Virus genome (UHGV): UHGV-0196443
Source of the DNA: a virus
Length of the DNA: 38,343 bases
Strand: one strand, 5' to 3'
Below, piece after piece: positions 1 to 38,343 of the stretch. The notes beneath the pieces are model-generated. The model made no database searches. It worked only from the letters and a program-made list of their open reading frames with translations, and had not been told where the DNA came from. The position numbers and the translations under genes were made by a program. Positions within the stretch are counted from its first letter, which is position 1; the number at the start of each line of letters is the position of its first letter.

Positions 1-190
1 AAACTGCAACAAAATACCGCCCCAGTGCTACCAACACTGAGACGGTCCACATACCCGAAGATATGCAATCTGAAGCCAAGAATATTGTATCATCTTCGGA
101 GCAGCTACACAATCCAGAACATTCGTTCATGTGCTGGCTGTTATTTTTGTACCTATTTTTGCATAAAACTAAACAAGGAGATGATATAAA

Positions 191-1609
191 ATGAGCGCAA
201 GATATGCCTATGGTTACGTCCGCGTATCCACAGATAAACAGGAAGAGCTTTCTCCAGATTCTCAGGAGAAGCTGTTACGGGAATATGCTGCGAAAAACAA
301 CATTATTATTTTAAAGGTTTTCTTTGAGCTTGGAATATCCGGCAGAAAAGCAGACAAGCGCCCAGAGTTTCAAAAAATGATTGGACTTGCAAAATCTACC
401 GATCATCCAGTCGATGTGATTCTGGTCTGGAAATTCAGCAGATTCGCAAGGAATCAAGAAGAATCTATTGTGTACAAATCTCTGCTGCGAAAACAAAGCA
501 ACGTTGATGTTGTAAGTATATCAGAGCCCTTAATAGATGGTCCATTCGGTTCTTTGATCGAACGAATCATTGAATGGATGGACGAATACTACTCTATCCG
601 GCTTTCTGGTGAAGTCCTGCGAGGAATGAAAGAGAAAGCTACAAAGAAAGGATATCAGATGTCTCCACCTCTGGGATATCATGCTGTCGGAAACGGAGAA
701 CCTTATAAAATCGATCCGGATGAAATGAAGATCGTAGAATTTATCTGTGATGAATTTGACTACCATAACTCGGATGTTACGAAGATAACGCGAAAACTAA
801 ATGATATGGGAGTACGTACAAGGCGAGGGAATCCATTTGAGTCCCGTAGTGTGGAAAGAATCTTAAGAAATCCATTTTATTACGGGCTTGTCGTTTGGAA
901 TGGTATTTCGTTTGCTGGATCGCATGAGGTCCATTACTCAAAAGAACGCTTCGAAACCCGCATGAAAAAGATACAGACCACATACCGACCACTGAAACGC
1001 CGGGATGTGTCCTCGTGTAAGCATTGGCTATCAGGGCTTTTAAAATGCGGGTACTGTGGAGCTTCTCTTTCCTACAATGGTGCAAACAGGCACTCGCCTG
1101 GTTTCCAGTGCTATAAGTACAGCAAAGGAATACATACCGAATCCTGTTCTATCTCAGAGAAAAAAGTGGTTGCTGCACTGGAAGAATATTTTGAAAAGCT
1201 TCTTTCCGGTATGGATTTTGAGTACTCCTACCACTCTGCTGAGACTGGTGAGAAGATATCAGAACGTGAATCACTCGTATCCGAACTTGATAAGATTTCC
1301 AACAGGGAAAAACGAATCCGTCTTGCTTATGAGAATGAAGTAGATACTTTGGAAGAATATAAACGGAACAAAGAGCGCCTGCAAAAAGACAGGGAAGACA
1401 TTTTGGAACAGCTGAAAAATCTCGACAAAAATAATGAAGACACGAAAACAAAATCTGACGTACTCAAGAACGTACAAACCGTATACGATGTGATTAAAAA
1501 TGATGCGATAGACTATGATACGAAAGGCATTTTTATGAGAAGTTTGGTAGAGGATATCGTTTATGATAAGAAAAACGGAAAACTGATCTTCCATCTTTAC
1601 ATATCGTGA
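191..1609 (+). CDS. Large serine recombinase (phage integrase)
   Basis: 472 aa. N-terminal resolvase/invertase catalytic domain YGYVRVSTDKQ with the catalytic Ser. Long C-terminal recombinase, zinc-ribbon (CGYCG...C) and coiled-coil region. SD-like GGAG before the ATG. Sits at the prophage edge. Confidence 0.88.
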   Translation: MSARYAYGYVRVSTDKQEELSPDSQEKLLREYAAKNNIIILKVFFELGISGRKADKRPEFQKMIGLAKSTDHPVDVILVWKFSRFARNQEESIVYKSLLRKQSNVDVVSISEPLIDGPFGSLIERIIEWMDEYYSIRLSGEVLRGMKEKATKKGYQMSPPLGYHAVGNGEPYKIDPDEMKIVEFICDEFDYHNSDVTKITRKLNDMGVRTRRGNPFESRSVERILRNPFYYGLVVWNGISFAGSHEVHYSKERFETRMKKIQTTYRPLKRRDVSSCKHWLSGLLKCGYCGASLSYNGANRHSPGFQCYKYSKGIHTESCSISEKKVVAALEEYFEKLLSGMDFEYSYHSAETGEKISERESLVSELDKISNREKRIRLAYENEVDTLEEYKRNKERLQKDREDILEQLKNLDKNNEDTKTKSDVLKNVQTVYDVIKNDAIDYDTKGIFMRSLVEDIVYDKKNGKLIFHLYIS

Positions 1610-1720
1610 GCCCTCTGTTTATAAGGGTTTGCGGATATGTTATAGGTTACTGCAATCAGGGCCACCAAATAGCAATAACCTATAATATTTTTACATATTA
1701 TAAATATACACGAAAATGAT

Positions 1721-1756
1721 ACAATATTCGCCCCTCAGAGAGTTGATCTCCGAGGG
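1721..1756. terminator. Bidirectional rho-independent terminator between convergent int and endolysin
   Basis: CCCCTCAGAGA-GTTGA-TCTCCGAGGGG stem (10/11 bp) followed by TTTTGTT on the plus strand, with a U-rich run on minus as well. Lies between the int stop (1609) and the endolysin stop (1764). Confidence 0.5.
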
Positions 1757-1763
1757 GATTTTG

Positions 1764-2567
1764 TTAAATCTTTTTTACAGGTTCTCGATACAGAGGCTCC
1801 ATCGCTCTCTTATACCAAGGTCCTTTTGGATCCCACTTGTACATTGGCATATCATGCCCGTAATTTGCTTTGTAGATTTCCTGCAGAATCTTCATTTCGT
1901 CCGGATGTCCCAAAGCCGTCACCACTCCATCGTGCATCCAATATACACACCCTTTTCCTTTCACCGTAAACATACACTGCATAGTCTCTTCTCCTTCCTG
2001 ATCTCCCGTATTCTGATTATTTCCCTGTCCGCTTCCTGAGGATGCTTTGCTGTCGATTGCCTTTGCGATCAGTTCTGCAATTCCTCTCGCTCCTAAGCTC
2101 CGGTATCTGGCTACATCATCTGTGCCGGTGCAAAATAATGTCTCCACAATCATACCGGGCATATTAGATGCATTCAGATCATGGTATCCCGAACTGTACT
2201 TTACACCACGGTTAGCAAATCCTTTATTTGCGAAATTCTGGCAGATATTGCTTGCGATCGTGTTCATTGTCTGGTTAGATGCATCGTATAACCACACCTC
2301 TGTGCCGCCAGCTGACGCCGCTCCTGCCGCATTCATGTGCAAAGTTACGTAAATATCGCACCCGGCACTATTCGCCTTATTTGTTCCGTCAGATAACTCG
2401 CTGGACACATTGGATGCGTTGGAATTACAATCAACCACAGTATGACCGACCGCCTGCAGCATTGGTGCAAGCTCATTGTAGATCTTCCGCACTTCTGCCT
2501 GCTCATCGATCAGACCGATTGCACCTTTACAATTTGGGGAGTGACCTCCCCTTAAGCCGATTTTCAT
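1764..2567 (-). CDS. Endolysin, N-acetylmuramoyl-L-alanine amidase (Amidase_3-like) with a C-terminal wall-binding-like domain
   Basis: 267 aa. MKIGLRGGHSPNCKGAIG...HMNAAG...GTEVWLY matches type-3 MurNAc-LAA motifs. Low-complexity SGSGQGNNQ linker, then a W/Y-rich C-terminal domain. Last gene of the lysis cassette. Confidence 0.85.
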   Translation of the reverse strand: MKIGLRGGHSPNCKGAIGLIDEQAEVRKIYNELAPMLQAVGHTVVDCNSNASNVSSELSDGTNKANSAGCDIYVTLHMNAAGAASAGGTEVWLYDASNQTMNTIASNICQNFANKGFANRGVKYSSGYHDLNASNMPGMIVETLFCTGTDDVARYRSLGARGIAELIAKAIDSKASSGSGQGNNQNTGDQEGEETMQCMFTVKGKGCVYWMHDGVVTALGHPDEMKILQEIYKANYGHDMPMYKWDPKGPWYKRAMEPLYREPVKKI

Positions 2568-2569
2568 TA

Positions 2570-2653
2570 TTTCTGTTCCTCCTGCTCTTCTGTCTCAAAC
2601 GCTTTTTCCAGTTCTTCTACGGATACTCTGCCAAATTCGTTCTGTTCGCTCAT
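2570..2653 (-). CDS. 27-aa acidic micro-ORF (MSEQNEFGRVSVEELEKAFETEEQEEQK)
   Basis: Not in the track (<60 aa). Strong SD GGGAGGTGA 6 nt upstream of the ATG. Its stop overlaps the endolysin start region. Confidence 0.3.
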
Positions 2654-2729
2654 GGTTGTCACCTCCCTTCCCGTTCGAGTCGCACAATAAAAGAGAGCCT
2701 GTTTCCAAGCTCTCCTACTGTTCTAAATC

Positions 2730-3026
2730 CTATTCATTCTTCCCAATCTGCTTAATTGTCTGATTCACGTATGTACTCAATCCGGCAGTTAAAATTCCCT
2801 GTATGATTGCTGTAAATACCGCCATTGCGATCTCCTGCCCGGTACTGATCGGACAGGAAGCAAACACCCACACGGCACACAGGGCAATACCAAGACCACC
2901 CAAGATAAGTGGTATATACTTATCTTTTACTGCCTGTGCATGTTTTAATCCCATCCCGATAAAATACAGCACCACTGCTACTACAATCAATTCTGGTTTT
3001 ACATAATTCATAATCTGTTCCATCAT
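2730..3026 (-). CDS. Putative holin
   Basis: 98 aa with 2-3 predicted TM helices and a charged C-terminus. Sits immediately upstream of the endolysin. Confidence 0.65.
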   Translation of the reverse strand: MMEQIMNYVKPELIVVAVVLYFIGMGLKHAQAVKDKYIPLILGGLGIALCAVWVFASCPISTGQEIAMAVFTAIIQGILTAGLSTYVNQTIKQIGKNE

Positions 3027-3235
3027 TCCTCACCTTTCCTTTCCAAATCTTCAATTCTGTGATTTGCAACCTTCACTTTTTCCTCTAAAATATATGTTCT
3101 TTCCACGATAGAATTGTGCTTTTCTACCTTCTTTTCCAGCTGCTCTATCCTGTACTTAACAAGTTGTGTCCCTCCAAAACTTCCAAGCAAAGTGCCAAGC
3201 AGAGATATAATTGCTACTATAACTGTATCTGTCAT
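3023..3235 (-). CDS. Small membrane-anchored coiled-coil protein (XhlA-like, holin-associated)
   Basis: 70 aa. One N-terminal TM helix then a heptad coiled coil (LEKKVEKHN...LEEKVKVANHRIEDLERK). Its stop overlaps the holin start by 4 nt. Confidence 0.45.
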   Translation of the reverse strand: MTDTVIVAIISLLGTLLGSFGGTQLVKYRIEQLEKKVEKHNSIVERTYILEEKVKVANHRIEDLERKGEE

Positions 3236-3244
3236 TTCTGCCTC

Positions 3245-3970
3245 CTATATAATCTCAACAGCCGGTTCATTTTGATCCAACGTATTCGCATCAATTGCAT
3301 CTGGGATGATCATGTTTCCATCCTCATCAAACTCATTGATCAACGTTTTCATTGCTTCTTCTTTTGCATCCTTAAGCATTTCTAATTTTTCTTTCGTTTC
3401 CGCTACATAAGTCATTGCACAGAAAAAGGAAAGCCGCATTGTACCACTTGCTGCTCTATCTAATTTCACAATTACCTGCCCATTACTTCTCATTGTGGTA
3501 GCGATTACTAGGGCTTGATTTGCATTTTCGTCCGCATTCTGCGCTTGTATATACAAACGATCCAATTCATTTGCAGGTACCTTCCCACTCATCAACTCAT
3601 TGATTGTCGTAATTGCAAAAAAATCTGTTCCGTTCATATTTACAATTTTTTGTCTGACTGTAGTCCACTTGACAGTACTGTCCACGTTTCTTTCATTCAG
3701 TTGATCGAGATTTTTCCAGATGTTCGATATATTTTCATCTTGTTTCTTCTTGTCTTCTTCGAAATATCTTTTATTTTCATCCATCTCTTTTTTTAATATT
3801 TTTCCTACGCGTCCATCCAACACTGTCCCCGCTTCTGTCGTTGTTGTATTATTTACAATTTCCGGCTTTTCAATCAGATCTTCATACTTTCCAGTCCTGG
3901 CCACTTCTTTAATCGGCTCTATATACTTAGCATAAAAATGCTGCAGACCTGTCCAGCTTAAATATTTCAT
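3245..3970 (-). CDS. Tail fibre-like protein
   Basis: 241 aa. N-terminal MKYLSWTGLQHF resembles the fibre N-terminus of the neighbouring gene. C-terminal IPDAIDANTL resembles the shared fibre C-terminal motif. Confidence 0.45.
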   Translation of the reverse strand: MKYLSWTGLQHFYAKYIEPIKEVARTGKYEDLIEKPEIVNNTTTTEAGTVLDGRVGKILKKEMDENKRYFEEDKKKQDENISNIWKNLDQLNERNVDSTVKWTTVRQKIVNMNGTDFFAITTINELMSGKVPANELDRLYIQAQNADENANQALVIATTMRSNGQVIVKLDRAASGTMRLSFFCAMTYVAETKEKLEMLKDAKEEAMKTLINEFDEDGNMIIPDAIDANTLDQNEPAVEII

Positions 3971-3984
3971 TTAACCACCCCTCT

Positions 3985-4707
3985 TTACATGGTAAACAGC
4001 GAATCTATCTCGTCGTTTGTAATGCTTTCCACGTTTGCATCCGAGCCTGCCGGACCCTGTGGTCCCATTGGTCCAATGTCCCCTTTCTCACCCTTTAATC
4101 CCTGAGGTCCTTGTGGTCCCGTTTCTCCCTTTTCGCCTTTTTCTCCTGCAGGTCCTTGAATCCCCTGTTCACCTTTTGCTCCTGCCGGTCCTGCTGGTCC
4201 AGCAGCCCCCTGCAATCCCTGAGGTCCCTGTGGACCTGTCATACCGGTGGCTCCTGATAAGTCTGTGATGTATGTGTAAGATGACTCTCCTTTAACATAT
4301 AACTTGGCGTTGTCAGCATCCTCTACATTTCCCGTGTCTATCATGACAAATTGTCCATTCTTTACTCCATCTGTCGCAAATCCTTTATTCATTTCTGCTA
4401 TTGATGTAAATGTTTTTGCGATTTTAAACGCTTCACCTGCCGGGCCTTGTGGTCCCTGCAAGCCCTGTGGCCCCTGTGCTCCTACCGCTCCAGCCGGGCC
4501 CGCTGGGCCTTGCGGTCCAGCTGCTCCAGTTTCTCCTTTATCTCCTTTAAATTCTTCACTTTTGATTGCTTCATCGAGCGTTTTTCCGTTATAAGTCACA
4601 TCTGTTGATACTACTTTTTCCGTTTTTTTACGAAAATTTTCATCCGCCCATTCCTGTATCTTTGTTTTAAATGTTCCAAGTCCTGTTAAATCTAAAAATT
4701 TTGCCAT
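3985..4707 (-). CDS. Collagen-like repeat tail fibre protein
   Basis: 240 aa. Two Gly-X-Y tracts ([19 protein letters not shown] and [28 protein letters not shown]). N-terminal [13 protein letters not shown]. Central domain is paralogous to the 6244-7341 protein. Confidence 0.7.
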
Positions 4708-4727
4708 GTTCCTATTTCTCCTTTTCT

Positions 4728-4922
4728 TTAAAACAATCCATTAATCTCTTCTTCTGTAATTACTTCATTTCCCGCTCCTGCTTCCAGTTCCCCTATTTTC
4801 TGCTCTACGGATTTCCCCTCTGTAAGCTGCACACTTTCTGCCATAACCAACGGATAATTTCCATTGTTTTTTACCGATAAGGTGTTGACGATTACAACAC
4901 CGCCGTCAATACTCTGTGCCAT
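4728..4922 (-). CDS. Small hypothetical tail-region protein
   Basis: 64 aa. C-terminal EVITEEEINGLF matches the motif shared by the neighbouring fibre proteins. Confidence 0.4.
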   Translation of the reverse strand: MAQSIDGGVVIVNTLSVKNNGNYPLVMAESVQLTEGKSVEQKIGELEAGAGNEVITEEEINGLF

Positions 4923-4934
4923 CTTTCAAACCTC

Positions 4935-5699
4935 CTATTTTACTGTAACTGTCGTGTTTCCAAGACCTGTATTTACAGACACCCAAACGTCATAATTCTG
5001 AGTATGTCCAGATGCGTTCGTAAACGATAACGTCTGCAATTTCCTGAATCCACCATCAAAACCGCCAACATTAAATGTAGGTGTGCCGAATGTAGACGGA
5101 ATCGCATATACGATCTTTTCTCCAACTCCGGCATTGACCGTAAAGGTACGCCCTCTTCCGCCTGCAAGTGCGGATCCTTTCAATGCCAGGATATCGGCAT
5201 TTCCCAGCTGTTCCTTGTTAGTTTTTCCCCAGTATACTTTCGGCTGGAACGTGATGCCAACCGTTCTGGATACAACTGCATCCCTCTCATCTGTCACTGT
5301 CAGCACAATGTTGGTATTTGTTTTCACAGACTTTCCTGTATAAGATTTCTTTCGAGGTGCTTTATCCAGTATTTCCTCCTGTTCTGCTCCAAATTTGATT
5401 TTCTGTGTTTTTGGCTCTTTATTTAACGCCCATACAATATCAGATGCAGTTACTGTCGCACCGATCTCATTGCTGCTGTTCGTGGCAGTCAGACTGTTGA
5501 TTGCAATCTTGGTGTACGCCAGGTCATCGATTTTTTTCTTGTACTCATCCGAAAAATCATTGCTGGATAAACCTTTTCCTACCTCCTTCTTTACGTATCT
5601 CTCATCATTCTTCTGTACCAGGTGTGCAAGTCCATCCTGATCCAGGTACTTCTTTTCTGCAGCGATCACTGCTGCTTCTGTTGCTTTTTTTCTTGGCAT
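4935..5699 (-). CDS. Putative tail fibre/baseplate-associated structural protein
   Basis: 254 aa, Gly-rich, beta-rich composition, inside the fibre cluster. No recognisable catalytic motif. Confidence 0.45.
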   Translation of the reverse strand: MPRKKATEAAVIAAEKKYLDQDGLAHLVQKNDERYVKKEVGKGLSSNDFSDEYKKKIDDLAYTKIAINSLTATNSSNEIGATVTASDIVWALNKEPKTQKIKFGAEQEEILDKAPRKKSYTGKSVKTNTNIVLTVTDERDAVVSRTVGITFQPKVYWGKTNKEQLGNADILALKGSALAGGRGRTFTVNAGVGEKIVYAIPSTFGTPTFNVGGFDGGFRKLQTLSFTNASGHTQNYDVWVSVNTGLGNTTVTVK

Positions 5700-6241
5700 T
5701 TTCGCTCTGCTCCTTTCATAATCTCGTCAATCTCCGGATTGGTGATCGACTCTATCTCCACAGTCCCGCCGCTGTTTGGCAGATTTACGGAGCTGATTGT
5801 ATCCTTACCAGACAAAAGCTGCAGTTGATTCCCCTCTAACTGCAGCCCGTCTCCTTTTTGCTTTAACCGCTCCACGATCTGTTCCAGTGCATGTTTATCC
5901 GCTGGGGCCTCATAATCTTCTGGCTTTTTTCGTGCTTTTACACTTAACCGAATTTCAAATATGGTCTTTCCTTCTCCCGGAATAGTCTTATATACATATG
6001 CCTGGATTGTTCCACTTCTTTTCAGTAATTCATTTGGAATGTCGACTGTGATGTCACCGTCTTCCACTTTCCCAAGTACCACCAATGCACCATTCGTACA
6101 TTTGTCAGTGAAATGTACTTGTATTTGTTCTTCTTCTACTTCCATTCCGCAGATCTGTAAAACCTGTCCGTAATCCCATTGTGTAAGTTTTCCATCGATA
6201 TCCACACGCCTGGAGCATTCATCAAATACTGCAATTATCAT
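5666..6241 (-). CDS. Hypothetical tail protein
   Basis: 191 aa. C-terminal ESITNPEIDEIM motif followed by a Q/K-rich tail. Overlaps neighbours, consistent with an operon. Confidence 0.45.
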   Translation of the reverse strand: MIIAVFDECSRRVDIDGKLTQWDYGQVLQICGMEVEEEQIQVHFTDKCTNGALVVLGKVEDGDITVDIPNELLKRSGTIQAYVYKTIPGEGKTIFEIRLSVKARKKPEDYEAPADKHALEQIVERLKQKGDGLQLEGNQLQLLSGKDTISSVNLPNSGGTVEIESITNPEIDEIMKGAERKCQEKKQQKQQ

Positions 6242-6243
6242 TC

Positions 6244-7341
6244 TTATGCACCTCCTCCAAGCGAATCGATATCCGAATTCGGAATCCCCTCTATCCCTGT
6301 TACTTCTCCGGAATCACCCCGGGGAATTTCGAAATCAAATACCGCCTCTGTTTCTGTACCCGAATTTTCAACAGACGCCTCTGTTCCTGCCTCCCCGGTC
6401 GTAGTAGTTCCGATCCGTATTGTTGCTGCTTTTCCTGCCGGTCCTTCCGGACCCTGAATACGTCCTACATTTTTCCACTGGCCAGATACGTTGTCCCATA
6501 CATATAGATTTCCATCTACCAGATAGGATTCGCCCGCATTTCCTGTTGGATGTTCTCTGTTCAATTCCTCTTCTGTTTTATAGGAACCCAGTATAGTAAC
6601 ACCCGTTCCATCTTTCCCTGGATCCCCCTGAATCCCTTTTTCTCCTCTTGGACCAGGATCCCCTTTCTCTCCTTTAGCCCCTGTTGCACCGGATAAATCT
6701 ACCATGTACTCATATCCAGTTGCGCCCTTTCTATAAACCTTGGCATTATCAGCATCATCCGGGTTACCGGTACTTATCATCACAATCGCATTTTCCGGAA
6801 GACCATCGGTTTCAAATCCTGCATTCATCTGTCCTACAGAGGCATAAATCTTTTGCACGTTTAAAGCAATGCTTCCACTTTCTATGGTTCCTGACTGCAG
6901 AGAATCAATTTCCATCGTTGTAATTTCAATCGGATCATACTTCTCCAAACGATTCAGTATATCTACAAGCGCCTGATATTCATTGGTTGACTGTATTTCG
7001 GATGCAGCCACTAAGTTTTCTCTGACCTCCATCTTCACTTTGAATGATGTGACAGCATTGCTACCATCAATCAAATGTAGCTGGAATTCCGTATTTCCCA
7101 CTTCTGCAACCATTTGCGGCGTCAAACTGAACAGGACGCAATAATTGCTTATCACGGTTCCTTCTGTGTAAGTTTCTGATCCGCTTGGTTTCTTACAATA
7201 AATCCTGGCCTTACTGATTGTCTTTGCCATTCCGGAAATCATACAGCGCAGAAGTCTGCCCGAATCGTACTGTACTGCATAGATTGTTTGCATAATTCCC
7301 GGGTTTCTCACGTCAATGTATAAAGTTGTCGTTGTTTCCAT
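6244..7341 (-). CDS. Collagen-like repeat tail fibre / putative receptor-binding protein
   Basis: 365 aa. Gly-X-Y tracts (GATGAKGEKGDPGPRGEKGIQGDPGKDG and GPEGPAGKA). Segment NAKVYRKGATGYEYMVDLSGATG is paralogous to [23 protein letters not shown] in 3985-4707. C-terminal IPNSDIDSLGG. Confidence 0.65.
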   Translation of the reverse strand: METTTTLYIDVRNPGIMQTIYAVQYDSGRLLRCMISGMAKTISKARIYCKKPSGSETYTEGTVISNYCVLFSLTPQMVAEVGNTEFQLHLIDGSNAVTSFKVKMEVRENLVAASEIQSTNEYQALVDILNRLEKYDPIEITTMEIDSLQSGTIESGSIALNVQKIYASVGQMNAGFETDGLPENAIVMISTGNPDDADNAKVYRKGATGYEYMVDLSGATGAKGEKGDPGPRGEKGIQGDPGKDGTGVTILGSYKTEEELNREHPTGNAGESYLVDGNLYVWDNVSGQWKNVGRIQGPEGPAGKAATIRIGTTTTGEAGTEASVENSGTETEAVFDFEIPRGDSGEVTGIEGIPNSDIDSLGGGA

Positions 7342-7356
7342 ATCACACCTTCTTTC

Positions 7357-8355
7357 TTATCCTGGTATCCACCTGACGAGGTAAATATCTCCCGGCAACA
7401 CACCTTCACCGCTTTTGTATCGCAGCACACAGTCCCACGGATAGTTATAGTATCCGGTTGTCCAAATTTCCTCTCCTGTCTGATCACCAGTCTGGCCGCC
7501 GGTTGTTCCGCCAAATTCATTTTGGCTGGCCTGCACAACCTGTCCATTTCCAATTCCCATTGCAGTATGGTTTACGATGTTCAGAAGGATATCCCCTCTT
7601 TGTACACCGGATCCTGTTGCCAGATTTATCTGCTCTGTCACATCCGTAAAACCGCAATTCAAAAATATTTCCCGCATATTACCGGTGTAGGTTGCCCCAT
7701 TGCTTTTTACTGGAACCCCGGCATTTTCCCACGCCTGAATCAATAACGAGGAGCAATCGTAATCTGGTCCCCATCGATTTGCCTGATCATATCCGTGGCT
7801 ATTATCATTTGCAATTTGAATCGCCCAGTTTACCGCAGCTTCTATTTTTTCAGATCCTCCTGCATATTGACTCAGGTAGTTGTACCAATATCTTGCCTGC
7901 TGCCGCCTCTCGGCTTCCACTTCTACGCCTGCACGTTCAAAGTTTTTCAAAAATGCAGATGCCAGATATTCCGGTGATTCTCCGCTGACCTTAAACTGAT
8001 CAAACGACAGCGGATATGCAGCGGTTGCAATCCACTGACCAAAAGAAACTGTAACAGAATCTATCCACGTAAGCTGACCGTTTGGATCCGTAATTCCATA
8101 TCCGTTCGCACCTGCCCAATTTGTATAATTTGTTGCCGGTGTCCACTGTACCAGTCCAAAACCTCCACTATAGTTTCCCTCCTGCAGGCTTTGCCAGATT
8201 CCGGGATTGATGTTCGATTCACTTTGCATGTTGCCGCATATCCCAGCAATAGCATTCAGCGACCATCCTTTTTGTTCAAAAAAACTTAGTACTTCTCTTG
8301 CATTCCCCTGCATCTGCTCTGTGGTCAGATAAAAGTTTCCTATCGTCCATGACAT
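7357..8355 (-). CDS. Tail-associated peptidoglycan hydrolase (phage-tail-lysozyme-like N-domain plus Cys/His peptidase-like C-domain)
   Basis: 332 aa. N-terminal ...AIAGICGNMQSESNINPGIWQS...GGFGLVQWT is typical of tail lysozyme-like domains. C-terminal HGYD...DCSSL...H looks like a CHAP/NlpC-P60-type Cys-His pair. Confidence 0.65.
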   Translation of the reverse strand: MSWTIGNFYLTTEQMQGNAREVLSFFEQKGWSLNAIAGICGNMQSESNINPGIWQSLQEGNYSGGFGLVQWTPATNYTNWAGANGYGITDPNGQLTWIDSVTVSFGQWIATAAYPLSFDQFKVSGESPEYLASAFLKNFERAGVEVEAERRQQARYWYNYLSQYAGGSEKIEAAVNWAIQIANDNSHGYDQANRWGPDYDCSSLLIQAWENAGVPVKSNGATYTGNMREIFLNCGFTDVTEQINLATGSGVQRGDILLNIVNHTAMGIGNGQVVQASQNEFGGTTGGQTGDQTGEEIWTTGYYNYPWDCVLRYKSGEGVLPGDIYLVRWIPG

Positions 8356-10208
8356 CAGAAATCACCTTCTTTCGTGATTCCGCCCACAAGAAATCCTTTT
8401 TCAAACCTTAGATTTGTCCCATTCGAAAAAACTGCAGTTCCAGTCTTTCCATAAACTCCGGGTCCAACGTTTTCCGCATCTAACAGAACCGCATCCTTCG
8501 TGATCCTTAGTAAGTTTTTGCTGTCTTCTTTGTTTCCATCGGTGAATAATAGTGCATTTCCAACATACGTCATACAAAGAACGCCCTCATCCTTTTTGTT
8601 TGAAAATAATATTGTTCCGTCCTTTATTGTCACACGCCGATTATCGCTCAAAGAATCGCAGATATATTTCCCTTCTGCGTAAATTCCATCTTTATCCAGT
8701 CTGACTATTTCTTTCCCGCTTGCATCCAGCACCCTTGCAACGCCACTATTATTGTCAAATCCTCCGATTTCCAATGTTCCACCTCTGATCCGATCAGCCA
8801 GCATTGTTCCTGCTGTGATAAAATCAGCAAAGAATCCCTGTCCTGTTCCAAAGGTGGACCAGTCCCAGTCTCTTCCATCTGCAGTTCTTTTACTGGCAAT
8901 CTCGAACCCCATTGTACCAAGGCACATTGCTCCAAACGTTTCCGACTCCGGATTCAAATCTTCAAATAAAACAGCGCGTACTTTCTGTTTTTGTGCGATG
9001 TCGGACTGTGCCCGAAACTGTGCTTTCACTCCGTTTATGATGCCGTTGACCTGTGCTCCTATCACAGTGCCATCCGGTCGGATTGCACTTTCTATCCGAT
9101 TTGACATACTTGATACATCCGCAATGAAATTATATTGAAAGTCTCCCAACACAACAGATGCAACCTCTTCATTGATGCAATCCCATTCCAGTTCTATGAC
9201 ACGTGCATCTGTTACAATATCCAGTTTGCTGTGACGACAATGTACCGTGTCTCCGATAGAAACTTCTTCCAGTTCCCGGATATCCGCGTACAATTCCGTA
9301 TCATGCAGCATAACCATATCAGCGGATATCGTAACCTTCGGCTTGTCAATTCCAGCTTCAAACTGTTCCTCGCATTTTTCTTTTAACGCATTGTTTAGTT
9401 CTTCCTGTGTATTGCAGATCACGATTCCGTTCTCTTCGTCATCTTCCGCAGCATCGGCCTTCATCTTCACATCTTCAAATGTGATCACTCCGTATTTTAT
9501 TGTTGGATATTTATCAAGCAGTGGTGAGTCCACCCACGGTTCATTCCCCTCTATCATGTATCCGTTATATGCCTTTGGTACAATCCTTGTAATGACCTCG
9601 CTGGTATCAATCTCTTCCTGCAGCCCGTTTTCCGCAATGTTTTTCCCGTATAAAACCTGCACCCCATGATCGATTCCAACTCGGTCATTGACGGTGATCG
9701 TATAATTATCAAAAAGAACCTCACCGCCCCATCTGTTCAGGAAGGAGTTCTCCTCTTCTCCGCAGATTGCTTCGATCAGGTTCTTTGTCTGGTAATATGC
9801 TGTTGATATTATTTTGATATTAGATTTTCCACTGTACTTTTTATTTGGTGCGGTCATGATGTCCAGTGCCTGCTGCCCGTTTTTTTCCGTTGGACGTATA
9901 TCCAACAGAAAACAATCATCAATCGCATCCATAAAAACCGGTTCCAGTTCTGCACTCACGCCAGCATCTGATTTTGCTTTCTTTTTGATCCGAAATAACT
10001 GTGTTCCATTGAATGACTCCAGTTTTACGACTGCGTCCTCTTCTATCCACTTCCAACGTCCCTCTTCATCGATCGGGTGCTGAATCTCCGCTTTCCAACT
10101 TCCGTTTAGTATTGCTTTTACAGAAGCGCTCTCCGGAAGTAATGGCATATCACCGTTATGTTCATAATCCGTATTTTCTGGTTTATAAAGTTCTATCCTT
10201 ATAAGCAC
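8355..10208 (-). CDS. Tail-associated endopeptidase (Tal, prophage tail endopeptidase family)
   Basis: 617 aa, immediately downstream of Dit. Size, position and beta-rich composition fit Tal of Gram-positive siphoviruses. Start overlaps the Dit stop. Confidence 0.7.
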   Translation of the reverse strand: MLIRIELYKPENTDYEHNGDMPLLPESASVKAILNGSWKAEIQHPIDEEGRWKWIEEDAVVKLESFNGTQLFRIKKKAKSDAGVSAELEPVFMDAIDDCFLLDIRPTEKNGQQALDIMTAPNKKYSGKSNIKIISTAYYQTKNLIEAICGEEENSFLNRWGGEVLFDNYTITVNDRVGIDHGVQVLYGKNIAENGLQEEIDTSEVITRIVPKAYNGYMIEGNEPWVDSPLLDKYPTIKYGVITFEDVKMKADAAEDDEENGIVICNTQEELNNALKEKCEEQFEAGIDKPKVTISADMVMLHDTELYADIRELEEVSIGDTVHCRHSKLDIVTDARVIELEWDCINEEVASVVLGDFQYNFIADVSSMSNRIESAIRPDGTVIGAQVNGIINGVKAQFRAQSDIAQKQKVRAVLFEDLNPESETFGAMCLGTMGFEIASKRTADGRDWDWSTFGTGQGFFADFITAGTMLADRIRGGTLEIGGFDNNSGVARVLDASGKEIVRLDKDGIYAEGKYICDSLSDNRRVTIKDGTILFSNKKDEGVLCMTYVGNALLFTDGNKEDSKNLLRITKDAVLLDAENVGPGVYGKTGTAVFSNGTNLRFEKGFLVGGITKEGDF

Positions 10209-10897
10209 CTCCAGTTCGGAATCACTTTCAGATCAAATCCTCTTGAGATATACACGGTATTCTCTCCCGGTAAAAGATGTAGTTCTGCATAATCTCCATA
10301 CACAGATGTGTTCATCAATTTTCCATCTTTTCTGTATGCCATCAGCCTGTCTGTATCAATCACCAGATTCTGGCCAACATTCGCTTTCATTTGACTTCCG
10401 TTTACCTGCAGGATGCACTCACCTTCACCTGTGATCAAATAGACTGGTCTTGATCTGTCATATGGATTGTAAAACACCTCTTCCGGTGTATATTCTGCTT
10501 TTCCATCTGTTCGATATCGGTATCCCTCACACGTAAATTCTACATCAAACTCTCCGACCTCTATTACTTGCCGTTCTGCCGCATTGATCTTAGTATGTTT
10601 TACATGATAGAAGTACTCCAGTTCATCGCTTAAAATCAGTTCTGTATCATCTTTTCTCATGAGCCATCTTCTCGCAGTCCGAAATCGCTCCTGCCACCTT
10701 TGAGGATTTTCTGCAAATGTAAATGGAACTGTGATTGTAATGTCGCTCACAGTTCCATCTTCTTTGAATATGCTCCCATCTCTTCCCGGTATGTTCAATT
10801 CCGTATAGTTATACTCTGCCGAAGGGATAGACGGTCTTTCTCGTACAAGTATTCCTATTTCTGTATTTGTATGGCCGTTTCTGATAATTTCATACAT
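10199..10897 (-). CDS. Distal tail protein (Dit; siphovirus tail component family)
   Basis: 232 aa directly after TMP. MYEIIRNGHTNTE...ELNIPGRDGS is typical of Dit N-termini. Confidence 0.72.
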   Translation of the reverse strand: MYEIIRNGHTNTEIGILVRERPSIPSAEYNYTELNIPGRDGSIFKEDGTVSDITITVPFTFAENPQRWQERFRTARRWLMRKDDTELILSDELEYFYHVKHTKINAAERQVIEVGEFDVEFTCEGYRYRTDGKAEYTPEEVFYNPYDRSRPVYLITGEGECILQVNGSQMKANVGQNLVIDTDRLMAYRKDGKLMNTSVYGDYAELHLLPGENTVYISRGFDLKVIPNWRCL

Positions 10898-13800
10898 TTA
10901 CCGTCTCCCCTTTCCTCTTTTTGCGTGATGTACTTGAGATGTAAATCCTTTTTTGGCTGTTTCTACAATATAAGAATCAAGCTTTTGATTTCCAATTTGC
11001 ACACCGACATTATTGTTCAAAACAATGTTAGTCTGTGTAGCACTTGCCAGAGCTGGAGTTCCTCCGTACATACTCTCACTCATCGTCTTGGCAACTCTTT
11101 TTACCGCATTGGAAACCTTGTACACATTCTCATTGATTCCTTTTACCATTCCATCGATAAAATCCGGCATCCATGTTTCATAATCTCTCAAAGGACCTTC
11201 ATCTGGTCTTGAAAAATGTAAGAAAGATCGAATCTTATCTCCGATCCCTTTTACTGCATCCACAATCCCACGAACTCCAGATAAAATTCCTTCTGTTAAT
11301 CCGTGAATGAAATCAGCACCCCACTCCTTCGCATTGTCTATCCACCCGGAAATCGTAGATCCTATTTTGTCAAAAATATTACTTACAATTTGTGGTAGTT
11401 CCTGAATTGTATTTTTGATTCCATCACGCAAGGCCTCAAACCCACTGATTGCAGAATTTCTCGCGTTGTCCACCGTAGTTTTTATTGTATTTTGAATATT
11501 GTTCCATATATTCGACATGGATTCCTGAATATTGCTTCCTATTCTTTCAGCTGTATTTTGTATGCTGTTCCAAATATTTTCTAACTGTGTTTTCAATGCA
11601 TTCAGCAATGTAGATACAATTTCATTTGTCATCTCTACTTTGGTTAAGATTACTGTTTTTATCGCATCCCAGAAATTTTCCGTAATGCTTTGAATTGCAG
11701 TCCATATATTTGTAAATGCATTTTTGATATTGTTCAAAATATTCTCAAGATCGGATTTTAATCTTTCAAAATCTCCGGTCACAAGATCGATCAAAAGAAG
11801 AACTGGAGCCAATGTTGCATTTTTGATAAATTCCCAAGTATTCTCAGCCAACATTTTTATTCCAGTCCAGATTCCACCTAAATCTTCTTTTAGCCGTTCG
11901 AAAGAATCTTTGATAATCGATATCAATTCTTTGATAATCGGAATTTCCATGATACTTGTCCATACAGATTCAAACTTTGCCTGTACACTATCCCATATAC
12001 CACTCCACCATGCCGGTATTCCTTGAAAGAACGATACCATCTCATTCCATGCATTGGGAATCGTTTCTGTAAAAAATTCTACAATTCCATCCCATGCTGC
12101 AAAAAATCCGTCTTTGATTGCCTTTAAAATCCCGTTCACACCATCCCGGAACCACTCGCATTTATTGTATAAAGCAACCAATATCACTATAATTGCCGTT
12201 ATAGCCGCAATTACAGGATGTGCCGTTATTATTCCAAGTAACCCCGTTACTGCCGTTTTAATTCCACCGATCAGATTTGTCACCACTCCTCCAATTCCAG
12301 ATAATTTCGACAGCTTACCTGCTACCGCAGATATCCCGAGTGATATCTGGCCGATTACCATCAGTAGTGGTCCTAATGCTGCAACCAGAATTCCGACTAC
12401 TACAATCACCTGTTGCACGCCTTCCGGTAGTGCTGAAAATTTATTGACAAGTGCGGTAATAAGTTCTGCTACCTTCTGGACAATTGGTGCCAGTGTATCT
12501 CCAATCTGAATCGCTGCGGTTTCCAGAGATCCTTTTAATTCCTCGATTGCTCTTGATCCATCACTCATCTGAGAATTTGCCAGCCTTTGTGCTGCCTCCT
12601 GATCATTTGCCGCATCGATATATTTTTGAAGCCCCTCAGTCCCGCTATCCATCATCACAGTAGCAGCACGCATTGCATCGGACCCGAAGATTGCTGATAA
12701 TGCTGCATCCCTCGAAGCAGCATCCAATCCGCCTAGTTTGTCTTGCAATTCTTGAGCCATTTCAGCAGCTCCCAGAAGATTTCCACTGGCATCTCTCGTT
12801 TTAATGCCCAATGTTTCTATTTTTGTTGCTGCTGCTTCCGATGTTGGTGCCGCCAGCCTCTGGAGCATGGTTTTTAAAGATGTTCCAGCATCGCTTCCCT
12901 CGATTCCGGCATCTGCAAAACGAGCCAAAACCGCTGTTGTTTCCTGTATAGACCATCCTGCGTTTTTTGCTCCTGCAGAACACTGTGCCAGTGCCTGTGT
13001 GAGAGGTTCTACATCCGTAGAAGATGCAGCTGCTGACCCGGCCAAAGCGTTTGCCGCTTCTGCAGACTCATTCGCAGACAGACCAAACGCTCCCATTGCC
13101 TGTACAACAACATTTGCTGCCTCTCCAAGATCCATCCCGGAAGATGCCGCAAGGTCCATTGTAGTTTTTAATGCCCCTGCTTTAATGTCAGCTTCTGTCA
13201 AACCACCTTTTGCCAGTTCTGTGATCGCATTTCCTGCATCAGTTGCAGAAAAGACTGTATCCTGTCCGGTCTGGATTGCAAGCTGTCTTAGATCTTCCAT
13301 TTCAGACATGGGCTTATCAAGTGCTCCTGCCGCCTGACTCATTGCATCGTTGAAATTATTTGCCATAACAGTGGATGCCGCCCCTACACCAGTCAGTGCC
13401 CCCGTTACCGGCAGCAAGGATTGTCCCACTCCTTTGACCTTATTTCCAAACTCTCCTGATACCGCAGATACTTTTGCAAGATTCGCACTTGCACTTCCTG
13501 TAGTCTCTTTTAGTGATTTCAGTTTCTGTTCTGTCTCAACAATCTCTCTTTGAAGAGAATCGAATCCTTCTGGACTGATCGGCTGTCCAAATTCATCATC
13601 TACTTGCTTTTTCTGTGCTTTCAATTCTTTCAGTCTATCAGACGATTGGTCGACCTCTGTCTGTAGTTTTTTGTACTCTTCCGTATCAATCTGACCACTC
13701 TCTTCCATAGACTTCATGCTCTTTTTGAGCTTGTCCATTTTTTCGTTGGTCTTTACAATCTCCTCTTGAATCGGAGTATACGCCTCTTTCCAAGCATCAT

Positions 13801-14011
13801 AATTTCCGGCGGTTTTTGCTGCCTGTTCGCTTGCCTGTTTTAAAGTTTCCAGCCTGTTTTTCGTTTCACTGATCGACTGCTGCAGCAACTTCTGCTTCTG
13901 ATTCAGCAATTCCGTATTCGTGGGATCCAGCTTCAGCAATTTATTGACATCTTTTAATGACTGTTCTACACCGTATAGTTTTTTGTCAACACCGGACAGT
14001 GCCTTTTCCAA
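10898..14011 (-). CDS. Tail tape measure protein
   Basis: 1037 aa. Long N-terminal coiled coils, central TM-rich segment and C-terminal helical repeats. Apparent TTG start, with no in-frame ATG/GTG before it. Confidence 0.9.
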   Translation of the reverse strand: MEKALSGVDKKLYGVEQSLKDVNKLLKLDPTNTELLNQKQKLLQQSISETKNRLETLKQASEQAAKTAGNYDAWKEAYTPIQEEIVKTNEKMDKLKKSMKSMEESGQIDTEEYKKLQTEVDQSSDRLKELKAQKKQVDDEFGQPISPEGFDSLQREIVETEQKLKSLKETTGSASANLAKVSAVSGEFGNKVKGVGQSLLPVTGALTGVGAASTVMANNFNDAMSQAAGALDKPMSEMEDLRQLAIQTGQDTVFSATDAGNAITELAKGGLTEADIKAGALKTTMDLAASSGMDLGEAANVVVQAMGAFGLSANESAEAANALAGSAAASSTDVEPLTQALAQCSAGAKNAGWSIQETTAVLARFADAGIEGSDAGTSLKTMLQRLAAPTSEAAATKIETLGIKTRDASGNLLGAAEMAQELQDKLGGLDAASRDAALSAIFGSDAMRAATVMMDSGTEGLQKYIDAANDQEAAQRLANSQMSDGSRAIEELKGSLETAAIQIGDTLAPIVQKVAELITALVNKFSALPEGVQQVIVVVGILVAALGPLLMVIGQISLGISAVAGKLSKLSGIGGVVTNLIGGIKTAVTGLLGIITAHPVIAAITAIIVILVALYNKCEWFRDGVNGILKAIKDGFFAAWDGIVEFFTETIPNAWNEMVSFFQGIPAWWSGIWDSVQAKFESVWTSIMEIPIIKELISIIKDSFERLKEDLGGIWTGIKMLAENTWEFIKNATLAPVLLLIDLVTGDFERLKSDLENILNNIKNAFTNIWTAIQSITENFWDAIKTVILTKVEMTNEIVSTLLNALKTQLENIWNSIQNTAERIGSNIQESMSNIWNNIQNTIKTTVDNARNSAISGFEALRDGIKNTIQELPQIVSNIFDKIGSTISGWIDNAKEWGADFIHGLTEGILSGVRGIVDAVKGIGDKIRSFLHFSRPDEGPLRDYETWMPDFIDGMVKGINENVYKVSNAVKRVAKTMSESMYGGTPALASATQTNIVLNNNVGVQIGNQKLDSYIVETAKKGFTSQVHHAKRGKGRR

Positions 14012-14080
14012 CTTGGAAGTATCACCGCCAATCTCTATGGTAATTCCTTTTATTCTGCTCCCTGCCCTTACATCCCTCCT

Positions 14081-14673
14081 TTACAGTGCATCAATATCCG
14101 CCTGTGTTGCAATTTTCGGATAATCATACTCATCATTCTTCATTTCGATAAACATATCGTTGATCATTCCAATGCTTAACAGGTCTAAATCAGAAATAGA
14201 AATACCGCATTGTGCACATCGAAGCATAAACAATGCGGTATTGACCTCACGATCTATTTCCCTCTCTTTTTTTTTGGAACTGACATCTGTTTATTTTCTG
14301 ATTTCCACATTTCCATGATTTCCGGCAAAATCTCATAGATATCAAATGTCTCGAACTGATCCAACCACTCGTTGATATCGTCCGGCTGGTCAGGATCGCC
14401 ATGTTTATGCATCAGAAATGCAATGTTTTCAAACATTTCCAGTGATTCGATCGGGATTCCGCTTTCAAACTTACTTTCATCAAATTCTGTACCTTCTTTT
14501 ACGCATTTTTTCTGCATCTCGTCTTTGAGTTTTTCCTGGATCTTGATCTGCTTTTCAATTTTCTGCATATCTACAAAAATATCTCTCCCAAATTTCAGTC
14601 GATAAATCCGGGGGATTGCGGCAGAACTTTTGAATTTATATTCTGTTCCATTGATTGTGATCGTCTTTCTCAT
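14081..14673 (-). CDS. Tail assembly chaperone GT-like fusion via programmed -1 frameshift (predicted)
   Basis: The -1 frame is open from the slippery site for about 63 codons (ERE...MLRCAQCGISISDLDLL...DIDAL) down to the TAA at 14081. An 11-bp perfect stem (14202-14212 / 14231-14241) lies 22 nt downstream of the slip site. This is the canonical G/GT arrangement upstream of TMP. Confidence 0.45.
14254..14673 (-). CDS. Tail assembly chaperone (G-like)
   Basis: 139 aa acidic protein between the major tail protein and TMP. Its 3' end carries a C CAA AAA AAA G run containing the slippery heptamer A_AAA_AAG (plus 14264-14277). Confidence 0.65.
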   Translation of the reverse strand: MRKTITINGTEYKFKSSAAIPRIYRLKFGRDIFVDMQKIEKQIKIQEKLKDEMQKKCVKEGTEFDESKFESGIPIESLEMFENIAFLMHKHGDPDQPDDINEWLDQFETFDIYEILPEIMEMWKSENKQMSVPKKKRGK

Positions 14674-14685
14674 CCTGTTCTCCTT

Positions 14686-15222
14686 TTATGCTGCAACTTC
14701 CTGATCTGGAATGTACACCTTATCAAACCATTTTTCGTATAAGTCATCTGTTGTATCTGCTGTTGTCTTTGCCCGAACTGCCATTTTCTTAGCTGTTCCA
14801 AGTTGTACAGCGGATGCAGAAACTGTGACAGTGTCAGTTGTAGGTTCAATCGCGTCCTCTGTTGTGCTGGATTCTGTTGTAGGACGTGTAGAGGTACAGC
14901 AATAGAACCAGAACCGTGTTCCCCTCACATCTCCGTCAATTTCAAATCCCAGCGCAAACCGTTTTACTTTTGCAGTCGCTTCCTCCAGCATGACTTTGTT
15001 CTTGTCAATGTATTCGCTCAAAATCTTTTCCCGGAACTCATCCGTGATCAGCGCCATTTCCCAGTCTCCCTCATATCCGCTATTGGAAGAAGAAACATAA
15101 TACTTGATTCCATCCGCATAAAACGGTGTCAGTTCTCCCTGTGCTTCCAGTGAAAGCGATACGGATCCAGGTACCGCAAACGGTGTATCAAATGTAATTT
15201 CTCCCGTGTCACTTTCCTGCAA
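14686..15222 (-). CDS. Major tail protein
   Basis: 178 aa immediately upstream of the chaperone genes. T/S-rich, beta-rich composition. Start appears to be TTG at 15222 (no in-frame ATG upstream). Confidence 0.7.
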   Translation of the reverse strand: MQESDTGEITFDTPFAVPGSVSLSLEAQGELTPFYADGIKYYVSSSNSGYEGDWEMALITDEFREKILSEYIDKNKVMLEEATAKVKRFALGFEIDGDVRGTRFWFYCCTSTRPTTESSTTEDAIEPTTDTVTVSASAVQLGTAKKMAVRAKTTADTTDDLYEKWFDKVYIPDQEVAA

Positions 15223-15294
15223 AAGCGCAACATGCGCATTATGGATATTGAATTTGACTTTATCCTTTTTTGTTGCCTGTCTTTCTTTCCTTAC

Positions 15295-15612
15295 TTAGCC
15301 CTCCACTTCATATAATACTTCATACATATTTTCTGATTTAATATACTGTTCACTTTTCTGCCAGAAGAGATCTGCTGCATCAAGTGCCGCTTCTACACGT
15401 TCTTCCAGTTCAAAGTCCTTTTCATCTGTGTACAGTTCAATATCAACTTTGTTTGATTTAAAATATACCTTCCCATCTGCGGAAAAATTTCTCGTTTCCG
15501 GAATCAACCAGCAAATAAAAGGAGGATTCACTGCCTCACGTTCTTCGAAATGATGATACCGATATTCAATTTCCAGTACATCCAGAATTGCTTCTATCCT
15601 CTCCCTTGTCAT
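15295..15612 (-). CDS. Putative tail terminator / tail-completion protein
   Basis: 105 aa, placed between the HK97-gp10-like gene and the major tail protein. Call is by position only. Confidence 0.35.
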   Translation of the reverse strand: MTRERIEAILDVLEIEYRYHHFEEREAVNPPFICWLIPETRNFSADGKVYFKSNKVDIELYTDEKDFELEERVEAALDAADLFWQKSEQYIKSENMYEVLYEVEG

Positions 15613-15992
15613 AAATATCGTTCTATCCTTTCCTGTAAAATTTCCTTTGCGTGCTTTTCTGCAATTTTGATATGCGGGATCCCGTCCACTCTTCCACCAT
15701 TCCTCTTTGCGTGTCCTTTTTCCAGCAAATGTGTAATTCGGTATTCCGGCTTTTTGGAATATACCACCATATCATAGCGGTGCCTTCCACTCAAATTTTT
15801 GTCTCGTTTATAGCTCCAGTGCTTTGCATATTCACCGGTATCTCCTTCCGGTGATATGGAACGTAATTCCGCAGCTGTCTGCTTCGCCGTCTCTTTCACT
15901 GCCTTTTCCACGGCTTCCTGTACATCCTCACGATACGCATCTAACTCCTGCATGACTTCGATTGCTAACTGATCAATATTAATTTTCGGCAT
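15609..15992 (-). CDS. HK97 gp10-like head-tail joining protein
   Basis: 127 aa. Position and KHWSYKRD...YSKKPEY pattern resemble the gp10 family. Overlaps neighbours by 4 nt and 14 nt. Confidence 0.5.
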   Translation of the reverse strand: MPKINIDQLAIEVMQELDAYREDVQEAVEKAVKETAKQTAAELRSISPEGDTGEYAKHWSYKRDKNLSGRHRYDMVVYSKKPEYRITHLLEKGHAKRNGGRVDGIPHIKIAEKHAKEILQERIERYL

Positions 15993-16413
15993 TGTCTCTC
16001 ACATCCTCATAAGTCGTTACTACCCTTTCCAGAGAAAGCAATAAACAGGGTGGCGTTTCATCGTATTTATTCTGGATCTGTATGATCTTGTACTGCTTTT
16101 CTCTGATTATGCAGATGTCCATCGTAGAAATGTCTTCTACCGGCAAAATTGCAACTACTTCGTCAATCTGATTGGATAATACCTTTGCCTCATAAAACCG
16201 TTTGATTCCTACTGTCCGAAACCCAAACCGGATTCCACAATGCTTTGTTTCTACAATTTTTCGCCCTTTCACGCTGCAGATATCCAACATTCCGTCATTA
16301 AATGTGACAAATTTTGTATCTTTACGTCTTGGCATCACAACCACCTGCTTTCCTCTGAAAACTGCGCATCTGCAGGGATATGATTTCTGATTTATAATTT
16401 TGAATAAACTCAT
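15979..16413 (-). CDS. Head closure / head-tail adaptor protein (Phage_H_T_join-like)
   Basis: 144 aa in the track. True start is probably the internal MPRRKDTKFVTF (about 118 aa), because the N-terminus overlaps the upstream gene. Confidence 0.5.
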   Translation of the reverse strand: MSLFKIINQKSYPCRCAVFRGKQVVVMPRRKDTKFVTFNDGMLDICSVKGRKIVETKHCGIRFGFRTVGIKRFYEAKVLSNQIDEVVAILPVEDISTMDICIIREKQYKIIQIQNKYDETPPCLLLSLERVVTTYEDVRDNAEN

Positions 16414-16618
16414 CTACCTGACCGGCTCTTGCATACATGCAGTAATTTAAGAGTAGCTCTTTTTCTTGTGTTTCGCTTTCAAAATCACAAAATCCTATTT
16501 TGCCCTCAAGGTACGCTTTTCCTCTCTCTACGATACCAGAGAGCTTTTTACGCTCCCTGATATCCATATCCCATGTAATATCCAGAAAATTCTTCACATC
16601 TTCTAACAGATCGCTCAT
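16322..16618 (-). CDS. Head-tail connector protein (gp6-like)
   Basis: 98 aa directly after the capsid gene. MSDLLEDVKNFLDITWDMDI... resembles gp6-like connectors. Confidence 0.6.
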   Translation of the reverse strand: MSDLLEDVKNFLDITWDMDIRERKKLSGIVERGKAYLEGKIGFCDFESETQEKELLLNYCMYARAGQVDEFIQNYKSEIISLQMRSFQRKAGGCDAKT

Positions 16619-16620
16619 GA

Positions 16621-18066
16621 TTATGCCTCATTCTTTGTTACAGTCACCTGATATGTCTTGGTTGTCTTTCCATCTGTCACTTTTGCTTTTACTACATTTC
16701 CTGCGCCGGAAGCCCATGTAACTCTGCTGCCGTTTGCAATCGGTTTGTCATTGTATGTCAATTCCAGTTCTGCAGTGCTGTCTGCGATTACCGCCTGCAC
16801 CGTGTTTGATGCGTCTGTTGTTGTCAGGGTGTATGTCAATTCTCCTTCTGTAAATTCTGGTGTCAGCGTGTGTCCACCCACCTTAAAATCTGCAAGATTT
16901 GCATTTTCCACATTTTCTACACTTGGAACAACTTCCACTTCATAATGCGCTGGCTGTAGATCACTGATGTTCAAAAGCATGAAGGCATTATCATCTACTG
17001 CAAATCCATGACCATACATTTTGATCAGGTAAACCCTCTCATCTTCCAGGAATCTGTAATCATCTGAATACAAGATTCTTCCGTTATTTTCGATTCCAGC
17101 TCCCATGAGGTAAAGCTTTGCCATACCAAATACAGCCTTTCCGACTCCTACCGCCGGAGACTGGATCACATCGATTGGGAATGGCAGTGTACTTACATAT
17201 CCACCGCCCGGCGCCGGTCTCTGTGTTGCCGGCAGGACTTTACTGAAATAATCTGACGGATTTACCACCAGAATCAGTGTGTCTACGGTTCTTGCCTGTC
17301 CTTTTTCATTGATTGCCAGAACAGATGCCAATTTTCCAAGCTGCACATCATTAAACTTTGTAACCTTTACTGCTTTTTTATCTGGATATACTCCACCCTT
17401 GATCGTAACAGAGTCTCCCACCTGTTTTGTCATACCGATTGGCATGTCTTTTCCAGTTCCATTGATGATACCGTCTTCCAATCCATTTGCAAGCGCTTCA
17501 TACAGAACCTGTCTCACATAAGCATCCAACCATTCTGGCCCCAGATCCAACATTGCTTTACACACCGGAAGAAATGCGGACAGTTTACTCAGTGTCACAT
17601 CTACCTCTTTAAATCCGGATGTCAGCTCCTGGATGATCTCTGCGCAAAGTTTTCCCCATGCTGCTTTCTGATATCCATTCGTATTCATCATCATTCGTGT
17701 CAACCCTGTTACGGATGTAAACTGGATTTTGGACAACAGCGGATGATCTGTTTTCAAATCTTCGAATACTTTGTCAATTACGGTATATGGCATTACCACA
17801 TCCAGATTTTCTACTGCCTGTTTCGGATTCGGTGCTTTCATGGCTTCTGCCAGTTTCTGATAATATTCTTTTTCTTTGGATGTCAGCTGTCTTACGCCGC
17901 GCTCAGACAGAATTCTCTGATCTGCTTCTTCTACGATTCCCCGTGCCTGTTCTATGACACTTTCCTGAATCTTATCGCACAGCTCCACAAACGCTGCCTG
18001 GAACTGCTCTGCATCTCCGGCTGTGATTGCCTCATTCATCTTCTGTACGATTGCTGTTTTTTCCAT
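16621..18066 (-). CDS. Major capsid protein (HK97 fold) with N-terminal delta/scaffold-like domain and C-terminal Ig-like domain
   Basis: 481 aa following the prohead protease. Helical N-terminal roughly 100 aa. C-terminal T/V-rich beta domain (TYQVTVTKNEA) resembles a Big_2 decoration domain. Confidence 0.85.
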   Translation of the reverse strand: MEKTAIVQKMNEAITAGDAEQFQAAFVELCDKIQESVIEQARGIVEEADQRILSERGVRQLTSKEKEYYQKLAEAMKAPNPKQAVENLDVVMPYTVIDKVFEDLKTDHPLLSKIQFTSVTGLTRMMMNTNGYQKAAWGKLCAEIIQELTSGFKEVDVTLSKLSAFLPVCKAMLDLGPEWLDAYVRQVLYEALANGLEDGIINGTGKDMPIGMTKQVGDSVTIKGGVYPDKKAVKVTKFNDVQLGKLASVLAINEKGQARTVDTLILVVNPSDYFSKVLPATQRPAPGGGYVSTLPFPIDVIQSPAVGVGKAVFGMAKLYLMGAGIENNGRILYSDDYRFLEDERVYLIKMYGHGFAVDDNAFMLLNISDLQPAHYEVEVVPSVENVENANLADFKVGGHTLTPEFTEGELTYTLTTTDASNTVQAVIADSTAELELTYNDKPIANGSRVTWASGAGNVVKAKVTDGKTTKTYQVTVTKNEA

Positions 18067-18089
18067 TTCTAATACATCTAAATTTTTCC

Positions 18090-18815
18090 TTAAATCATGC
18101 CTCCTCTAAAAAGATTTAATACATTGTTTTTTCTTGGTTTCTTGTCTTCCTGTGGTTTCTGCATTGCTGCAATCTGCTGCCGGAAGCTCTCCTGACTATT
18201 TAACTGTCTTTGCATATCGGACAGCTTCTCCAGAATCTCTTCTGTATTGACCGGTTCTGCTGTCTTTCCCATGATCTCATCAATGAGTCCATATTCCAGC
18301 GCCTTTTCCGGAGTGAGGTAAGTCTCATTTTCCATTAACTCAATCAACTCACTTTCCTCAATCTTCGCCCTTTCCAGAAAAACTTGCCGGTTTGCTTCCA
18401 TCATGTCATCCAGATCATCGGCATATTTTCTCAGTTGTGTTGCATTGCCCGAGCAATACATCCACATATTGTGTATCAGTGCCGTTGTACCTAAACACAT
18501 TTTTCTTGTGTCACACGCCTGTAGAATCAAAAACGCAACACTGTGTGCTACACCATCCACAATCCCGACTTTCTGGTTTTGTTTTTGCTTCAGTAAATTG
18601 TAAATAGCAACGCCCTCTTTTACGGATCCACCATTTGAGTTGATATGCAGCTCAATTGTCTGTCCTTCTGGAATTTCACTCAGTTTCTCTGCAAAATATT
18701 TCGCGGAAGTCTCCGAGTCCTTATATTCCCATGCGTTCCAGTCAAATTCTCCATATTCTGTCACATCATCATAAATGTACAGAAGTGTTTTGTTCTCTGC
18801 CTGAACAGGCTGCAT
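18090..18815 (-). CDS. Prohead protease, ClpP/S14 family
   Basis: 241 aa. INSNGGSV...GVAHSVAFLILQACD...MWMY matches the ClpP-like Ser/His region. Confidence 0.85.
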   Translation of the reverse strand: MQPVQAENKTLLYIYDDVTEYGEFDWNAWEYKDSETSAKYFAEKLSEIPEGQTIELHINSNGGSVKEGVAIYNLLKQKQNQKVGIVDGVAHSVAFLILQACDTRKMCLGTTALIHNMWMYCSGNATQLRKYADDLDDMMEANRQVFLERAKIEESELIELMENETYLTPEKALEYGLIDEIMGKTAEPVNTEEILEKLSDMQRQLNSQESFRQQIAAMQKPQEDKKPRKNNVLNLFRGGMI

Positions 18816-18856
18816 TCTCCAGTTTGTTATGTTTTTCCTTGTCTCACCTCTTTCCT

Positions 18857-18900
18857 GGTTTGATTTATAAAAAGAGCACCTACCATTTCTGATAGATGCT
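18857..18900 (-). terminator. Rho-independent terminator closing the moron, just upstream of the protease RBS
   Basis: Minus-sense AGAGCAUCUA-loop-UAGGUGCUCU (10 bp, one G.U) followed by UUUUUAUAAAU. Confidence 0.45.
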
Positions 18901-18920
18901 CTGATTACTGTATCTAATTT

Positions 18921-19163
18921 TTACAACATTTCCTGTATTTCCCTCAATTTATTTTGAGCCTTATAAGCCATATCCAGGATCATATTGGCTTTTACGCCTG
19001 CGTGTTTATAATACTCTCCATCAATCTTCCATATATCTTCTTTCCCATTTATGTCTTGTTCGAAATATTCCTGATCCAAATCATTGCTCAATACATAAAT
19101 TCTCTCAAGTATTATTTCTGCTTCACTTACAACATTACTAATTTTGATGTTTAATTCATTCAT
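18921..19163 (-). CDS. Hypothetical acidic protein (moron gene)
   Basis: 80 aa, AT-rich codon usage unlike the flanking head genes. ATGA overlap with the upstream gene. Confidence 0.45.
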   Translation of the reverse strand: MNELNIKISNVVSEAEIILERIYVLSNDLDQEYFEQDINGKEDIWKIDGEYYKHAGVKANMILDMAYKAQNKLREIQEML

Positions 19164-19393
19164 CTTATGCTCTCTCCTTCTGATTCTCTCAACATTTGCG
19201 CATACAAAAAGCCATTTCTAAATTCAAAATCTGATATAGCATTTATATATTCATCGAGAGCTCTTGAAAGATTACTTTCCGCTTTTCCTACTTCATCTGG
19301 GACCATCCAGTTAACATTCTCCATATAATCGCTACGAATCTGTTCAAGTTCCTGTTCTGTATATTTTTTCATCTCACAGCACCTCCGCGTCAA
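19160..19393 (-). CDS. Hypothetical protein (moron gene)
   Basis: 77 aa in the track. Likely start is the internal MKKYTEQ... (19372) with SD GGAGGTG 7 nt upstream. Confidence 0.45.
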   Translation of the reverse strand: MTRRCCEMKKYTEQELEQIRSDYMENVNWMVPDEVGKAESNLSRALDEYINAISDFEFRNGFLYAQMLRESEGESIR

Positions 19394-19949
19394 GAAACAT
19401 TCCTATTTGTTCATATTCTGGTCTTTTTGCAAAATTTGCAATCACTTTTATACCATATTGTTCGCAAATGAGTTTTGTATTTTCTGCAATTTCTTTCGGT
19501 GCCGACTGATTATTTTTCATGATTGTTGCAAGTGAATTGATCAATCGAGCAACTTCTCCCGGTTTATCTGTTATCGGTATTTGTGTTACCTGATGTTCCA
19601 TCTCATAAAAGCGTTTTACATATCTGGCAGTAAATAAAACGCCCTTTTCTCCAGTAGATTTATTTGCCAAAAAATCACAACCTAATTTTGTGACTTCATA
19701 ACACTTATTTTCTTTTCCGCTGATGTCTCGATATGTGGATGGAATAAAATAATCACTCACAGCCATTTGGCTCTCAGTCATAATCTGTATGTATCCCTTC
19801 CTATCTTTTCTTCCATCCAGTTTTCTCAAAATATCATTATGTGATATTTCCATCATATCTGCTACTTCCATTGTGGTAATTGTTGATTTCATTAAATCAT
19901 TCATAATAATAAAAACTCCTTTCAAATTCGTTCTTGAAAGAAGCTTCAT
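19374..19949 (-). CDS. Rha-family phage regulatory protein-like (putative antirepressor)
   Basis: TTMEVADMMEISHNDILRKLDGRKDRKGYIQIMTESQ...YEVTKLGCDFLANKSTGEKGVLFTARYVKRFYEMEH matches the Phage_pRha pattern. Likely start at 19905 (MNDLMKST, SD GAAAGGAG). Confidence 0.55.
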   Translation of the reverse strand: MKLLSRTNLKGVFIIMNDLMKSTITTMEVADMMEISHNDILRKLDGRKDRKGYIQIMTESQMAVSDYFIPSTYRDISGKENKCYEVTKLGCDFLANKSTGEKGVLFTARYVKRFYEMEHQVTQIPITDKPGEVARLINSLATIMKNNQSAPKEIAENTKLICEQYGIKVIANFAKRPEYEQIGMFLDAEVL

Positions 19950-19961
19950 TCTGCATTATAA
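19933..19961 (+). promoter_or_regulatory. Consensus sigma70-type promoter on the plus strand (TTGAAA-17-TATAAT)
   Basis: ttgaaa (19933-19938), 17-nt spacer, tataat (19956-19961). Opposite orientation to all surrounding genes. Confidence 0.45.
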
Positions 19962-19967
19962 TATTTA

Positions 19968-20035
19968 CAGAAGGAAACTTCTTTGTGTGAACAACCGTTG
20001 ATACTGTGGTAGGTGCGACGGTTGTTTTATTTTTT
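19968..20035 (+). ncRNA. Candidate cis-antisense small RNA (about 68 nt) opposite the Rha-like gene leader
   Basis: Runs from the promoter above to an intrinsic terminator: AACAACCGT (19990-19998) / ACGGTTGTT (20018-20026), 9-bp stem, then TTATTTTTTG. No plus-strand ORF. Confidence 0.35.
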
Positions 20036-20212
20036 GTCCAATTCAGCTTGTACTAAATCAATTCCATGATTTATAACATCCGTCTTGCTTACCTCCATTT
20101 TGTCTGCGCAATATTGAAGCTTTTCAGCTTCCTGTGGTGTCAGACGTATTTCAAGACGCTCTGTCTTTTTATTCGCTGTTGGACGTCCTGTTCTTGGGGA
20201 CATTATCTTCAC
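20027..20212 (-). CDS. Ribbon-helix-helix (CopG/Arc-like) DNA-binding protein
   Basis: 61 aa. ...RLEIRLTPQEAEKLQYCADKMEVSKTDVINHGIDLV fits the RHH beta-alpha-alpha pattern. SD GAGGTGA. Confidence 0.6.
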   Translation of the reverse strand: MKIMSPRTGRPTANKKTERLEIRLTPQEAEKLQYCADKMEVSKTDVINHGIDLVQAELDKK

Positions 20213-20221
20213 CTCACTTTC

Positions 20222-20247
20222 GCCCGTACATAAGTTATAACATATGT
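20222..20247. promoter_or_regulatory. 26-bp near-perfect palindrome overlapping the RHH promoter (candidate autoregulatory operator)
   Basis: CGTACATA-AGTTATAACA-TATGTACG, with 8-bp perfect arms and an inner GTTATAAC palindrome. It overlaps the -10 (TATAAC) of a TTTACT-17-TATAAC minus-strand promoter, about 25 bp upstream of the RHH ATG. Confidence 0.45.
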
Positions 20248-20299
20248 ACGTACAAAAGTAAAGAGGTTTTTAAAATTTTTCCACCCTACCTTATGGAAT

Positions 20300-20345
20300 T
20301 AAAATAAGACACAGCATTTCGCCATGTCTTTCGGTGCTTTCCGGG
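20300..20345 (-). terminator. Terminator-like hairpin after the portal gene
   Basis: Minus-sense AAGACAUGG...CUGUGUCUU stem followed by AUUUUAAUU, directly after the portal stop. Confidence 0.35.
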
Positions 20346-20385
20346 GAGATCAGGAACATACCCTGAAAGGACTCCTCCCCTATTT

Positions 20386-21561
20386 TCAATTTTCTTCATT
20401 TTTCACACGCTCCCCTGCCAAATCAGAAAGCAGGTCTTGAATCTTACTATAATTTTTCGTCATAAAGTGCTGGTTTGCCCAGTCTTCTTCAATTCTCGGT
20501 TTTCCGAGCACTTCCAAAATATCATTGATCGTGAATGCTCCGCTTGAGATCAGCTTGTCTACTGGAGTTGCAATATCAAAAATATCAATATGCTTGACTG
20601 CCAGAGTCTCTATCTTCACATAATTTCCTGCTTTAAATCCTTTGTATCCATTTCTCTTTCGGTTGATCTCCTGCTGCAGCATCTTAATGAGCGGATCTAT
20701 CACAAAGGTCAGAAGTTCATCAATCGCTTTCCCTGTATCCTGTACATCTCCTTTGGCCAGACTCGGCGGGAAAGAAAATGCTCTTGCTGTAAATTCAAAG
20801 ATGTCATCAGCTAGAGACTTGATATCTCGTGTTGACTCTGTAGAATACGTCTTTCCGCTTTCTGAAATATCCTGATATTCGTATCCGTCAAATAATGGCA
20901 ACACCGCACTGTCGCTTTCAAAGAAGTTCTTAAAATGCGTGCTCATCAACTCCTGGAATGTTTCATCGAAATTCTCACTTTCCTGTGCAATTGCTCCAAT
21001 ATTCAGGATTCCTTTTTTTCCTCTTGATTTTTTATAGGCATCCTGCGCATATATCAGTAATTTTGAATACGTTTCATACATCCCATTTGTGAGATTCCTC
21101 ATATTCTCTGAATTTAATTCAAAAAACATGACTTCCGACATTTCCCGTGTTTCAGGCAATTCGTAACCGTCAAATGTGATCCCGCTGAATCTGTACTCCT
21201 TCAATGCCAGTACCTCTTTGCTGTAACTGTCTGCCACATAAATGTGATTGTTTACTTCTACCACAAGGCATTCATTGTTCCGGTACAGCTTGCCAATCAG
21301 CTTATTCATGAATGATGTTGCATTCTGATTCTGATTTGGTTCGTAATTCCAAAGATAATACTCCTGTCCTTTTACCTCTTTCTTCTTGATATACGTTTTA
21401 AATTCACATTTGCTGATGGCATTTGCAATTTTATTGACACAAGTCCAGAAAGCCAGCTCTCTCAGATACACTTCGTACATAGCACTCTGCACATCTTTAT
21501 CTTTCATAATGTCATCCACTGTAATCCTTGTGGTACTGCTGCCTCCAAGTTTTTTGATCAA
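20386..21561 (-). CDS. Portal protein (HK97-family-like)
   Basis: 391 aa between TerL and the head genes. Size and composition are typical. Confidence 0.8.
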   Translation of the reverse strand: MIKKLGGSSTTRITVDDIMKDKDVQSAMYEVYLRELAFWTCVNKIANAISKCEFKTYIKKKEVKGQEYYLWNYEPNQNQNATSFMNKLIGKLYRNNECLVVEVNNHIYVADSYSKEVLALKEYRFSGITFDGYELPETREMSEVMFFELNSENMRNLTNGMYETYSKLLIYAQDAYKKSRGKKGILNIGAIAQESENFDETFQELMSTHFKNFFESDSAVLPLFDGYEYQDISESGKTYSTESTRDIKSLADDIFEFTARAFSFPPSLAKGDVQDTGKAIDELLTFVIDPLIKMLQQEINRKRNGYKGFKAGNYVKIETLAVKHIDIFDIATPVDKLISSGAFTINDILEVLGKPRIEEDWANQHFMTKNYSKIQDLLSDLAGERVKNEEN

Positions 21562-21597
21562 CCAGTCTTTAATACTTAATTTCCTACATTCACCCCC

Positions 21598-23310
21598 TTA
21601 ATAATTATAAACCTGTATTTTCGGTGTTGGTTTTGCCCGTTTCTGCGGCAGCACGTTTTCCACAGTCATCGCCGCTACAAATGCCATAAATGGGTCTGTT
21701 TTTCTGCTTTTTCCTTCTATTTTTCCATATACATAATTTCCCATATCGGCATCATCCTCTTTTCCTGGTTTTCTTCCATGCCTGATTAGTTTTGCATTAT
21801 TGGTGGCCCACCTTAATTCTGGAGCATCTCCCCACCGTAACCATTTATTTACAAAGCAGCTATCAATCAGAGGTGCCACTTTCATAATGTCTGATGGCCG
21901 GATCAGCTTCAGATTCTTATTTACTTTCATATCAAAACCTATTTCCTGCAGATATTTCCCGATCAATGCGAAACGAAAATCATCCAAGGCCAAAGCTTTG
22001 ATATTGTAGGTGCGTTTTGCTTCCTGTATATAATTTGTAAGCAATGACGGATGTATTTCCACGTCATCTACAAGCGTCAATCTTCCGGAATCCGCCCACT
22101 CTTTCCATGGAGCCTTTATCCTCGGAATGTCTTTCGAATTTAGGCACATCCATGAATGGCTGATGTCAAACCGTTCATCTCCATCTCGGAAATGAAGATC
22201 TACGGAAGCCCAATCTGTTAATTTTGTATAATCAATTCCACAAACACAGCTCCATCTTTCCAGATCCGGCAGTAAGATATTGGTCGCTTTGATATTATCC
22301 CACTCCGTCACACTCATTTCTTCTGCATTTTCTGGAATATTCATTCGCTTTGTCATGAATGCCGGAAGTCTTCTCGGATTTTTCTTCCATTCCCGGTATT
22401 CTTTTCTGATCTCTTCCATAAGACTTGGCAGGTATGGTAACGATGGATTTGCCATCGGCCAGTTTTCTTCCTGATCCACATCTTCCTTTTTATTCAGTTT
22501 ACAGATAAATGGTAACAACCCATTATCCGGTTCGCCACCCCGTAATATCTGTTCGGATGTTTCCAGTAGATCATCCAGCGGTCCTTCCCGCACGTCACCA
22601 TTTGTCGTGTAATAAGAACGCCTTGGATGTTTCTTCTTACCAAGTCCTGTTGTAAAGACGTTTATATTCTTATAGTCTTCATATTGATGGATCTCATTAA
22701 AAATACATATTCCGGAACGAAGACCGTCTTTTCCTTTCGGACTGTTTGTTCTTCCCTTCATAATAGACTTTGTTTTTAAGCATAAAACCTGTTCCTTCGT
22801 CCATCGGAAGAATTTCTTTAATTTCTTTATCACAGATGGGCGCTCAAATGCATTGATCACATCATGAACCGGCCGCATTGCCTGGTCCTCATTATTGGCA
22901 CAGATATCTACATCGTACTCTCTGATTCCATTATGCGGGGACATTAAACACACTGATTCGAGCGCAATTGTACCATCTTTTCCCGCTCCTCTCCCCAACA
23001 TACAGAATAAATCCGGCCATCTTGGAAGCCCGGATTCTCTCCAATATGTGCAATCGTGAAGTCCGATCACAAACTTCTGCCAGGGAAATATTTCTACAAA
23101 CGGGAAGTATTTTGACATCCCGATATATTTCTCCAACTGATCACAATCTATATAAATATCTTCATGCTCAAAACACCATTTTACATGCGCAACAAGCAGC
23201 TCCTGCTCTTCGCATACTGCATAGATTTTTTTCTCAACTATATCAATCCATTCCTGAATATATGGATGTATGTTACAGCTCATCTTCATCATCTCCCGAA
23301 TCATCGCCAA
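21598..23310 (-). CDS. Terminase large subunit
   Basis: 570 aa. N-terminal ATPase with Walker A-like GRGAGKDG. C-terminal nuclease-like region with acidic residues. Overlaps TerS. Confidence 0.9.
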   Translation of the reverse strand: MAMIREMMKMSCNIHPYIQEWIDIVEKKIYAVCEEQELLVAHVKWCFEHEDIYIDCDQLEKYIGMSKYFPFVEIFPWQKFVIGLHDCTYWRESGLPRWPDLFCMLGRGAGKDGTIALESVCLMSPHNGIREYDVDICANNEDQAMRPVHDVINAFERPSVIKKLKKFFRWTKEQVLCLKTKSIMKGRTNSPKGKDGLRSGICIFNEIHQYEDYKNINVFTTGLGKKKHPRRSYYTTNGDVREGPLDDLLETSEQILRGGEPDNGLLPFICKLNKKEDVDQEENWPMANPSLPYLPSLMEEIRKEYREWKKNPRRLPAFMTKRMNIPENAEEMSVTEWDNIKATNILLPDLERWSCVCGIDYTKLTDWASVDLHFRDGDERFDISHSWMCLNSKDIPRIKAPWKEWADSGRLTLVDDVEIHPSLLTNYIQEAKRTYNIKALALDDFRFALIGKYLQEIGFDMKVNKNLKLIRPSDIMKVAPLIDSCFVNKWLRWGDAPELRWATNNAKLIRHGRKPGKEDDADMGNYVYGKIEGKSRKTDPFMAFVAAMTVENVLPQKRAKPTPKIQVYNY

Positions 23311-23662
23311 CCGGCTTAATTCCTAGGCTGTCCAGTATTTTAAGCATTTGAGCATTGACCTTAATCCTCTGATCTATCGAGTCATTTTTCTTTTGCCCTT
23401 TTTGACCTCCTCCATTATTATATTCAACGATAGCGCCTCTCTTTTTAATGTCTGCGATCAGTTCGTTCTCCAGGTCCCAGAAGTCCATATATTTATCGAC
23501 CAAGTCGATGTAATATTTCCCTGTGGTTCCATTCCGGGCCAGCTGATCAAGAAGGTCCTCTTTAATTTCCACTCGCAATAATTCTTTTCTTGTTTTTCTC
23601 GCCCTTATACCACCCCCTCCGTCACGCGCGCACGAGAAATTTCTTTTGTCGGGAGCACCCAC
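23273..23662 (-). CDS. Terminase small subunit (P27/Terminase_4-like)
   Basis: 129 aa. The C-terminal NAQMLKILDSLGIKP pattern is typical of P27-family TerS. The track start is GTG, and the true start is uncertain. Confidence 0.6.
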   Translation of the reverse strand: MGAPDKRNFSCARDGGGGIRARKTRKELLRVEIKEDLLDQLARNGTTGKYYIDLVDKYMDFWDLENELIADIKKRGAIVEYNNGGGQKGQKKNDSIDQRIKVNAQMLKILDSLGIKPVGDDSGDDEDEL

Positions 23663-23730
23663 CGGTCTCTACGGGGCAAATTAAAACCCGATTTTTTCGA
23701 CCGGGGGTATCCTGACAATTTGATTCTTCT

Positions 23731-24069
23731 TTACCATTTTTCCTCTGTCAGCGGTTCTTTTTTCTTTTGCTTTCGATATCCATGAACCTCTTCATGACAA
23801 TCATGACACAGACTGATCAGGTTTCTCCGTTTCTCACCTCTGAAGCTGTACCAGATTTCCAATGCTTTATCTGGATGCTTCTTTACATAATTCACATGAT
23901 GAACCGTCGTTGCCTTTGTATACTTTCCACGTTTCTTACATAACTGACATTCATATTTATCAAGCTTTAACACCTGTTCTCTCAATGCTTTCCACTTGCC
24001 CCATGTATAGAATCTGTGGATATTTTCTCTTATGCATTTCTTTACAAATGCAATCTCATGTTCTGTCAT
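23731..24069 (-). CDS. HNH endonuclease (terminase-associated)
   Basis: 112 aa. CQLC...HHVNY...N...CHDCHEEVH is a zinc-finger HNH motif. Sits immediately upstream of TerS, the arrangement typical of cos phages. Confidence 0.85.
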   Translation of the reverse strand: MTEHEIAFVKKCIRENIHRFYTWGKWKALREQVLKLDKYECQLCKKRGKYTKATTVHHVNYVKKHPDKALEIWYSFRGEKRRNLISLCHDCHEEVHGYRKQKKKEPLTEEKW

Positions 24070-24082
24070 ATTCTCACCTCAA

Positions 24083-24154
24083 TTGCAGGAGAAGGAATCG
24101 AACCTTCGACCTTCAGCTAAGGAGACTGACGAGCTTCCACTGCTCTATCCTGCT
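24083..24154 (-). tRNA. tRNA-Arg(CCU)-like gene (72 nt cloverleaf with A1.A72 mismatch, no encoded CCA)
   Basis: Minus-sense folds by hand as AGCAGGA-UA-GAGC-AGUGGAA-GCUC-G-UCAGU-CUCCUUA-GCUGA-AGGUC-GAAGG-UUCGAUU-CCUUC-UCCUGCA-A. D, anticodon and T arms are canonical, with U33 and anticodon CCU. Position 37 is U and the 1-72 pair is mismatched. Confidence 0.45.
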
Positions 24155-24255
24155 ATATTTGTGCGATGTCGCACAGTGTAGGCTTTTGCCCAGAGCCTTT
24201 TATCGTCTTTGCTCAGGACGCAGAAAAGCATCCGGCTTTCGCCAGATGCTCTCTG

Positions 24256-24462
24256 CTATTTTCCATTATTCACTTCTTCTACAAATTGCTTCATCAGCTT
24301 TGTAAGCTGTGTTCCCATCGCAACACCAGATTCTTTGCAGGCTTCCTTGAACTCTTCTGCTACTTTCTTGTTAATCTTATATGTTTTTGGAACTAACCCT
24401 GCTTTCTCATCCCACTTATCTTGTGGTCTCTGTTTCTTTTCTTCATTACCGAGCATGCTCAT
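24256..24462 (-). CDS. Ribbon-helix-helix-like small DNA-binding protein
   Basis: 68 aa. KTYKINKKVAEEFKEACKESGVAMGTQLTKLMKQFVEE fits a beta-strand plus two helices (Arc/MetJ/CopG-like). Followed by a terminator-like hairpin (AGCAUC...GAUGCU UUUCUG). Confidence 0.45.
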   Translation of the reverse strand: MSMLGNEEKKQRPQDKWDEKAGLVPKTYKINKKVAEEFKEACKESGVAMGTQLTKLMKQFVEEVNNGK

Positions 24463-24543
24463 CCCTCACTTTCTTTATGAGGCAATAAACCAGCTTTGCT
24501 ATTCCTATAGCAATGAAGAATATTCCTAACTTCCACAACATCC

Positions 24544-24572
24544 TTTACACAAATGAGCTTTCATGTTATATT
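24544..24572 (+). promoter_or_regulatory. Plus-strand promoter with extended -10 (TTTACA-17-TGtTATATT) facing the small peptide gene
   Basis: tttaca (24544-24549), 17-nt spacer, tgt-tatatt (24564-24572). Convergent with the minus-strand peptide ORF. Confidence 0.4.
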
Positions 24573-24574
24573 TA

Positions 24575-24715
24575 TTTTGAAGAAGGGCTTTCGCCCCTCT
24601 TAGCTAATTAAATAGCTTGTCGAGAATCATTAAAAGGATTCCAACGAATAAGTCCAGAATCGCACTGACCGCCAATGTCTTTATATCGATTTTGGACTTT
24701 TTCTTTTGTTTCTTT
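24575..24715 (+). ncRNA. Candidate antisense RNA covering the 38-aa peptide ORF (type-I antitoxin-like)
   Basis: Runs from the promoter above to a plus-strand intrinsic terminator. GTCCAGAATCG (24649-24659) / CGATTTTGGAC (24683-24693) forms an 11-bp stem with one G.U, followed by TTTTTCTTTTGTTTCTTTTTG. The terminator lies inside the peptide ORF on the opposite strand. Confidence 0.35.
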
Positions 24716-24722
24716 TTGCTCA
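24606..24722 (-). CDS. 38-aa Lys-rich single-TM peptide (MSKKKQKKKSKIDIKTLAVSAILDLFVGILLMILDKLFN), type-I toxin-like or holin-like
   Basis: Not in the track (<60 aa). Strong SD GGAGGTGA 8 nt upstream of the ATG. Consensus promoter and palindromic operator upstream. Fully covered by the convergent antisense unit. Confidence 0.45.
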
Positions 24723-24748
24723 TTTGTATCTCACCTCCTTACAACTAT

Positions 24749-24777
24749 ATAATACCACATACGTATACGTATGTCAA
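24749..24777 (-). promoter_or_regulatory. Minus-strand promoter TTGACA-17-TATTAT with an 18-bp perfect palindrome in the spacer
   Basis: -35 at plus 24772-24777, -10 at plus 24749-24754. The spacer contains ACATACGTATACGTATGT (24756-24773), a perfect palindrome and candidate operator. Confidence 0.45.
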
Positions 24778-24799
24778 CACTTTTCTCAGAGGTTTTTAA

Positions 24800-24872
24800 T
24801 CCGGACAACGGGAATCGAACCCGTGACACACAGCTTATAAGGCTGCCGCTCTGACCGATTGAGTTATGTATC
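24800..24872 (-). pseudogene. Decayed tRNA remnant (intact T-arm and anticodon arm, acceptor stem unpaired)
   Basis: Minus-sense ...GCAGC-CUUAUAA-GCUGU-GUGUC-ACGGG-UUCGAUU-CCCGU-UGUCCGG-A. The 5' half (GGAUACAUAACUCAAUCGGUCAGAGC) looks like a mutated D-arm, and the 5' acceptor strand does not pair with the 3' strand. Confidence 0.3.
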
Positions 24873-24888
24873 CATATTTTTGTATTAG

Positions 24889-24912
24889 AAAAGACGCCCT
24901 AATGGACGTCTT
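24889..24912 (-). terminator. Rho-independent terminator downstream of the ATPase/TOPRIM cassette
   Basis: AAGACG-CCCTAATGGA-CGTCTT hairpin. The minus sense is followed by UUUUCUAAUAC. Confidence 0.45.
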
Positions 24913-25134
24913 ACATTTGTCTCATCTTCACATCAACTGCCTCTTTTCTGGCATTATGATGCTGGTTCTGATTCTCCGGCTTTACCTTTTGAGTAATGCT
25001 GTTGAATTTTTCATTGCTTTTCTTTCTGTTTGACTTCTCTTGATCCTTCCTATCCACTTTCCTCACCTCAGATATAGTATGTGAAGAATGGAATGTTTTA
25101 TGTATTGAAAAAGCTCCATAAAAGATACTTTCCT

Positions 25135-25665
25135 TTATCTTATCTTTATTTTGTATGATTCATTATCAATATTCTTATATTCATTCTGAGACTTAGAGCT
25201 CCAAAATTTAGAAAAATTGAAGTCGCATGCTTCCAACCTTCCCCTTAAATTATTTATTCGCAAAACATCTCTTTTAAAGTCTCTATTTGATTTGCTTCTA
25301 GTTAATTGTTGTATTTCTTTTATAGAACAACTACGAACCAATTCATCTTCTAAGTTCAGAACTTGCGTAACACACACTACTTCTTTTACTATACTCTGTT
25401 TCTTAAGAAAATCAATATTCTCTTTAAGTATATCCACTTTTCCAGTATCAGTATCAAAAACCAAAATAACCGTTGTTCTATATTTTAACATTCTAAGATG
25501 ACTTTTGCTTAATTTATTTTGAATAACATTAAACTTTTGCACTTTCCCTGGCACTATAGAGCGAAAGTCTGACTTTAATGTACTTATCACCTTCTTGTCA
25601 TCTTCTCCTTCAACAAAATAATGATAGTATTCTCCCTCTTTCATTTTCTTCCTCTTTTGTTTCAC
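25135..25665 (-). CDS. Small TOPRIM-like protein (RloB/DUF4276/AbiLii-class partner of an ABC ATPase)
   Basis: 176 aa in the track. Likely start is the internal MKEGEYYHYFVEGEDD (25644) with SD AAGAGGAAG. YHYFVEGEDD and VILVFDTDTG resemble TOPRIM Glu and DxD motifs. Lies 25 nt downstream of the ATPase stop and is very AT-rich. Confidence 0.5.
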   Translation of the reverse strand: MKQKRKKMKEGEYYHYFVEGEDDKKVISTLKSDFRSIVPGKVQKFNVIQNKLSKSHLRMLKYRTTVILVFDTDTGKVDILKENIDFLKKQSIVKEVVCVTQVLNLEDELVRSCSIKEIQQLTRSKSNRDFKRDVLRINNLRGRLEACDFNFSKFWSSKSQNEYKNIDNESYKIKIR

Positions 25666-25669
25666 ATAG

Positions 25670-26833
25670 TTATATTTGCGCTATTTCATATATCAATTCC
25701 AATTCTGGTGCAGTTGAAAACAGATCATTATCAACTGCACTTCTCAAAGAATCGGTATTCCTTTTCAAGTATTCTGAAGCATCTATACATTTAATAGGTT
25801 CCTCGGAATTATATGTATCTTTTTTTAAAAATGTATACGTATGTTTTGGTAATGGTAAATCCAATATATCTGTATTATGTGTAGTAAAAAACAATTGTTC
25901 ATCGTCTTTCAAACTATCTATCATAACACTTAAAAAAGCTTTTTCTATATCACTATGTGTATATGAAAATTTCTCATCACAATAATAAAATCCACATTCC
26001 CCAGCCAACATAGAGGATAACATGTCCGCAATATCTATACCCGCCTTGGTTCCACTAGACAAAATGCTTTCTTTTATAACTTCTCCATCCTGAATAATCA
26101 AATCTTGTGAATCCGTGCGAATAACATACGTATTTTTTACTTTATTTATTTTTTCGACGCTTTTAATTGCTGGATCTAATGCTCTCAGTGTATGATCTAA
26201 TACAAGTGGATATTTAGAATTTTCCGAACAATTTACCACTCCCCCTATTAAATCTGATGGATAACAAAACATCCATCCCAGATGCTCTATTTTCTCTAAT
26301 TCTTTTACGAAATCATCATCCAAATTTTGTTCCATCATTTCAATTTTTTTCACGCAAGACTCATAACTATCATTTTTATTGATATTTACATGCCTTGTAG
26401 ACACTTTCAACTGATGCTTACTTTCCTCATCATCCTCTTGAGGCAATATCCTAGCATCTAACCTATATAGTCTATTGCTCCTAACAACAAAATCCATTGA
26501 AAAAGACGCTTCTCTGTTTTTATCACATATTTTTTCTACAAGTTTAGTTGATTCTTTTCTCTCTATGAAATTAAAAATTCCCATGAGCATCTTTCCAACT
26601 GAAGTTTTTCCTGTAGCATTAGCCCCCATCAAAACATTCACTTTTTTATAGCGAAAATTTTGTCTATCTTTCAGAAATTCACCATCAATAGAAGAGTCAA
26701 CCAATTTCTTTGGATACGACATATTCATGTGAAATTTTTTAAATGCAAAGAAATTGTCAATTTCTAAATTCATTATGATCATAACTTTATCCTTTCGTGA
26801 ATATTTTTTCGGATTCTGCGAAGTAATCTTCAT
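25670..26833 (-). CDS. ABC-type (AAA_15/AAA_21, OLD/AriA/AbiLi-like) ATPase
   Basis: 387 aa. N-terminal MNLEIDNFFAFKKF, Walker A GANATGKTS, signature-like LSSGTK, Walker B FYYCDE, H-loop FFTTHNTDIL. Alternative start MIIMNLEID at 26782 with SD AAAGGA. Confidence 0.8.
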   Translation of the reverse strand: MKITSQNPKKYSRKDKVMIIMNLEIDNFFAFKKFHMNMSYPKKLVDSSIDGEFLKDRQNFRYKKVNVLMGANATGKTSVGKMLMGIFNFIERKESTKLVEKICDKNREASFSMDFVVRSNRLYRLDARILPQEDDEESKHQLKVSTRHVNINKNDSYESCVKKIEMMEQNLDDDFVKELEKIEHLGWMFCYPSDLIGGVVNCSENSKYPLVLDHTLRALDPAIKSVEKINKVKNTYVIRTDSQDLIIQDGEVIKESILSSGTKAGIDIADMLSSMLAGECGFYYCDEKFSYTHSDIEKAFLSVMIDSLKDDEQLFFTTHNTDILDLPLPKHTYTFLKKDTYNSEEPIKCIDASEYLKRNTDSLRSAVDNDLFSTAPELELIYEIAQI

Positions 26834-26837
26834 TTTT

Positions 26838-26866
26838 ATTATACACCTAATTTCCTTTTTTTCAAT
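26838..26866 (-). promoter_or_regulatory. Promoter for the ATPase/TOPRIM cassette (TTGAAA-16/17-TATAAT)
   Basis: Minus-sense ttgaaa-aaaaggaaattaggtg-tataat, immediately upstream of the 26833 ATG. Confidence 0.4.
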
Positions 26867-27081
26867 TACTTTTTTTACATTTTATCATAAAAATTTAGAA
26901 ATAAATGTCATAATAATGATTATACAATTAATATTTTTCGACATTTGATGAAAATTTTAAGCGCCCTGCACTTTCATGCAAGACGCCTTCTGTAATTTGT
27001 GTGGTTTTTACTGGTTGTCTTTAGGAGGAAAGCTAAAGATACCTCAGCCGTCCAGCTTATTCCTTTCGGCTTTATACCATA

Positions 27082-27585
27082 TTAGCATTTTAAAACCGTC
27101 GTTTCCGTCGTTTTCTCAAATTTTTCTAAATATCTGTTATGTTTGCATCGGCAACTGTCCTCTGTATATGCTTTCCTTTTCTTTGGGAATACTTCATTCA
27201 TCCTATGTGAGACCTGTACCCAACTTAGATCATCAATATAATAAAATCTGAGAATCATCCGGATTTCGCTTTTTTTAATTTGTCCTATATATTCCTCTAC
27301 CTGTATCTGTTTCTCCAGAAGATCCGTCTCCAACATCTGCAGCTTTGCAATGCGCTTTTCAAGTAAAAACTCACGTTTTTCATATTCTCTTTGTGGGAAG
27401 CCTGTTATTTTCACTGTTCGCAATGGTTTGTTGCCTTTCTTTCCACATGCAACAGAATCTTGCACAGTAATCTTGTTCAGTTGCTCTATTTTCTTTTTAT
27501 CCTCTGCAATCCTACGTCTCAGATCTTTTATCTCTTCTTTCATGTCTGCATACTCAATCAGTATCTTCTTGTCCACTGGCAACAC
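27082..27585 (-). CDS. Phage late-gene transcriptional activator (DUF1492/ArpU-RinA-like, sigma70 region-4-like C-terminus)
   Basis: 167 aa. N-terminal coiled coil (EIKDLRRRIAEDKKKIEQL). C-terminal IRMILRFYYIDDLSWVQVSHRMN resembles an HTH. Sits upstream of the packaging genes, as usual for this family. Confidence 0.55.
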   Translation of the reverse strand: MLPVDKKILIEYADMKEEIKDLRRRIAEDKKKIEQLNKITVQDSVACGKKGNKPLRTVKITGFPQREYEKREFLLEKRIAKLQMLETDLLEKQIQVEEYIGQIKKSEIRMILRFYYIDDLSWVQVSHRMNEVFPKKRKAYTEDSCRCKHNRYLEKFEKTTETTVLKC

Positions 27586-27760
27586 TCCTTTTCGTATTTA
27601 CTCCCCATTTTCTTAAGCAGTCCTCCACAGAGTACGCACCTCTTTGCATCCACTTCTTGGCATTCTCTGTTGGTTCATGATCTGCCAGATCGGCAAAGTG
27701 ATCATCCCGATCCCGTTTCATTTCCTTTGCGCTGCGTCTGTGCTTTAAGGCTCCTCTCAT
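27554..27760 (-). CDS. Hypothetical charged small protein
   Basis: 68 aa, overlaps the start of the late activator. Weak support. Confidence 0.3.
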   Translation of the reverse strand: MRGALKHRRSAKEMKRDRDDHFADLADHEPTENAKKWMQRGAYSVEDCLRKWGVNTKRSVASGQEDTD

Positions 27761-27764
27761 GCCG

Positions 27765-27980
27765 TCACCTCCATAATCTCCGTACTATCCAGTCCAAAAA
27801 CACCACAAATAACAGTATCGGAAAGCCTGCTGCATGAAGATAATCTGCTCCTTCAAGTTCTACTTCCTCTTCGATTCCTGTTTTTAAAGTAATTACAGTT
27901 CCCAGCCCCAATATGTAGTAAAGGGTCAAGAATGCAATTGTGATTAACAAGTCCATGCTATTCCTCCGTGTTTTCCTCAT
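27765..27980 (-). CDS. Small membrane protein (2 TM)
   Basis: 71 aa with two hydrophobic helices flanking an acidic loop. Confidence 0.4.
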   Translation of the reverse strand: MRKTRRNSMDLLITIAFLTLYYILGLGTVITLKTGIEEEVELEGADYLHAAGFPILLFVVFLDWIVRRLWR

Positions 27981-27997
27981 CCATTAATCTTTTTTCC

Positions 27998-28360
27998 CTA
28001 TCTCTTCGCCAACTCCCGAACCAGTTCATCATTCCCTTTTTTCGTAAGGCCTTCATTACATGTGCAATCCGGATATACACAGCGGAAGCAATCCGGATAT
28101 TTACAGAGCGGCTTTGAAATTTTCGTTCGATTCATTTCCAGTTTTCTCTTTGTCTCCAGCAGATCCGGTACCTTGACCTGTCTTCTGCTGCCCGCTTCCG
28201 CAAACCAGATCAGTCCCGATCTCTCCAGATATGCCCGAAAACAAATCTCATTTTTCTCAATCTGTAACATAACTTTCATGTACACCCACACCTCATGCAC
28301 ATCCATCCCGTCAAATAAAAGTTCCTGTATCCTGGATGCGTATTTCTCGTAACCTTCCAC
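27998..28360 (-). CDS. Hypothetical protein with C-terminal Cys cluster (CKYPDCFRCVYPDCTC)
   Basis: 120 aa. Possible zinc-binding motif. Stop overlaps the SSB-like gene start. Confidence 0.45.
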   Translation of the reverse strand: MEGYEKYASRIQELLFDGMDVHEVWVYMKVMLQIEKNEICFRAYLERSGLIWFAEAGSRRQVKVPDLLETKRKLEMNRTKISKPLCKYPDCFRCVYPDCTCNEGLTKKGNDELVRELAKR

Positions 28361-28947
28361 TACTCGATCACTTCCATTTCTCTGATTGAGACTTCATAAG
28401 CTGTTCTCTCGCTGTCTCCTTTTACATAGATCCTGCTCTGTATCATTCCCATGGCTCTCACTTTTGTTCCGACTGGAAGCCCTGCTGCCAGCCTTGCGTT
28501 CGAATACCAGCAAATTGCCGGGAGATAATCACTTTTTCTGTGTTTCCTGTTTACTGCAATTAAAATATCCGTGATTTCTTTTCCGAGTGGTGTCTCTCGA
28601 TAGAGCGGCTGTTTACAGATATATCCAATCAGATCAATTCTGTTTTGATCCGCTTCACCAGCTTCGCTGATTCCTTTTACAAATACATACAATTTCAAAT
28701 GATTTCTTTCTCCATCCTTTTCATTGTAAGATCTGTATTCTCCAAAGATTGTAATTCTCCCTCCTGCATTATCCCGAATCTCCTGCACTATCTGTTCCGG
28801 CACCTGAATCGGTATGACATCCATGTTTCCACTTGTCCGCATGACTTCTATAGTTGATTTATAGATCTTTCTTCTGTCTGGTGAAGTCAATAAATACTCT
28901 GGTGTTTCCATAATTTTTCCTGTGATCTTTACTGTGTTGTTTTCCAT
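28360..28947 (-). CDS. Single-stranded DNA-binding protein-like (tandem OB-fold)
   Basis: 195 aa. N-terminal NTVKITGKIMETPEY...GRITIFGEYRSYNEKDGERNHLKLYVFV resembles an SSB OB fold. A second OB-like half follows. Confidence 0.45.
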   Translation of the reverse strand: MENNTVKITGKIMETPEYLLTSPDRRKIYKSTIEVMRTSGNMDVIPIQVPEQIVQEIRDNAGGRITIFGEYRSYNEKDGERNHLKLYVFVKGISEAGEADQNRIDLIGYICKQPLYRETPLGKEITDILIAVNRKHRKSDYLPAICWYSNARLAAGLPVGTKVRAMGMIQSRIYVKGDSERTAYEVSIREMEVIE

Positions 28948-28991
28948 CTTTTTCTCCTATATTGCATATTCCGCTGATGCCCGTCATGGTA

Positions 28992-29555
28992 TTACTCCAT
29001 TTCCAGCCCGCTCAGCGCTTTCAAGATTCTTCCATCCATGTTATCTTCATTTGCCGGTGTTTTTACAGTCAATAACATTCCAGTCTCATTTACCCACAGG
29101 ACGAAATATCCCATTCCCATAGGTCCTGTCGGAAAGTCTTCATACTCACCTGTTTCGGATAGGCTTACCAATTCCAGAATTTGATCTGGTATGTAACTCA
29201 TCTCTTTTGTCTCTACATTCTGTAACACTGCCATTCCCCTGTATTTGATTTCTGTATCCTCATACCGGTCTCTGGCTGATAACCATTTCTTGTATTCCCA
29301 CTCATCCCTTACTTTTAGTTCATACTGCTTTTCTCCTTTTTCATATGCTCTGTATACTTCGCCCTCTTCCGGAAGATCCCCTACGAGTTCAATGACTGCT
29401 GCCTTATTCTTGCTTGTAAAGTCCTTCTCATATACAAATAATATCCAATAGGCTCCCTGTATGAAGTACATTTCCTCTTTCTTTCCTACAGTGAGTCCTG
29501 CACCTTTCCATGCATCCTTCAATATTCTCTTAAATATGCTCGTCTTAATAAACAT
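28992..29555 (-). CDS. Hypothetical protein
   Basis: 187 aa, no recognisable motif. SD GGAAAGGAG preceded by a hairpin. Confidence 0.45.
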   Translation of the reverse strand: MFIKTSIFKRILKDAWKGAGLTVGKKEEMYFIQGAYWILFVYEKDFTSKNKAAVIELVGDLPEEGEVYRAYEKGEKQYELKVRDEWEYKKWLSARDRYEDTEIKYRGMAVLQNVETKEMSYIPDQILELVSLSETGEYEDFPTGPMGMGYFVLWVNETGMLLTVKTPANEDNMDGRILKALSGLEME

Positions 29556-29661
29556 GATGCTCCTTTCCTCTCCCAGAGTTATCTGGGAGATAATGTGATG
29601 GCTTACGACAGGTTTTGTGACGTACCTGCTGTTGTATCTTCACGGCACTTGGCCGGAGATG

Positions 29662-30132
29662 CTATAAAAATTGGAATCCTGGATGTCCTTCTTTCTGCTT
29701 TTCATTTTGCGGTTCTTTCATCAACTCCTGCTGATCCAGATAATTCTTCTTGCTGATCTTCATCCAGTCTTTCCTTGTGTGTGACTTCTCATATTCCCTC
29801 TGTGCGATCTCGCAAAGCAGTTCTCTTGTCTTTCTGCAATTATGTATCGCCTCTTTCCCGCTTTTATGATGTGGCTCACACAAATACACTTTCAATCCCC
29901 CGGCTTCCGATAGAATTCTCATCCCGGATCCAAACAATACATGGTGTTCCTCGGTATACTGCTGCCGATAGTCTCCATACAGATTGGCACAGAGATAGCA
30001 CACGCCCTTTTCTGTGTTCAAAATGCTTTTCGGATGGCTGATTCTCTTTTTCTTCTTTTTCGGCTTAGGAAACGCCATATCACTATAATCAATACTCATA
30101 AAGTAATCACTTTCTTTTTCCAGTTGTCCCAT
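29662..30132 (-). CDS. Putative HNH-like/NinG-like zinc-binding nuclease
   Basis: 156 aa. CYLC...EEHHVLFGSG...LCEPHH is a Cys/His-His arrangement. Confidence 0.35.
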   Translation of the reverse strand: MGQLEKESDYFMSIDYSDMAFPKPKKKKKRISHPKSILNTEKGVCYLCANLYGDYRQQYTEEHHVLFGSGMRILSEAGGLKVYLCEPHHKSGKEAIHNCRKTRELLCEIAQREYEKSHTRKDWMKISKKNYLDQQELMKEPQNEKQKEGHPGFQFL

Positions 30133-31241
30133 CCGCCTTTTGGCCAGGCAAATTCTTTCTTCAGAAGCTGTATGATTTTTTCTGGATCCCCGGATTTTAA
30201 GATGTCTTCTATGACTTCCCCTTCCTGGACCACTTCTTCTGTGATCTCATGTACCTGCTTTTCTTCTTCCGGAAGATTCATAACCGGATCCGGCATCAGT
30301 TCCGGATAATCTTCCACTTCCATCTGTCCCGGAATCTGTTCTTCTGGTTCTTTTGGCTCTTCCAATGTTTCCTTTGGTTTGGCAGGTTCTTTCTTTTTCT
30401 TTAACGGTTCCGTCTTTAAGACTTCCCTCTCTTTCTTTTCCCTCAGCGGCATCTGATAAACTTCTTCATAGGCTTTTGAATCAGACATCTTCCTACCTTC
30501 CGGATAAAAGGTCTGTTCAAATGTTTTGGCCAACTCCAGATAGCTGATCTCTTCCGGCTCTCCCCTGCCATTGTATGGCATGATCCGAATCTGAAATTCA
30601 CTGAAGAGCGCATTTGCAAATTGCATCCGAAACATCCGGAATTTTGTTGGAGCTACAATTCCCATGATCTCCCTGTTGATCACACTTTCCTCTTTTGGCT
30701 CGTCTTCCCATATCCATTTATGCATTTTCTCAAAGCAGCCTTTTCCTTCTCCTTTGAAAAATTCATACACCAATGTTTCCGTCCAGCTTCCCTGGTGTTC
30801 TTCTGGTGCGATGTCGCACAGGCTCATCTGCGGTGAATAACGATCTTCTGTTTCCCGGATGACTTCTTTTACCTCCCGGATTTCCCGGACCGTTGCATCT
30901 CTTGGTACCACTTCCCGAACCTCTTCCGGCAGCGCCAGCATTTCAGACAGCTTACTGCTGCCATATCCCCGGTACCTTTCCTGAATTTCCGGACTGTTCC
31001 CGTTGATACTGTATGTATCATTGATCTGCATAAACCGGATCGCCCACGTCCTGCTGATATTGAAGGTTTCCTTTGCAAACTCAAACACATCCGCATACCC
31101 CTTCTCTTTATAAAACTCTGCGTCTCTGGTCTTTTTTAGGAGATATCCGACTTTAATGTATCCCTCTGCGATATGTTCCAGTTCTTTCCGTAATGCAATT
31201 TCTACCCCCTGCAGTGTACTGATTGTCTGTAATTCTTCCAT
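30096..31241 (-). CDS. Hypothetical protein with helical N-domain and acidic Pro/Glu-rich C-terminal tail
   Basis: 381 aa. The N-terminus (VEIALRKELEHIAEGYIKVGYLLKK...) looks DNA-binding or organiser-like. Function not assignable. Confidence 0.45.
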   Translation of the reverse strand: MEELQTISTLQGVEIALRKELEHIAEGYIKVGYLLKKTRDAEFYKEKGYADVFEFAKETFNISRTWAIRFMQINDTYSINGNSPEIQERYRGYGSSKLSEMLALPEEVREVVPRDATVREIREVKEVIRETEDRYSPQMSLCDIAPEEHQGSWTETLVYEFFKGEGKGCFEKMHKWIWEDEPKEESVINREIMGIVAPTKFRMFRMQFANALFSEFQIRIMPYNGRGEPEEISYLELAKTFEQTFYPEGRKMSDSKAYEEVYQMPLREKKEREVLKTEPLKKKKEPAKPKETLEEPKEPEEQIPGQMEVEDYPELMPDPVMNLPEEEKQVHEITEEVVQEGEVIEDILKSGDPEKIIQLLKKEFAWPKGGWDNWKKKVITL

Positions 31242-33335
31242 CTATCCAGCTTTCCTTTCTGTACGTTTCAACTTCTTTCTTTTGAATAGCTCAACAAATT
31301 CTTTGACTTCCTCTGTCATGTCTCCGTTATATTTTGCCCGACACTGGATCATAACCCCATTGTTTACCTCCATGGTGTAAAACGGTGTCTCCGGATCCTG
31401 CTTCTTTCGCAGAAACAGGATCGTTGTCTCACCTTTGGCCACCCGGTCAATGTATGTGGCAACACAATGATGCATAGCATTTCCCTCTTGCCTGATTTCA
31501 TGGATCCGTTTCGGAAGTCTCAACACAAATTGTTCCGTTTCCATTTCCAGATAGCTGTCCCGTTTTCTGTATTTCTCGTACTTTTTGTCTTTTTTATTGT
31601 CCAAATCCTCTTTGGCTTTTATTTCCCGTTCTCCGCTCTCTTCAATCAACTCTTCATGACGCTGTTCTAAATTCTTCGGAAATAAGATCCACGACTCTCT
31701 CATGTTGTATCCCAGTTCCTCTGCCATCTTCAGATAATCGTGATAGTCCACGGCTTGTCTTTTATCTTCTCCTAACACTTCTTTGATGTACCGTTCCATC
31801 TTGTAAATGGTGGTATACCGGATATACCTGGTGAAATTCCTTGTAAACTTTGCAAAAAACTGAACCTGCTGCCATGTTGGATGTAATCCCTTCTCCTGCA
31901 TTTCATAAGTGGTGTTATATTCCCTTACACTTGGATTCTTTCCAGCCAGCAGCTGGTAATGTTCCCCGCTGAGCCCTAATATCTTTTTGCAGGACCGTTC
32001 TTTCTTCTTTAAGTATCCTGTGTTGTACCCCCGCATTTCTTCTTTGACAATTCTGTAAAACCCGCACTTTACCAACTGTTCGATTCCAGGCATACGCCGG
32101 TATCCATCTATATATTGATCCAAATACATTTTTTCCCGATATTTCCCATGTTTCACAAAACATTCCATTGCAGAATACTGAAACGGCGTTCCCTGTAAGA
32201 TTTGTTTGAGATTCCGGTTATAAAGGATCGCTTCATGCTCTGCTACTTTTGCATAATATCTCCACCTGTCTCTGTAAAACCACCGGATCCAGTCTGTCTG
32301 CTTATACTGTTCATACTCAAATTCATGAATCTTTTTTAAATTCCGGTCATACGTGATCCGTATCAGCTCCCAGTGCCCGCCGTTTTCCTTTTGTCCATTC
32401 CTGAATTTCCGATAGCACTCAAAATATCGGTATACATATCCCTCTTTTGTTTTCTGCAGGAGTCCTGCATATCCTCTTGCGTGAACATTTCCGCCTTTCT
32501 TTCGGCTTCGGTAGGTAATGGGATGCCTGCAGTATGGACATTCGCCCGCGGCTCCATAGTGTGGATTCCTGATTTTTACTTCTCTTCCACAATGTGTGCA
32601 ATACCCTTTTGTTACCTTTCTTCCGGCATCATAAAACAAATACTGGGGAAGGACTTCCCGGTCTACAAACTCATCAAAATCTTTGGGCAGTTCCGGCACC
32701 AGTGCCATCTCAGAATCAATTTTGTCAATCTCTTTTCGATCTTTGCTATAGCTTTGCCATCTTGCGATTGCTGCACGTGGCTCTCCCTTCCCGTTGTGAC
32801 AAAATTCTGAAATCAGTTTTCGTGCCGCTTCTTTTATCCATACTTTTCTGTCACTGTACCAGTACCCTTGTTGTGCTTCTCCCCATCCTCCCATGTAGCT
32901 TAAGTTATCTATTTTTGCAGTTCTCCACTTCTCACACAAATTGTCATAGGTGTAGTACTTGTTTTCTTCCAAAAGGAATACCCGGTATTTCGGATACGTT
33001 ATATCATCCTGAATCATATCTCTTGTAAATATGGCAATCTCCAGAACAGTTCCTGTCCTCTTTGCTCGATAAAACCAATAATATGTTGCACTCCACACAG
33101 GTACTTTTCCACATCTTAGTACCTGATTCCCTTGATCTTCCCTGACTGTCTTTCGCATCGTTTCCGTTACTTTTAACTCCGGAAGCTTTAATAACTCTCC
33201 TCGTCTCATTTCTCCGCCTCCAGATAGTATTCTTCTGCCATGGCAAATACTTCCAGATCCGGCATTGCCACCATTTGTGCCCCTCTTCTTTCTTTCACTC
33301 TTTTTTCCGCTTCTTTTCGGATATTCTGAAGACAT
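31242..33335 (-). CDS. PcfJ-like protein
   Basis: 697 aa with many W/Y/R residues. C-terminal NAMHHCVATYIDRVAKGETTILFLR is typical of PcfJ-like proteins. Confidence 0.55.
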   Translation of the reverse strand: MSSEYPKRSGKKSERKKRGTNGGNAGSGSICHGRRILSGGGEMRRGELLKLPELKVTETMRKTVREDQGNQVLRCGKVPVWSATYYWFYRAKRTGTVLEIAIFTRDMIQDDITYPKYRVFLLEENKYYTYDNLCEKWRTAKIDNLSYMGGWGEAQQGYWYSDRKVWIKEAARKLISEFCHNGKGEPRAAIARWQSYSKDRKEIDKIDSEMALVPELPKDFDEFVDREVLPQYLFYDAGRKVTKGYCTHCGREVKIRNPHYGAAGECPYCRHPITYRSRKKGGNVHARGYAGLLQKTKEGYVYRYFECYRKFRNGQKENGGHWELIRITYDRNLKKIHEFEYEQYKQTDWIRWFYRDRWRYYAKVAEHEAILYNRNLKQILQGTPFQYSAMECFVKHGKYREKMYLDQYIDGYRRMPGIEQLVKCGFYRIVKEEMRGYNTGYLKKKERSCKKILGLSGEHYQLLAGKNPSVREYNTTYEMQEKGLHPTWQQVQFFAKFTRNFTRYIRYTTIYKMERYIKEVLGEDKRQAVDYHDYLKMAEELGYNMRESWILFPKNLEQRHEELIEESGEREIKAKEDLDNKKDKKYEKYRKRDSYLEMETEQFVLRLPKRIHEIRQEGNAMHHCVATYIDRVAKGETTILFLRKKQDPETPFYTMEVNNGVMIQCRAKYNGDMTEEVKEFVELFKRKKLKRTERKAG

Positions 33336-33661
33336 TCTTTGAGTGTCCGGTTCTTTCTTCTTACCGCTCTGGCCAGAATTTCTTTTTCAAAACATCTCAT
33401 AGACAGATACGACACGATCTCTCCTGCCGGCATCCCGTCTGTTTCCTCCTTTAACTCAACCTGCAGCTTTCCGATGGCCGCATTTACTGAATCTACCAGT
33501 TCTTCCGACAGATGCTGCTCATATACTTCCCGGATTCCATCCGGAATCCCGTTTTCCTCTGCCAGTACTTTTAAATGCTCCAGATCCTGCTCCTCCAAAA
33601 GTCCTTTTGCACATGCATTCAATTCTTCTACGGAATCAAAATTTCCAAATACATCAAACAT
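33206..33661 (-). CDS. PcfK-like protein
   Basis: 151 aa helical acidic protein immediately upstream of the PcfJ-like gene (the usual pair). N-terminal MFDVFGNFDSVEELNACAKGLLEE. Confidence 0.5.
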   Translation of the reverse strand: MFDVFGNFDSVEELNACAKGLLEEQDLEHLKVLAEENGIPDGIREVYEQHLSEELVDSVNAAIGKLQVELKEETDGMPAGEIVSYLSMRCFEKEILARAVRRKNRTLKECLQNIRKEAEKRVKERRGAQMVAMPDLEVFAMAEEYYLEAEK

Positions 33662-34091
33662 TCTGTTTTTCCTCCAGTAATCCCTCTAAATTTTCCACGT
33701 AATCGTGATGTTTACTAAATCTGACGGCTATTTCATGCCGTTCTGCCAGTTCCTGATACTGCTGCCATAATTCCAGGTTTTTCACCTCTTCCCCAGACGG
33801 TTTTCTCCATTCCGCCCGTTTCCACTGCTCCGGCTTCCCGTTTTCGATCATGTTCTTGATAAAAATACAGTCCGTATACAGGGTCACATGACACGGTGCA
33901 TTTAGTATTTTCAAGGATTTCACGATTCCAAGCAGTACCAGTCGATAATAGGTCGTCTCCTGCTCTTCCCCGCAAATTCCTTTGACCGCCGGTCCTTTGC
34001 TTGTCTGACATTCCATTGCTGCCGCCCATCTTCCATCTTTGATACATGGACCTGTCAGGCTTGTCCTTATGTAAATATTTACCTCTTTCAT
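33654..34091 (-). CDS. RNase H-like fold protein
   Basis: 145 aa. VTLYTDCIFIKNMI and KNLELWQQY resemble RNase HI. Canonical N-terminal Asp and Glu positions appear substituted by eye. Confidence 0.45.
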   Translation of the reverse strand: MKEVNIYIRTSLTGPCIKDGRWAAAMECQTSKGPAVKGICGEEQETTYYRLVLLGIVKSLKILNAPCHVTLYTDCIFIKNMIENGKPEQWKRAEWRKPSGEEVKNLELWQQYQELAERHEIAVRFSKHHDYVENLEGLLEEKQNV

Positions 34092-34092
34092 A

Positions 34093-34815
34093 TCAAATTC
34101 TCCTGTTCAAACGGATCAGGATGTATCTTCGGTATTTGTATCCTGTTACCGGATTGATCCCTTCATGGTACGTCTCTTTATCTAGGTAGTATCCTTTTGG
34201 TGGCTTCGGCTCATCTTTCCATGTTTTCCTTTTGTAAATCTTCACTTCTGCCACCGGAATCTTTAAATTCCTGCTACAGGAGTACCGGCTCTCTTTCAGC
34301 TTGTTTTCTTCATCCGGCGTTTTACTTAAATACTCAGCCAGTTTCCGCAAGCCTCCCTCGTCATACAACAGATCGATGTGGACGCCTCCCTTTTCCCATG
34401 CTCTGCGCATGATCAGATCTGCATCCGGAATCCGGTTGATGACCAGATGGTGATGAACCCCGCCCCGACTTCCAATCTCGGTATGCAGCATCCATTTCAA
34501 CTCCACTTCCTGTTTTTTGTATTGTGTGCGTACTTTCTGAATCCACTTTCGGATGTCTTTGGCCGCTTCTTTCATGTCCTGTGGCCGGTTCTCCAATTTA
34601 TAAGTTAATGTCACCCAGTAGTCATTCTCCCGGAAATTCAGCTTCATCTTTCTCCAGCACTGCCGTTCTTTATTCCACTGATTCGTCTTCCTGATCTGCT
34701 CCGGTGTGGCTTTCTTCTTTTTCATTCTCGGCATTCCCGGAGCACCATATCTCCCGTTGTGATACTCCATCACTTCTCTGATGTCTCCCAGGTCATAACT
34801 CTTTTGTTTATACAT
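34093..34815 (-). CDS. HUH-superfamily rolling-circle replication initiator (Rep)
   Basis: 240 aa. Motif 1-like WVTLTY, motif 2 GGVHHHLVI (HUH), motif 3 AEYLSKT (YxxK). Confidence 0.6.
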   Translation of the reverse strand: MYKQKSYDLGDIREVMEYHNGRYGAPGMPRMKKKKATPEQIRKTNQWNKERQCWRKMKLNFRENDYWVTLTYKLENRPQDMKEAAKDIRKWIQKVRTQYKKQEVELKWMLHTEIGSRGGVHHHLVINRIPDADLIMRRAWEKGGVHIDLLYDEGGLRKLAEYLSKTPDEENKLKESRYSCSRNLKIPVAEVKIYKRKTWKDEPKPPKGYYLDKETYHEGINPVTGYKYRRYILIRLNRRI

Positions 34816-34881
34816 CCTGTTTTGCTCCTAAGTTTAATATACTTATCAAGTGAAAAACGGGAGCTTTTCGCTCTCATTTTC

Positions 34882-34910
34882 TTTGACATTTTGCCAATAC
34901 AGGTGTACAA
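34882..34910 (+). promoter_or_regulatory. Consensus plus-strand promoter TTGACA-17-TACAAT upstream-antisense to Rep
   Basis: ttgaca (34882-34887), 17 nt, tacaat (34905-34910). A 9-bp inverted repeat TTGCCAATA (34889-34897) / TATTGGCAA (34937-34945) spans it. Confidence 0.45.
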
Positions 34911-34916
34911 TATAAA

Positions 34917-34985
34917 TGAACTTTTATTTTGTTTGTATTGGCAAAATATCCGGTGCATCTGTTTGCGGCAGGTGCACTAATTTTT
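34917..34985 (+). ncRNA. Candidate countertranscript (ctRNA-like) small RNA antisense to the Rep leader
   Basis: Promoter as above. Intrinsic terminator GTGCATCTG-tttgcgg-CAGGTGCAC (9 bp, one G.U) followed by TAATTTTTTACGCTTTTTT. No convincing ORF. Confidence 0.4.
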
Positions 34986-35261
34986 TACGCTTTTTTCTAT
35001 GTACCTGCAGCTAAGTTCTAATCCCGCTGTCAGAAGGATCATTCCTATCCATAATGATCCGGTTCCCATCATCATGACTGCACAGATTCCCAATGTGGCT
35101 TCCAGGATCCTCAGTAATTCTTCTGCATACCGAAGCTGTCTTCTCTTCCGGAAACTCATACGATGATGTACTCTCCCCCGATCTCTTCTGCTACCTGCTT
35201 CGCTTCCTGGTACGTCCCATACTCGCTCCGGATCTTTCCGGATTGCCAGCGAATGATCCAT
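34977..35261 (-). CDS. Hypothetical small membrane protein
   Basis: 94 aa with a C-terminal hydrophobic segment. Arg-rich N-terminus. Weak support. Confidence 0.3.
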   Translation of the reverse strand: MDHSLAIRKDPERVWDVPGSEAGSRRDRGRVHHRMSFRKRRQLRYAEELLRILEATLGICAVMMMGTGSLWIGMILLTAGLELSCRYIEKSVKN

Positions 35262-35285
35262 ATCTGTTTCCTCTCCTTCTCTTCA

Positions 35286-35441
35286 TTCAAATCCAAGTTC
35301 TTTGATCCTTTCTTCGATTAGCTTCAACTCTGCAACAGCTTCTTCCTCTTCCGGAAACTGCCTCAGTTCCTCTCTTCTGCTGACAAGCCTGCTGTACTCA
35401 ATGACTTGTCCTGCCGTCATGTTCAAGATTCTCTGGTCCAT
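35286..35441 (-). CDS. Small ORF (51 aa, MDQRILNMTAGQVIEYSRLVSRREELRQFPEEEEAVAELKLIEERIKELGFE)
   Basis: Not in the track. SD AAAGGAG 7 nt upstream. Overlaps the next ORF out of frame. Confidence 0.3.
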
Positions 35442-35616
35442 TGATCGCTCCTTTGATTTTTACTGATTTTCTTCCTTGATACTCCAACTCCCTGCAGTAA
35501 TTGTTTAAGCAGGCAATCGCATGCTGTTTCTGCTGTTCGGAATAACCATTCACTCTTTCCGTGGATTCCAGCGTCTGGATGAATTTCTCAATCTGATTGA
35601 TTGTCAGCCTTTTCAT
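35398..35616 (-). CDS. Hypothetical small protein
   Basis: 72 aa, SD GGGAGG upstream. Confidence 0.4.
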   Translation of the reverse strand: MKRLTINQIEKFIQTLESTERVNGYSEQQKQHAIACLNNYCRELEYQGRKSVKIKGAINGPENLEHDGRTSH

Positions 35617-35638
35617 AGCTTGTCCTCCCTTCTACCGC

Positions 35639-35784
35639 CTAAGCGGTTTTTCTTCTTTCGAATCCTATATTTTTCATTGTTTCATCTAATTTTTTCTCCA
35701 AGATTTGAGAAAGTTCTTCTCGTTTTAAATCCTCTTGATTTACCCACGATCCATTGATTTTTATCATGCTTACTACTTCGATTC
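35639..35784 (-). CDS. Small ORF (about 48 aa, MKGIEVVSMIKINGSWVNQEDLKREELSQILEKKLDETMKNIGFERRKTA)
   Basis: Not in the track. SD GGGGTGGTG upstream. Confidence 0.3.
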
Positions 35785-35916
35785 CTTTCATTTCACCACC
35801 CCTCTACTATGTATGAATTATTGGTTGTCTGTGTTACAATCCATATGTGCTGCCATCGCAACCTCCGTGGCGGGATTGCTTTCTTTTTGCTTAACATCGT
35901 AAGAAACGGATGCGCT

Positions 35917-36346
35917 CACTGCATTCCAGAGAAAAACAGCGGATAACCATTAAGAGCTGCTTCTTTTAAATGAGGTAGCTCTTTTTCAGGCATCTCCTCT
36001 TCAAGAAATTCTGCAAATGCTTCAGGAGTTTTTTTGACTTCGATTAAACCGAATACCATATCGGAAAACTCTTTCTCTCTAGTAATGGATTTCAATATAT
36101 CGAATTTTTTATCTTTCTATCCTTATTTTCTTTGCCAAGGCCTATAAACTCATCGATATACTTTTCGATATGTTCCACTTCTCGAATTTCTTCGCGCAAC
36201 TCTTCTGGTTGTTCAAGAATTCTTTTCGTAGCATTTATGATCAAATTCTCCGTATTTACCTTCTGAATTTTGATGCCATCTTCACACTTTTTGATGCGAT
36301 ACAACAAGCGATCCCATTTTCGTCTTGAAACCCACATCTTTCTCAC
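35917..36346 (-). pseudogene. Two adjacent ORFs (84 aa and about 60 aa) separated by a frame change at an A6 run, possibly one disrupted or frameshifted gene
   Basis: ORF 36092-36346 ends at TGA inside GATAAAAAATTCGATATATTGA. An overlapping frame continues (KDKKFDILKSITREKEFSDMVFGLIEVKK...GMQ) to about 35917. Confidence 0.3.
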
Positions 36347-36367
36347 CTCTTTCTTGTTGAATCTTTA

Positions 36368-36396
36368 TTGTCATTTGTTTCCTTATCTCCTATAAT
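36368..36396 (+). promoter_or_regulatory. Promoter A (TTGTCA-17-TATAAT) of the switch region
   Basis: ttgtca (36368-36373), 17 nt, tataat (36391-36396). Followed by an operator-like palindrome. Confidence 0.5.
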
Positions 36397-36402
36397 TTGC
36401 TT

Positions 36403-36426
36403 ACAGGCATCTGCCAATGCCGAGTA
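36403..36426. promoter_or_regulatory. Operator-like element ACAGGCATCTGCCAATGCCGAGTA (GGCAT-N6-ATGCC palindrome), copy A
   Basis: Immediately downstream of the -10. An identical 24-mer occurs at 37529-37552 in the same position relative to promoter B. Confidence 0.5.
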
Positions 36427-36446
36427 AATGGGAAAGGAGAATAGAC

Positions 36447-36743
36447 ATGAAGCTTAATAGTCTCAAAAGCGAATTTTTGAAATACATGGTAAAGTCTTAC
36501 GCAAAAGATCATAAGCGTATATTTACATTTGAATCTTTCAAGTCTCTTTATCCAGAACTTGATGACGATTTTATTTCTGATGCTTTGTTTGCACTGGATG
36601 AAGATGGGTTTGTCCACGTGTTTAAAGCTGACGATGTCGCTTACGAAACCACTTTACTTCCAAATGCCATCTGTTCCGTTGAAGAAGATACACTTTTAAG
36701 AAAAGGCTACTCTTTTATCAAAGAGATACGATCATGGATTTAA
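36447..36743 (+). CDS. Hypothetical acidic protein expressed from promoter A
   Basis: 98 aa from MKLNSLKSEF with SD GGAAAGGAGA. The track ORF starts earlier, at 36417 inside the operator. No recognisable motif. Confidence 0.5.
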   Translation: MKLNSLKSEFLKYMVKSYAKDHKRIFTFESFKSLYPELDDDFISDALFALDEDGFVHVFKADDVAYETTLLPNAICSVEEDTLLRKGYSFIKEIRSWI

Positions 36744-36946
36744 TCAACCAATAACCAATCGTCTCTTATCAATTCATCTGCTGATGGTTGCCATCCGTAT
36801 TTTGATGGATTACTTCCATCAGCATTCATTACAATACAATTTCCTCGCCCATTTGTTGGCTTGATTTTCGCCCCACCTTCAAACTCTGGCAATGTTATGT
36901 ATTTTCTTTCTTCTAATGCCTGTTTCACTGCTTCCTGTATGTTCAT
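36740..36946 (-). CDS. DUF2829-like small protein (Tad2-like candidate anti-defence sponge)
   Basis: 68 aa. ...CIVMNADGSNPSKYGWQPSADELIRDDWLLVD matches the conserved C-terminal W...D..DW pattern of DUF2829 phage proteins. Confidence 0.45.
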   Translation of the reverse strand: MNIQEAVKQALEERKYITLPEFEGGAKIKPTNGRGNCIVMNADGSNPSKYGWQPSADELIRDDWLLVD

Positions 36947-36963
36947 CTTCCTCGCCTCGCTTC

Positions 36964-37146
36964 CTACTCCAAAAAATAATCCACTGATACACCGAAGTAA
37001 TCAGCTACCTTTTTCAGCTTATCCACACTTGGAGACGATTCTCCCCACTTCTTAATTGTTCCGTTTCCAAAGCCCAGAGTTTTCTCAAGACAACTGATTG
37101 AGATGTTGTTCTTCTCTGCCAGCTTTAAAATTTTTTTAAGTATCAT
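36964..37146 (-). CDS. XRE-family HTH transcriptional regulator (Cro/CI-like)
   Basis: 60 aa. ISISCLEKTLGFGNGTIKKWGESSPSVDKLKKVADYFGVSVDYFLE is a typical HTH_3. SD AAAAGGAGGG. Confidence 0.7.
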   Translation of the reverse strand: MILKKILKLAEKNNISISCLEKTLGFGNGTIKKWGESSPSVDKLKKVADYFGVSVDYFLE

Positions 37147-37163
37147 AATTCCCTCCTTTTGTT

Positions 37164-37186
37164 TTCCATCTTGTAGACAACTGCAT
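37164..37186. repeat. 23-bp perfect inverted repeat, left arm (TTCCATCTTGTAGACAACTGCAT)
   Basis: Its exact reverse complement lies at 37452-37474. Together they bracket a 265-bp non-coding segment. Confidence 0.9.
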
Positions 37187-37451
37187 ATATATCTGTTACA
37201 ATAACCTTGTTACACTTAGATAATTTTCTAAAGGTCATAAATGGCTGGAAAGGAGTTGCCGAGGAGTAACAATCTTAAGGATACCTCCGCAAAAGGAGGT
37301 GAGACTTAAGGGAATTAATCCAAATAATTCTAGAATGTATTGTGTGCATTTTTGAAATTGTTAGATTTCTAGAAGACCACGATATGTAATAGTCTCTCCC
37401 CGTGATTATCATCCAACGATAGTTACGTGGAATCCTTTTTTCCGTACATAC

Positions 37452-37474
37452 ATGCAGTTGTCTACAAGATGGAA
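37452..37474. repeat. 23-bp perfect inverted repeat, right arm (ATGCAGTTGTCTACAAGATGGAA)
   Basis: Reverse complement of 37164-37186. Confidence 0.9.
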
Positions 37475-37493
37475 ATCTTTATCTTCACATCTG

Positions 37494-37522
37494 TTGTCTT
37501 TTACCCTTTTGTCTCCTATACT
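37494..37522 (+). promoter_or_regulatory. Promoter B (TTGTCT-17-TATACT) of the switch region
   Basis: ttgtct (37494-37499), 17 nt, tatact (37517-37522). Same architecture as promoter A. Confidence 0.5.
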
Positions 37523-37528
37523 GTTAAT

Positions 37529-37552
37529 ACAGGCATCTGCCAATGCCGAGTA
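37529..37552. promoter_or_regulatory. Operator-like element ACAGGCATCTGCCAATGCCGAGTA, copy B
   Basis: Identical 24-mer to 36403-36426. Confidence 0.5.
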
Positions 37553-37573
37553 TTATGAAAGGAGATAACGTAA

Positions 37574-37753
37574 ATGGATCATATTTCTGACATCTCTCAA
37601 TTACGAGAATTATTAAACGAATCCAGCCGAGAAATTCAGGAAAACATAAGTTCTTCCACTATTGATTTTGGTACAAAATCCCTTCTTGATTCTATTGCTC
37701 AACAAAATCATTATGTTCTGTCTGGAATTATCGAGTATCTTGAGAACAAGTAA
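37574..37753 (+). CDS. Small ORF (59 aa, MDHISDISQLRELLNESSREIQENISSSTIDFGTKSLLDSIAQQNHYVLSGIIEYLENK) from promoter B
   Basis: Not in the track (<60 aa). SD GAAAGGAGA 7 nt upstream. Confidence 0.4.
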   Translation: MDHISDISQLRELLNESSREIQENISSSTIDFGTKSLLDSIAQQNHYVLSGIIEYLENK

Positions 37754-37940
37754 TTTTTTCTTCTTCATCGCACTCTTCCACAACTACTTTTATCTGTGTA
37801 GGAGTGCGATAAAGAATATCTCTTGCTTGATCTATAAGCCTTTCTGCTTTTTCTAAATTATTTAATACTTCATTTTTCCCTTCCACTTTAATGCGCATGC
37901 TCTTTACCTCACTTTCTTTCATTTTGTTCCTCCTCTGCAA
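37728..37940 (-). CDS. Hypothetical small acidic protein
   Basis: 70 aa in the track. Likely start MKESEVKS at 37923 with SD GAGGAGG. Convergent with the promoter B gene. Confidence 0.4.
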   Translation of the reverse strand: MQRRNKMKESEVKSMRIKVEGKNEVLNNLEKAERLIDQARDILYRTPTQIKVVVEECDEEEKITCSQDTR

Positions 37941-38026
37941 AATCCATCGGGTTCACTCCAAGAAATTTACATATAATAATTGCTTCATCCATAGATAATA
38001 GTCGTTCTATTCTTGTTTATATCACT

Positions 38027-38281
38027 TTAAGTGGATTTTTGCGGCAAAAAAATATTATCTGTTGGTATTTTATATAATGCAGACAATGTATTTAATGTTG
38101 CGAAATTAGGTATGACTTTCCCCTTTTCCCAATTAAGTACCGTATTTTTTGATACATGCATCTCTTTTGCCACATCTTCTTGCGTCATCTCTGCATTAAC
38201 TCTAGCCGCTGCAAGACTGATCTGTAATTTTTCCAATTGCATCACCTCTTCTTTCTCTGAACCACTCCCTCGTTGATACAA
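38027..38281 (-). CDS. XRE-family HTH transcriptional regulator (candidate prophage repressor)
   Basis: 84 aa. MTQEDVAKEMHVSKNTVLNWEKGKVIPNFATLNTLSALYKIPTDNIF is HTH_3. Gene closest to the right end of the element. Confidence 0.7.
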   Translation of the reverse strand: MYQRGSGSEKEEVMQLEKLQISLAAARVNAEMTQEDVAKEMHVSKNTVLNWEKGKVIPNFATLNTLSALYKIPTDNIFLPQKST

Positions 38282-38343
38282 GTATATAGTACCACCACTT
38301 TAAGTGTGTGTCAATACTTAAAGTGAAACTATTTTGATTTTTT

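Follow-up and report, generated by a model that had tools for sequence, protein, structure and literature searches.

The window analysed here is a 38,343-nucleotide stretch, the virus genome UHGV-0196443. Between its portal and prohead protease genes lies a block that the original prediction had described as a four-gene, AT-rich moron interrupting an HK97-like head module, with its own terminators, promoter and palindromic operator. All of the cassette genes are on the minus strand. The cassette as a whole, its flanks and its genes are as follows:

18855..20427, minus strand: the whole inserted cassette, 1573 bp, at the portal-prohead protease junction (breakpoints from alignment to empty-site relatives)
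20386..20427, minus strand: replaced 3' end of the portal gene (last 13 codons and stop), borne by the cassette and delimited by comparison with the empty-site loci
20343..20380, minus strand: left-flank hairpin 1, GGGGAG..CTCCCC (predicted fold)
20300..20330, minus strand: left-flank terminator-like hairpin and U-run, stem at 20306-20330 followed by AUUUUAAUU (terminator scan, fold z = -3.3)
20234..20262, minus strand: putative sense promoter, TTTACT-17-TATAAC, scoring 9/12
20216..20259, no strand assigned: putative palindromic operator, 44 bp and imperfect, with a 26-bp core at 20225-20250, centred on the -10 box
20027..20203, minus strand: gene for a ribbon-helix-helix (RHH) repressor, 58 aa (phrog_876, 'transcriptional repressor', 2.7e-13)
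19374..19904, minus strand: gene for a Rha-family protein, 176 aa (PF09669, 71.3 bits vs. a cut-off of 29.9, E 1e-19)
19160..19372, minus strand: orf3, 70 aa, acidic, two-helix, pI 4.4, always found with Rha176
18921..19163, minus strand: orf4, 80 aa, an acidic helical hairpin, pI 4.5, the last cassette gene
18863..18902, minus strand: right-flank intrinsic terminator, a 13-bp stem at 18873-18902 plus a U-run (fold z = -5.6)

The position of this block provoked a question: is it truly extra DNA? The original prediction had proposed a comparison of the junction among related phages, and this comparison confirmed the insertion. In the survey, which covered phages whose portal and protease are 98-100% identical, the junction is empty in 19 loci, measuring 59 bp as opposed to 1573 bp; the capsid of these 19 loci is also 98-100% identical. 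When the window is aligned to the empty sites, the common sequence stops at 20428 and picks up again at 18854. Judged by this alignment, the segment 18855-20427 is a true insertion, a moron inside the head operon. The predicted span of 18857-20350 was therefore slightly too narrow, as the insert takes in the 3' end of the portal gene, whose stop codon is at 20386-20388. In the empty-site loci, the portal match stops at residue 381 and the sequence of the 3' end is different; in cassette-bearing loci, the portal C-terminus ends ..QDLLSDLAGERVKNEEN.

Besides the empty form, at least four other cassettes were found at the same junction: an 814-bp state encoding an NlpC/P60-like protein (6 loci), an 1876-bp state with Bro-N, RHH and ORF6N (6 loci), a 2010-bp state with Rha, RHH and ORF6N (1 locus), and, in locus L077, a cassette of the type carried by locus L076. 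The present 1573-bp state occurs in 2 contigs. These comparisons mark the portal/protease junction as a hot spot, for which a single phage lineage shows six or more alternative states, and the cassette appears in the alignments as an optional one, near-identical phages having other cassettes in its place. It is horizontally exchanged, and its carrier is a temperate, HK97-like siphophage of gut Firmicutes.

Morons, as defined by Juhala, Hendrix and colleagues, are extra DNA that carries its own promoter and terminator and stands out in base composition. The cassette is extra DNA between genes that are adjacent in close relatives, and at the sequence level it has a promoter (20216-20262) and a terminator (18863-18902) of its own. 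Its composition also differs from that of its surroundings, if modestly: the GC content is 35.3% vs. 41.0% for the window (sd 3.4% for windows of equal size), a value that 6.3% of same-size windows reach and that one other region undercuts. GC3 is 27-33% in the cassette genes vs. 40-44% in neighbouring genes. The predicted drop in GC is thus real, but it is not the sharp one that had been described.

Both ends of the cassette bear predicted hairpins. A single terminator-like hairpin had been expected after the portal gene; there are in fact two (20343-20380 and 20306-20330), and the closing intrinsic terminator was located as well. The left flank and the right terminator are each common to three cassette types at this site. 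The cassette of locus L076 belongs to an unrelated phage, in which it lies in a tail operon, between the tail chaperone genes and the tape-measure gene. There, identity to the window is 83% in the left hairpins (including the region of hairpin 1), 92% in the promoter region, 98% in the leader, Rha and orf3, and 98% in the right terminator, which precedes the tape-measure gene. The second left hairpin retains its pairing with a different sequence in the cassette variants L003 and L076. By these comparisons, the flanking hairpins move with the cassette to other sites. In the lysogen, such terminators would shield the cassette from the late operon. Insulation of this kind within a late operon implies that late transcription is able to read through the terminators; were late transcription not terminator-resistant, they would be problematic for this explanation.

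The regulatory region upstream of the RHH gene was largely as predicted. The sense promoter is weak, and the promoter scan did not list it because it scores only 9/12, its -10 box (TATAAC) lacking the final T. Nevertheless, 169 of the 176 RHH relatives have a promoter of 9/12 or better at the homologous position, a fixed 28-31 nt away from the ATG. The promoter/operator region of the published phage Funu2, where it stands with RHH and Rha genes within the tail/baseplate genes, is 82% identical to that of the window. The near-perfect palindrome said to overlap the -10 box is present: its 26-bp core, CGTACATATGTTATAACTTATGTACG (20225-20250), is self-complementary at 24 of 26 positions, is the sole 26-mer of such self-complementarity within the window, and extends to 44 bp. 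RHH relatives have palindromes (ACTTTNGCCCGTACA..TGTACGGGCNAAAGT) in the same place, likewise centred on the -10 box. The prediction of a CopG-like RHH protein also stood, with the fold supported by PDB and Pfam matches. The N-terminal motif MSPxxGRP is nearly invariant in the family, whose profile matches RHH chains in the PDB, CopG among them, and whose members match Pfam RHH_1, RHH_3 and NikA-like families; to the CopG structures 1b01 and 2cpg the match is weak or marginal (E about 0.078-0.095). These features support the presence of an operator-controlled promoter and an autoregulator-type RHH gene belonging to the cassette itself, as judged from their arrangement.

The space between the RHH and Rha genes is occupied by an oppositely oriented unit and by elements of the mRNA leader:

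19934..19962, plus strand: putative antisense promoter, TTGAAA-17-TATAAT, scoring 11/12, the top-scoring promoter of the 4 kb scanned
19969..20035, plus strand: predicted cis-antisense sRNA of ~67 nt (5' end placed from the -10 box; 3' end at a hairpin and T-run)
19934..20032, minus strand: mRNA leader element, hairpin H1 plus hairpin A:B (covariance model R1)
19968..19984, minus strand: arm A of the leader, inside the stretch complementary to the sRNA
19934..19953, minus strand: arm B, at the spacer and -35 box of the antisense promoter and hence outside the sRNA
19912..19925, minus strand: arm C, the Shine-Dalgarno region of the Rha gene, UUUGAAAGGAGUUUU, which would pair with B if A is unavailable

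An sRNA unit had been noticed here as one element among several; far from being incidental, it proved to be the most conserved and informative part of the cassette. Its terminator hairpin lies at 19989-20026, with a T-run to about 20035 (fold z = -3.45). Among 172 distinct regions downstream of RHH genes, an antisense hairpin and T-run adjoin the RHH stop in 163 (controls: 7 and 25), and 133 also have an antisense promoter scoring 9/12 or better at 85-115 nt ahead of the T-run (controls: 1 and 0). The equivalent positions in L076 and Funu2 are taken by terminators and promoters that are not homologous. The front end formed by the RHH gene and the predicted antisense RNA was found in at least 160 distinct loci from phages of Oscillospiraceae, Lachnospiraceae, Ruminococcus, Streptococcus and Fusobacterium; the RHH relatives as a whole come from phages of Clostridia, Streptococcus and Fusobacterium. 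Rfam was searched with the window region, which gave nothing at E <= 1, and with seven relatives, which gave nothing at E <= 0.5.

Covariance model R1, which describes the leader element, has a single match in the window (57.6 bits, E 2.5e-9). It has 105 matches in 100 RHH loci, every one right after the RHH stop and in the same orientation as the RHH gene; a scan of 970 kb from other phage loci yielded only 15, all within cassette-bearing loci. In the R1 alignment, which was fitted to the structure, just 66.5% of cells pair, compared to 48.4% in shuffles (0/500) and 36-41% with slid partners. The covariation score is 0.416 vs. 0.159 in shuffles (0/500), and changes on both sides are seen in 27 of 30 pairs.

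Arms A and B sit on either side of the antisense -10 box and are complementary to one another. Over 133 loci, the inverted repeat that they form has an energy of -18.0 kcal/mol vs. -6.2 in shuffles, and cognate A:B duplexes average -19.4 kcal/mol vs. -8.1 for non-cognate ones (p = 4e-11). Many loci have a Shine-Dalgarno-like motif in A and the complementary sequence in B; the ribosome-site motif is clear in about half of the sequence classes (arm B in 10/18, arm A in 14/18). For B and C, cognate duplexes average -9.8 vs. -6.5 kcal/mol for non-cognate ones (p = 2e-5), with the cognate partner within the top 5 for 14 of 18 sequence classes. If arm A is left out of the fold, the partner of B becomes the Shine-Dalgarno region in almost every one of 45 loci examined. 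In the window, the B:C hairpin (19947-19912; -15.6 kcal/mol) was listed by the scan as terminator-like. Because the antisense RNA covers arm A only, its binding would free B to close the ribosome-binding site of the next gene.

What does this front end control? The predicted Rha-family gene was clearly recovered with PF09669 at 71.3 bits; the protein misses the cut-off of the NCBIfam subfamily TIGR02681 (24.2 vs. 45.95 bits). Its N-terminal Rha domain is followed by a C-terminal domain of ~65 aa that is also found on a Bro-N protein (L082). The protein has more than 1270 related clusters, some labelled 'Rha family transcriptional regulator'. To our knowledge, no biochemical function has been established for Rha-family proteins. 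The premise that Rha-type genes normally belong to the early region did not hold, as there are late-region examples in published phages: between tail fibre and holin in phiCT453B, and inside the tail/baseplate genes in Funu2. The two small acidic ORFs are translationally coupled, as predicted, through TGAgATG and ATGA overlaps.

Elsewhere, the gene following the front end is usually of antirepressor type (Bro-N, ORF6N, Rha, AntA) or a small uncharacterised protein. The domains counted among 71 non-redundant ORFs next to the front end were Bro-N (6), ORF6N (6), Rha (4), AntA (4), ORF6C (3) and ANT (1). About two-thirds of the payloads are small proteins with no assigned function, so the general role may be something other than that of an antirepressor. 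As read from these loci, the RHH gene and sRNA unit together form a portable front end that regulates payloads of antirepressor type. The recurrence of the RHH gene with a predicted antisense RNA, and the covariation of arms A, B and C in the leader, are what is new here.

From the arrangement of these elements, the best explanation for the locus is probably a moron cassette with an immI-like organisation, in which an RHH protein and an antisense RNA control a Rha payload. On entry or loss of repression, the sense promoter would drive one RHH-Rha-orf3-orf4 transcript ending at the right terminator. An RHH multimer bound to the palindrome would then turn its own promoter off. The antisense RNA would pair with H1 and arm A of the mRNA, releasing arm B, and the freed arm would sequester the Rha ribosome-binding site; the B:C hairpin and the U's that follow it may also stop transcription, and the RNA duplex may be cut. 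Shut-off by the RHH protein together with antisense closure of the Rha site would limit the payload to a short pulse. We more tentatively suggest that the DNA-binding-type Rha payload acts as an antirepressor or regulator against a CI-type repressor, either that of its own phage or that of a co-resident prophage. The window has two XRE-type HTH genes; a search of it for a repressor partner for Rha found no clear CI.

The original prediction had favoured a toxin-antitoxin-like or anti-defence island, and neither version fared well: no toxin domain was found, PADLOC gave nothing significant, and Pfam and NCBIfam returned only Rha for the cassette proteins. In the first version, which we consider unlikely, the RHH protein would work as an autorepressor of the antitoxin type and the antisense RNA as another antidote (type I/III-like), while the Rha/small-ORF payload would be toxic once it escaped control; the whole would stabilise the prophage or abort superinfection. 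The RHH profile does also match RHH antitoxins (DUF1778/TacA, KacA and MazE7; Pfam TacA1, BrnA and HicB-like), the modules are mobile and patchily distributed, and double negative control by a repressor and an antisense RNA is typical of dangerous genes. Moreover, Makarova et al. (2009; PMC2701414) listed repressor-antirepressor pairs as toxin-antitoxin-like and noted that some Ant-domain proteins are toxic. However, no toxin family was detected in Rha, orf3 or orf4 with Pfam, NCBIfam or PADLOC, and those payloads that have a Pfam match are of DNA-binding regulator or antirepressor types. The RHH gene comes first in its operon and has a long palindromic operator, as do Arc and CopG, and RHH units also occur as tandem arrays without payloads.

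In the second version, an anti-defence or superinfection-exclusion island, orf3 and orf4 would be the payload (as DNA mimics or defence inhibitors, for example) and Rha a mere regulator. This, too, strikes us as improbable. The two proteins are small and acidic, belong to narrow orphan families, and are confidently predicted to be helical (pLDDT 84 for orf3 and 82 for orf4) in the structure predictions that the original prediction had suggested; orf4 relatives always come last in cassettes of late operons. The AT-richness of the cassette and the alternative cargo of the hot spot, including the NlpC/P60-like protein, also suit such a role. Yet the proteins show no likeness to known anti-defence proteins or folds: their best BFVD structure matches are to uncharacterised proteins (E 0.11 for orf4, 1.3 for orf3), and the sole match of the cassette proteins to the PADLOC defence models, between orf3 and LeoA, is negligible (E 0.0078). 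Other cassettes with the same front end have antirepressor-type genes in place of orf3 and orf4, and the strict co-occurrence of orf3 with Rha176 suggests that it is a partner of the latter.

A further alternative, to which we give little credence, concerns the switch and not the payload: the inverted repeat at the antisense -10 box could be a protein-binding DNA operator, in which case the antisense transcript would do no more than form a duplex or interfere with transcription. The -10 box lies at the centre of the repeat, and palindromes over -10 boxes are classic operators, the RHH operator of the same cassette being a case in point. The stability of the repeat also differs little between the strands (-17.4 kcal/mol on the antisense one, -18.0 on the sense one; p = 0.048), so energy alone is compatible with a DNA-level palindrome. 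Against this, the arms (12-17 nt) are wholly different between loci whose RHH proteins are 50-70% identical, and their sequences show no correspondence with the payload family. Many of the pairs counted are G-U, and arm B is specifically complementary to its own downstream Shine-Dalgarno sequence, beyond generic motif pairing. Finally, that the lineage keeps the four genes as conserved morphogenesis factors expressed late, as their position and orientation within the head operon and a weak PHROG match of orf4 to 'internal head protein' (E 0.0018) might suggest, is next to impossible: the segment is absent from the 19 near-identical phages, other loci have unrelated cargo at this junction, and other phages have these genes in their tail operons, so the cassette is an accessory, as originally proposed, and not a morphogenesis component.

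Beyond this locus, a broader picture is one that we could see holding but advance with some reserve. The RHH gene and a convergent antisense RNA of ~65-75 nt may constitute a previously unannotated, widespread front end of Gram-positive temperate phages, in which a three-arm switch gates translation and the operators and arms diversify into separate specificities. Such a front end would express antirepressor-type and small payloads in pulses and would serve as a modular second immunity system, a functional analogue of immI, for cross-talk and warfare among prophages; its cassettes, with their portable terminator flanks, would hop between hot spots in head and tail operons. If true, this would reveal a large RNA family with no Rfam match in human and animal gut phages, and it would offer a testable mechanism: antisense-triggered refolding that shuts a ribosome-binding site. 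Firmicute phages would also be seen to repeat two known control schemes, arc-sar-ant of P22 and copG-RNAII of streptococcal plasmids. The effectors kept under the tightest control (candidate antirepressors and ~50 families of small uncharacterised proteins) would gain a handle; they likely govern prophage induction and interference among prophages in gut communities. The portal/protease hot spot would be of use in annotation and in the study of how accessory cassettes move.

Because the RHH gene and sRNA form a portable front end, immI of P22 (arc-sar-ant) or the copG-RNAII system of pMV158 offers a better analogy than the categories named in the original prediction. The 'ant moron' of P22-like phages, made up of mnt, arc, sar and ant, sits within their late operon and comes in ten types among sixteen genomes (PMC2629481). 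Like the cassette in the window, it is independently regulated, lies within a late operon and varies in content among syntenic phages (PMC2629481). Both have an operator-controlled promoter, a small RHH repressor (Arc in P22), a convergent antisense RNA and an antirepressor-type gene. In the window, judging by gene order, the RHH gene comes first with a palindrome over its own promoter, and an antisense RNA gene is predicted in the intergenic region between repressor and payload. In P22, sar is ~68 nt and is made from an intercistronic convergent promoter; the predicted RNA of the window is ~67 nt. The sar RNA blocks translation of the downstream gene (PMC7968456). The window RNA, however, is not complementary to the payload's ribosome-binding site: its 5' end is near 19969, the Shine-Dalgarno sequence is at 19912-19918, and the antisense -35 box lies between them. 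As it covers arm A and not this site, inhibition would be indirect, unlike that by sar, to which the Rfam searches of the window region and the seven relatives showed no homology. No plus-strand ORF with RHH features, as would be expected of a divergent, Mnt-like second repressor, was found in 18855-20427. The window phage also differs from P22 in being an HK97-like siphophage of Firmicutes, with portal|protease as the site, and in having a Rha-type payload rather than P22 Ant, with a putative antirepressor role, and two extra small ORFs.

In pMV158, CopG and the antisense RNAII control the translation of repB (PMC4485353). This Gram-positive system shares with the window a promoter/operator and a small RHH repressor co-transcribed with the controlled gene, which in the window is suggested by the gene order. 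RNAII, like the predicted window sRNA, is short and intergenic, consists of a hairpin and U-tail, and is directed against translation of the downstream gene (PMC4485353). The target in pMV158 is a plasmid replication initiator, whereas that in the window is a regulator-type gene of the Rha family and the element belongs to the late operon of a phage. RNAII, of 48 nt and with one hairpin, acts via its 5' tail; the ~67-nt window RNA would act via the three-arm switch. Related controls are those of pIP501 (copR-RNAIII-repR) and pT181, and antisense-induced leader refolding is a principle in both (PMC5415839). Compared to the morons of lambdoid and HK97-like phages, the cassette has multiple genes and an elaborate internal regulatory circuit, and its conserved flanking hairpins move between sites in head and tail operons. 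Its Rha protein shows the domain shuffling that is typical of the Rha/Bro-N/ORF6N/AntA group (PF09669, PF02498, PF10543, PF08346).

The most interesting content of the cassette between the portal and prohead protease genes is its front end: a conserved RHH repressor gene coupled to a predicted antisense RNA, for which Rfam, queried with the leader/sRNA from the window and from seven relatives, holds no matching family. The source element is a temperate siphophage, and all of its genes in the window are oriented on the minus strand. At the left end is a serine recombinase gene; the right end carries the early genes, which include genes for XRE-type HTH proteins. An amidase endolysin and a tape-measure gene are also present. 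The genes around the cassette are these:

23731-24069, minus strand, HNH
23273-23662, minus strand, small terminase
21598-23310, minus strand, large terminase
20386-21561, minus strand, portal
18090-18815, minus strand, ClpP-type prohead protease
16621-18066, minus strand, major capsid protein

Four extra ORFs lie between the portal and protease genes. A second AT-rich island (25135-26950; at 29.5% GC, the window's minimum) is situated between the early genes and the HNH/terminase genes. It encodes a 387-aa AAA_15/AAA_21-type ATPase (25670-26833) and, after it, an ORF of 176 aa that belongs to no Pfam family (25135-25665); these may constitute a two-gene defence pair.

The control elements and genes of the cassette were placed as follows:

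20343-20380, minus strand, left-flank hairpin 1, after the portal stop codon
20306-20330, minus strand, left-flank terminator-like hairpin with a U-run
20262-20234, minus strand, predicted sense promoter, TTTACT-17-TATAAC (score only 9/12)
20225-20250, 26-bp core of a palindrome (candidate operator), with the -10 of the sense promoter at its centre
20203 to 20027, minus strand, RHH gene, 58 aa
20026-19905, RHH-Rha spacer, 122 nt
19934-19962, plus strand, predicted antisense promoter, TTGAAA-17-TATAAT, the region's best promoter match, in the RHH-Rha spacer
19904, minus strand, start of the Rha gene
18873-18902, minus strand, right-flank 13-bp hairpin with a U-run, ~50 nt upstream of the protease start

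Behind the Rha gene come orf3 (70 aa) and then orf4 (80 aa), both acidic, with the junctions TGAgATG and ATGA. The elements named in the original prediction (terminators, promoter with palindrome, RHH gene, sRNA unit, Rha gene and two small ORFs) were thus all confirmed. The sharp fall in GC that it described is real but modest (35.3% in the cassette vs. 41.0% in the window); GC3 differs more. The palindrome is self-complementary at 24 of its 26 core positions, extends to 44 bp and is unique in the window. Close relatives of the RHH gene have long palindromes centred on the -10 (ACTTTNGCCCGTACA..TGTACGGGCNAAAGT), and 169 of 176 loci with RHH relatives have a promoter scoring at least 9/12 whose distance to the ATG is constant. 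The RHH protein would repress its own promoter, and the flanking terminators would insulate the cassette. The view of the cassette as a moron with a putatively autoregulated RHH gene stands.

Both regulators belong to the families to which they had been assigned. The RHH family profile matches CopG-family and other RHH structures in the PDB, and its members match the Pfam families RHH_1, RHH_3 and NikA-like; PDB searches with the single RHH or Rha sequence returned nothing useful. Across 90 diverse relatives, residues 1-8 of the RHH protein (20180-20203 in the window) form a nearly invariant MSPxxGRP with an AT-hook-like GRP, placed before the RHH beta-strand; a possible role for it is that of a minor-groove arm at the AT-rich centre of the operator. 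The family of the Rha protein, Rha176, is large and well conserved (>1270 clusters), and its C-terminal ~65 residues recur on a Bro-N protein. Rha may act as an antirepressor; the repressor gene of the phage is probably located past the window's right end. Among 71 non-redundant payloads, i.e. the ORFs directly behind RHH/sRNA units, we found Bro-N (6), ORF6N (6), Rha (4), AntA (4), ORF6C (3) and ANT (1) proteins, while ~48 are small proteins (45–135 aa) without a Pfam family. A C-terminal motif, [FYLIM]xxG[FYM]xx[GA]xxx[AL], occurs in 14 of 61 payload ORFs (loci L091-L255) and in none of the shuffles; orf3 has a stretch, FRNGFLYA, that resembles it. The orf3 HMM weakly matched one small payload protein (E 9e-4 in a set of 85), too weak a match for us to claim a family.

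Is the cassette a toxin-antitoxin-like module or an anti-defence island, as had been proposed? Homologue searches yielded only 11 clusters for orf3 and 10 for orf4, with neither names nor Pfam families among them. AlphaFold models both as simple two-helix hairpins, and a fold search against viral structures gave no match below E 0.1; both proteins are orphans, with two helices each on these models. PADLOC and NCBIfam searches of the cassette proteins matched neither a toxin nor a defence model. We consider each of the two readings unlikely, and this portion of the original interpretation was left unsupported.

The antisense unit recurs with the RHH gene. About 30 nt downstream of the antisense promoter lies a strong hairpin followed by TTTTATTTTTT; promoter and hairpin together predict an RNA of ~67 nt running back to the RHH stop codon. 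Relatives of the RHH gene number >523 in IMG/VR; 173 were confirmed among genome candidates, and 160 loci were fetched. An antisense hairpin with a T-run abuts the RHH stop codon in 163 of 172 distinct RHH-downstream regions (controls: 7 on the mirrored strand, 25 in shuffled sequence), and in 133 of those 163 an antisense promoter scoring at least 9/12 lies 85–115 nt from the T-run (controls: 1 and 0). The convergent promoter/terminator unit is hence conserved. It is kept in L076, a locus from an unrelated phage, and in the Fusobacterium phage Funu2, in both with unrelated terminator sequences. A YUUGGUMGG-like motif, containing a YUNR motif, recurs in the terminator loop, as does UGGUGU in the linker. 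We infer that both the sense and antisense promoters are active. Units of RHH gene and leader/sRNA also occur as tandem arrays (L211, 3102-4631; also L201, L226, L186, L187 and L179). L211 has five matches to R1, a covariance model of the leader, ~355 bp apart, so that the “payload” of one unit is the next unit; a cascade and a stack of multiple specificities are both possibilities.

The mRNA leader has three arms. Arm B, the spacer of the antisense promoter, is complementary to arm A, the first ~17 nt of the sRNA-transcribed region; arm C is the Shine-Dalgarno region of the next ORF. The A:B hairpin is found in 133 of 133 loci (mean -18.0 kcal/mol vs. -6.2 for shuffles), with arm sequences that differ completely between loci. 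When arm A was removed, as if bound by the sRNA, B paired with C in nearly all of 45 loci, and the antisense -35 hexamer falls in the loop of the B:C hairpin. MAFFT with RNAalifold on 63 leaders gave zero consensus pairs because stem registers vary between sequences; in its place we used a covariance model (R1, comprising the first hairpin H1 and A:B) made by projecting the folds of single sequences. R1 has a single match in the window (19934-20032, E 2.5e-9). In 100 RHH loci it has 105 matches, all immediately 3' of RHH stops, and across other phage loci totalling 970 kb only 15, all within cassette-bearing loci. The R1 alignment has 66.5% of cells paired (shuffled, 48.4%) and a covariation score of 0.416 (shuffled, 0.159), neither value being reached in 500 shuffles; slid partners are 36–41% paired, and 27 of 30 pairs have changes on both sides. 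The arms thus covary. Aligning the sequences without gaps from the -10 box captured just the four innermost pairs, a weak signal, and cognate duplexes were compared with non-cognate ones in its place. Over 18 sequence classes, cognate pairings were the more stable for A:B (mean -19.4 vs. -8.1 kcal/mol, p = 4e-11) and for B:C (-9.8 vs. -6.5 kcal/mol, p = 2e-5).

The antisense transcript starts downstream of arm B, so that the A:B hairpin is confined to the sense mRNA, unless the repeat works as a DNA palindrome; the strand asymmetry of the hairpin is too slight to settle the choice between RNA and DNA by itself. That these sequences serve as a DNA operator in place of an RNA switch seems to us quite improbable. 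In the RNA switch that we favor, binding of the sRNA to arm A would refold the leader and B would then pair with the Shine-Dalgarno region, the direction of switching being our supposition; the payload would be expressed as a pulse. The window's B:C hairpin (19947-19912) has a U-run at its end, and the scan for terminators picked it up as terminator-like; attenuation is therefore possible beside a translational block.

How did the cassette come to lie in a head operon? IMG/VR was scanned by portal, returning 73 loci, and the junction was compared in phages with a portal, protease and capsid 98–100% identical to those of the window:

59 bp, empty, 19 loci
814 bp, one NlpC/P60- or endolysin-like protein, 6 loci
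1573 bp, the window's cassette, 2 contigs
1876 bp, Bro-N protein, RHH and ORF6N protein, 6 loci
2010 bp, Rha protein, RHH and ORF6N protein, 1 locus
larger, Rha217, 82-aa regulator, Rha176, orf3 and a different 60-aa ORF, 1 locus (L077)

The cassette is an insertion, as predicted, and its site is a hot spot. Alignment with the empty sites sets its limits at 18855-20427, with the left breakpoint inside the portal gene, whose last 13 codons are newly supplied by the cassette. The empty-site relatives rule out the four genes as morphogenesis factors, a reading to which we attach practically no credence. The 814-bp cassette (L010, 7174-7851; also L014, L015, L017, L018 and L040) encodes a 225-aa protein with an NlpC/P60- or endolysin-like domain; its flanks differ, and it has neither RHH nor sRNA. 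In L037 (7369-13170), an 81%-identical portal precedes RHH, sRNA and an AntA-type protein, followed by replication/recombination-type genes in place of protease and capsid: either the gene order is unusual or the contig is a chimera. A distant relative, L073 (2783-3932; 39% portal identity), has a truncated portal match and a portal-protease gap of 562 bp vs. ~72 bp, which may be another insertion.

The flanks are portable. Three cassette types have both flanks in common (two hairpins on the left, a terminator on the right), and L076 has a related cassette between its tail chaperone and tape-measure genes (identity to the window: left hairpins 83%, promoter region 92%, leader, Rha and orf3 98%, right terminator 98%). 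There, a window-like leader/sRNA and payload (98%) stand under a different small regulator (4597-4915), an 82-aa ORF that is possibly a ~48-aa Arc-like RHH; behind the 92%-identical promoter-upstream region, the operator consists instead of ACGCGTAAC repeats. This change of regulator and operator looks like a specificity swap. Relatives of orf4 in other phages are the last cassette gene, upstream of tape-measure genes. Tail/baseplate genes of Funu2 enclose an 82%-identical promoter/operator, an RHH gene and a Rha gene, and the published genome of Clostridium phage phiCT453B (L256, record 32642-33295) has a Rha family gene, 73.5% identical in DNA to the window's, between tail fibre/XkdX genes and holin. 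Rha in late-region moron sites is therefore not unusual, contrary to what had been supposed of its presence in the head operon. A survey of neighbor genes found mixed contexts for the module (recurrent head genes, but also integrases, primases and host genes), and so we do not claim that it always resides in late operons.

The architecture of the cassette matches that of the P22 “ant moron”/immI, in which Arc (an RHH repressor), sar (an antisense RNA) and Ant (an antirepressor) are encoded inside the late operon, and which varies greatly between related phages (PMC2629481; PMC7968456). It also matches pMV158 copG-RNAII-repB (PMC4485353). In contrast to P22, the cassette lacks a counterpart of Mnt and its payload is of the Rha type. 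The predicted RNA is unrelated to sar; it leaves the ribosome-binding site uncovered and would act through refolding of the leader.

Follow-up and report, generated by a model that had tools for sequence, protein, structure and literature searches.

On the plus strand of the virus genome UHGV-0196443, a predicted promoter (TTGAAA-17 nt-TATAAT, 19934-19962) lies upstream of a strong hairpin and a U-run, in the spacer of a two-gene cassette that is read in the opposite direction. This raises the question of whether the spacer encodes an antisense RNA and how such an RNA could act on the genes around it. The complete stretch of DNA that was analysed, 38,343 nucleotides long, is called the window here. 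The initial annotation had proposed a self-contained plus-strand unit, opposite to every neighbouring gene, that produces a ~68-nt cis-antisense RNA. All neighbours are indeed on the minus strand, and the existence of the unit is supported by the conservation of promoter, terminator and fold in relatives.

Organization of the cassette

The cassette forms a moron between the portal gene and a protease gene of a Clostridia-type phage and contains the following features:

20306..20330, minus strand: terminator after the portal gene (terminator scan), upstream edge of the moron
20222..20263, minus strand: cassette promoter TTTACT-17-TATAAC, the -10 of which is flanked by an inverted repeat (GTACGTAC ... 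GTACGGGC)
20027..20203, minus strand: ribbon-helix-helix (RHH) repressor-like gene encoding 58 aa, the first in the cassette, with a weak NikA-like Pfam match
19374..19904, minus strand: Rha-family cargo gene, 176 aa from the ATG at 19904 (Pfam PF09669, E = 7.9e-20)
18873..18902, minus strand: terminator that follows two small ORFs and marks the downstream edge of the moron, ahead of a ClpP-like protease gene

The AlphaFold model of the RHH protein has a beta-alpha-alpha topology (pLDDT 85), and its top fold matches in the PDB were ParG, CopG, TacA and AtaR. A sequence search of the PDB with the RHH profile returned nothing meaningful. RHH homologues fall into 235 clusters, some of which are present on hundreds of contigs. 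Upstream of these homologues the consensus cTTGACttttGCCCGTAC..GTTATtAT..GTACGGGC is kept, and the inverted repeat at the cassette promoter is presumed, from its sequence, to be the RHH operator. Phage homologues of the Rha gene are annotated as antirepressor or Rha, and the cargo domains across the cassettes are mostly of the antirepressor type (Rha, Bro-N plus ANT/KilAC, and ORF6N).

The combination of an RHH repressor, the predicted antisense RNA and a variable cargo gene occurs in many gut Clostridia phages. The same leader was found with different RHH genes (loci L002, L003 and L027) and also with different cargo genes (L020, L021 and L027), and the boundaries of the module fall on recombination breakpoints. 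Judged from these sequences, the cassette is modular, with RHH and cargo genes swapped around one spacer.

Promoter, terminator and fold of the predicted antisense unit

The predicted antisense unit is composed of these elements:

19934..19939, plus strand: -35 hexamer TTGAAA (sequence and promoter scan); the TTG is invariant in 38 of 38 related loci
19957..19962, plus strand: -10 hexamer TATAAT, 17 nt past the -35 and within the loop of a sense-leader hairpin
19969..20036, plus strand: predicted antisense RNA, non-coding and about 67 nt long, its 5′ end inferred 7 nt past the -10 and its 3′ end within the U-run
19969..19982, plus strand: SL1, AGAAG-GAAA-CUUCU followed by UU (RNAfold), containing the anti-SD-like motif ACUUCUUU (CCUCC in relatives)
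19989..20027, plus strand: SL2, the terminator hairpin, extended to 12+4 bp (RNAfold and covariance model)
20028..20036, plus strand: U-run of the terminator within the run TTATTTTTTG (20027-20036), complement of the RHH TAA stop and the last Lys codons

The promoter had initially been described as a perfect sigma70 consensus. The hexamers and their spacing were confirmed and agree with a sigma-70/sigma-A promoter (TTGACA-like and TATAAT-like hexamers 16-18 bp apart), but the promoter scan gave a match of 11/12, with 5/6 in the -35. Within 15000-25000 only two sites scored 11/12, the antisense promoter included, and this 10-kb scan yielded 30 promoter-like sites versus 25.1 expected from shuffles. 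A lone 11/12 promoter is weak evidence by itself.

We therefore rely on the relatives, as the conservation of promoter, terminator and fold in diverged loci indicates that the antisense unit is more than chance. In all 38 loci with RHH homologues (54-100% amino acid identity), the antisense strand carries TTGnnn and TAnnAT, usually separated by 17 bp (17 nt in 35 of the 38). The mean best promoter score of these loci was 11.07 on the antisense strand, compared to 7.87 on the sense strand and 8.09±0.95 in shuffles. The distance from the -10 to the RHH stop is 60-77 nt, with a single exception of 91 nt. The spacer between the hexamers varies freely in sequence, whereas the hexamers are kept at one position and on one strand. 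A TGn extension of the -10 is present in most relatives and absent from the window's own promoter, and a conserved ATTTAC follows the -10 in the related loci.

In SL2, AACAACCGT (19990-19998) pairs with ACGGTTGTT (20018-20026). This is the 9-bp stem that had been placed 30 nt past the -10; the stem is present, but the distance is 27 nt. On the plus strand the 12+4 bp hairpin followed by UAUUUUUUG has the properties of an intrinsic terminator, which a simple terminator scan (loops of 3-8 nt) overlooked because the 19-nt loop folds further. The region 19968-20037 folds with -24.2 kcal/mol (RNAfold; z = -4.15), and none of 200 shuffles was as stable. All 34 distinct predicted RNAs have the same architecture of 5′ stem-loop, terminator hairpin and U-run (mean z = -4.82), and the SL1 motif AAACCUCC / AAACUUCU is aligned throughout the family.

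MAFFT plus RNAalifold on full RNAs and hairpins recovered only 7 pairs, with register shifts, and a covariance-model alignment was used instead. In this alignment the covariation of the terminator helix was 0.586, compared to 0.217±0.017 in shuffled alignments (reached in 0 of 500) and 0.095-0.173 in slid controls; 82.9% of the cells in the helix were paired versus 62.5% after shuffling, and compensatory changes were observed in 10 of 10 outer-helix pairs of SL2, all of these being counts from a model-fitted alignment of related sequences, which leans towards the modelled structure. The covariance model R1 matches the window at 19989-20037 (plus strand), but with only 20.2 bits and E = 0.24. 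Two further features are directional: in antisense orientation the helix contains 85 G·U versus 12 A·C, and the 9 nt after the hairpin contain on average 6.7 T on the antisense strand versus 0.95 on the sense strand (37 distinct hairpins). An AAA versus AAG codon test for selection on the U-run, which also encodes a Lys codon pair, was not significant (p = 0.065) and is suggestive only. The apical SL2 motif CUU-N3-AGG-N-GGC is conserved as well, which helix formation alone is insufficient to explain. A sense terminator of the RHH gene was rejected, since the sense side has no U-run and the G·U asymmetry is opposite. Taken as comparative sequence evidence, these data indicate that promoter, terminator, RNA fold and strand are under selection.

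A search of the entire window against Rfam at the gathering score detected two tRNAs only, and at E ≤ 10 the region 19800-20350 gave chance-level matches, with none to sar or other relevant families. The transcript had been described as free of ORFs. It contains neither an ATG nor an SD-preceded start, although a mechanical 70-aa plus-strand ORF (19789-20001) that starts upstream of the promoter overlaps it. A type I toxin-antitoxin system was rejected, as the overlapped genes encode the 58-aa RHH and 176-aa Rha proteins and 19905-20026 contains no small hydrophobic ORF. The same design had also been noted elsewhere in the window, and this holds for at least one location, 34883-34990, upstream of a Rep-like gene.

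Predicted competing folds of the sense leader

As initially proposed, the predicted RNA is complementary to the Rha leader and to the RHH stop region, where its 3′ end extends over the stop codon and the two full codons that precede it (about 9 nt). The ribosome-binding site of Rha, on the other hand, is not covered. The predicted 5′ end of the RNA (19969) is located ~47-53 nt from the Rha SD, with its own -35 and -10 in between, and the RNA stops short of the SD in all 32 loci analysed. An effect of the RNA on Rha would therefore have to be indirect, with leader refolding, processing or interference as likely routes. Two hairpins are predicted in the leader:

19940..19981, minus strand: anti-sequestor hairpin of the sense leader (centroid structure), enclosing the antisense -10
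19912..19947, minus strand: alternative hairpin GAAGCUUCUUUCAA...UUGAAAGGAGUUUU (MFE structure), a terminator-like site in the scan, followed by U-rich sequence

The left arm of the anti-sequestor hairpin, GAAGUUUC-C-UUCUGUA, resembles a decoy SD and is located inside the target of the antisense RNA. Its right arm, UGCAGAA-U-GAAGCUUC, contains an anti-SD and doubles as the spacer of the antisense promoter. In the alternative hairpin the Rha SD AAAGGAG (19916-19922) is sequestered. These two folds compete in the window, the SD hairpin being the MFE and the decoy hairpin the centroid structure.

MAFFT plus RNAalifold gave no consensus for the sense-leader hairpin, and the analyses were anchored on the promoter hexamers instead. 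Each of the 29 distinct leaders has a hairpin around the antisense -10 (mean z = -3.93). In 23-28 of the 29 loci, spacer positions 5-15 take part in pairing, yet all four bases are found at each of them. Decoy and anti-SD arms from the same locus pair with -18.5 kcal/mol versus -10.3 kcal/mol for non-cognate combinations, and the negative control gave -6.1 versus -6.2 kcal/mol. Pairing of the anti-SD with the SD region is moderately specific (cognate -11.9 versus non-cognate -8.2 kcal/mol; median cognate rank 5 of 28). When the target of the RNA was masked, the predicted probability of an unpaired SD dropped from 0.38 to 0.17; it fell in 23 of 32 loci and rose in one, and in 8 of the 32 a closed SD is predicted irrespective of the RNA. 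The U-rich tail after the SD hairpin occurs in some family members only and is absent in several relatives. Counts of G·U in the inverted repeat that flanks the -10 reveal no strand bias (38 versus 33), so that selection on the sense strand at the RNA level is argued rather than shown.

All in all, we find it fairly probable, from sequence conservation and modelling, that the spacer harbours a real small cis-antisense RNA gene, the RNA of which refolds the leader upon binding and thereby represses the Rha-type gene. The part of this reading that concerns repression by refolding is what we infer purely from thermodynamic prediction. The operon's own promoter, with its palindromic operator, would transcribe the RHH repressor gene followed by the Rha-type gene, while the predicted sigma-A/sigma-70 promoter inside the spacer would drive the ~67-nt antisense RNA. 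In the first fold of the leader the decoy SD (AAAGAAG...) would pair with the anti-SD (CUUCUUU...), which keeps the true SD accessible; in the second fold, in which the hairpin is terminator-like in the window, the anti-SD would pair with the true SD (AAAGGAG). The antisense RNA, being fully complementary to the decoy arm, would release the anti-SD and so close the ribosome site. Translation of Rha would be repressed, transcription might also be attenuated, and messages reading in from the late operon would be silenced as well. Together with RHH autorepression this would amount to dual control by protein and RNA. That the RNA is a candidate regulator of the moron, as initially suggested, is supported by the comparative evidence, its function being deduced from it.

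An unlikelier explanation, though the strongest of the others, is that the antisense RNA is real and works without a leader switch. The RNA and the operon transcript are perfectly complementary over 68 nt, and RNase III or another double-strand-specific nuclease might cleave the duplex 19969-20036, uncoupling and destabilizing the Rha part of the message or trimming the RHH message. Convergent transcription might interfere, given that the cassette and antisense promoters face each other ~260 nt apart, or the CCUCC/CUUCU motif of the 5′ stem-loop might bind the SD directly, a pairing energy of -11.5 kcal/mol being predicted between the SD region and the first 25 nt of the RNA. All three routes are used by known antisense systems (PMC5415839). 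However, direct SD pairing is barely cognate-specific (-11.5 versus -9.7 kcal/mol; median rank 9 of 28), and the presence of a dedicated, covarying terminator, which ends the RNA precisely at the RHH stop, speaks for a defined RNA product and against interference by transcription as such. Moreover, without the switch the conserved, covarying decoy/anti-SD hairpin would be left without a purpose.

We consider it improbable that the RNA mainly serves other ends, either by acting on the RHH message (its 3′ end, its stability or its level) or as a trans-acting anti-SD sRNA on phage or host messages. The overlap with the RHH stop and the last two full codons, the apical SL2 motif beyond the needs of the helix, and the CCUCC of SL1, which is a generic anti-SD, would fit such roles. 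The coding overlap is merely ~9 nt, however, and the module stays directly upstream of the cargo SD even where an unrelated RHH gene has been substituted. Least credible of all, with very little probability left to it, is that no functional RNA exists and that the repeats are DNA-level or sense-RNA features (a protein operator, a junction at which modules recombined or an mRNA stabiliser located after RHH) with the hexamers as a by-product of the AT-rich leader: promoter-like sites are no commoner than in shuffles, the module boundaries are recombination breakpoints and the -10 repeat has no strand bias, but TTG-17-TAnnAT recurs at one position and on one strand in 38 loci with a variable spacer, the U-run is on the antisense side only, and the G·U excess over A·C follows the antisense orientation. 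In its operator version, this explanation is contradicted by repeats that differ between loci with near-identical RHH proteins, while the presumed RHH operator GCCCGTAC is conserved; a protein operator at the -10 repeat was rejected for the same free variation in sequence.

Relation to known control systems

The layout of the cassette, which we read as an RHH gene, a leader-refolding antisense RNA and an antirepressor-type gene, resembles two known systems. In phage P22 the ant moron in the late operon consists of the RHH autorepressor gene arc, the spacer antisense RNA sar and the antirepressor gene ant, and sar RNA blocks antirepressor synthesis (PMC2629481, PMC13397905). The P22 immI layout is matched here in the order of its elements and in the terminator-flanked position between portal and protease, autorepression being presumed. 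The sar RNA, the sequence of which begins AUUCAU...UCUCC, covers the SD and start codon of ant (PMC13397905, Table 2), whereas the RNA described here stops well short of the Rha SD. In addition, P22 has a Gram-negative host and not a Clostridia host, its antirepressor belongs to a different family from Rha, Bro-N and ORF6N, no equivalent of its second repressor Mnt was identified in the cassette, and the P22 sar Rfam family gave no match.

In plasmid pMV158 (copG-RNAII-repB) the RHH repressor gene also comes first and a countertranscript from the spacer represses translation, with a target upstream of the repB translation signals that does not overlap them (PMC4485353). RNAII and the RNA in the window have in common a 5′ segment, a terminator hairpin and a U-tail, as well as a target upstream of the SD, and CopG superposes on the RHH model with an rmsd of 1.1 Å at 28-30% identity. 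RNAII is 48 nt long with a single-stranded tail, however, while the RNA here is ~67 nt long and has a structured 5′ stem-loop. The target here, unlike that in pMV158, ends ~50 nt short of the SD and is separated from it by the promoter of the RNA itself, and the leader is predicted to form a three-part switch; no sequence or Rfam relation between the two RNAs was detectable. The controlled genes differ too, a replication initiator in pMV158 and a Rha-family phage antirepressor-type protein here.

Mutually exclusive leader folds are known from the antisense-induced transcription attenuation of pT181 and pIP501, in which the countertranscript binds the upstream arm and a downstream hairpin then forms directly in front of the gene (PMC5415839). 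The competing leader folds, and in the window the U-rich tail after the SD hairpin, are similar. In contrast to pT181 and pIP501, the SD itself is part of the downstream hairpin here, which makes translational occlusion a simpler reading than attenuation. By analogy with P22 and pMV158, the antisense RNA probably keeps the downstream gene off. Dual control, as in P22 Arc/sar/Ant and pMV158 CopG/RNAII/RepB, might then result in a brief pulse or in tight silencing of the antirepressor-type gene.

More tentatively, and with less confidence than in the antisense gene itself, the spacer may be a portable three-state riboregulator, a plug-in moron controller with exchangeable RHH repressors in gut Clostridia phages. 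Within ~120 nt it would combine the antisense gene, a promoter placed in the loop and arm of the sense hairpin, the decoy SD, the anti-SD and the true SD, and the terminator U-tract would be encoded by the final Lys codons of the repressor gene. Its known or possible cargo would comprise antirepressors, small proteins without a known function and perhaps mini-CRISPR arrays.

In the literature searched, the coverage of which is incomplete, the module has not been described for Gram-positive phages. On the basis of the sequence comparisons, we regard it as a novel and widespread family of antisense RNAs and as a new form of a known control design. This family is defined from sequence and has a clear, testable anatomy, and adding it to RNA databases could improve the annotation of gut viromes. 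P22, pMV158 and the gut Clostridia phages are three unrelated mobile elements that apparently converged on one design, an RHH repressor with a spacer antisense RNA. The natural part of ~120 nt, with promoter, terminator and switch, could be reused in engineering.

Whether a prophage remains silent is decided by antirepressor-type genes. To our knowledge, hardly anything has been learned so far about how these genes are controlled in temperate phages of gut Clostridia, abundant as such phages are. If the proposal of a portable riboregulator is true, the module would be an undescribed RNA family with a mechanism of its own, and it may largely determine the lysis-lysogeny behaviour of Oscillospiraceae and Lachnospiraceae phages in the human gut.

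Gene context of the antisense unit

The antisense unit lies on the plus strand and is opposite to all neighbouring genes, as the initial annotation had stated. A self-contained insert sits between the portal and protease genes. Its parts are listed in minus-strand order, followed by the antisense elements as read from the DNA.

Late genes, parts of the insert and elements of the antisense unit
21598-23310, minus strand: large terminase
20386-21561, minus strand: portal (PF04860)
20330-20306, minus strand: insert, terminator
~20222-20263, minus strand: insert, promoter with inverted repeat around the -10
20027-20203, minus strand: insert, 58-aa RHH gene
Between the RHH and Rha genes, minus strand: insert, 122-nt spacer
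19374-19904, minus strand: insert, Rha-family gene (PF09669, E = 8e-20)
Sixth part, minus strand: insert, two small ORFs, no Pfam family
18902-18873, minus strand: insert, terminator
18090-18815, minus strand: ClpP-type prohead protease
16621-18066, minus strand: capsid
19934-19939, plus strand: -35 hexamer TTGAAA
19957-19962, plus strand: -10 hexamer TATAAT, 17 nt after the -35
19990-19998 / 20018-20026, plus strand: inverted repeat AACAACCGT / ACGGTTGTT
20027-20036, plus strand: U-run TTATTTTTTG

Judged by its AlphaFold model (beta-alpha-alpha, pLDDT 85), the 58-aa protein is an RHH protein: the best PDB fold matches were all RHH (ParG, CopG, TacA, AtaR), with CopG at 28-30% identity and an rmsd of 1.1 Å. 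Based on the gene context and this fold, the antisense unit was assigned to the spacer of an RHH-Rha moron within the late operon. An inverted repeat (GCCCGTAC...GTACGGGC) flanks the -10 of the first-gene promoter and is conserved, a sequence arrangement that fits autorepression by the RHH protein. The RHH promoter/operator region (~20212-20282) is 82% identical to an unannotated stretch of Fusobacterium phage Funu2 (KR131711, 8556-8628) and 77% identical to a human faecal phage record. Two tRNA genes (24083-24154 and 24802-24873, minus strand; Rfam RF00005, 55.9 and 50.9 bits) are located upstream of the terminase region.

The promoter scan rated the antisense promoter 11/12, and only two sites in 15000-25000 scored that high. 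The proposed plus-strand unit of promoter and terminator was confirmed, apart from details: the sigma-70 consensus, described as perfect, is matched at 5/6 positions of the -35, and the distance from the -10 to the start of the stem is 27 nt instead of 30 nt. RNAfold of 19968-20037 predicted a small 5′ stem-loop (AGAAG-GAAA-CUUCU), a longer hairpin of 12+4 bp (19989-20027) and the U-run (-24.2 kcal/mol, z = -4.15).

Conservation of the promoter and the hairpin

Both strands downstream of the RHH stop codon were scored in 38 loci (RHH 54-100% identical). The mean best sigma-70-type score was 11.07 on the antisense strand, compared to 7.87 on the sense strand and 8.09 ± 0.95 in shuffled sequence. 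The -35 starts with TTG in all 38 loci, 35 of which have a promoter spacer of 17 nt; the -10 reads TAnnAT, usually with TGn in front, and a conserved ATTTAC follows just past it. The -10 is 60-77 nt from the RHH stop codon, with a single exception of 91 nt. When the loci were aligned on the hexamers, the hexamer positions were conserved, while the spacer between them was free to vary. By these alignments, the antisense promoter is conserved across related loci.

All 34 distinct predicted RNAs share one predicted fold, in which a 5′ stem-loop precedes a long hairpin with its U-run (z-scores -3.4 to -6.4, mean -4.82). The covariance model R1, which describes the hairpin with its tail, matched the expected site in related loci, and in the window it matched 19989-20037 on the plus strand with 20.2 bits. 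Standard pairs fill 82.9% of cells in the model alignment versus 62.5% in shuffles, and the covariation score is 0.586 versus 0.217 ± 0.017 (0/500 shuffles reach it; slid controls 0.095-0.173). Compensatory changes were found in 10/10 outer-helix pairs. All of these counts are tilted in favour of the structure, as the alignment is model-fitted and the sequences are related. Second tandem copies of the R1 match occur in three loci (L035 2254-2301, L044 1311-1360, L048 2017-2064), and in L035 a small cargo ORF is duplicated too.

Two counts are independent of the alignment and both identify the strand. Among the paired cells, 85 are G·U and 12 are A·C when read in antisense orientation, and the 9 nt after the hairpin contain 6.7 T on the antisense strand versus 0.95 on the sense strand. 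Because of this asymmetry and the strand-limited U-run, we interpret the hairpin as a one-way terminator of the antisense transcript; a role as terminator of the RHH gene was rejected on the same two counts. We regard it as very probable that the mini transcription unit is a genuine antisense RNA gene.

On the opposite strand, the U-run corresponds to the RHH stop codon and C-terminal Lys codons. Of the Lys codons under the U-run, 30/34 are AAA versus 75/104 internal ones (p = 0.065), an excess that is suggestive only. The hairpin apex (20006-20017 and homologous tips in A4, the alignment of hairpin homologues) has a conserved motif, CUU-N3-A-GG-N-GGC, with a near-invariant U·G pair. This motif goes beyond the needs of terminator function and may be a recognition loop or protein-binding site.

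A predicted switch in the sense leader

The RNA stops short of the Rha ribosome site; its own promoter lies between the RNA start (19969) and the SD (19916-19922). Two competing folds are predicted for the sense leader. In the centroid fold, GAAGUUUC-C-UUCUGUA (19981-19966) pairs with UGCAGAA-U-GAAGCUUC (19955-19940), the second arm being the spacer of the antisense promoter. In the MFE fold, GAAGCUUCUUUCAA pairs with UUGAAAGGAGUUUU and the SD is buried; this hairpin (19947-19912) is also among the terminator-like sites of the scan. The leader would thus contain a three-part switch of decoy SD (AAAGAAG), anti-SD (CUUCUUU) and true SD (AAAGGAG), with the antisense RNA complementary to the decoy arm. 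The same design occurs with other sequences in L051 (GACAGAA / UUCUGUC / AACAGGAG) and L034 (CCGGAGGU / ACCUCCCGG / CAGGAGGU).

A hairpin around the antisense -10 was predicted in 29/29 distinct leaders (mean z -3.93; 27/29 below -2), and each of positions 5-15 of the promoter spacer forms a pair in 23-28 of the 29 loci despite all four bases occurring at every position. For the repeat around the -10, the G·U counts (38 vs 33) do not favour either strand. When the RNA target was masked, the SD was predicted to be unpaired with a probability of 0.17 instead of 0.38; among 32 loci this probability went down in 23 and up in one, and some leaders are predicted closed both with and without the RNA.

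Pairing energies of leader arms (kcal/mol)
Decoy arm and anti-SD arm: cognate -18.5, non-cognate -10.3
Anti-SD arm and SD region: cognate -11.9, non-cognate -8.2
Decoy arm and SD region (negative control): cognate -6.1, non-cognate -6.2

Direct pairing of the RNA 5′ motif with the SD (-11.5 vs -9.7 kcal/mol) is possible but generic in these predictions. The leader switch, which we infer from a thermodynamic model, is the best-supported mechanism by which the RNA would repress the downstream antirepressor-type gene. The full reading, a genuine antisense RNA gene that represses this gene via the leader switch, is one that we favour by a modest degree.

Distribution, modularity and known systems

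Homologues of the RHH protein fall into 235 clusters, mainly from gut metagenomes and some on hundreds of contigs. A profile search added 34 genome loci (Oscillospiraceae, Lachnospiraceae, Agathobacter, Lawsonibacter and others) and 28 viral loci. Cargo genes adjoin the spacer or are separated from it by a small ORF of 55-90 aa, and their domains are Rha, Bro-N with or without ANT/KilAC, and ORF6N; the remaining cargo genes have no Pfam family. Rha, Bro-N, ANT/KilAC and ORF6N are usual antirepressor-type domains. In another genomic context (L009, L012, L015), a leader with a long hairpin (GGCAAGGATAGGG...CCTTGCCTATTC) is conserved ~150 nt upstream of the Rha homologues (locus ~2350-2500), without an Rfam match at gathering score.

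Near-identical viral contigs show that the spacer is a separate module. In L002, L003 and L027 the Rha gene or leader is retained and the first gene and its operator are different; their outer hairpin stem is GAAGUAC/GUACUUC instead of AACAAC/GUUGUU, with the inner part and U-run unchanged. L020, L021 and L027 keep the spacer and have a different downstream gene, with the breakpoint within the loop of the SD-holding hairpin. Two unrelated first genes (RHH, or a protein with operator TTACGCGTAAC) and two unrelated cargoes (Rha, or a 223-aa protein of unknown function) occur in all four combinations around the same spacer (L002/L003/L027, L020/L021, window 19905-20026), with recombination breakpoints located in the terminator hairpin (outer stem) and the SD hairpin (loop). 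In a MAG contig (L031, 1687-1920), an RHH homologue of 81% identity is immediately followed by 3-4 CRISPR-like direct repeats, 34 nt each and 66-67 nt apart, in place of the antisense-RNA spacer and protein cargo.

The suggested recurrence of the design at the Rep gene was borne out by a second plus-strand mini unit with the same layout (34883-34990), which, like the main unit, resembles pMV158. Two hairpins come after its promoter (TTGACA-17-TACAAT), and the second of them is GGUGCAUCUG...CAGGUGCAC plus UAAUUUUUU (-22.4 kcal/mol, z = -3.6). The unit runs antisense to the spacer that separates a 94-aa ORF (34977-35261, minus strand) from a 240-aa ORF (34093-34815, minus strand) that has an HUH-like motif and resembles a rolling-circle Rep.

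In P22, the antirepressor gene ant belongs to a late-operon moron, the ant moron, together with the antisense RNA sar and two RHH repressors, mnt and arc (PMC2629481), and sar pairs with ant mRNA and blocks Ant translation (PMC13397905). In pMV158, repB is controlled by the RHH repressor CopG and the 48-nt RNAII. This RNA comes from the copG-repB spacer, has a 5′ tail, terminator hairpin and U-tail, and targets a site that shortly precedes the translation signals of repB (PMC4485353). Antisense-induced attenuation operates in pT181 and pIP501 (PMC5415839). In the order of its genes the window module matches P22 immI, and in the layout of its RNA it matches pMV158. However, sar overlaps the SD whereas the window RNA does not, and the pMV158 cargo is a replication initiator, unlike that of the window. 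No Rfam family matches the antisense module, and searches of a literature collection that is not complete turned up no such module in Gram-positive phages. The RNA family to which the window RNA belongs is new and widespread, and it varies a control design that is already known.

Follow-up and report, generated by a model that had tools for sequence, protein, structure and literature searches.

An accessory operon of three small genes lies on the minus strand of the window, by which we mean the whole stretch of 38,343 nucleotides analysed, and the element that carries it is a temperate siphovirus of Mediterraneibacter (Ruminococcus) gnavus. The features of the operon are as follows.

24222-24777, minus strand: accessory operon of 555 bp, with ORF1, ORF2 and ORF3 followed by a terminator
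24749-24777, minus strand: promoter P1, TTGACA (24777-24772), 17-bp spacer, TATTAT (24754-24749)
24757-24774, no strand assigned: perfect 18-bp palindrome ACATACGTATACGTATGT inside the P1 spacer, predicted operator of the ribbon-helix-helix (RHH) regulator of the operon
24731-24738, minus strand: Shine-Dalgarno sequence GGAGGTGA of ORF1, 7 nt before the ATG, read off the sequence
24718-24729, minus strand: 5' strand of a fold-back, AUACAAAUGAGC, including the ORF1 start codon
24604-24723, minus strand: ORF1, MSKKKQKKKSKIDIKTLAVSAILDLFVGILLMILDKLFN, 39 aa, candidate antisense-controlled toxin
24650-24717, plus strand: predicted intrinsic terminator of the antisense RNA, a 13-bp stem followed by a U-rich tract
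24580-24708, plus strand: cis-antisense RNA predicted from its promoter and terminator, spanning about 24580 to about 24707 (about 128 nt)
24580-24601, minus strand: stem-loop 3' of the ORF1 stop codon, AAGAGGGGC-GAAA-GCCCUUCUU
24544-24572, plus strand: antisense promoter, TTTACA (24544-24549), 17 bp, TGt-TATATT (24564-24572)
24547-24558, minus strand: 3' strand of the fold-back, GCUCAUUUGUGU, 5 nt before the ORF2 ATG and within the spacer of the antisense promoter
24446-24541, minus strand: ORF2, MLWKLGIFFIAIGIAKLVYCLIKKVRDEHAR, 31 aa, lacking a Shine-Dalgarno sequence
24256-24462, minus strand: ORF3, RHH regulator, predicted autorepressor acting on the palindrome
24222-24249, minus strand: operon terminator, GCAUCUGGC-GAAA-GCCGGAUGC then UUUUCU, read off the sequence

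A preliminary description of this DNA had identified most of these elements and proposed a type I toxin-antitoxin unit, with several details that needed correction; ORF2, the 12-bp fold-back and the operon terminator, the last of which is kept in phiRgPS_6, were missing from it. The operon is flanked by two complete tRNA genes, tRNA-Ile(TAT) at 24801-24874 (50.9 bits in Rfam) and tRNA-Arg(CCT) at 24082-24155 (55.9 bits), and the tRNA remnant proposed on one side is thus an intact gene. These two tRNAs were the only matches to Rfam at both gathering and permissive thresholds, the antisense region giving no match to an Rfam antitoxin. Searches of Pfam, PHROGs, NCBIfam and PADLOC yielded no family for the three ORFs beyond sub-threshold RHH and holin hints, and no description of the module was found in literature searches. 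For comparison we collected 90 loci of the family, 49 of them unique, in IMG/VR and GTDB; they are mutually related, and the counts given below are those of non-independent events. Common to the 90 loci is the order of P1 with its inverted repeat (IR), ORF1, hairpin, antisense promoter, ORF2 and regulator. The same layout is present in prophages of Streptococcus (S. agalactiae) and Listeria and on plasmids of C. botulinum and C. tetani, and in M. gnavus, a gut commensal, at least 1000 contigs carry the exact ORF1 peptide; a blastn search of the module against the PLSDB plasmids gave no match.

P1 scored 11/12 in a consensus scan, its -10 being TG-extended in addition, and transcription is predicted to start near 24742; a pattern search detected a promoter of this type at 97 other loci. 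Both this promoter and the perfect palindrome in its spacer agree with the preliminary description, and no such palindrome was obtained in 100 shuffles of the window. Almost all family loci carry an IR between -35 and -10, and the repeats found there differ between related loci according to the type of regulator, not to the cargo. The regulator gene itself had been described correctly as RHH-like. Its likely start is the second ATG (24456), giving the 66-aa form annotated in databases, and an AF2 model, built with database homologues, consists of helix, coil, helix and helix. In a Foldseek search of the PDB with this model, nearly all of the top 50 matches were RHH proteins, at weak E-values, and an RHH fold of ORF3 is supported.

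The anti-CRISPR-associated regulator Aca13 binds 18-bp inverted repeats between -35 and -10 (PMC12282945). The similarity of the window ORF3 to Aca13 is marginal (32 columns aligned by hhalign, P = 0.0065 to 0.024), and ORF3 alone gave no HMM hit. Clear Aca13 homologues (profile E = 1e-4 to 8ye6_B) were identified at the operon position of ORF3 in the sister loci L011, L003, Javan7, B025, C. botulinum and C. tetani, where the IR core GTACATGTAC is placed as in validated Aca13 promoters, while another lineage carries an HTH protein at this position. The regulator type co-varies with the IR, and the sixth position of the recognition segment of the regulator is N with ACGTA cores and K or R with TGGT-type cores. 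Because of this co-variation, the palindrome fits an operator better than a terminator; as a terminator of the antisense RNA it was rejected for its AU-rich stem of effectively 7 bp and the distance of 6 nt to the nearest U run.

The ORF1 peptide has a Lys-rich N-terminus and a hydrophobic helix at the C-terminus. It is 39 aa long, not 38 as first given, and the strong Shine-Dalgarno sequence noticed at that time is indeed present at 24738-24731, with a spacing to the ATG of 7 nt instead of 8. A protein search with an alignment whose first sequence was a 43-aa member assigned ORF1 to a family comprising 414 clusters or more, none of which has a name. ORF2 has the reverse organization, an N-terminal transmembrane (TM) segment and a basic C-terminus. 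Judging from dN/dS (median 0.17 and below 1 in 57 of 58 pairs for ORF1; median 0.26 and below 1 in 47 of 48 pairs for ORF2), both are under purifying selection. ORF1 is therefore of the kind expected for a type I toxin, a gene that is truly coding and specifies a hydrophobic or membrane peptide of less than about 60 aa. It gave no family at a meaningful E-value against Pfam, NCBIfam and PHROG, and no homology was detected to the Fst/Ldr, Hok, TxpA, Bsr, SprA/G or C. difficile toxin families. The antisense promoter and hairpin of the Fst/TxpA/SprA-type architecture once suggested are conserved.

Lysis-related membrane peptides of the holin or antiholin kind, kept from premature expression by three regulatory layers, were considered as an alternative. 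Two ORF1 variants gave weak matches to the LydA holin family (PF16083, E = 0.077 and 0.0068) and, with E = 0.019, to a PHROG holin; each peptide is small and combines a charged end with a TM helix, and in Streptococcus and C. tetani the cassette adjoins a lysin or amidase gene. However, every one of these holin matches is below the curated cut-offs, most of the Lachnospiraceae cassettes are located upstream of HNH-TerS-TerL and distant from lysis genes, and an autorepressed promoter of sigma-A consensus suits early or lysogenic rather than late expression. A role in lysis thus appears improbable.

On the plus strand, the originally reported promoter TTTACA-17-TGtTATATT is confirmed; it is located between ORF1 and ORF2, with a predicted start at 24579/24580, and it recurs at the equal position in the relatives. 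Among 41 unique intergenic sequences, the spacer of the best site on the antisense strand measures 17 bp in 38, and nearly all of these sites carry the TG; the -10 variants retain TAnnnT, and the site is fixed just before the hairpin. The terminator stem, formed by 24650-24662 with 24687-24699, has 13 bp including one G-U (an 11-bp stem had been counted before) and a loop of 24 nt, and is followed by the U-rich tract at 24700-24717 (18 nt), the antisense of the Lys codons. From these two signals an RNA of about 128 nt is predicted, somewhat shorter than the 140 nt initially estimated, and it would match, in antisense, ORF1 from codon 6 to codon 39 together with the stop codon and the 3' hairpin. 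Coverage of the peptide unit is accordingly not full, contrary to what had been claimed, since neither the Shine-Dalgarno sequence nor the start codon of ORF1 is reached. The plus strand was also said to contain no ORF that could explain the promoter. One open frame does exist there (TTG, 24617-24799, 60 aa); a coding role for it was rejected, as it has no Shine-Dalgarno sequence and no conserved start and extends beyond the predicted terminator.

Since this strand is AT-rich and faces Lys codons, its promoter and terminator could be mere by-products of base composition and codon usage within a plain autoregulated moron operon that produces no functional antisense RNA. The U tract necessarily complements AAA/AAG Lys codons, and AT-rich DNA often contains hexamers that resemble promoters, a scan of 3.5 kb giving 16 against an expectation of 13. 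Against this interpretation, the promoter position, the 17-bp spacer and the TG recur despite unrelated ORF1 and regulators, and the site exceeds all 200 shuffles in 19 of the 41 unique sequences. The hairpin arms encode differing peptide segments, yet change in a compensatory manner: 94.7% of the alignment cells pair, compared with at most 56% when the alignment is slid, double changes occur at 16 pairs, and the covariation score of 0.359 was reached in none of 500 shuffles (0.185). Wobble pairing is valid only on the antisense strand, with 23 G-U cells against 3 A-C cells. In a symmetric test on both strands, the antisense hairpin was more stable than the sense hairpin in 28 of 39 ORF1 types; in 4 of 6 loci of the 'MRD' class the antisense hairpin lacks the U tract. 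Taken with these data, a chance origin of the antisense signals is very improbable.

The ORF1 mRNA contains a long-distance fold-back of 12 bp, in which 24729-24718 pair with 24558-24547. It is part of the minimum free energy (MFE) fold (z = -6.8) and was also picked up as inverted repeat I3. The duplex is better than shuffles in 35 of 42 unique loci, with energies of -13 to -23 kcal/mol. Compensatory changes were detected within the Lys-rich class, and other classes form the fold-back from wholly different sequences, for instance CUUGAGGGA/UCCCUCAAG and AUAGAUGGCAAAGA/UCUUUGCUAUCUAU. The ORF1 start codon is thus predicted to be sequestered, as is typical of type I toxin mRNAs, for which such an initiation-blocking fold is a usual though not strictly defining property. 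ORF2 lacks a Shine-Dalgarno sequence in all 36 loci that possess the fold-back. A split ribosome-binding site, with the fold-back bringing the ORF1 Shine-Dalgarno sequence beside the ORF2 AUG, was rejected on two grounds, the sum of single-stranded spacing, counted by hand on the locus sequences, which differs among the lineages within a range of 9 to 15 nt, and the C. botulinum locus, where the fold-back pairs with the Shine-Dalgarno sequence itself. The shorter stem-loop at 24580-24601 has a GNRA loop and no U tract on the sense strand, and the predicted antisense RNA would have it as its 5' hairpin. Its pairing is maintained by compensatory changes; nine A-C cells of the antisense strand are G-U on the sense strand, which makes the sense strand the favoured one.

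On balance, we favour the interpretation that the locus holds a type I toxin-antitoxin-like unit nested inside an Aca-type, autorepressed operon of three genes, and we regard it as somewhat probable that this unit consists of the membrane peptide, the cis-antisense RNA and the translation-blocking mRNA fold. The architecture noticed at the outset recurs in about 90 related loci, although as the first cistron of a three-gene operon and not as a stand-alone pair of two genes. The near-consensus sigma-A promoter would drive ORF1 (as a tail-anchored membrane peptide), ORF2 and ORF3, and dimers of ORF3 on the palindrome would turn the operon off in the way Aca repressors do in anti-CRISPR operons. 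ORF1 would be under two further, post-transcriptional locks, the fold-back and the antisense RNA. With its start-codon region paired to a sequence about 160 nt downstream, the full-length mRNA would be poorly translatable, and the extended -10 promoter, presumably constitutive, would supply an antisense RNA that pairs with the ORF1 coding region and ends at the hairpin and U tract opposite the Lys codons. The resulting RNA duplex would probably be cleaved, and the ORF2-ORF3 part of the mRNA would be spared. Type I systems do not typically have a strong promoter under the control of a protein repressor, and this counts against the toxin-antitoxin-like interpretation.

Type I layouts combining a nested cis-antisense RNA with a 5'-3' fold-back have been reported from Gram-negative bacteria only (PMC8594479), and toxin mRNA folding is also treated in PMC5416894 and PMC9841398. 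Like them, the cassette has a gene for a small membrane peptide, a predicted cis-antisense RNA that lies within the mRNA and across part of its coding region, and a long-distance 5'-3' pairing that would block initiation on the full-length mRNA. Unlike in these systems, the candidate toxin gene opens an operon of three genes that also encodes a predicted protein repressor, and the predicted antisense RNA stops short of the ribosome-binding site; comparison with their toxins and RNAs revealed no related sequence. If the proposal is correct, this layout would extend beyond the Gram-negative bacteria in which it was previously described, and Gram-positive mobile elements would contain a family of membrane peptides under antisense control that is both new and very common.

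The design of regulator, operator and promoter is that of the acr-aca13 operons of Streptococcus prophages (AcrIIA32 carries a C-terminal Aca13 domain), where a strong promoter carries an 18-bp IR between -35 and -10 and the operon itself encodes the small non-HTH repressor that binds there (PMC12282945). This resemblance leads to a possible, though rather doubtful, alternative, that of an Aca-controlled accessory operon expressed in an early burst, with non-toxin cargo for superinfection exclusion, anti-defence or other modification of the host; under that doubtful scheme the two RNA-level elements, fold-back and antisense RNA, would do no more than adjust when and how much is expressed, and neither addiction nor killing would be involved. 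The cassette occupies positions of accessory genes, adjoining an AbiL-like defence pair ahead of the packaging genes in this window, paratox and lysin in Javan7, and int/attP in B025. In the L011 lineage, ORF1 is just 22 aa long and has no hydrophobic segment, and the fold-back, antisense promoter and hairpin are all kept; because of this, the RNA layer may serve control of the operon rather than of a toxin. What speaks against such cargo is that the known Acr proteins are soluble and larger, whereas here peptides of 21-57 aa have TM-like helices in nearly all lineages, and that a fold-back sequestering initiation together with a full-length cis-antisense RNA is a mark of genes with harmful products (PMC8594479, PMC5416894 and PMC9841398). 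The pair of tiny membrane peptides is unlike any Acr named in PMC12282945, and the cassette differs from the acr-aca13 operons in its internal antisense promoter and mRNA fold-back; the window regulator also belongs to another RHH subtype. Judging from the cassette, Aca13-type repressors with spacer-embedded operators would also govern cargo other than anti-CRISPRs, which matters for anti-CRISPR searches based on 'guilt by association'.

A broader and rather speculative proposal, to which we give a low probability, is that the cassette represents an unrecognised, widespread module of phages and phage-plasmids, in which interchangeable Aca-like repressors (RHH, Aca13 or HTH) are set over two membrane peptides in place of anti-CRISPRs, and the mRNA itself contains an RNA switch. 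The fold-back and antisense RNA would then decide the access of ribosomes to ORF1, ORF2 without its Shine-Dalgarno sequence would be reached through translational coupling, and the regulator would be translated independently. Such a three-tier switch for killing, exclusion or anti-defence would be activated solely when the DNA enters or the element is lost.

Among the Firmicutes, prophage-borne modules offer partial parallels to the toxin-antitoxin-like unit. The yonT gene of B. subtilis SPbeta is transcribed in a polycistronic mRNA with a second small toxin, yoyJ, and controlled by SR6, an antisense RNA of about 100 nt (PMC5848175), which overlaps the yonT 3' end and the yoyJ 5' end, whereas the predicted antisense RNA covers ORF1 only. 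The C. difficile prophage modules stabilise their element (PMC7699646), and their toxins are hydrophobic at the N-terminus and rich in Lys at the C-terminus (PMC6563280); the polarity of the window ORF1 is opposite, and that of ORF2, as well as of ORF1 in Javan7 and B025, is C. difficile-like. Neither yonT-yoyJ/SR6 nor the C. difficile modules have an RHH autorepressor or operator, unlike the cassette. If ORF1 is toxic, the module could likewise stabilise prophages, and it could provide counter-selection markers and tightly-off expression switches for gut Firmicutes that are hard to engineer. A further likeness is offered by the immI region of P22 (Arc/Mnt, Pant, sar), where an RHH repressor encoded in the operon acts on a palindromic operator in a strong promoter, as proposed here, and sar, a short antisense RNA from inside the operon, adds post-transcriptional control. 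The P22 region differs in gene order and in cargo (the antirepressor Ant), and sar targets the ribosome-binding site of ant.

The peptide module lies in a siphovirus-type (pro)phage of which the minus strand carries nearly all genes, and is a three-gene operon composed of ORF1 (Lys-rich membrane peptide and candidate toxin), ORF2 (second membrane peptide) and ORF3 (ribbon-helix-helix [RHH] regulator), read in this order from the promoter P1. After a sequence check, every element listed in the preliminary description was found to exist in the window, except that ORF1 encodes 39 aa instead of 38 aa and that the module, described as bracketed by a tRNA-like gene and a tRNA remnant, is indeed flanked by tRNA genes, neither of which is a remnant. 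The features in and around the module are, in minus-strand order:

26833-25135, minus strand: AbiL-like gene pair, the first in this order
24911-25066, minus strand: 51-aa ORF rich in charged residues (MRKVDRKDQEKSNRKK...), which has an SD and a terminator (~24912-24889) of its own, just upstream of tRNA-Ile
24874-24801, minus strand: tRNA-Ile(TAT), intact, between the 51-aa ORF and the module
downstream of ORF1, minus strand: stem-loop with a GNRA loop and without U tract, read in the operon
24541-24446, minus strand: ORF2, 31-aa membrane-peptide ORF, downstream of the GNRA stem-loop
after ORF2, minus strand: ORF3, RHH gene, overlapping the end of ORF2
24249-24222, minus strand: good intrinsic terminator downstream of the RHH gene
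24155-24082, minus strand: tRNA-Arg(CCT), intact, after the module
24069-23731, minus strand: HNH endonuclease gene, after tRNA-Arg(CCT) and followed by TerS and TerL

The same arrangement was found in the Ruminococcus phage phiRgPS_6, with a near-identical promoter and 5'UTR, a small peptide of the same type that differs in sequence from ORF1, and a perfect 18-bp palindrome (CATATGGTTAACCATATG) unlike that of the window in sequence. The RHH gene is the only gene of the operon annotated in the phiRgPS_6 record, and the paper on this phage does not discuss the operon locus. The tRNA-Ile, which together with tRNA-Arg(CCT) flanks the cassette in the window, adjoins it also in phiRgPS_6 and in many IMG/VR loci. 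No family match was found for the 51-aa charged ORF. As to the AbiL-like pair, the PADLOC match of the 387-aa protein is AbiLi (E = 2.5e-28), with weaker matches to the AriA and PtuA ATPases. The 176-aa protein downstream is PHROG 10204, to which no function is assigned. Judged from these matches, the prophage seems to carry here an AbiL-like defence system of two genes, which was found at this place in none of the other 89 family loci.

On sequence grounds, ORF1 and ORF2 are real genes. The median pairwise dN/dS is 0.17 for ORF1 (below 1 in 57 of 58 pairs) and 0.26 for ORF2 (below 1 in 47 of 48 pairs). The exact ORF1 peptide occurs in at least 1000 contigs, M. gnavus genomes among them, always under the label 'hypothetical', and its family, with the conserved core KTWLVGA(I/L)TDLxIGIILLILDKLL, comprises at least 414 clusters at 90% identity, for which neither a Pfam domain nor an informative name was found. 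The Lys tract varies in length, one locus (L045) being without three codons of the Lys region and another (L040) having extra ones; in L033 (IMG/VR), one additional A in the poly-A/Lys run leads to a frameshift and a 60-aa product, either by sequencing error or by homopolymer slippage. In other lineages, the place of ORF1 is taken by unrelated peptides (22-48 aa), almost all of which combine one hydrophobic helix with a charged end.

For comparison of the loci, a search pattern of the two promoter hexamers plus SD was employed, which matched 71 IMG/VR loci and 26 GTDB loci, with hosts including Lachnospiraceae, Blautia, Faecalimonas, Mediterraneibacter, Roseburia, Oscillospiraceae and Ligilactobacillus ruminis. 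The gene order is the same in 90 loci (49 unique), and in 58 of the 90 an HNH gene (32-100% identity) lies directly downstream, indicating that the cassette is usually located just before the packaging genes. Nearly every locus carries an inverted repeat (IR) in the promoter spacer, of which the sequence depends on the lineage. As judged from the family loci compared, this operator-like IR co-varies with the regulator and not with the cargo: KTYK(I/V)N regulators pair with ATACGTA/TACGTAT, K(G/S)(F/Y)K(I/L)(K/R) regulators with CATATGGT..ACCATATG, and other variants with CGGT, TCGT or AAGG cores, and one regulator-IR pair is combined with up to five ORF1 types. The AF2 model of ORF3 (mean pLDDT 70) consists of helix, coil, helix and helix, and among its 50 best Foldseek matches in PDB, nearly all are ribbon-helix-helix proteins (ParG, CopG, Arc, PutA, MazE, AmrZ), with weak E-values as expected for a domain of 45 residues. 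ORF3 would repress P1.

A profile including the regulators of two sister lineages matches the C-terminal Aca13 (anti-CRISPR-associated regulator) domain of AcrIIA32 (PDB 8YE6, E = 1e-4), and Aca13 was found experimentally to repress acr promoters via an 18-bp IR between -35 and -10 (PMC12282945). Since the similarity of the window-type regulator alone is marginal, ORF3 is here called Aca-like, by position and architecture, and not an established Aca13 homologue. Records with an Aca13 homologue number 39 for Streptococcus phages, 15 for Listeria phages and 29 for plasmids. Four of these, the S. agalactiae phage Javan7, the Listeria phage B025, C. botulinum plasmid p1BKT015925 and a C. tetani plasmid, have the same layout as the module: a promoter with IR, a small peptide, a stem-loop, an antisense-strand extended -10, another membrane peptide, and Aca13. 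The core GTACATGTAC of the Javan7 IR (TATAGTACATGTACTATA) is common to the promoters of S. uberis 700P1 at an identical position; because the 700P1 Aca13 domain is 100% identical to that of AcrIIA32 over the matched 36 residues, the 700P1 promoters are presumably those validated for Aca13 in PMC12282945. The S. thermophilus phage P5641 carries aca13 with a different, larger cargo. In the four relatives of the same layout, ORF1 has the hydrophobic N-terminus and Lys-rich C-terminus of classical type I toxin polarity.

For the sense RNA between +1 and the start of ORF2, the minimum-energy fold is at -63.7 kcal/mol (z = -6.8) and is closed by a 12-bp helix, AUACAAAUGAGC/GCUCAUUUGUGU, in which the ORF1 start codon is predicted to be buried, and a repeat finder independently gave the same arms. 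An equivalent fold-back duplex of -13 to -23 kcal/mol, reached by few or none of 200 shuffles, was detected in 35 of 42 unique loci. Within the Lys-rich class, compensatory changes were observed at three pairs and G-U is tolerated for GUG starts, while other classes form it at the same two places from quite different sequences (CUUGAGGGA/UCCCUCAAG, AUUGAGGGA/UCCCUCAAU and AUAGAUGGCAAAGA/UCUUUGCUAUCUAU); in p1BKT015925, it is the SD with which the downstream strand (AUCUCACCUC) pairs. ORF2 lacks an SD wherever the fold-back is present (0/36 unique loci) but has a strong SD in 4 of the 6 loci without it, which points to translational coupling to ORF1 as one possibility.

On the opposite strand, convergent with P1, the hexamers of the best promoter-like site between ORF1 and ORF2 are 17 bp apart in 38 of 41 unique sequences; almost all of the sites carry a TG extension, and the -10 always follows TAnnnT. 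The site outscored all 200 shuffles in 19 of the 41, and it is conserved across lineages whose ORF1s and regulators are not related. The -10 end lies 31-50 nt from the ORF1 stop codon, and the antisense start would therefore fall at the foot of the stem-loop. The predicted RNA (~24580-24707) fits exactly within the loop closed by the fold-back helix; an antisense RNA as such agrees with the preliminary description, but it would measure ~128 nt instead of ~140 nt and reach neither the SD nor the start codon, and its terminator has a stem of 13 bp, not 11 bp, with a loop of 24 nt.

In almost all Lys-rich lineages, an antisense hairpin of -12 to -25 kcal/mol is directly followed by a U tract, which is complementary to the codons for the N-terminal Lys residues of ORF1. 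RNAalifold on 20 aligned antisense sequences recovered both the 5' hairpin and the terminator. In the pair counts, 94.7% of alignment cells pair (at most 56% with slid partners), compensatory double changes occur at 16 of 25 pairs (1-4 when slid; 9.1 +/- 1.5 in shuffles, 0/500), and the covariation score is 0.359 (shuffles, 0.185). The compensation in the terminator cannot be due to protein constraints because each arm codes for another part of the peptide. Counted on the antisense strand, the terminator helices contain 23 G-U and 3 A-C cells and so work better as antisense RNA; the post-stop stem-loop, with 9 A-C and 3 G-U cells on that strand and its GNRA loop on the sense strand, works better in mRNA. 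In a symmetric search, the best hairpin was more stable on the antisense strand for 28 of 39 ORF1 types.

Taken from the sequence comparisons, an autorepressed operon with its first cistron under antisense and fold-back control is strongly favoured, and we lean toward its working as a type I toxin-antitoxin-like unit. The main alternative, less probable, is an Aca-controlled early or accessory operon with peptides that are not toxins; a lysis-related role of the peptides is improbable, and a non-functional antisense unit still more so. In the favoured reading, an antisense RNA would be transcribed and pair with ORF1 mRNA, cleavage of the duplex would part ORF1 from ORF2-ORF3, and the ORF1 product would be harmful to the cell. 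The database comparison gave no membership of the module in a toxin or antitoxin family, and no description of it was found by literature search. Among known systems, P22 Arc/Pant/sar resembles the module. The nested antisense RNA and fold-back are alike in AapA1/IsoA1, Ibs/Sib and hok, and reports of such layouts come from Gram-negatives only (PMC8594479). The bicistronic small-peptide mRNA on a prophage is similar to yonT-yoyJ/SR6 (PMC5848175), and the promoter, operator and repressor part to acr-aca13 (PMC12282945).

Several minor observations were made in addition. One lineage (L005, L034, L073, L082, L095 and L096) carries a 59-aa HTH (XRE-like) regulator in place of RHH, the IR CCACGTA-nn-TACGTGG, and a 45-aa ORF1 (MRDIIREM...), in which the codons for ELNKLFDQLIKL make a 15-bp hairpin; this lineage retains both fold-back and antisense promoter. 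A second, partial operator copy (ACATACGTATAC, minus-strand reading), with 12 consecutive bases of the 18-bp palindrome, is located at 25827-25844 inside the AbiLi-like gene, where it overlaps a promoter-like site that precedes the 176-aa gene (TATACA-18-TATAAT, 25837-25808, minus strand). With up to 3 mismatches allowed, no match occurred in shuffles; the copy could be a secondary site for the RHH protein or a chance occurrence in coding sequence. In L013 and L059 (IMG/VR), tandem regulator genes of the KTYK(I/V)N and KGFKIKRE types lie ~530-790 nt downstream of P1 beside a remnant of a second ORF2, as if two cassettes had been joined there by recombination. In phage B025 (DQ003639.1, ~22860-23460), the strand annotated for gp29, gp30 and gp31 is opposite to that of the two small peptide ORFs and the Aca13 homologue, probably a strand error in the deposited record.

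Follow-up and report, generated by a model that had tools for sequence, protein, structure and literature searches.

What is the role of the non-coding DNA that precedes the replication initiator gene of this phage, and does it regulate the initiator, replicate the genome, or neither? The window, meaning the whole stretch of DNA that was analysed, is 38,343 nucleotides of UHGV virus genome UHGV-0196443. Its minus strand carries rep (34093-34815), which encodes a 240-aa HUH rolling-circle initiator (Pfam PF23343, E = 3e-16). An earlier note, made from the letters of the sequence, had called this gene an HUH Rep gene lying inside a prophage, and the HUH assignment was borne out. Rep matches PHROG 3584 and PHROG 3419, the latter annotated as "rolling circle DNA replication initiation", and residues H121/H123 and Y162/K165 are invariant in 35 homologues. 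A PDB sequence search with Rep matched no solved structure. The surrounding genes, among them those for a serine integrase, HTH repressors, a terminase, and a portal protein, identify the window as a tailed phage of the temperate type. A Pfam RNase_H gene lies directly downstream of rep in the window and in 8 of the 10 lineages that were looked up. On the other side, 161 nt separate the rep ATG (34815) from the stop codon of the upstream ORF (34977-34979), in agreement with the 160-bp leader reported before. This upstream ORF (34977-35159, minus strand) encodes a small hydrophobic protein of 60 aa, and its start overlaps the preceding ORF (ATGA). The protein is conserved in relatives, with approximately 70% nucleotide identity in the L018 group.

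The leader was proposed to hold an antisense transcription unit, and its promoter (TTGACA-17-TACAAT) was confirmed at 34883-34911 on the plus strand, with a 17-nt spacer and an 11/12 consensus match. The -35 box TTGACA (34883-34888, plus strand) is at the base of the promoter-proximal arm of a large hairpin, H2, and the -10 box TACAAT (34906-34911, plus strand) is inside the H2 loop. Relatives keep an equivalent TTGACW and have TATAAT, TATACT, or TATATT as the -10 box, which is TGn-extended in 12 of 18 lineages. Promoter-like sites are not enriched in the region (7 found against 8.0 ± 2.9 expected), and it is conservation across lineages, not the match score itself, that places this promoter beyond chance. 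In the 140 nt upstream of rep, where a score of at least 10/12 has a chance of 0.024 per lineage, the antisense strand reaches that score in 12 of 16 independent lineages (binomial P ~5e-17; the lineages are related to one another, and some statistics overstate their independence). A score of at least 9/12 on the antisense strand at the equivalent place was found in 14 of the 16 (P ~2e-10). On the sense strand of the same 140 nt, none of the 16 lineages has a promoter of at least 10/12, and a search across lineages for a conserved sense-strand promoter for rep found none. A conserved box located just before rep, read directly from the sequence, lacks sigma-70 geometry.

These counts bear on the simplest alternative, in which a promoter-like match falls by chance beside the ordinary terminator of the upstream operon. 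The lack of enrichment is compatible with such a coincidence, as is our estimate of about 0.5 matches of 11/12 expected per 38 kb. However, the promoter is conserved on one strand only within surrounding sequence that is unrelated, the terminator suits the antisense strand and not the sense strand, and conservation of the element exceeds that of the flanking genes. We consider chance an extremely improbable explanation.

Transcription from the antisense promoter is predicted to yield a plus-strand RNA of about 70 nt (34918 to ~34987), with ends placed from the promoter and the terminator. It would consist of a 5' tail, a first stem-loop SL1 (34925-34948), the terminator hairpin SL2, and a U-tract. 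The same architecture of two stem-loops is predicted in 18 lineages (mean z = -3.6), and an 83-nt plus-strand stretch of the window folds with -22.4 kcal/mol (z = -4.4 against dinucleotide shuffles). The intrinsic-terminator hairpin (H1 or SL2; 34952-34978, plus strand) has a UUUGCGG loop and 12 pairs counting G·U. It contains the 9-bp stem that had been noticed about 40 nt after the promoter, and is followed by AATTTTTTACGCTTTTTT; the T-tract (34980-34997, plus strand; TTTTTTACGCTTTTTT at 34981-34996) overlaps the last codons of the upstream minus-strand ORF. A terminator hairpin and U-tract are found in every lineage, with stem sequences that are wholly different from one lineage to another. 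Across lineages, 25 terminator G·U pairs fit the antisense strand and 4 the sense strand, and the antisense fold is the stabler one in 14 of 17 lineages and equal in 2. The comparative evidence is therefore strong for a promoter and terminator unit that would produce a ~70-nt plus-strand RNA antisense to the rep leader, as the earlier note had suggested.

The accompanying statement that no ORF explains the unit needs amending in one respect, as the T-tract is the reverse complement of the last codons of a real minus-strand ORF (..YIEKSVKN*). The A-run preceding the stop codon is kept in relatives despite their differing upstream ORFs. A small peptide encoded by a plus-strand ORF (34916-35014, 32 aa) was considered and rejected: this ORF runs beyond the terminator, begins at or before the predicted 5' end, and is unconserved. 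In Rfam searches at the gathering score, only two tRNAs matched and no ctRNA family. With E up to 10, positions 34700-35100 returned only noise, and the sole ctRNA match, ctRNA_pGA1, is outside the element and scores 14 bits against a gathering score of 45.

Since the 3' end of the predicted RNA overlaps the last codons of the upstream ORF, it could also act in the manner of lambda OOP, pairing with the 3' end of the upstream ORF mRNA and triggering its cleavage, with rep not being the target. Lambda OOP, also from a temperate phage, is a short antisense RNA with a terminator hairpin. Its gene separates the early gene cII from the replication-initiator gene O and is read in the direction opposite to the early operon. 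The predicted RNA occupies the corresponding position. Lambda OOP targets its upstream gene cII, whereas the conserved partner here is rep and the overlap with the upstream ORF amounts to a few codons, or about 10 nt of coding sequence. The upstream ORFs encode unrelated proteins in different lineages and the antisense unit always accompanies rep; within the L018 group, identity is 70% for the upstream ORF and 97% for the element. An OOP-like function directed at the upstream gene is thus very unlikely.

The sense strand of the leader contains two hairpins of its own. The larger one, H2 (34885-34950, minus strand), has a 5' arm (34934-34950) and a 3' arm (34885-34901) of 17 nt each that are 94% complementary, and the antisense promoter is contained within it. 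Complementarity to the predicted antisense RNA extends over the 5' arm of H2 and the 5' half of the loop. All lineages have an equivalent of H2 at the same place, with unrelated arm sequences (mean z = -4.4). The 9-bp inverted repeat TTGCCAATA/TATTGGCAA spanning the promoter, previously offered as an additional operator, is the core of this longer repeat. Because the arm sequences differ between lineages and the pairing is kept, the repeat appears to be a nucleic-acid structure and an operator is implausible. The smaller hairpin, H3 (34853-34881, minus strand), consists of an A-run, a GC core, and a U-run, and is located between the promoter and the conserved box (mean z = -2.9). Across lineages, about 25 H3 G·U pairs fit the sense strand and 8 the antisense strand. 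The H2 stem is nearly pure Watson-Crick and without strand bias (G·U 13/256 against 19/261), which is unexpected for a purely sense-RNA hairpin and leaves room for a role at the DNA level. No conserved motif other than the -10 box was found in the H2 loop. The z-scores for the antisense RNA, H2, and H3 were obtained by folding each lineage separately, in windows set by sequence anchors only. RNAalifold on MAFFT alignments, of the whole leader or of the terminators alone, returned no consensus pairs because the stems share no sequence and MAFFT misregisters them, and it was replaced by this per-lineage folding, strand comparisons, and cognate/non-cognate permutation tests.

A strong convergent promoter between two-way hairpins (H1 and H3) could alternatively interfere with or insulate transcription, such that polymerase collision or occlusion lowers or gates read-through from the early genes into rep and the RNA itself is functionless. 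The promoter lies immediately before rep and points at the early operon, and H3 is flanked by an A-run and a U-run, so that it could terminate in both directions. However, the H3 U-run is merely 3 U in several lineages (L138, L139, L141, L144). Interference would also leave unexplained the conserved antisense target, H2, the terminator G·U pattern, which indicates selection on an RNA hairpin, and the lineage-specific pairing described below. This makes it a rather improbable account of the locus.

The rep leader contains a segment, X (UUGUACACCUGUAUUGG on the sense RNA; 34894-34911, minus strand), that takes in the 3' portion of the H2 loop together with the first part of the 3' arm. X can pair with part of the rep translation-initiation region (TIR; 34807-34825, minus strand). 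This part includes the AUG (34813-34815) and the adjoining spacer, and reaches the edge of the Shine-Dalgarno sequence AGGAG (34825-34829, minus strand). Complementarity between X and the TIR has a mean z of -2.66 and reaches p ≤ 0.05 against shuffles in 17 of 22 lineages. When each X was paired with its own TIR, the summed energy was -243.5 kcal/mol, whereas non-cognate pairs gave -179.4 ± 10.4 and none of 50,000 permutations reached so low a sum. This cognate effect persists after double-centring, and the controls for the permutation test were negative (coding region, p = 0.24; H2 5' arm, p = 0.09). The test was repeated on 5 lineages found later, with a cognate sum of -30.3 against 0 ± 6.0. 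Among these 5 are compensatory cases, in which a Rep start of MPY (AUGCCGUA) is matched by the partner UACGGCA. Of 19 lineages, 16 have an X:TIR duplex that includes two or more nucleotides of the AUG, and in 18 the duplex and the H2 3' arm have at least 4 nt in common, so that H2 and X:TIR are mutually exclusive. H3, whose outer stem pairs GUCAA(A)G (34882-34888) with CUUGAU (34845-34850), lies at the apex of this long-range helix. With the antisense target forced unpaired, the predicted unpaired probability from -14 to +5 decreased from 0.49 to 0.37 (Wilcoxon p = 2.6e-4), a modest drop that is absent or reversed in approximately 5 of 22 lineages.

In the window, X lies partly in the H2 loop, and a loop-TIR contact could form without the antisense RNA. 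Direct pairing between the 5' 38 nt of the antisense RNA and the rep ribosome site was rejected as the main interaction, being weak (p ~0.009) and driven by 4 lineages; it may make a minor contribution at most.

The sequence and its comparison between lineages show an antisense promoter, a terminator with a preferred strand, three hairpins, and lineage-specific X:TIR pairing that excludes H2. Together these features suggest a model that we hold to be probable, in which a ~70-nt cis-antisense RNA and a switchable sense leader limit Rep synthesis by hiding the ribosome site. As rep has no conserved promoter of its own, its transcript would come from read-through out of the upstream early genes. 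In the default sense transcript, the two H2 arms would pair with each other and leave the rep Shine-Dalgarno sequence and AUG free. The antisense RNA, initiated within the H2 loop, would bind the H2 5' arm and the preceding hairpin, to which it is fully complementary. This would free the 3' side of H2 to form the long-range helix with the rep ribosome site, with H3 at its apex, and translation of Rep would then be blocked. The outcome would be negative, dosage-dependent control of the nickase/initiator, with Rep silent in the lysogen and held back as genome copies increase. Production of the RNA, its binding, refolding in vivo, and repression of Rep are the steps that we infer.

The closest working analogue of the element is RNAI of the staphylococcal plasmid pSK41, which is approximately 83 nt long and represses rep translation indirectly by refolding the leader (review PMC5703833). 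This RNA has two stem-loops and a 5' tail, and its target is approximately 100 nt upstream of the ribosome site. According to the proposed mechanism, RNAI does not cover the ribosome site itself but, once bound, brings about a fold in which the site is sequestered (PMC5703833). Similarly, the RNA predicted here is about 70 nt, with a target from 34918 to ~34987 and a ribosome site at 34813-34829, and sequestration of that site is an in silico result, based on X:TIR pairing and accessibility. pSK41 is a theta plasmid with a RepA_N initiator, whereas the initiator here is of the HUH type (PF23343) and is encoded by a tailed phage of 38 kb that carries an integrase. Its antisense promoter is nested in the switch hairpin, unlike that of RNAI, and no sequence or Rfam relationship connects the two. 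The element would thus work like the pSK41 RNAI family but is not a member of it.

The earlier comparison to the copy control of pC194/pT181-type plasmids stands for the generic class, as a plasmid-type ctRNA fits the element well, but not for the geometry and mechanism of those plasmids, given an offset of 103 nt and the absence of attenuation pairing. Like the ctRNAs of pT181 and of the inc18 plasmids (RNAIII of pIP501), the predicted RNA is a countertranscript from the rep leader with a target well upstream of the start codon, and a U-run hairpin, H3 in the phage, separates this target from the start of rep. Attenuation of the pT181/inc18 kind was tested as complementarity of the H2 3' arm with the H3 3' half and of the 5' arm with the H3 5' half, and was rejected in the window (z = +0.6 and +0.9 against shuffles). 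Alternative pairing of this preemptor/antiterminator type has z < -2 in only 4 of 23 lineages. The pT181 and inc18 systems also have Rep_trans or inc18 Rep proteins, the H3 U-run is short here in several lineages, and no Rfam ctRNA model matched. The antisense RNAs of pC194 and pUB110 and RNAII of pMV158 likewise come from Firmicutes rolling-circle replicons with HUH initiators, and end at an intrinsic terminator. These RNAs overlap the rep translation-initiation region, whereas the RNA predicted here has its 5' end at ~34918, 103 nt before the rep ATG, and is transcribed in the direction leading away from rep without overlapping the ribosome site. Complementarity of the antisense RNA to the TIR is, by the test above, only weakly lineage-specific here (p ~0.009), which is a further difference from those plasmids.

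In these pMV158- and pC194/pUB110-type replicons the origin is upstream of rep, and in the phage leader a conserved box lies just before rep. This box (CTTGATAAGTATATTA; 34835-34850, minus strand), with the consensus CTYGAT-N3-7-TATTA, is the most conserved primary-sequence stretch of the leader. There is one copy per locus (130 loci), including one in the window, and the box and the pC194 origin region have CTTGATAA in common. The box is a candidate Rep nick or binding site (dso). These properties could signify that H2 and H3 make up, together with the box, a replication origin of cruciform or Rep-binding type, with the promoter hexamers incidental or serving only to activate the origin. The lack of strand bias in H2 would be in keeping with such a structure, as would Butyrivibrio phage Arawn, which retains H3 and the box without a recognisable antisense promoter. 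Against this, H1 and H3 have opposite, RNA-like strand preferences, X:TIR pairing favours the sense strand by 3.2 kcal/mol, no conserved motif besides the -10 box occurs in the H2 loop, and the promoter hexamers and their spacing are statistically far removed from an incidental match. We therefore regard a purely structural origin as decidedly unlikely.

A different role in replication would be that of a lagging-strand origin (sso). Here, a Rep nick at the box would lead to displacement of the sense strand, of which the stretch directly upstream of the box would be exposed last and would fold into H2. From the promoter embedded in H2, RNA polymerase would make an RNA complementary to the displaced strand that primes complementary-strand synthesis, and the RNase H that the phage encodes beside rep would remove or process this primer. 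In rolling-circle plasmids, the sso is usually just upstream of the nick site, and the element is directly upstream of the candidate nick box. Primers made by RNA polymerase are documented at sso sequences, the -35 box and spacer are in the stem of H2, which is near-pure Watson-Crick without an RNA-like G·U bias, and the rep-RNase H gene pair is conserved in most of the lineages examined. The ssoA type is a strand-specific folded ssDNA beside the dso, with RSB and CS-6 (TAGCGT) motifs and a short primer. Like ssoA (pMV158-type), the M13 minus-strand origin, and Frpo of the F plasmid, the element has promoter elements in a stem beside a candidate dso, and its RNA is complementary to the strand that is expected to be displaced. 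However, those origins function only as folded single strands and make short primers, whereas this element has a terminator and a complete duplex promoter with the -10 box placed in the loop, and H1 and H3 show RNA-like behaviour. TAGCGT occurs in some lineages only, where it is formed by the stop codon and the stem start, and is absent from the window. The promoter has the canonical form of a double-stranded sigma-70 promoter, with its correct spacing and extended -10 retained, and a folded single strand would lack the non-template -10. The RNA would end at a proper intrinsic terminator, compared to sso primers of ~20 nt, and X:TIR covariation has no role in priming. Lineage L139 also keeps the antisense unit without an adjacent RNase H gene. 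An sso in place of a regulatory RNA is unlikely on this evidence. The two could also be combined, with H2 and the promoter acting as the sso of a phage that replicates in the manner of a rolling-circle plasmid, and the same ~70-nt RNA both priming synthesis on the displaced sense strand, with processing by the neighbouring RNase H, and repressing Rep translation, which we consider rather unlikely. If it were true, the leader would hold a complete plasmid-type dso/sso/ctRNA cassette with the CTYGAT..TATTA box as nick site, and this cassette could support episomal maintenance, as in phiSM101. As for the phage-plasmid lifestyle suggested in the earlier note, this phage carries an integrase, and extrachromosomal forms are found only among distant Rep relatives (~31% identity), such as episomal phiSM101 and Clostridium "plasmid" records of 33-40 kb.

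Control of Rep synthesis by the antisense RNA and the leader is the reading that we favour. The antisense unit is also present in phiCs5676-1, phiSM101, MT835488, L053, and L054, with Rep identity from 52% to 26%. An alignment-based scan of genome contigs gave only 8 loci, and a pattern scan of IMG/VR gave mostly chance matches, with the full box in only 22 of 120 loci. Within the close family, the 161-nt element is 97.0% identical, compared to 82% at rep third-codon positions and 70-99% for the upstream ORF, and by this comparison it is under purifying selection. No earlier description of the antisense element was found in the literature. Antisense control of an initiator is textbook plasmid biology, but has not been described for tailed phages with an HUH Rep.

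The element is a conserved, unannotated non-coding module in a large temperate phage family of gut Clostridia (Lachnospiraceae and relatives), which includes the cultured phages phiCs5676-1 of C. scindens and phiSM101 of C. perfringens. If the model is right, the intergenic DNA before rep is mis-annotated where it is given as small "hypothetical proteins", the phiCs5676-1 record being an example. It would also explain how a prophage silences a potentially damaging nickase and limits its replication. The leader would then be a clear natural example of a three-part RNA switch, whose parts are a decoy arm, an arm directed against the ribosome site, and that site itself, and the promoter of the regulator would be located within the switch. 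The antisense RNA, box, rep, and RNase H make up a compact replication cassette, which may provide vectors for gut anaerobes that are difficult to engineer.

The window carries a temperate tailed phage with its genes on the minus strand. A serine integrase is annotated at 191-1609, terminase and portal genes are present, and HTH repressors lie towards the right end. The rep gene (34093-34815, minus strand) encodes an HUH rolling-circle initiator (Pfam PF23343, E = 3e-16; PHROG 3584/3419) in which residues H121, H123, Y162 and K165 are invariant among 35 homologues. An RNase H gene (PF00075; 33654-34091, minus strand) lies directly downstream, as it does in 8 of 10 lineages checked among L134-L144, and the pair behaves as a module. 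After this pair come genes for a PcfK-like protein (33206-33661, minus strand) and a 697-aa PcfJ-like protein (31242-33335, minus strand); both families take their name from the conjugative plasmid pCF10, and the same genes are found downstream of rep in L138 and L142. The window also contains two phage tRNA genes on the minus strand (24083-24154 and 24802-24873; Rfam RF00005, 55.9 and 50.9 bits). Besides the promoter of the antisense unit, a second 11/12 plus-strand promoter-like site, TTGTCA-17-TATAAT (36368-36396), is located just 5' of the lone plus-strand ORF within the minus-strand early region (36417-36743; 108 aa, PHROG 3675).

The 161-nt gap preceding rep holds both elements of the antisense unit described in the earlier note. 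The plus-strand promoter, TTGACA-17-TACAAT, is at 34883-34911 (11/12), and 40 nt past it a terminator hairpin (H1, 34952-34978) is followed by AATTTTTTACGCTTTTTT. The plus-strand RNA is predicted to fold into a small stem-loop (34925-34948) and this terminator, at -22.4 kcal/mol (z = -4.4). On the opposite strand, the T-tract reads as the final codons (..YIEKSVKN*) of the upstream minus-strand ORF 34977-35159, which is real, its protein being kept in relatives even at 70% nucleotide identity. A 9-bp repeat had been proposed as an additional operator, but it is instead the core of a longer inverted repeat with 17-nt arms (34885-34901 and 34934-34950). This hairpin, H2, encloses the promoter: one arm contains the -35 box together with the spacer, and the -10 box falls in the loop. 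The antisense RNA is predicted to start at the center of the H2 loop. The three nucleotides there (34919-34921) are the sole hypervariable spot of an element otherwise 95-98% conserved, reading GTT, ACA, ACT, AC, ATT, GTC or ACC on the minus strand in close relatives.

Promoter-like sites are not enriched in this region, so a single 11/12 match is not compelling alone. Rep loci for comparison were drawn from IMG/VR, GTDB genomes, assemblies encoding graded homologues, and cultured phages. In the close family (Rep 90-100% identical), the non-coding element averages 97.0% identity to the window, compared with 82% at rep third-codon positions and down to 70% in the upstream ORF. The layout is kept at Rep identities of about 43-50% and even 26-31% (phiSM101, L053, L054), where the stem sequences are unrelated. 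On the sense strand, the order is the upstream stop codon with an A-run before it, H1, H2, AAGTCAAG (complementary to the -35 box), a further hairpin H3, a box CTYGAT..TATTA, and the SD and ATG of rep. Within the 140 nt upstream of the box, an antisense-strand sigma-70 promoter of at least 10/12 occurs in 12 of 16 independent lineages, giving P ~5e-17 at a chance rate of 0.024 per lineage, and a sense-strand one occurs in 0 of 16. A TGn extension precedes the -10 box in 12/18 lineages. We regard a chance match as scarcely credible. Folding in windows set by sequence anchors alone was also much stronger than in dinucleotide shuffles, with mean z of -3.6 (predicted antisense RNA), -4.4 (H2), and -2.9 (H3). 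No conserved sense promoter for rep was found among the lineages; rep is therefore read through from upstream, in a sense transcript that would hold the full antisense target. In the GenBank entry for Clostridium phage phiCs5676-1 (OR574845.1; L046, 3771-3881), a 36-aa "hypothetical protein", CS5676_0051, overlies the antisense-RNA/leader element and is probably a spurious gene call.

The strand on which each hairpin acts can be read from its G·U pairs, because the complement of a G·U pair is an A·C mismatch. For H1, the counts are 25 G·U pairs antisense versus 4 sense, and the antisense version is the more stable in 14 of 17 lineages, with two ties and one in which it is the less stable. H1 therefore terminates the antisense RNA rather than the upstream operon. 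H3 has the opposite bias (about 25 sense versus 8 antisense) and belongs to the sense leader. Unlike both, the H2 stem is almost wholly Watson-Crick and lacks a G·U strand bias (13/256 versus 19/261), and it may have an additional DNA-level role. The comparative and strand evidence together indicate that the element encodes a conserved, putative cis-antisense RNA of about 65-75 nt, consisting of a 5' tail, SL1, terminator, and U-tract.

Constraining the antisense target to stay unpaired gave an alternative fold: the 3' side of H2, once released, base-pairs with the ribosome site of rep. The segment involved, X (34894-34911, minus strand), is UUGUACACCUGUAUUGG; its partner in the translation-initiation region (TIR) is ACAGGAUGUAUAA plus flanking bases (34807-34825, minus strand). 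This pairing beats shuffles in 17/22 lineages (mean z = -2.66) and is lineage-specific: the summed energy of cognate X/TIR pairs is -243.5 kcal/mol versus -179.4 +/- 10.4 when permuted, with 0/50,000 permutations as low. The effect holds after double-centring and is absent from controls using the coding region (p = 0.24) or the 5'-arm side (p = 0.09), and the sense strand pairs better by 3.2 kcal/mol. Five later-found lineages, unused in forming the idea, repeat it (cognate sum -30.3 versus 0 +/- 6.0) and include two clear compensatory cases. Where the Rep protein begins with MPY (AUGCCGUA), the anti-TIR arm is UUGUACGGC or AUACGGCA. The duplex spans the AUG in 16/19 lineages and the SD region in 14/19, and it overlaps the H2 3' arm by at least 4 nt in 18/19, so H2 and X:TIR are mutually exclusive. 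With the antisense target blocked, positions -14 to +5 are predicted to be unpaired with a probability of 0.37 rather than 0.49 (p = 2.6e-4). In L180, a 12-mer of the ribosome site recurs in the H2 5' arm, which therefore acts as a decoy.

The most likely mechanism is a two-state switch, for which we infer the existence of the RNA, its binding, and its repression of rep. Without antisense RNA, the decoy arm would hold the anti-TIR arm and rep would be translated; once the RNA occupies the decoy arm, the rep ribosome site would be closed by the anti-TIR arm. H3 would sit at the apex of the long X:TIR helix and aid its formation. Support is weak for the antisense RNA pairing directly with the ribosome site, and transcriptional interference as the mode of control seems improbable. 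We also considered a pT181-type switch, with competition between the antisense target and a terminator, and rejected it. Pairing of H2 arms with H3 halves is not above chance in the window, such complementarity is found in only 4/23 lineages, and the short U-run after H3 in several lineages was counted against it as well.

The core of the earlier note, a ctRNA-like unit in control of a phage HUH rep gene, is thus upheld computationally by comparative and folding evidence, but its operator and its assignment to the pC194/pT181 plasmid type are not, and copy control or a phage-plasmid lifestyle is at most a possibility. The antisense RNAs of pC194, pUB110, and pMV158 do not fit because they overlap the ribosome site, nor do pT181 and the inc18 plasmids, since their switch pairing was not found here. 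No Rfam family matches the element, and we found no description of it in the literature. The best working analogue is pSK41 RNAI, an RNA of about 83 nt with two stem-loops and a tail. The leader stretch complementary to it lies about 100 nt ahead of the ribosome site, and the RNA is proposed to act by inducing a structure that sequesters this site (PMC5703833). However, pSK41 is a theta plasmid with a RepA_N initiator, so the phage element would work like that family without belonging to it. Lambda OOP has a similar position, but its target is the upstream gene, whereas the ORFs upstream of the phage unit vary by lineage and the unit always accompanies rep; an OOP-like role is very improbable.

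Directly before the rep SD lies the box ACTTGATAAGTATATTAAACTTAGGAG (34835-34850, within 34825-34851 on the minus strand), with consensus CTYGAT-N3-7-TATTA. It occupies the same position in 130 related loci, is present in one copy per genome, and is the most conserved primary sequence in the region. The box and the pC194 origin region (TTCTTATCTTGATAATAAGGG, read from NC_002013) have CTTGATAA in common, and the box is a good nick-site candidate for Rep, or may be where Rep binds. Butyrivibrio phage Arawn keeps the box and has no recognisable antisense promoter. The region serving purely as an origin structure is distinctly improbable. In rolling-circle plasmids, the single-strand origin (sso) is placed where the antisense unit would lie relative to the nick site. 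If the box is the nick site, the unit could therefore act as a primer or sso, a reading also favored by the unbiased H2 stem and the conserved RNase H gene next to rep. We consider this role unlikely, with interference, a pure origin, an OOP-like role, and chance less likely again. In L032/L085 (1-110, at the contig end of IMGVR_UViG_3300045988_027373), the sequence upstream of the H2 loop center gives way to unrelated DNA in which the box core is repeated as a perfect palindrome, TTCACTTGATAAGTGAA. The junction, exactly at the predicted antisense RNA start, may reflect recombination or a chimeric assembly.

Rep relatives at about 31% identity are found in integrating phages such as phiS63 and also in episomal elements, namely phiSM101 and 33-40 kb Clostridium "plasmid" records. 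Six PLSDB records of this size, similar to phiSM101, encode such relatives (NZ_CP075921, NZ_CP076006, NZ_CP102306, NZ_MK275620, NZ_CP075960, and NZ_CP124276, from C. perfringens or P. sordellii); they are probably phage-plasmids filed as plasmids. Since relatives are episomal and phiSM101 has the same antisense unit, a plasmid-like state is possible in the wider family, with the phage of the window itself carrying an integrase.

Follow-up and report, generated by a model that had tools for sequence, protein, structure and literature searches.

Near the right end of the prophage genome studied here (UHGV-0196443; its entire 38,343 nucleotides are referred to as the window), two fixed and conserved arms of an inverted repeat bound a small-gene cassette. 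According to our preferred, if tentative, reading (to which, as a whole, we assign a probability of roughly 0.38), these arms pair with each other in the leader RNA of the regulator gene XRE-60 around a region which is antisense to the small gene. The inverted repeat itself is real and conserved, while the more exotic interpretations attached to it are unsupported. The new element is a small gene, so far unannotated, which lies between the two copies of a conserved inverted core within the leader of a phage regulator/anti-defence operon. Three pieces of this arrangement are testable, namely the small gene with its own promoter and terminator, the likely operator TAGA-N6-TCTA and the conserved inverted core. 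If the RNA-stem/antisense model holds true, the locus would represent a compact RNA/protein circuit acting on a second Cro-like regulator and on a variable anti-defence slot, which in the window is occupied by a Tad2-like gene.

Two copies of the 23-mer TTCCATCTTGTAGACAACTGCAT, and no more, are present in the window, at 37164-37186 on the plus strand and at 37452-37474 on the minus strand. Allowing up to three mismatches reveals no third copy in these 38 kb, and 100 shuffles yielded no match at all. The perfect inverted repeats of 23 bp described in an earlier note on this DNA are thus real and in fact slightly longer, as they comprise 24 perfect bases (37163-37186 / 37452-37475) or, if one mismatch is accepted, 28 nt (37163-37190 / 37448-37475) with 257 nt between the 28-nt arms. 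From position 37163, the outer end of the 24-nt perfect repeat, it is 17 nt to the start codon of XRE-60. Of the interior features pointed out before, the RBS-like AAAGGAGGTGA is present, and the two TTCTAGAA palindromes are found at 37328 and 37367; their number, however, does not exceed chance expectation, and relatives do not share them. The description of the interior as non-coding and devoid of a credible ORF does not hold, since the segment is occupied by a promoter, a small conserved ORF and a terminator. The features of the locus are compiled in Table 1.

Table 1. Features at and around the inverted repeat (positions refer to the window).
Feature	Position	Strand	Remarks
Tad2-like gene	36740-36946	-	PF11195; 68 aa; directly downstream of XRE-60
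XRE-60	36964-37146	-	60-aa HTH_3 regulator; the left arm is always found beside it
Left arm	37163-37190	.	24 nt perfect at 37163-37186; 28 nt with one mismatch
Universal core in left arm	37177-37186		ACAACTGCAT
Promoter P_in (predicted)	37174-37202	+	-35 TAGACA at 37174-37179, inside the left arm
Extended -10 of P_in	37194-37202		TGtTACAAT; -10 at 37197-37202; 17-nt spacer with (AT)n tract
Leader of P_in RNA	37205-37273	+	conserved, structured; closing stem GUUAC/GUAAC plus apical hairpin
Palindrome TAGA-N6-TCTA	37217-37230		TAGATAATTTTCTA; single local copy, just downstream of P_in, in the leader
RBS hairpin	37273-37311	+	ACCUCC pairs with Shine-Dalgarno-like GGAGGU; dG -18 kcal/mol, z -4.7
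Small ORF, conserved part	37309-37389	+	26 codons (37309-37386) plus stop (37387-37389); RELIQIILECIVCIFEIVRFLEDHDM
Intrinsic terminator of P_in transcript	37397-37441	+	stem 37397-37431, dG -14.8 kcal/mol; T6 at 37436-37441
Right arm	37448-37475	.	directly downstream of the small-gene terminator
Universal core in right arm	37452-37461		ATGCAGTTGT
59-nt promoter/leader repeat, copy 2	37494-37552	.	copy 1 at 36368-36426
84-aa XRE gene (XRE-84)	38027-38281	-	promoter 38314-38286

A comparison of 36 distinct versions of the segment, derived from about 55 contigs, shows the interior to be a compact plus-strand unit which, as predicted from its sequence, consists of a promoter (P_in), a structured leader, a hairpin sequestering the RBS, a small ORF and a one-way terminator. 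P_in is the top-scoring plus-strand promoter and is located at the same position in every variant, with TGcTATAAT as its extended -10 in L060. The entire plus-strand RNA folds far better than shuffled versions thereof (z -5.2), and the apical hairpin of its leader displays compensatory changes, both sides being altered at five pairs. The terminator, which a terminator scan recognised in L130, can be expected to act on the plus strand only, since on the minus strand no U-run follows the stem. The 26 codons of the small ORF are free of insertions and deletions in relatives despite up to 26 base differences out of 78, and these differences fall mostly on codon positions 1 and 3 (e.g. 9/3/11 or 3/0/7). 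For most of the more divergent pairs dN/dS is about 0.2 to 0.45; exceptions are the comparison of the window with L005 (near 0.8) and one pair for which dS is saturated. In L005, L010, L019 and L027 the reading frame encompasses 49 to 50 aa, starting from an ATG equivalent to window position 37241, and the conserved part constitutes its C-terminal part. A deletion of one nucleotide in the window lineage has created an in-frame TGA (37300-37302) upstream of the conserved part, leaving a 22-aa ORF (37241-37309) and a conserved part without a canonical start. A programmed frameshift between the 22-aa ORF and the conserved frame was considered and discarded, as no plausible slippery site exists. 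Likewise, a 26-aa ORF beside the right arm of the variants designated "c" turned out to be the reverse strand of the terminator hairpin.

Searches of the small peptides against Pfam and NCBIfam returned no family at the curated cutoff, only weak sub-threshold Pfam matches (E 0.03-0.18) to the peptides of three relatives. In a set of 5.8 billion proteins the 49-aa form has just three homologous clusters. In L055, L056 and L062 the position of the small ORF is taken by unrelated hydrophobic mini-ORFs with KK or RK tails. These peptides resemble those of type I toxin-antitoxin loci such as txpA/RatA and bsrG/SR4 of B. subtilis or CD0977.1-RCd11. Type I toxins have been described in C. difficile prophages, the latter pair being located in phiCD630-1 (PMC7699646). 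Further common traits are the prophage location, an ORF of less than 60 aa, a long leader which sequesters the RBS and an overlapping transcript from the opposite strand, which for the window is a prediction. In contrast to these systems, the peptide of the window has an acidic tail and lacks a canonical start. Moreover, no dedicated promoter of an antitoxin RNA was found or is conserved; the role of antisense partner would fall to the XRE-60 mRNA leader. An arbitrium-like peptide, a retron ncRNA, a Q-type antitermination unit and the replication origin of the RCR-type Rep were also weighed and set aside, as their defining parts are lacking. Rfam searches at gathering as well as at permissive thresholds retrieved nothing within the segment, and a tRNA scan yielded just two unrelated tRNAs.

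The window represents a prophage with a large serine integrase encoded on the plus strand (191-1609), while nearly all other genes reside on the minus strand. XRE-60 is indeed encoded at the position and on the strand reported for it previously. The gene slot downstream of it is variable among relatives. To the right of the segment, where the earlier note had placed a plus-strand promoter, a promoter-like site (TTGTCT-17-TATACT, 37494-37522) is present within the 59-nt repeat and would drive a 59-aa ORF (37574-37753). The same repeat contains a weak promoter-like site on the minus strand (TTGGCA at 37543-37538, 17 nt, TATAGG at 37520-37515), which would read leftward into the right arm. The assignment of the segment to the interior of the lysogeny switch needs correction, for the divergent promoter pair of CI and XRE-84 lies about 0.8 kb further to the right, at and beyond the right edge of the window. 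In the longer contigs L130 (GCA_008681065.1), L131 and L133 (GCA_964271975.1) the CI/Cro-type switch is situated between a repressor of 212 aa, which combines an HTH domain with an S24 peptidase, and the 84-aa XRE gene. Placed in this way, the switch locates the segment about 0.8 kb downstream, within the Cro-side early operon and before its second HTH gene. A different arrangement is encountered in L128, L129 and L132, where XRE-60 itself is opposite the repressor gene with the segment in between. The prophage family must be very common, as a public assembly collection lists the exact XRE-60 protein in 6,151 of its indexed blocks; one match to a metagenome-assembled genome is labelled as uncultured Anaerostipes. 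Our best guess is that the cassette sits in the leader of an XRE-60/Tad2-like operon of a prophage family which is common in gut bacteria of the Lachnospiraceae type. Annotated phages gave only short matches, namely to Ruminococcus gnavus phages over the 59-nt promoter repeat and none over the arms, and a literature search retrieved no study of the XRE-60 regulatory region.

Among the relatives, every locus which carries an XRE-60 homologue of at least 75% identity and comprises enough sequence contains exactly one convergent pair of the 10-mer ACAACTGCAT. The paired cores are separated by 265 to 425 bp, and the left arm is located 13 to 17 nt upstream of the XRE-60 start codon without exception. 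The perfect run of the arms amounts to 10 nt in some lineages, to 13-15 nt in others, to 21-23 nt in L054 and L056 and to 24-28 nt in the window lineage as well as in L010, L019 and L020. As arm length thus depends on the lineage, the universal element is ACAACTGCATRTAT (10-14 nt), and the long perfect repeat is lineage-specific. The right flank and the interior are mosaic, but this core is the same in all of 62 loci; in particular, the right core forms an invariant island between two unrelated types of terminator on one side and at least five unrelated right flanks on the other. The outer 12 nt of the arms exist in two versions, ACAAGATGGAAA in the window lineage and ATAAGA[A/C]TAGAA in the L056 lineage, which differ at five positions. 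In both lineages the respective version is carried by both arms, in contrast to L015 and L052, which possess one outer arm of each version although their XRE-60 protein is identical to that of the window. Within the window lineage the sole variable arm position is the centre of TTGT-NN-ACAA. In L010 a solo arm precedes a second XRE-60 paralogue without a nearby partner, and in L026 and L129 whole modules are duplicated in tandem.

The argument for pairing of the arms in RNA starts from the position of the left arm. Only 17 nt, which include the RBS, separate it from the ATG of XRE-60, leaving no room for a promoter between arm and RBS. Transcription of XRE-60 hence most likely begins beyond the right arm, which would place both arms in one RNA. 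A promoter scan of the variants revealed no conserved minus-strand promoter inside the cassette, nor does the cassette contain a minus-strand terminator. L060 and L062 possess leftward consensus promoters (TTGACA-17-TATAAT) on the far side of the right arm, and L008 has a near-consensus one there (TTGATA-17-TATAAT); in L020 and L130 the upstream genes are co-directional. From these sequence features we infer that the arms are probably co-transcribed; the resulting duplex may be cleaved by RNase III. In the leftward RNA the cores are predicted to pair at a probability of about 1.0 in all 13 lineages folded. The RNA of the window forms a 30-bp stem (z -6.45), while several other lineages form a duplex of 10-15 bp only. 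At their inner end the arms show two A/G differences, both of which permit G-U pairing on the minus strand exclusively. Also in favour of pairing, the outer 12 nt differ at five positions between the window lineage and the L056 lineage, yet agree between the two arms of each.

In the mechanism which we propose, the left arm would provide the -35 element of P_in, and XRE-60 would be transcribed leftward from beyond the right arm, starting at the Cro-side early promoter (38314-38286) and/or at the weak site within the 59-nt repeat (37494-37552). With both arms present in one RNA, a long-range stem of 24-30 bp may arise which ends 2 nt from the XRE-60 RBS and encloses a loop that is the exact antisense of the P_in RNA. 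Such a stem would be a natural substrate of RNase III, and together with the convergent P_in transcript it could set the amounts of XRE-60 and of the downstream anti-defence gene. XRE-60 in turn probably represses P_in via TAGA-N6-TCTA, which would render P_in RNA and XRE-60 mutually antagonistic.

Parts of this mechanism have precedents. The RNase III stems of the rRNA operon, of the lambda N-leader and sib and of the T7 early RNA sites likewise comprise a cleavable duplex of more than 20 bp within one transcript, and their cleavage separates the upstream RNA from the downstream cistron or alters translation; in the window the predicted stem ends right next to the RBS. Unlike theirs, the stem in the window is a predicted one, its loop contains the antisense of an independent small gene and its core is invariant rather than merely complementary. 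The convergent-promoter switches of phage 186 (pR/pL), phage P2 (Pe/Pc) and pCF10 (prgQ/prgX) share with the model the facing promoters, the overlapping and interfering transcripts and an HTH product of one promoter which probably represses the other promoter. In the window, by contrast, inverted repeats mark the limits of the overlap of about 235 nt, and a terminator stops the inward transcript, which encodes a mini-ORF in place of the repressor.

Several observations count against the RNA stem. The core has the same sequence in all lineages, including those with unrelated flanks on both sides, which indicates sequence-specific recognition rather than pairing alone. The outer arms match within the two lineages mentioned above, but other lineages are unmatched there and the core never varies. 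In at least nine lineages the arms match over only 10-15 nt and, hence, the stem in these cases does not abut the RBS. The single mismatches observed, G to T in the left arm and T/G in L056, do not regularly allow wobble pairing. Arms without a nearby partner occur on their own (L010), and the leftward promoter-like site nearest to the right arm in the window has a poor -10 (TATAGG).

The strongest rival, and a serious one even though we consider it rather unlikely, views the arms as two DNA sites for a sequence-specific protein, be it XRE-60 or another conserved factor of phage or host. Occupancy of these sites, perhaps accompanied by looping of the intervening 265-425 bp, would keep P_in repressed and/or prevent leftward transcripts from reaching XRE-60. 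The left copy overlaps the -35 and the spacer of P_in, and the right copy lies between the leftward promoters and the cassette. Invariance of the core amid mosaic surroundings, the overlap of the left arm with P_in and the confinement of window-lineage variation to the centre of TTGT-NN-ACAA all agree with a protein site, as does the fact that the arm always travels with XRE-60, including the solo copies in front of paralogues. Yet, the core lacks the dyad symmetry which a small HTH dimer needs: the only symmetric element is TTGT-NN-ACAA, which is lost in the L056 lineage. Since the spacing of the arms varies (265-425 bp plus steps of 2 bp), helical phasing is not kept. The matched outer parts of the arms also remain unexplained by protein binding, given that L015 and L052 combine mismatched outer arms with an identical XRE-60. 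Furthermore, identical arms occur in phages with different repressors (S24 type, ImmR/M78 type or short HTH), so that the arms do not represent CI operators either.

The element which follows the XRE-60 family is another palindrome, TAGA-N6-TCTA. Its density in the 600 nt ahead of the genes of this family is 1.38 per kb as against 0.02, a 60-fold enrichment; it occurs there in arrays of two to five copies spaced about 32-67 bp apart, and relatives of 55-69% identity which have no arms possess it as well. Judging from this distribution, TAGA-N6-TCTA, and not the arm, likely serves as the HTH operator of the XRE-60 family. Of the suggestion that the repeats are paired identical operators, the notion of two sites acting together is still tenable, but classical repressor operators they probably are not, in view of the asymmetric core and of TAGA-N6-TCTA fitting this role instead. 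A promoter is overlapped by the left copy; the right copy overlaps no convincing one. The looping operator pairs of lambda (OL-OR), 186 (FL/FR) and TP901-1 (OR/OL/OD) are similar to the arrangement in the window insofar as identical sites are located a few hundred bp apart with one of them over a promoter. These known sites, however, are dyad-symmetric and their relative orientation is irrelevant, whereas the core in the window is asymmetric and strictly inverted, and a separate palindrome is better suited to serve as operator. Four CWGTTGTCT sites were also inspected as a possible operator array and dismissed: the copy within XRE-60 is not conserved at synonymous sites of L040, and the fourth one is the -35 of the neighbouring promoter.

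Still more doubtful is the idea that function resides in the left arm alone, which would provide the -35/upstream part of P_in and belong to the XRE-60 leader, and that the right arm is a relic. The latter would then stem from an old inverted duplication or template switch and now mainly be a short conserved anchor for recombination between phage modules. In many lineages the mosaic breakpoints do coincide exactly with the outer edge of the right core, and in several lineages the arms have shrunk to 10 nt. The right core is nevertheless invariant between unrelated terminators and right flanks in 34 of 34 distinct segments, which is hard to understand unless the core is under selection.

That the segment is an invertible DNA switch, as the earlier note had envisaged, appears very unlikely to us. 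A recombinase of host or phage would flip the segment at low frequency and thereby move divergent promoter elements from the side of XRE-60 to the right-hand side. Arms of 24-28 nt which are 257-265 nt apart are found, as is typical of invertons, and the promoter is split, with its -35 in the arm and its -10 inside. In these respects the window matches the invertible promoter switches known from E. coli (fimS/FimBE), C. difficile (RecV) and Bacteroides (Mpi), in which repeats of 20-30 bp enclose a promoter-bearing segment of 150-400 bp beside the regulated gene. A perfect inverted repeat near promoters is, however, insufficient for calling an inverton. Unlike in those switches, the segment adopts one orientation in all of about 55 assembled contigs, the junctions invariably being "XRE side-arm-promoter end" and "right side-arm-terminator end", and in many relatives the arms comprise 10-15 nt only. 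The search for both orientations which the earlier note had called for was done in assembly collections using a degenerate pattern; inverted junctions, which would contain CCTTTTGTTTTCCATCTTGTAGACAACTGCATGTATGTACGG and GATAAAGATTTCCATCTTGTAGACAACTGCATATATATCTGTTACAAT, gave no match in the viral, metagenome and genome collections, as opposed to 36 loci with the forward arm pattern (15 viral, 20 metagenome and one from the genome collection). It has to be considered that assemblies display the majority orientation only, so that a minority of less than a few per cent would escape every one of these tests. Instead of an outward promoter directed into a flanking gene, the segment carries P_in, which reads inward and is terminated at 37397-37441, before the far arm, and which therefore has no role as a flip-out promoter. 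Nor can the arms be read as outward or mirror-image sigma-A promoters, because neither the right arm nor the region between the left arm and XRE-60 offers an acceptable -10/-35 partner. The arms have no internal half-site symmetry, and no invertase gene is adjacent: among ten window proteins searched against families, the sole recombinase is the large serine integrase, 35 kb off, just as had been observed before. Just as improbable is a variant in which rare inversion by a trans-acting recombinase moves the whole promoter/terminator unit to the other arm, with its terminator-proximal end then facing XRE-60. If inversion did take place, expression of the regulator and of the anti-defence gene would be phase-variable within a lysogen population.

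Finally, an origin as a mobile element, MITE-like (as proposed earlier on) or otherwise, is suggested by the shape of a short segment between terminal inverted repeats and is effectively refuted: a target-site duplication is absent, as had already been noted (TCCTTTTGTT on the left and TCTTTATCTT on the right of the arms share no direct repeat), no empty site was encountered among homologous prophages, the arm 16-mer occurs elsewhere in IMG/VR only as isolated, chance-like matches outside the known family, and the interior is a functional gene unit of mosaic history and not a uniform element. The segment is confined to one genomic context, cassette and XRE-60 co-occurring in the same 27 IMG/VR contigs. 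The solo arms, for their part, go together with XRE-60 paralogues which have no segment.

Within the window's lineage, sequence variation of the inverted repeats which flank the small-gene cassette beside XRE-60, the gene of the 60-residue HTH_3 regulator, is restricted to a single position. At 37176 the G of TAGACA, the -35 element of the cassette promoter P_in, is exchanged for T or A. This nucleotide is the third base of the -35 element and at the same time the centre of TTGT-NN-ACAA. The polymorphism is confined to the left arm, i.e. the one on the XRE side, while the right arm is never changed. An (AT)n tract separating the left arm from the -10 element of P_in (37187-37193 in the window) comprises two to four units across the window and its relatives, so that the -35/-10 spacing shifts between 15 nt and 19 nt. 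Slippage within this tract could thus provide a means of tuning P_in. In some relatives (L129 and L130) the -10 element reads TGCAAT instead of TACAAT (equivalent of window position 37198), which should weaken P_in. The same variant provides a better -35 element (TTGCAA) to a second -10 element (GATAAT), which in these two loci is located within a TAGA-N6-TCTA palindrome.

This palindrome, present in the window at 37217-37230, is 60-fold enriched upstream of genes of the XRE-60 family (loci L037 to L103) and often occurs in arrays of two to five copies spaced by about 32 bp to 67 bp. TAGA-N6-TCTA probably represents the operator of the XRE-60 regulator family. In the window, XRE-60 is directly followed by a gene similar to Tad2 (anti-Thoeris family), the slot of which is occupied by other small genes in the relatives. 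Since its contents differ in this way, the slot seems to be a variable one for accessory or anti-defence genes, which would be under the control of XRE-60. In some prophages the module consisting of the cassette and XRE-60 is present as a tandem duplicate (L010, 9954-11370; L026; L129, 2186-3866). In the duplicated module of L010 a frameshift is present in one of the two XRE-60 copies, and a solo arm accompanies the other.

Close to the window's right edge, the near-palindrome CACTTTAAGTG occurs three times around the XRE gene of 84 aa and the promoter of this gene; these copies are likely the operators of the actual CI/Cro switch. The CI gene (HTH and S24) is located outside the window, to its right, as judged from L130. 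A 27-aa ORF (MDEAIIICKFLGVNPMDFAEEEQNERK) agrees at 26 positions with the 27-residue C-terminus of an XRE protein of 76 aa from L010. It looks like the scar of a recombination in which another XRE gene, the one of 84 aa, would have replaced the N-terminal part.

A direct repeat of 59 nt, whose two copies share 78% identity in the window and which has matches in phages of Ruminococcus gnavus too, consists of a promoter followed by the conserved leader ACAGGCATCTGCCAATGCCGAGTA containing the palindrome GGCA-TC-TGCC. Both copies are followed by a small ORF on the plus strand, the early genes lying opposite on the minus strand.

Features of the window with coordinates, strand and characteristics
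Feature	Coordinates	Strand	Characteristics
59-nt repeat, first copy	36368-36426		TTGTCA-17-TATAAT
ORF after first copy		+	98 aa; phrog_3675
59-nt repeat, second copy	37494-37552		TTGTCT-17-TATACT
ORF after second copy		+	59 aa; no family
Tad2-like gene	36740-36946	-	
Imperfect hairpin	37761-37816		22 bp
27-aa ORF	37909-37992	-	
CACTTTAAGTG copies	38022-38033; 38296-38306; 38316-38326		
Promoter of 84-aa XRE gene	38314-38286		TTGACA-17-TACTAT
tRNA-Arg (CCT), phage-encoded	24082-24155	-	
tRNA-Ile (TAT), phage-encoded	24801-24874	-	
Replication initiator	34093-34815	-	REP_ORF2-G2P family; PF23343, phrog_3584

The hairpin is located where the 59-aa ORF (plus strand) and a 70-aa ORF (minus strand) converge, and a clear U-tail is absent from it on both strands. 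The replication initiator, which is of the rolling-circle type, is kept in all relatives.
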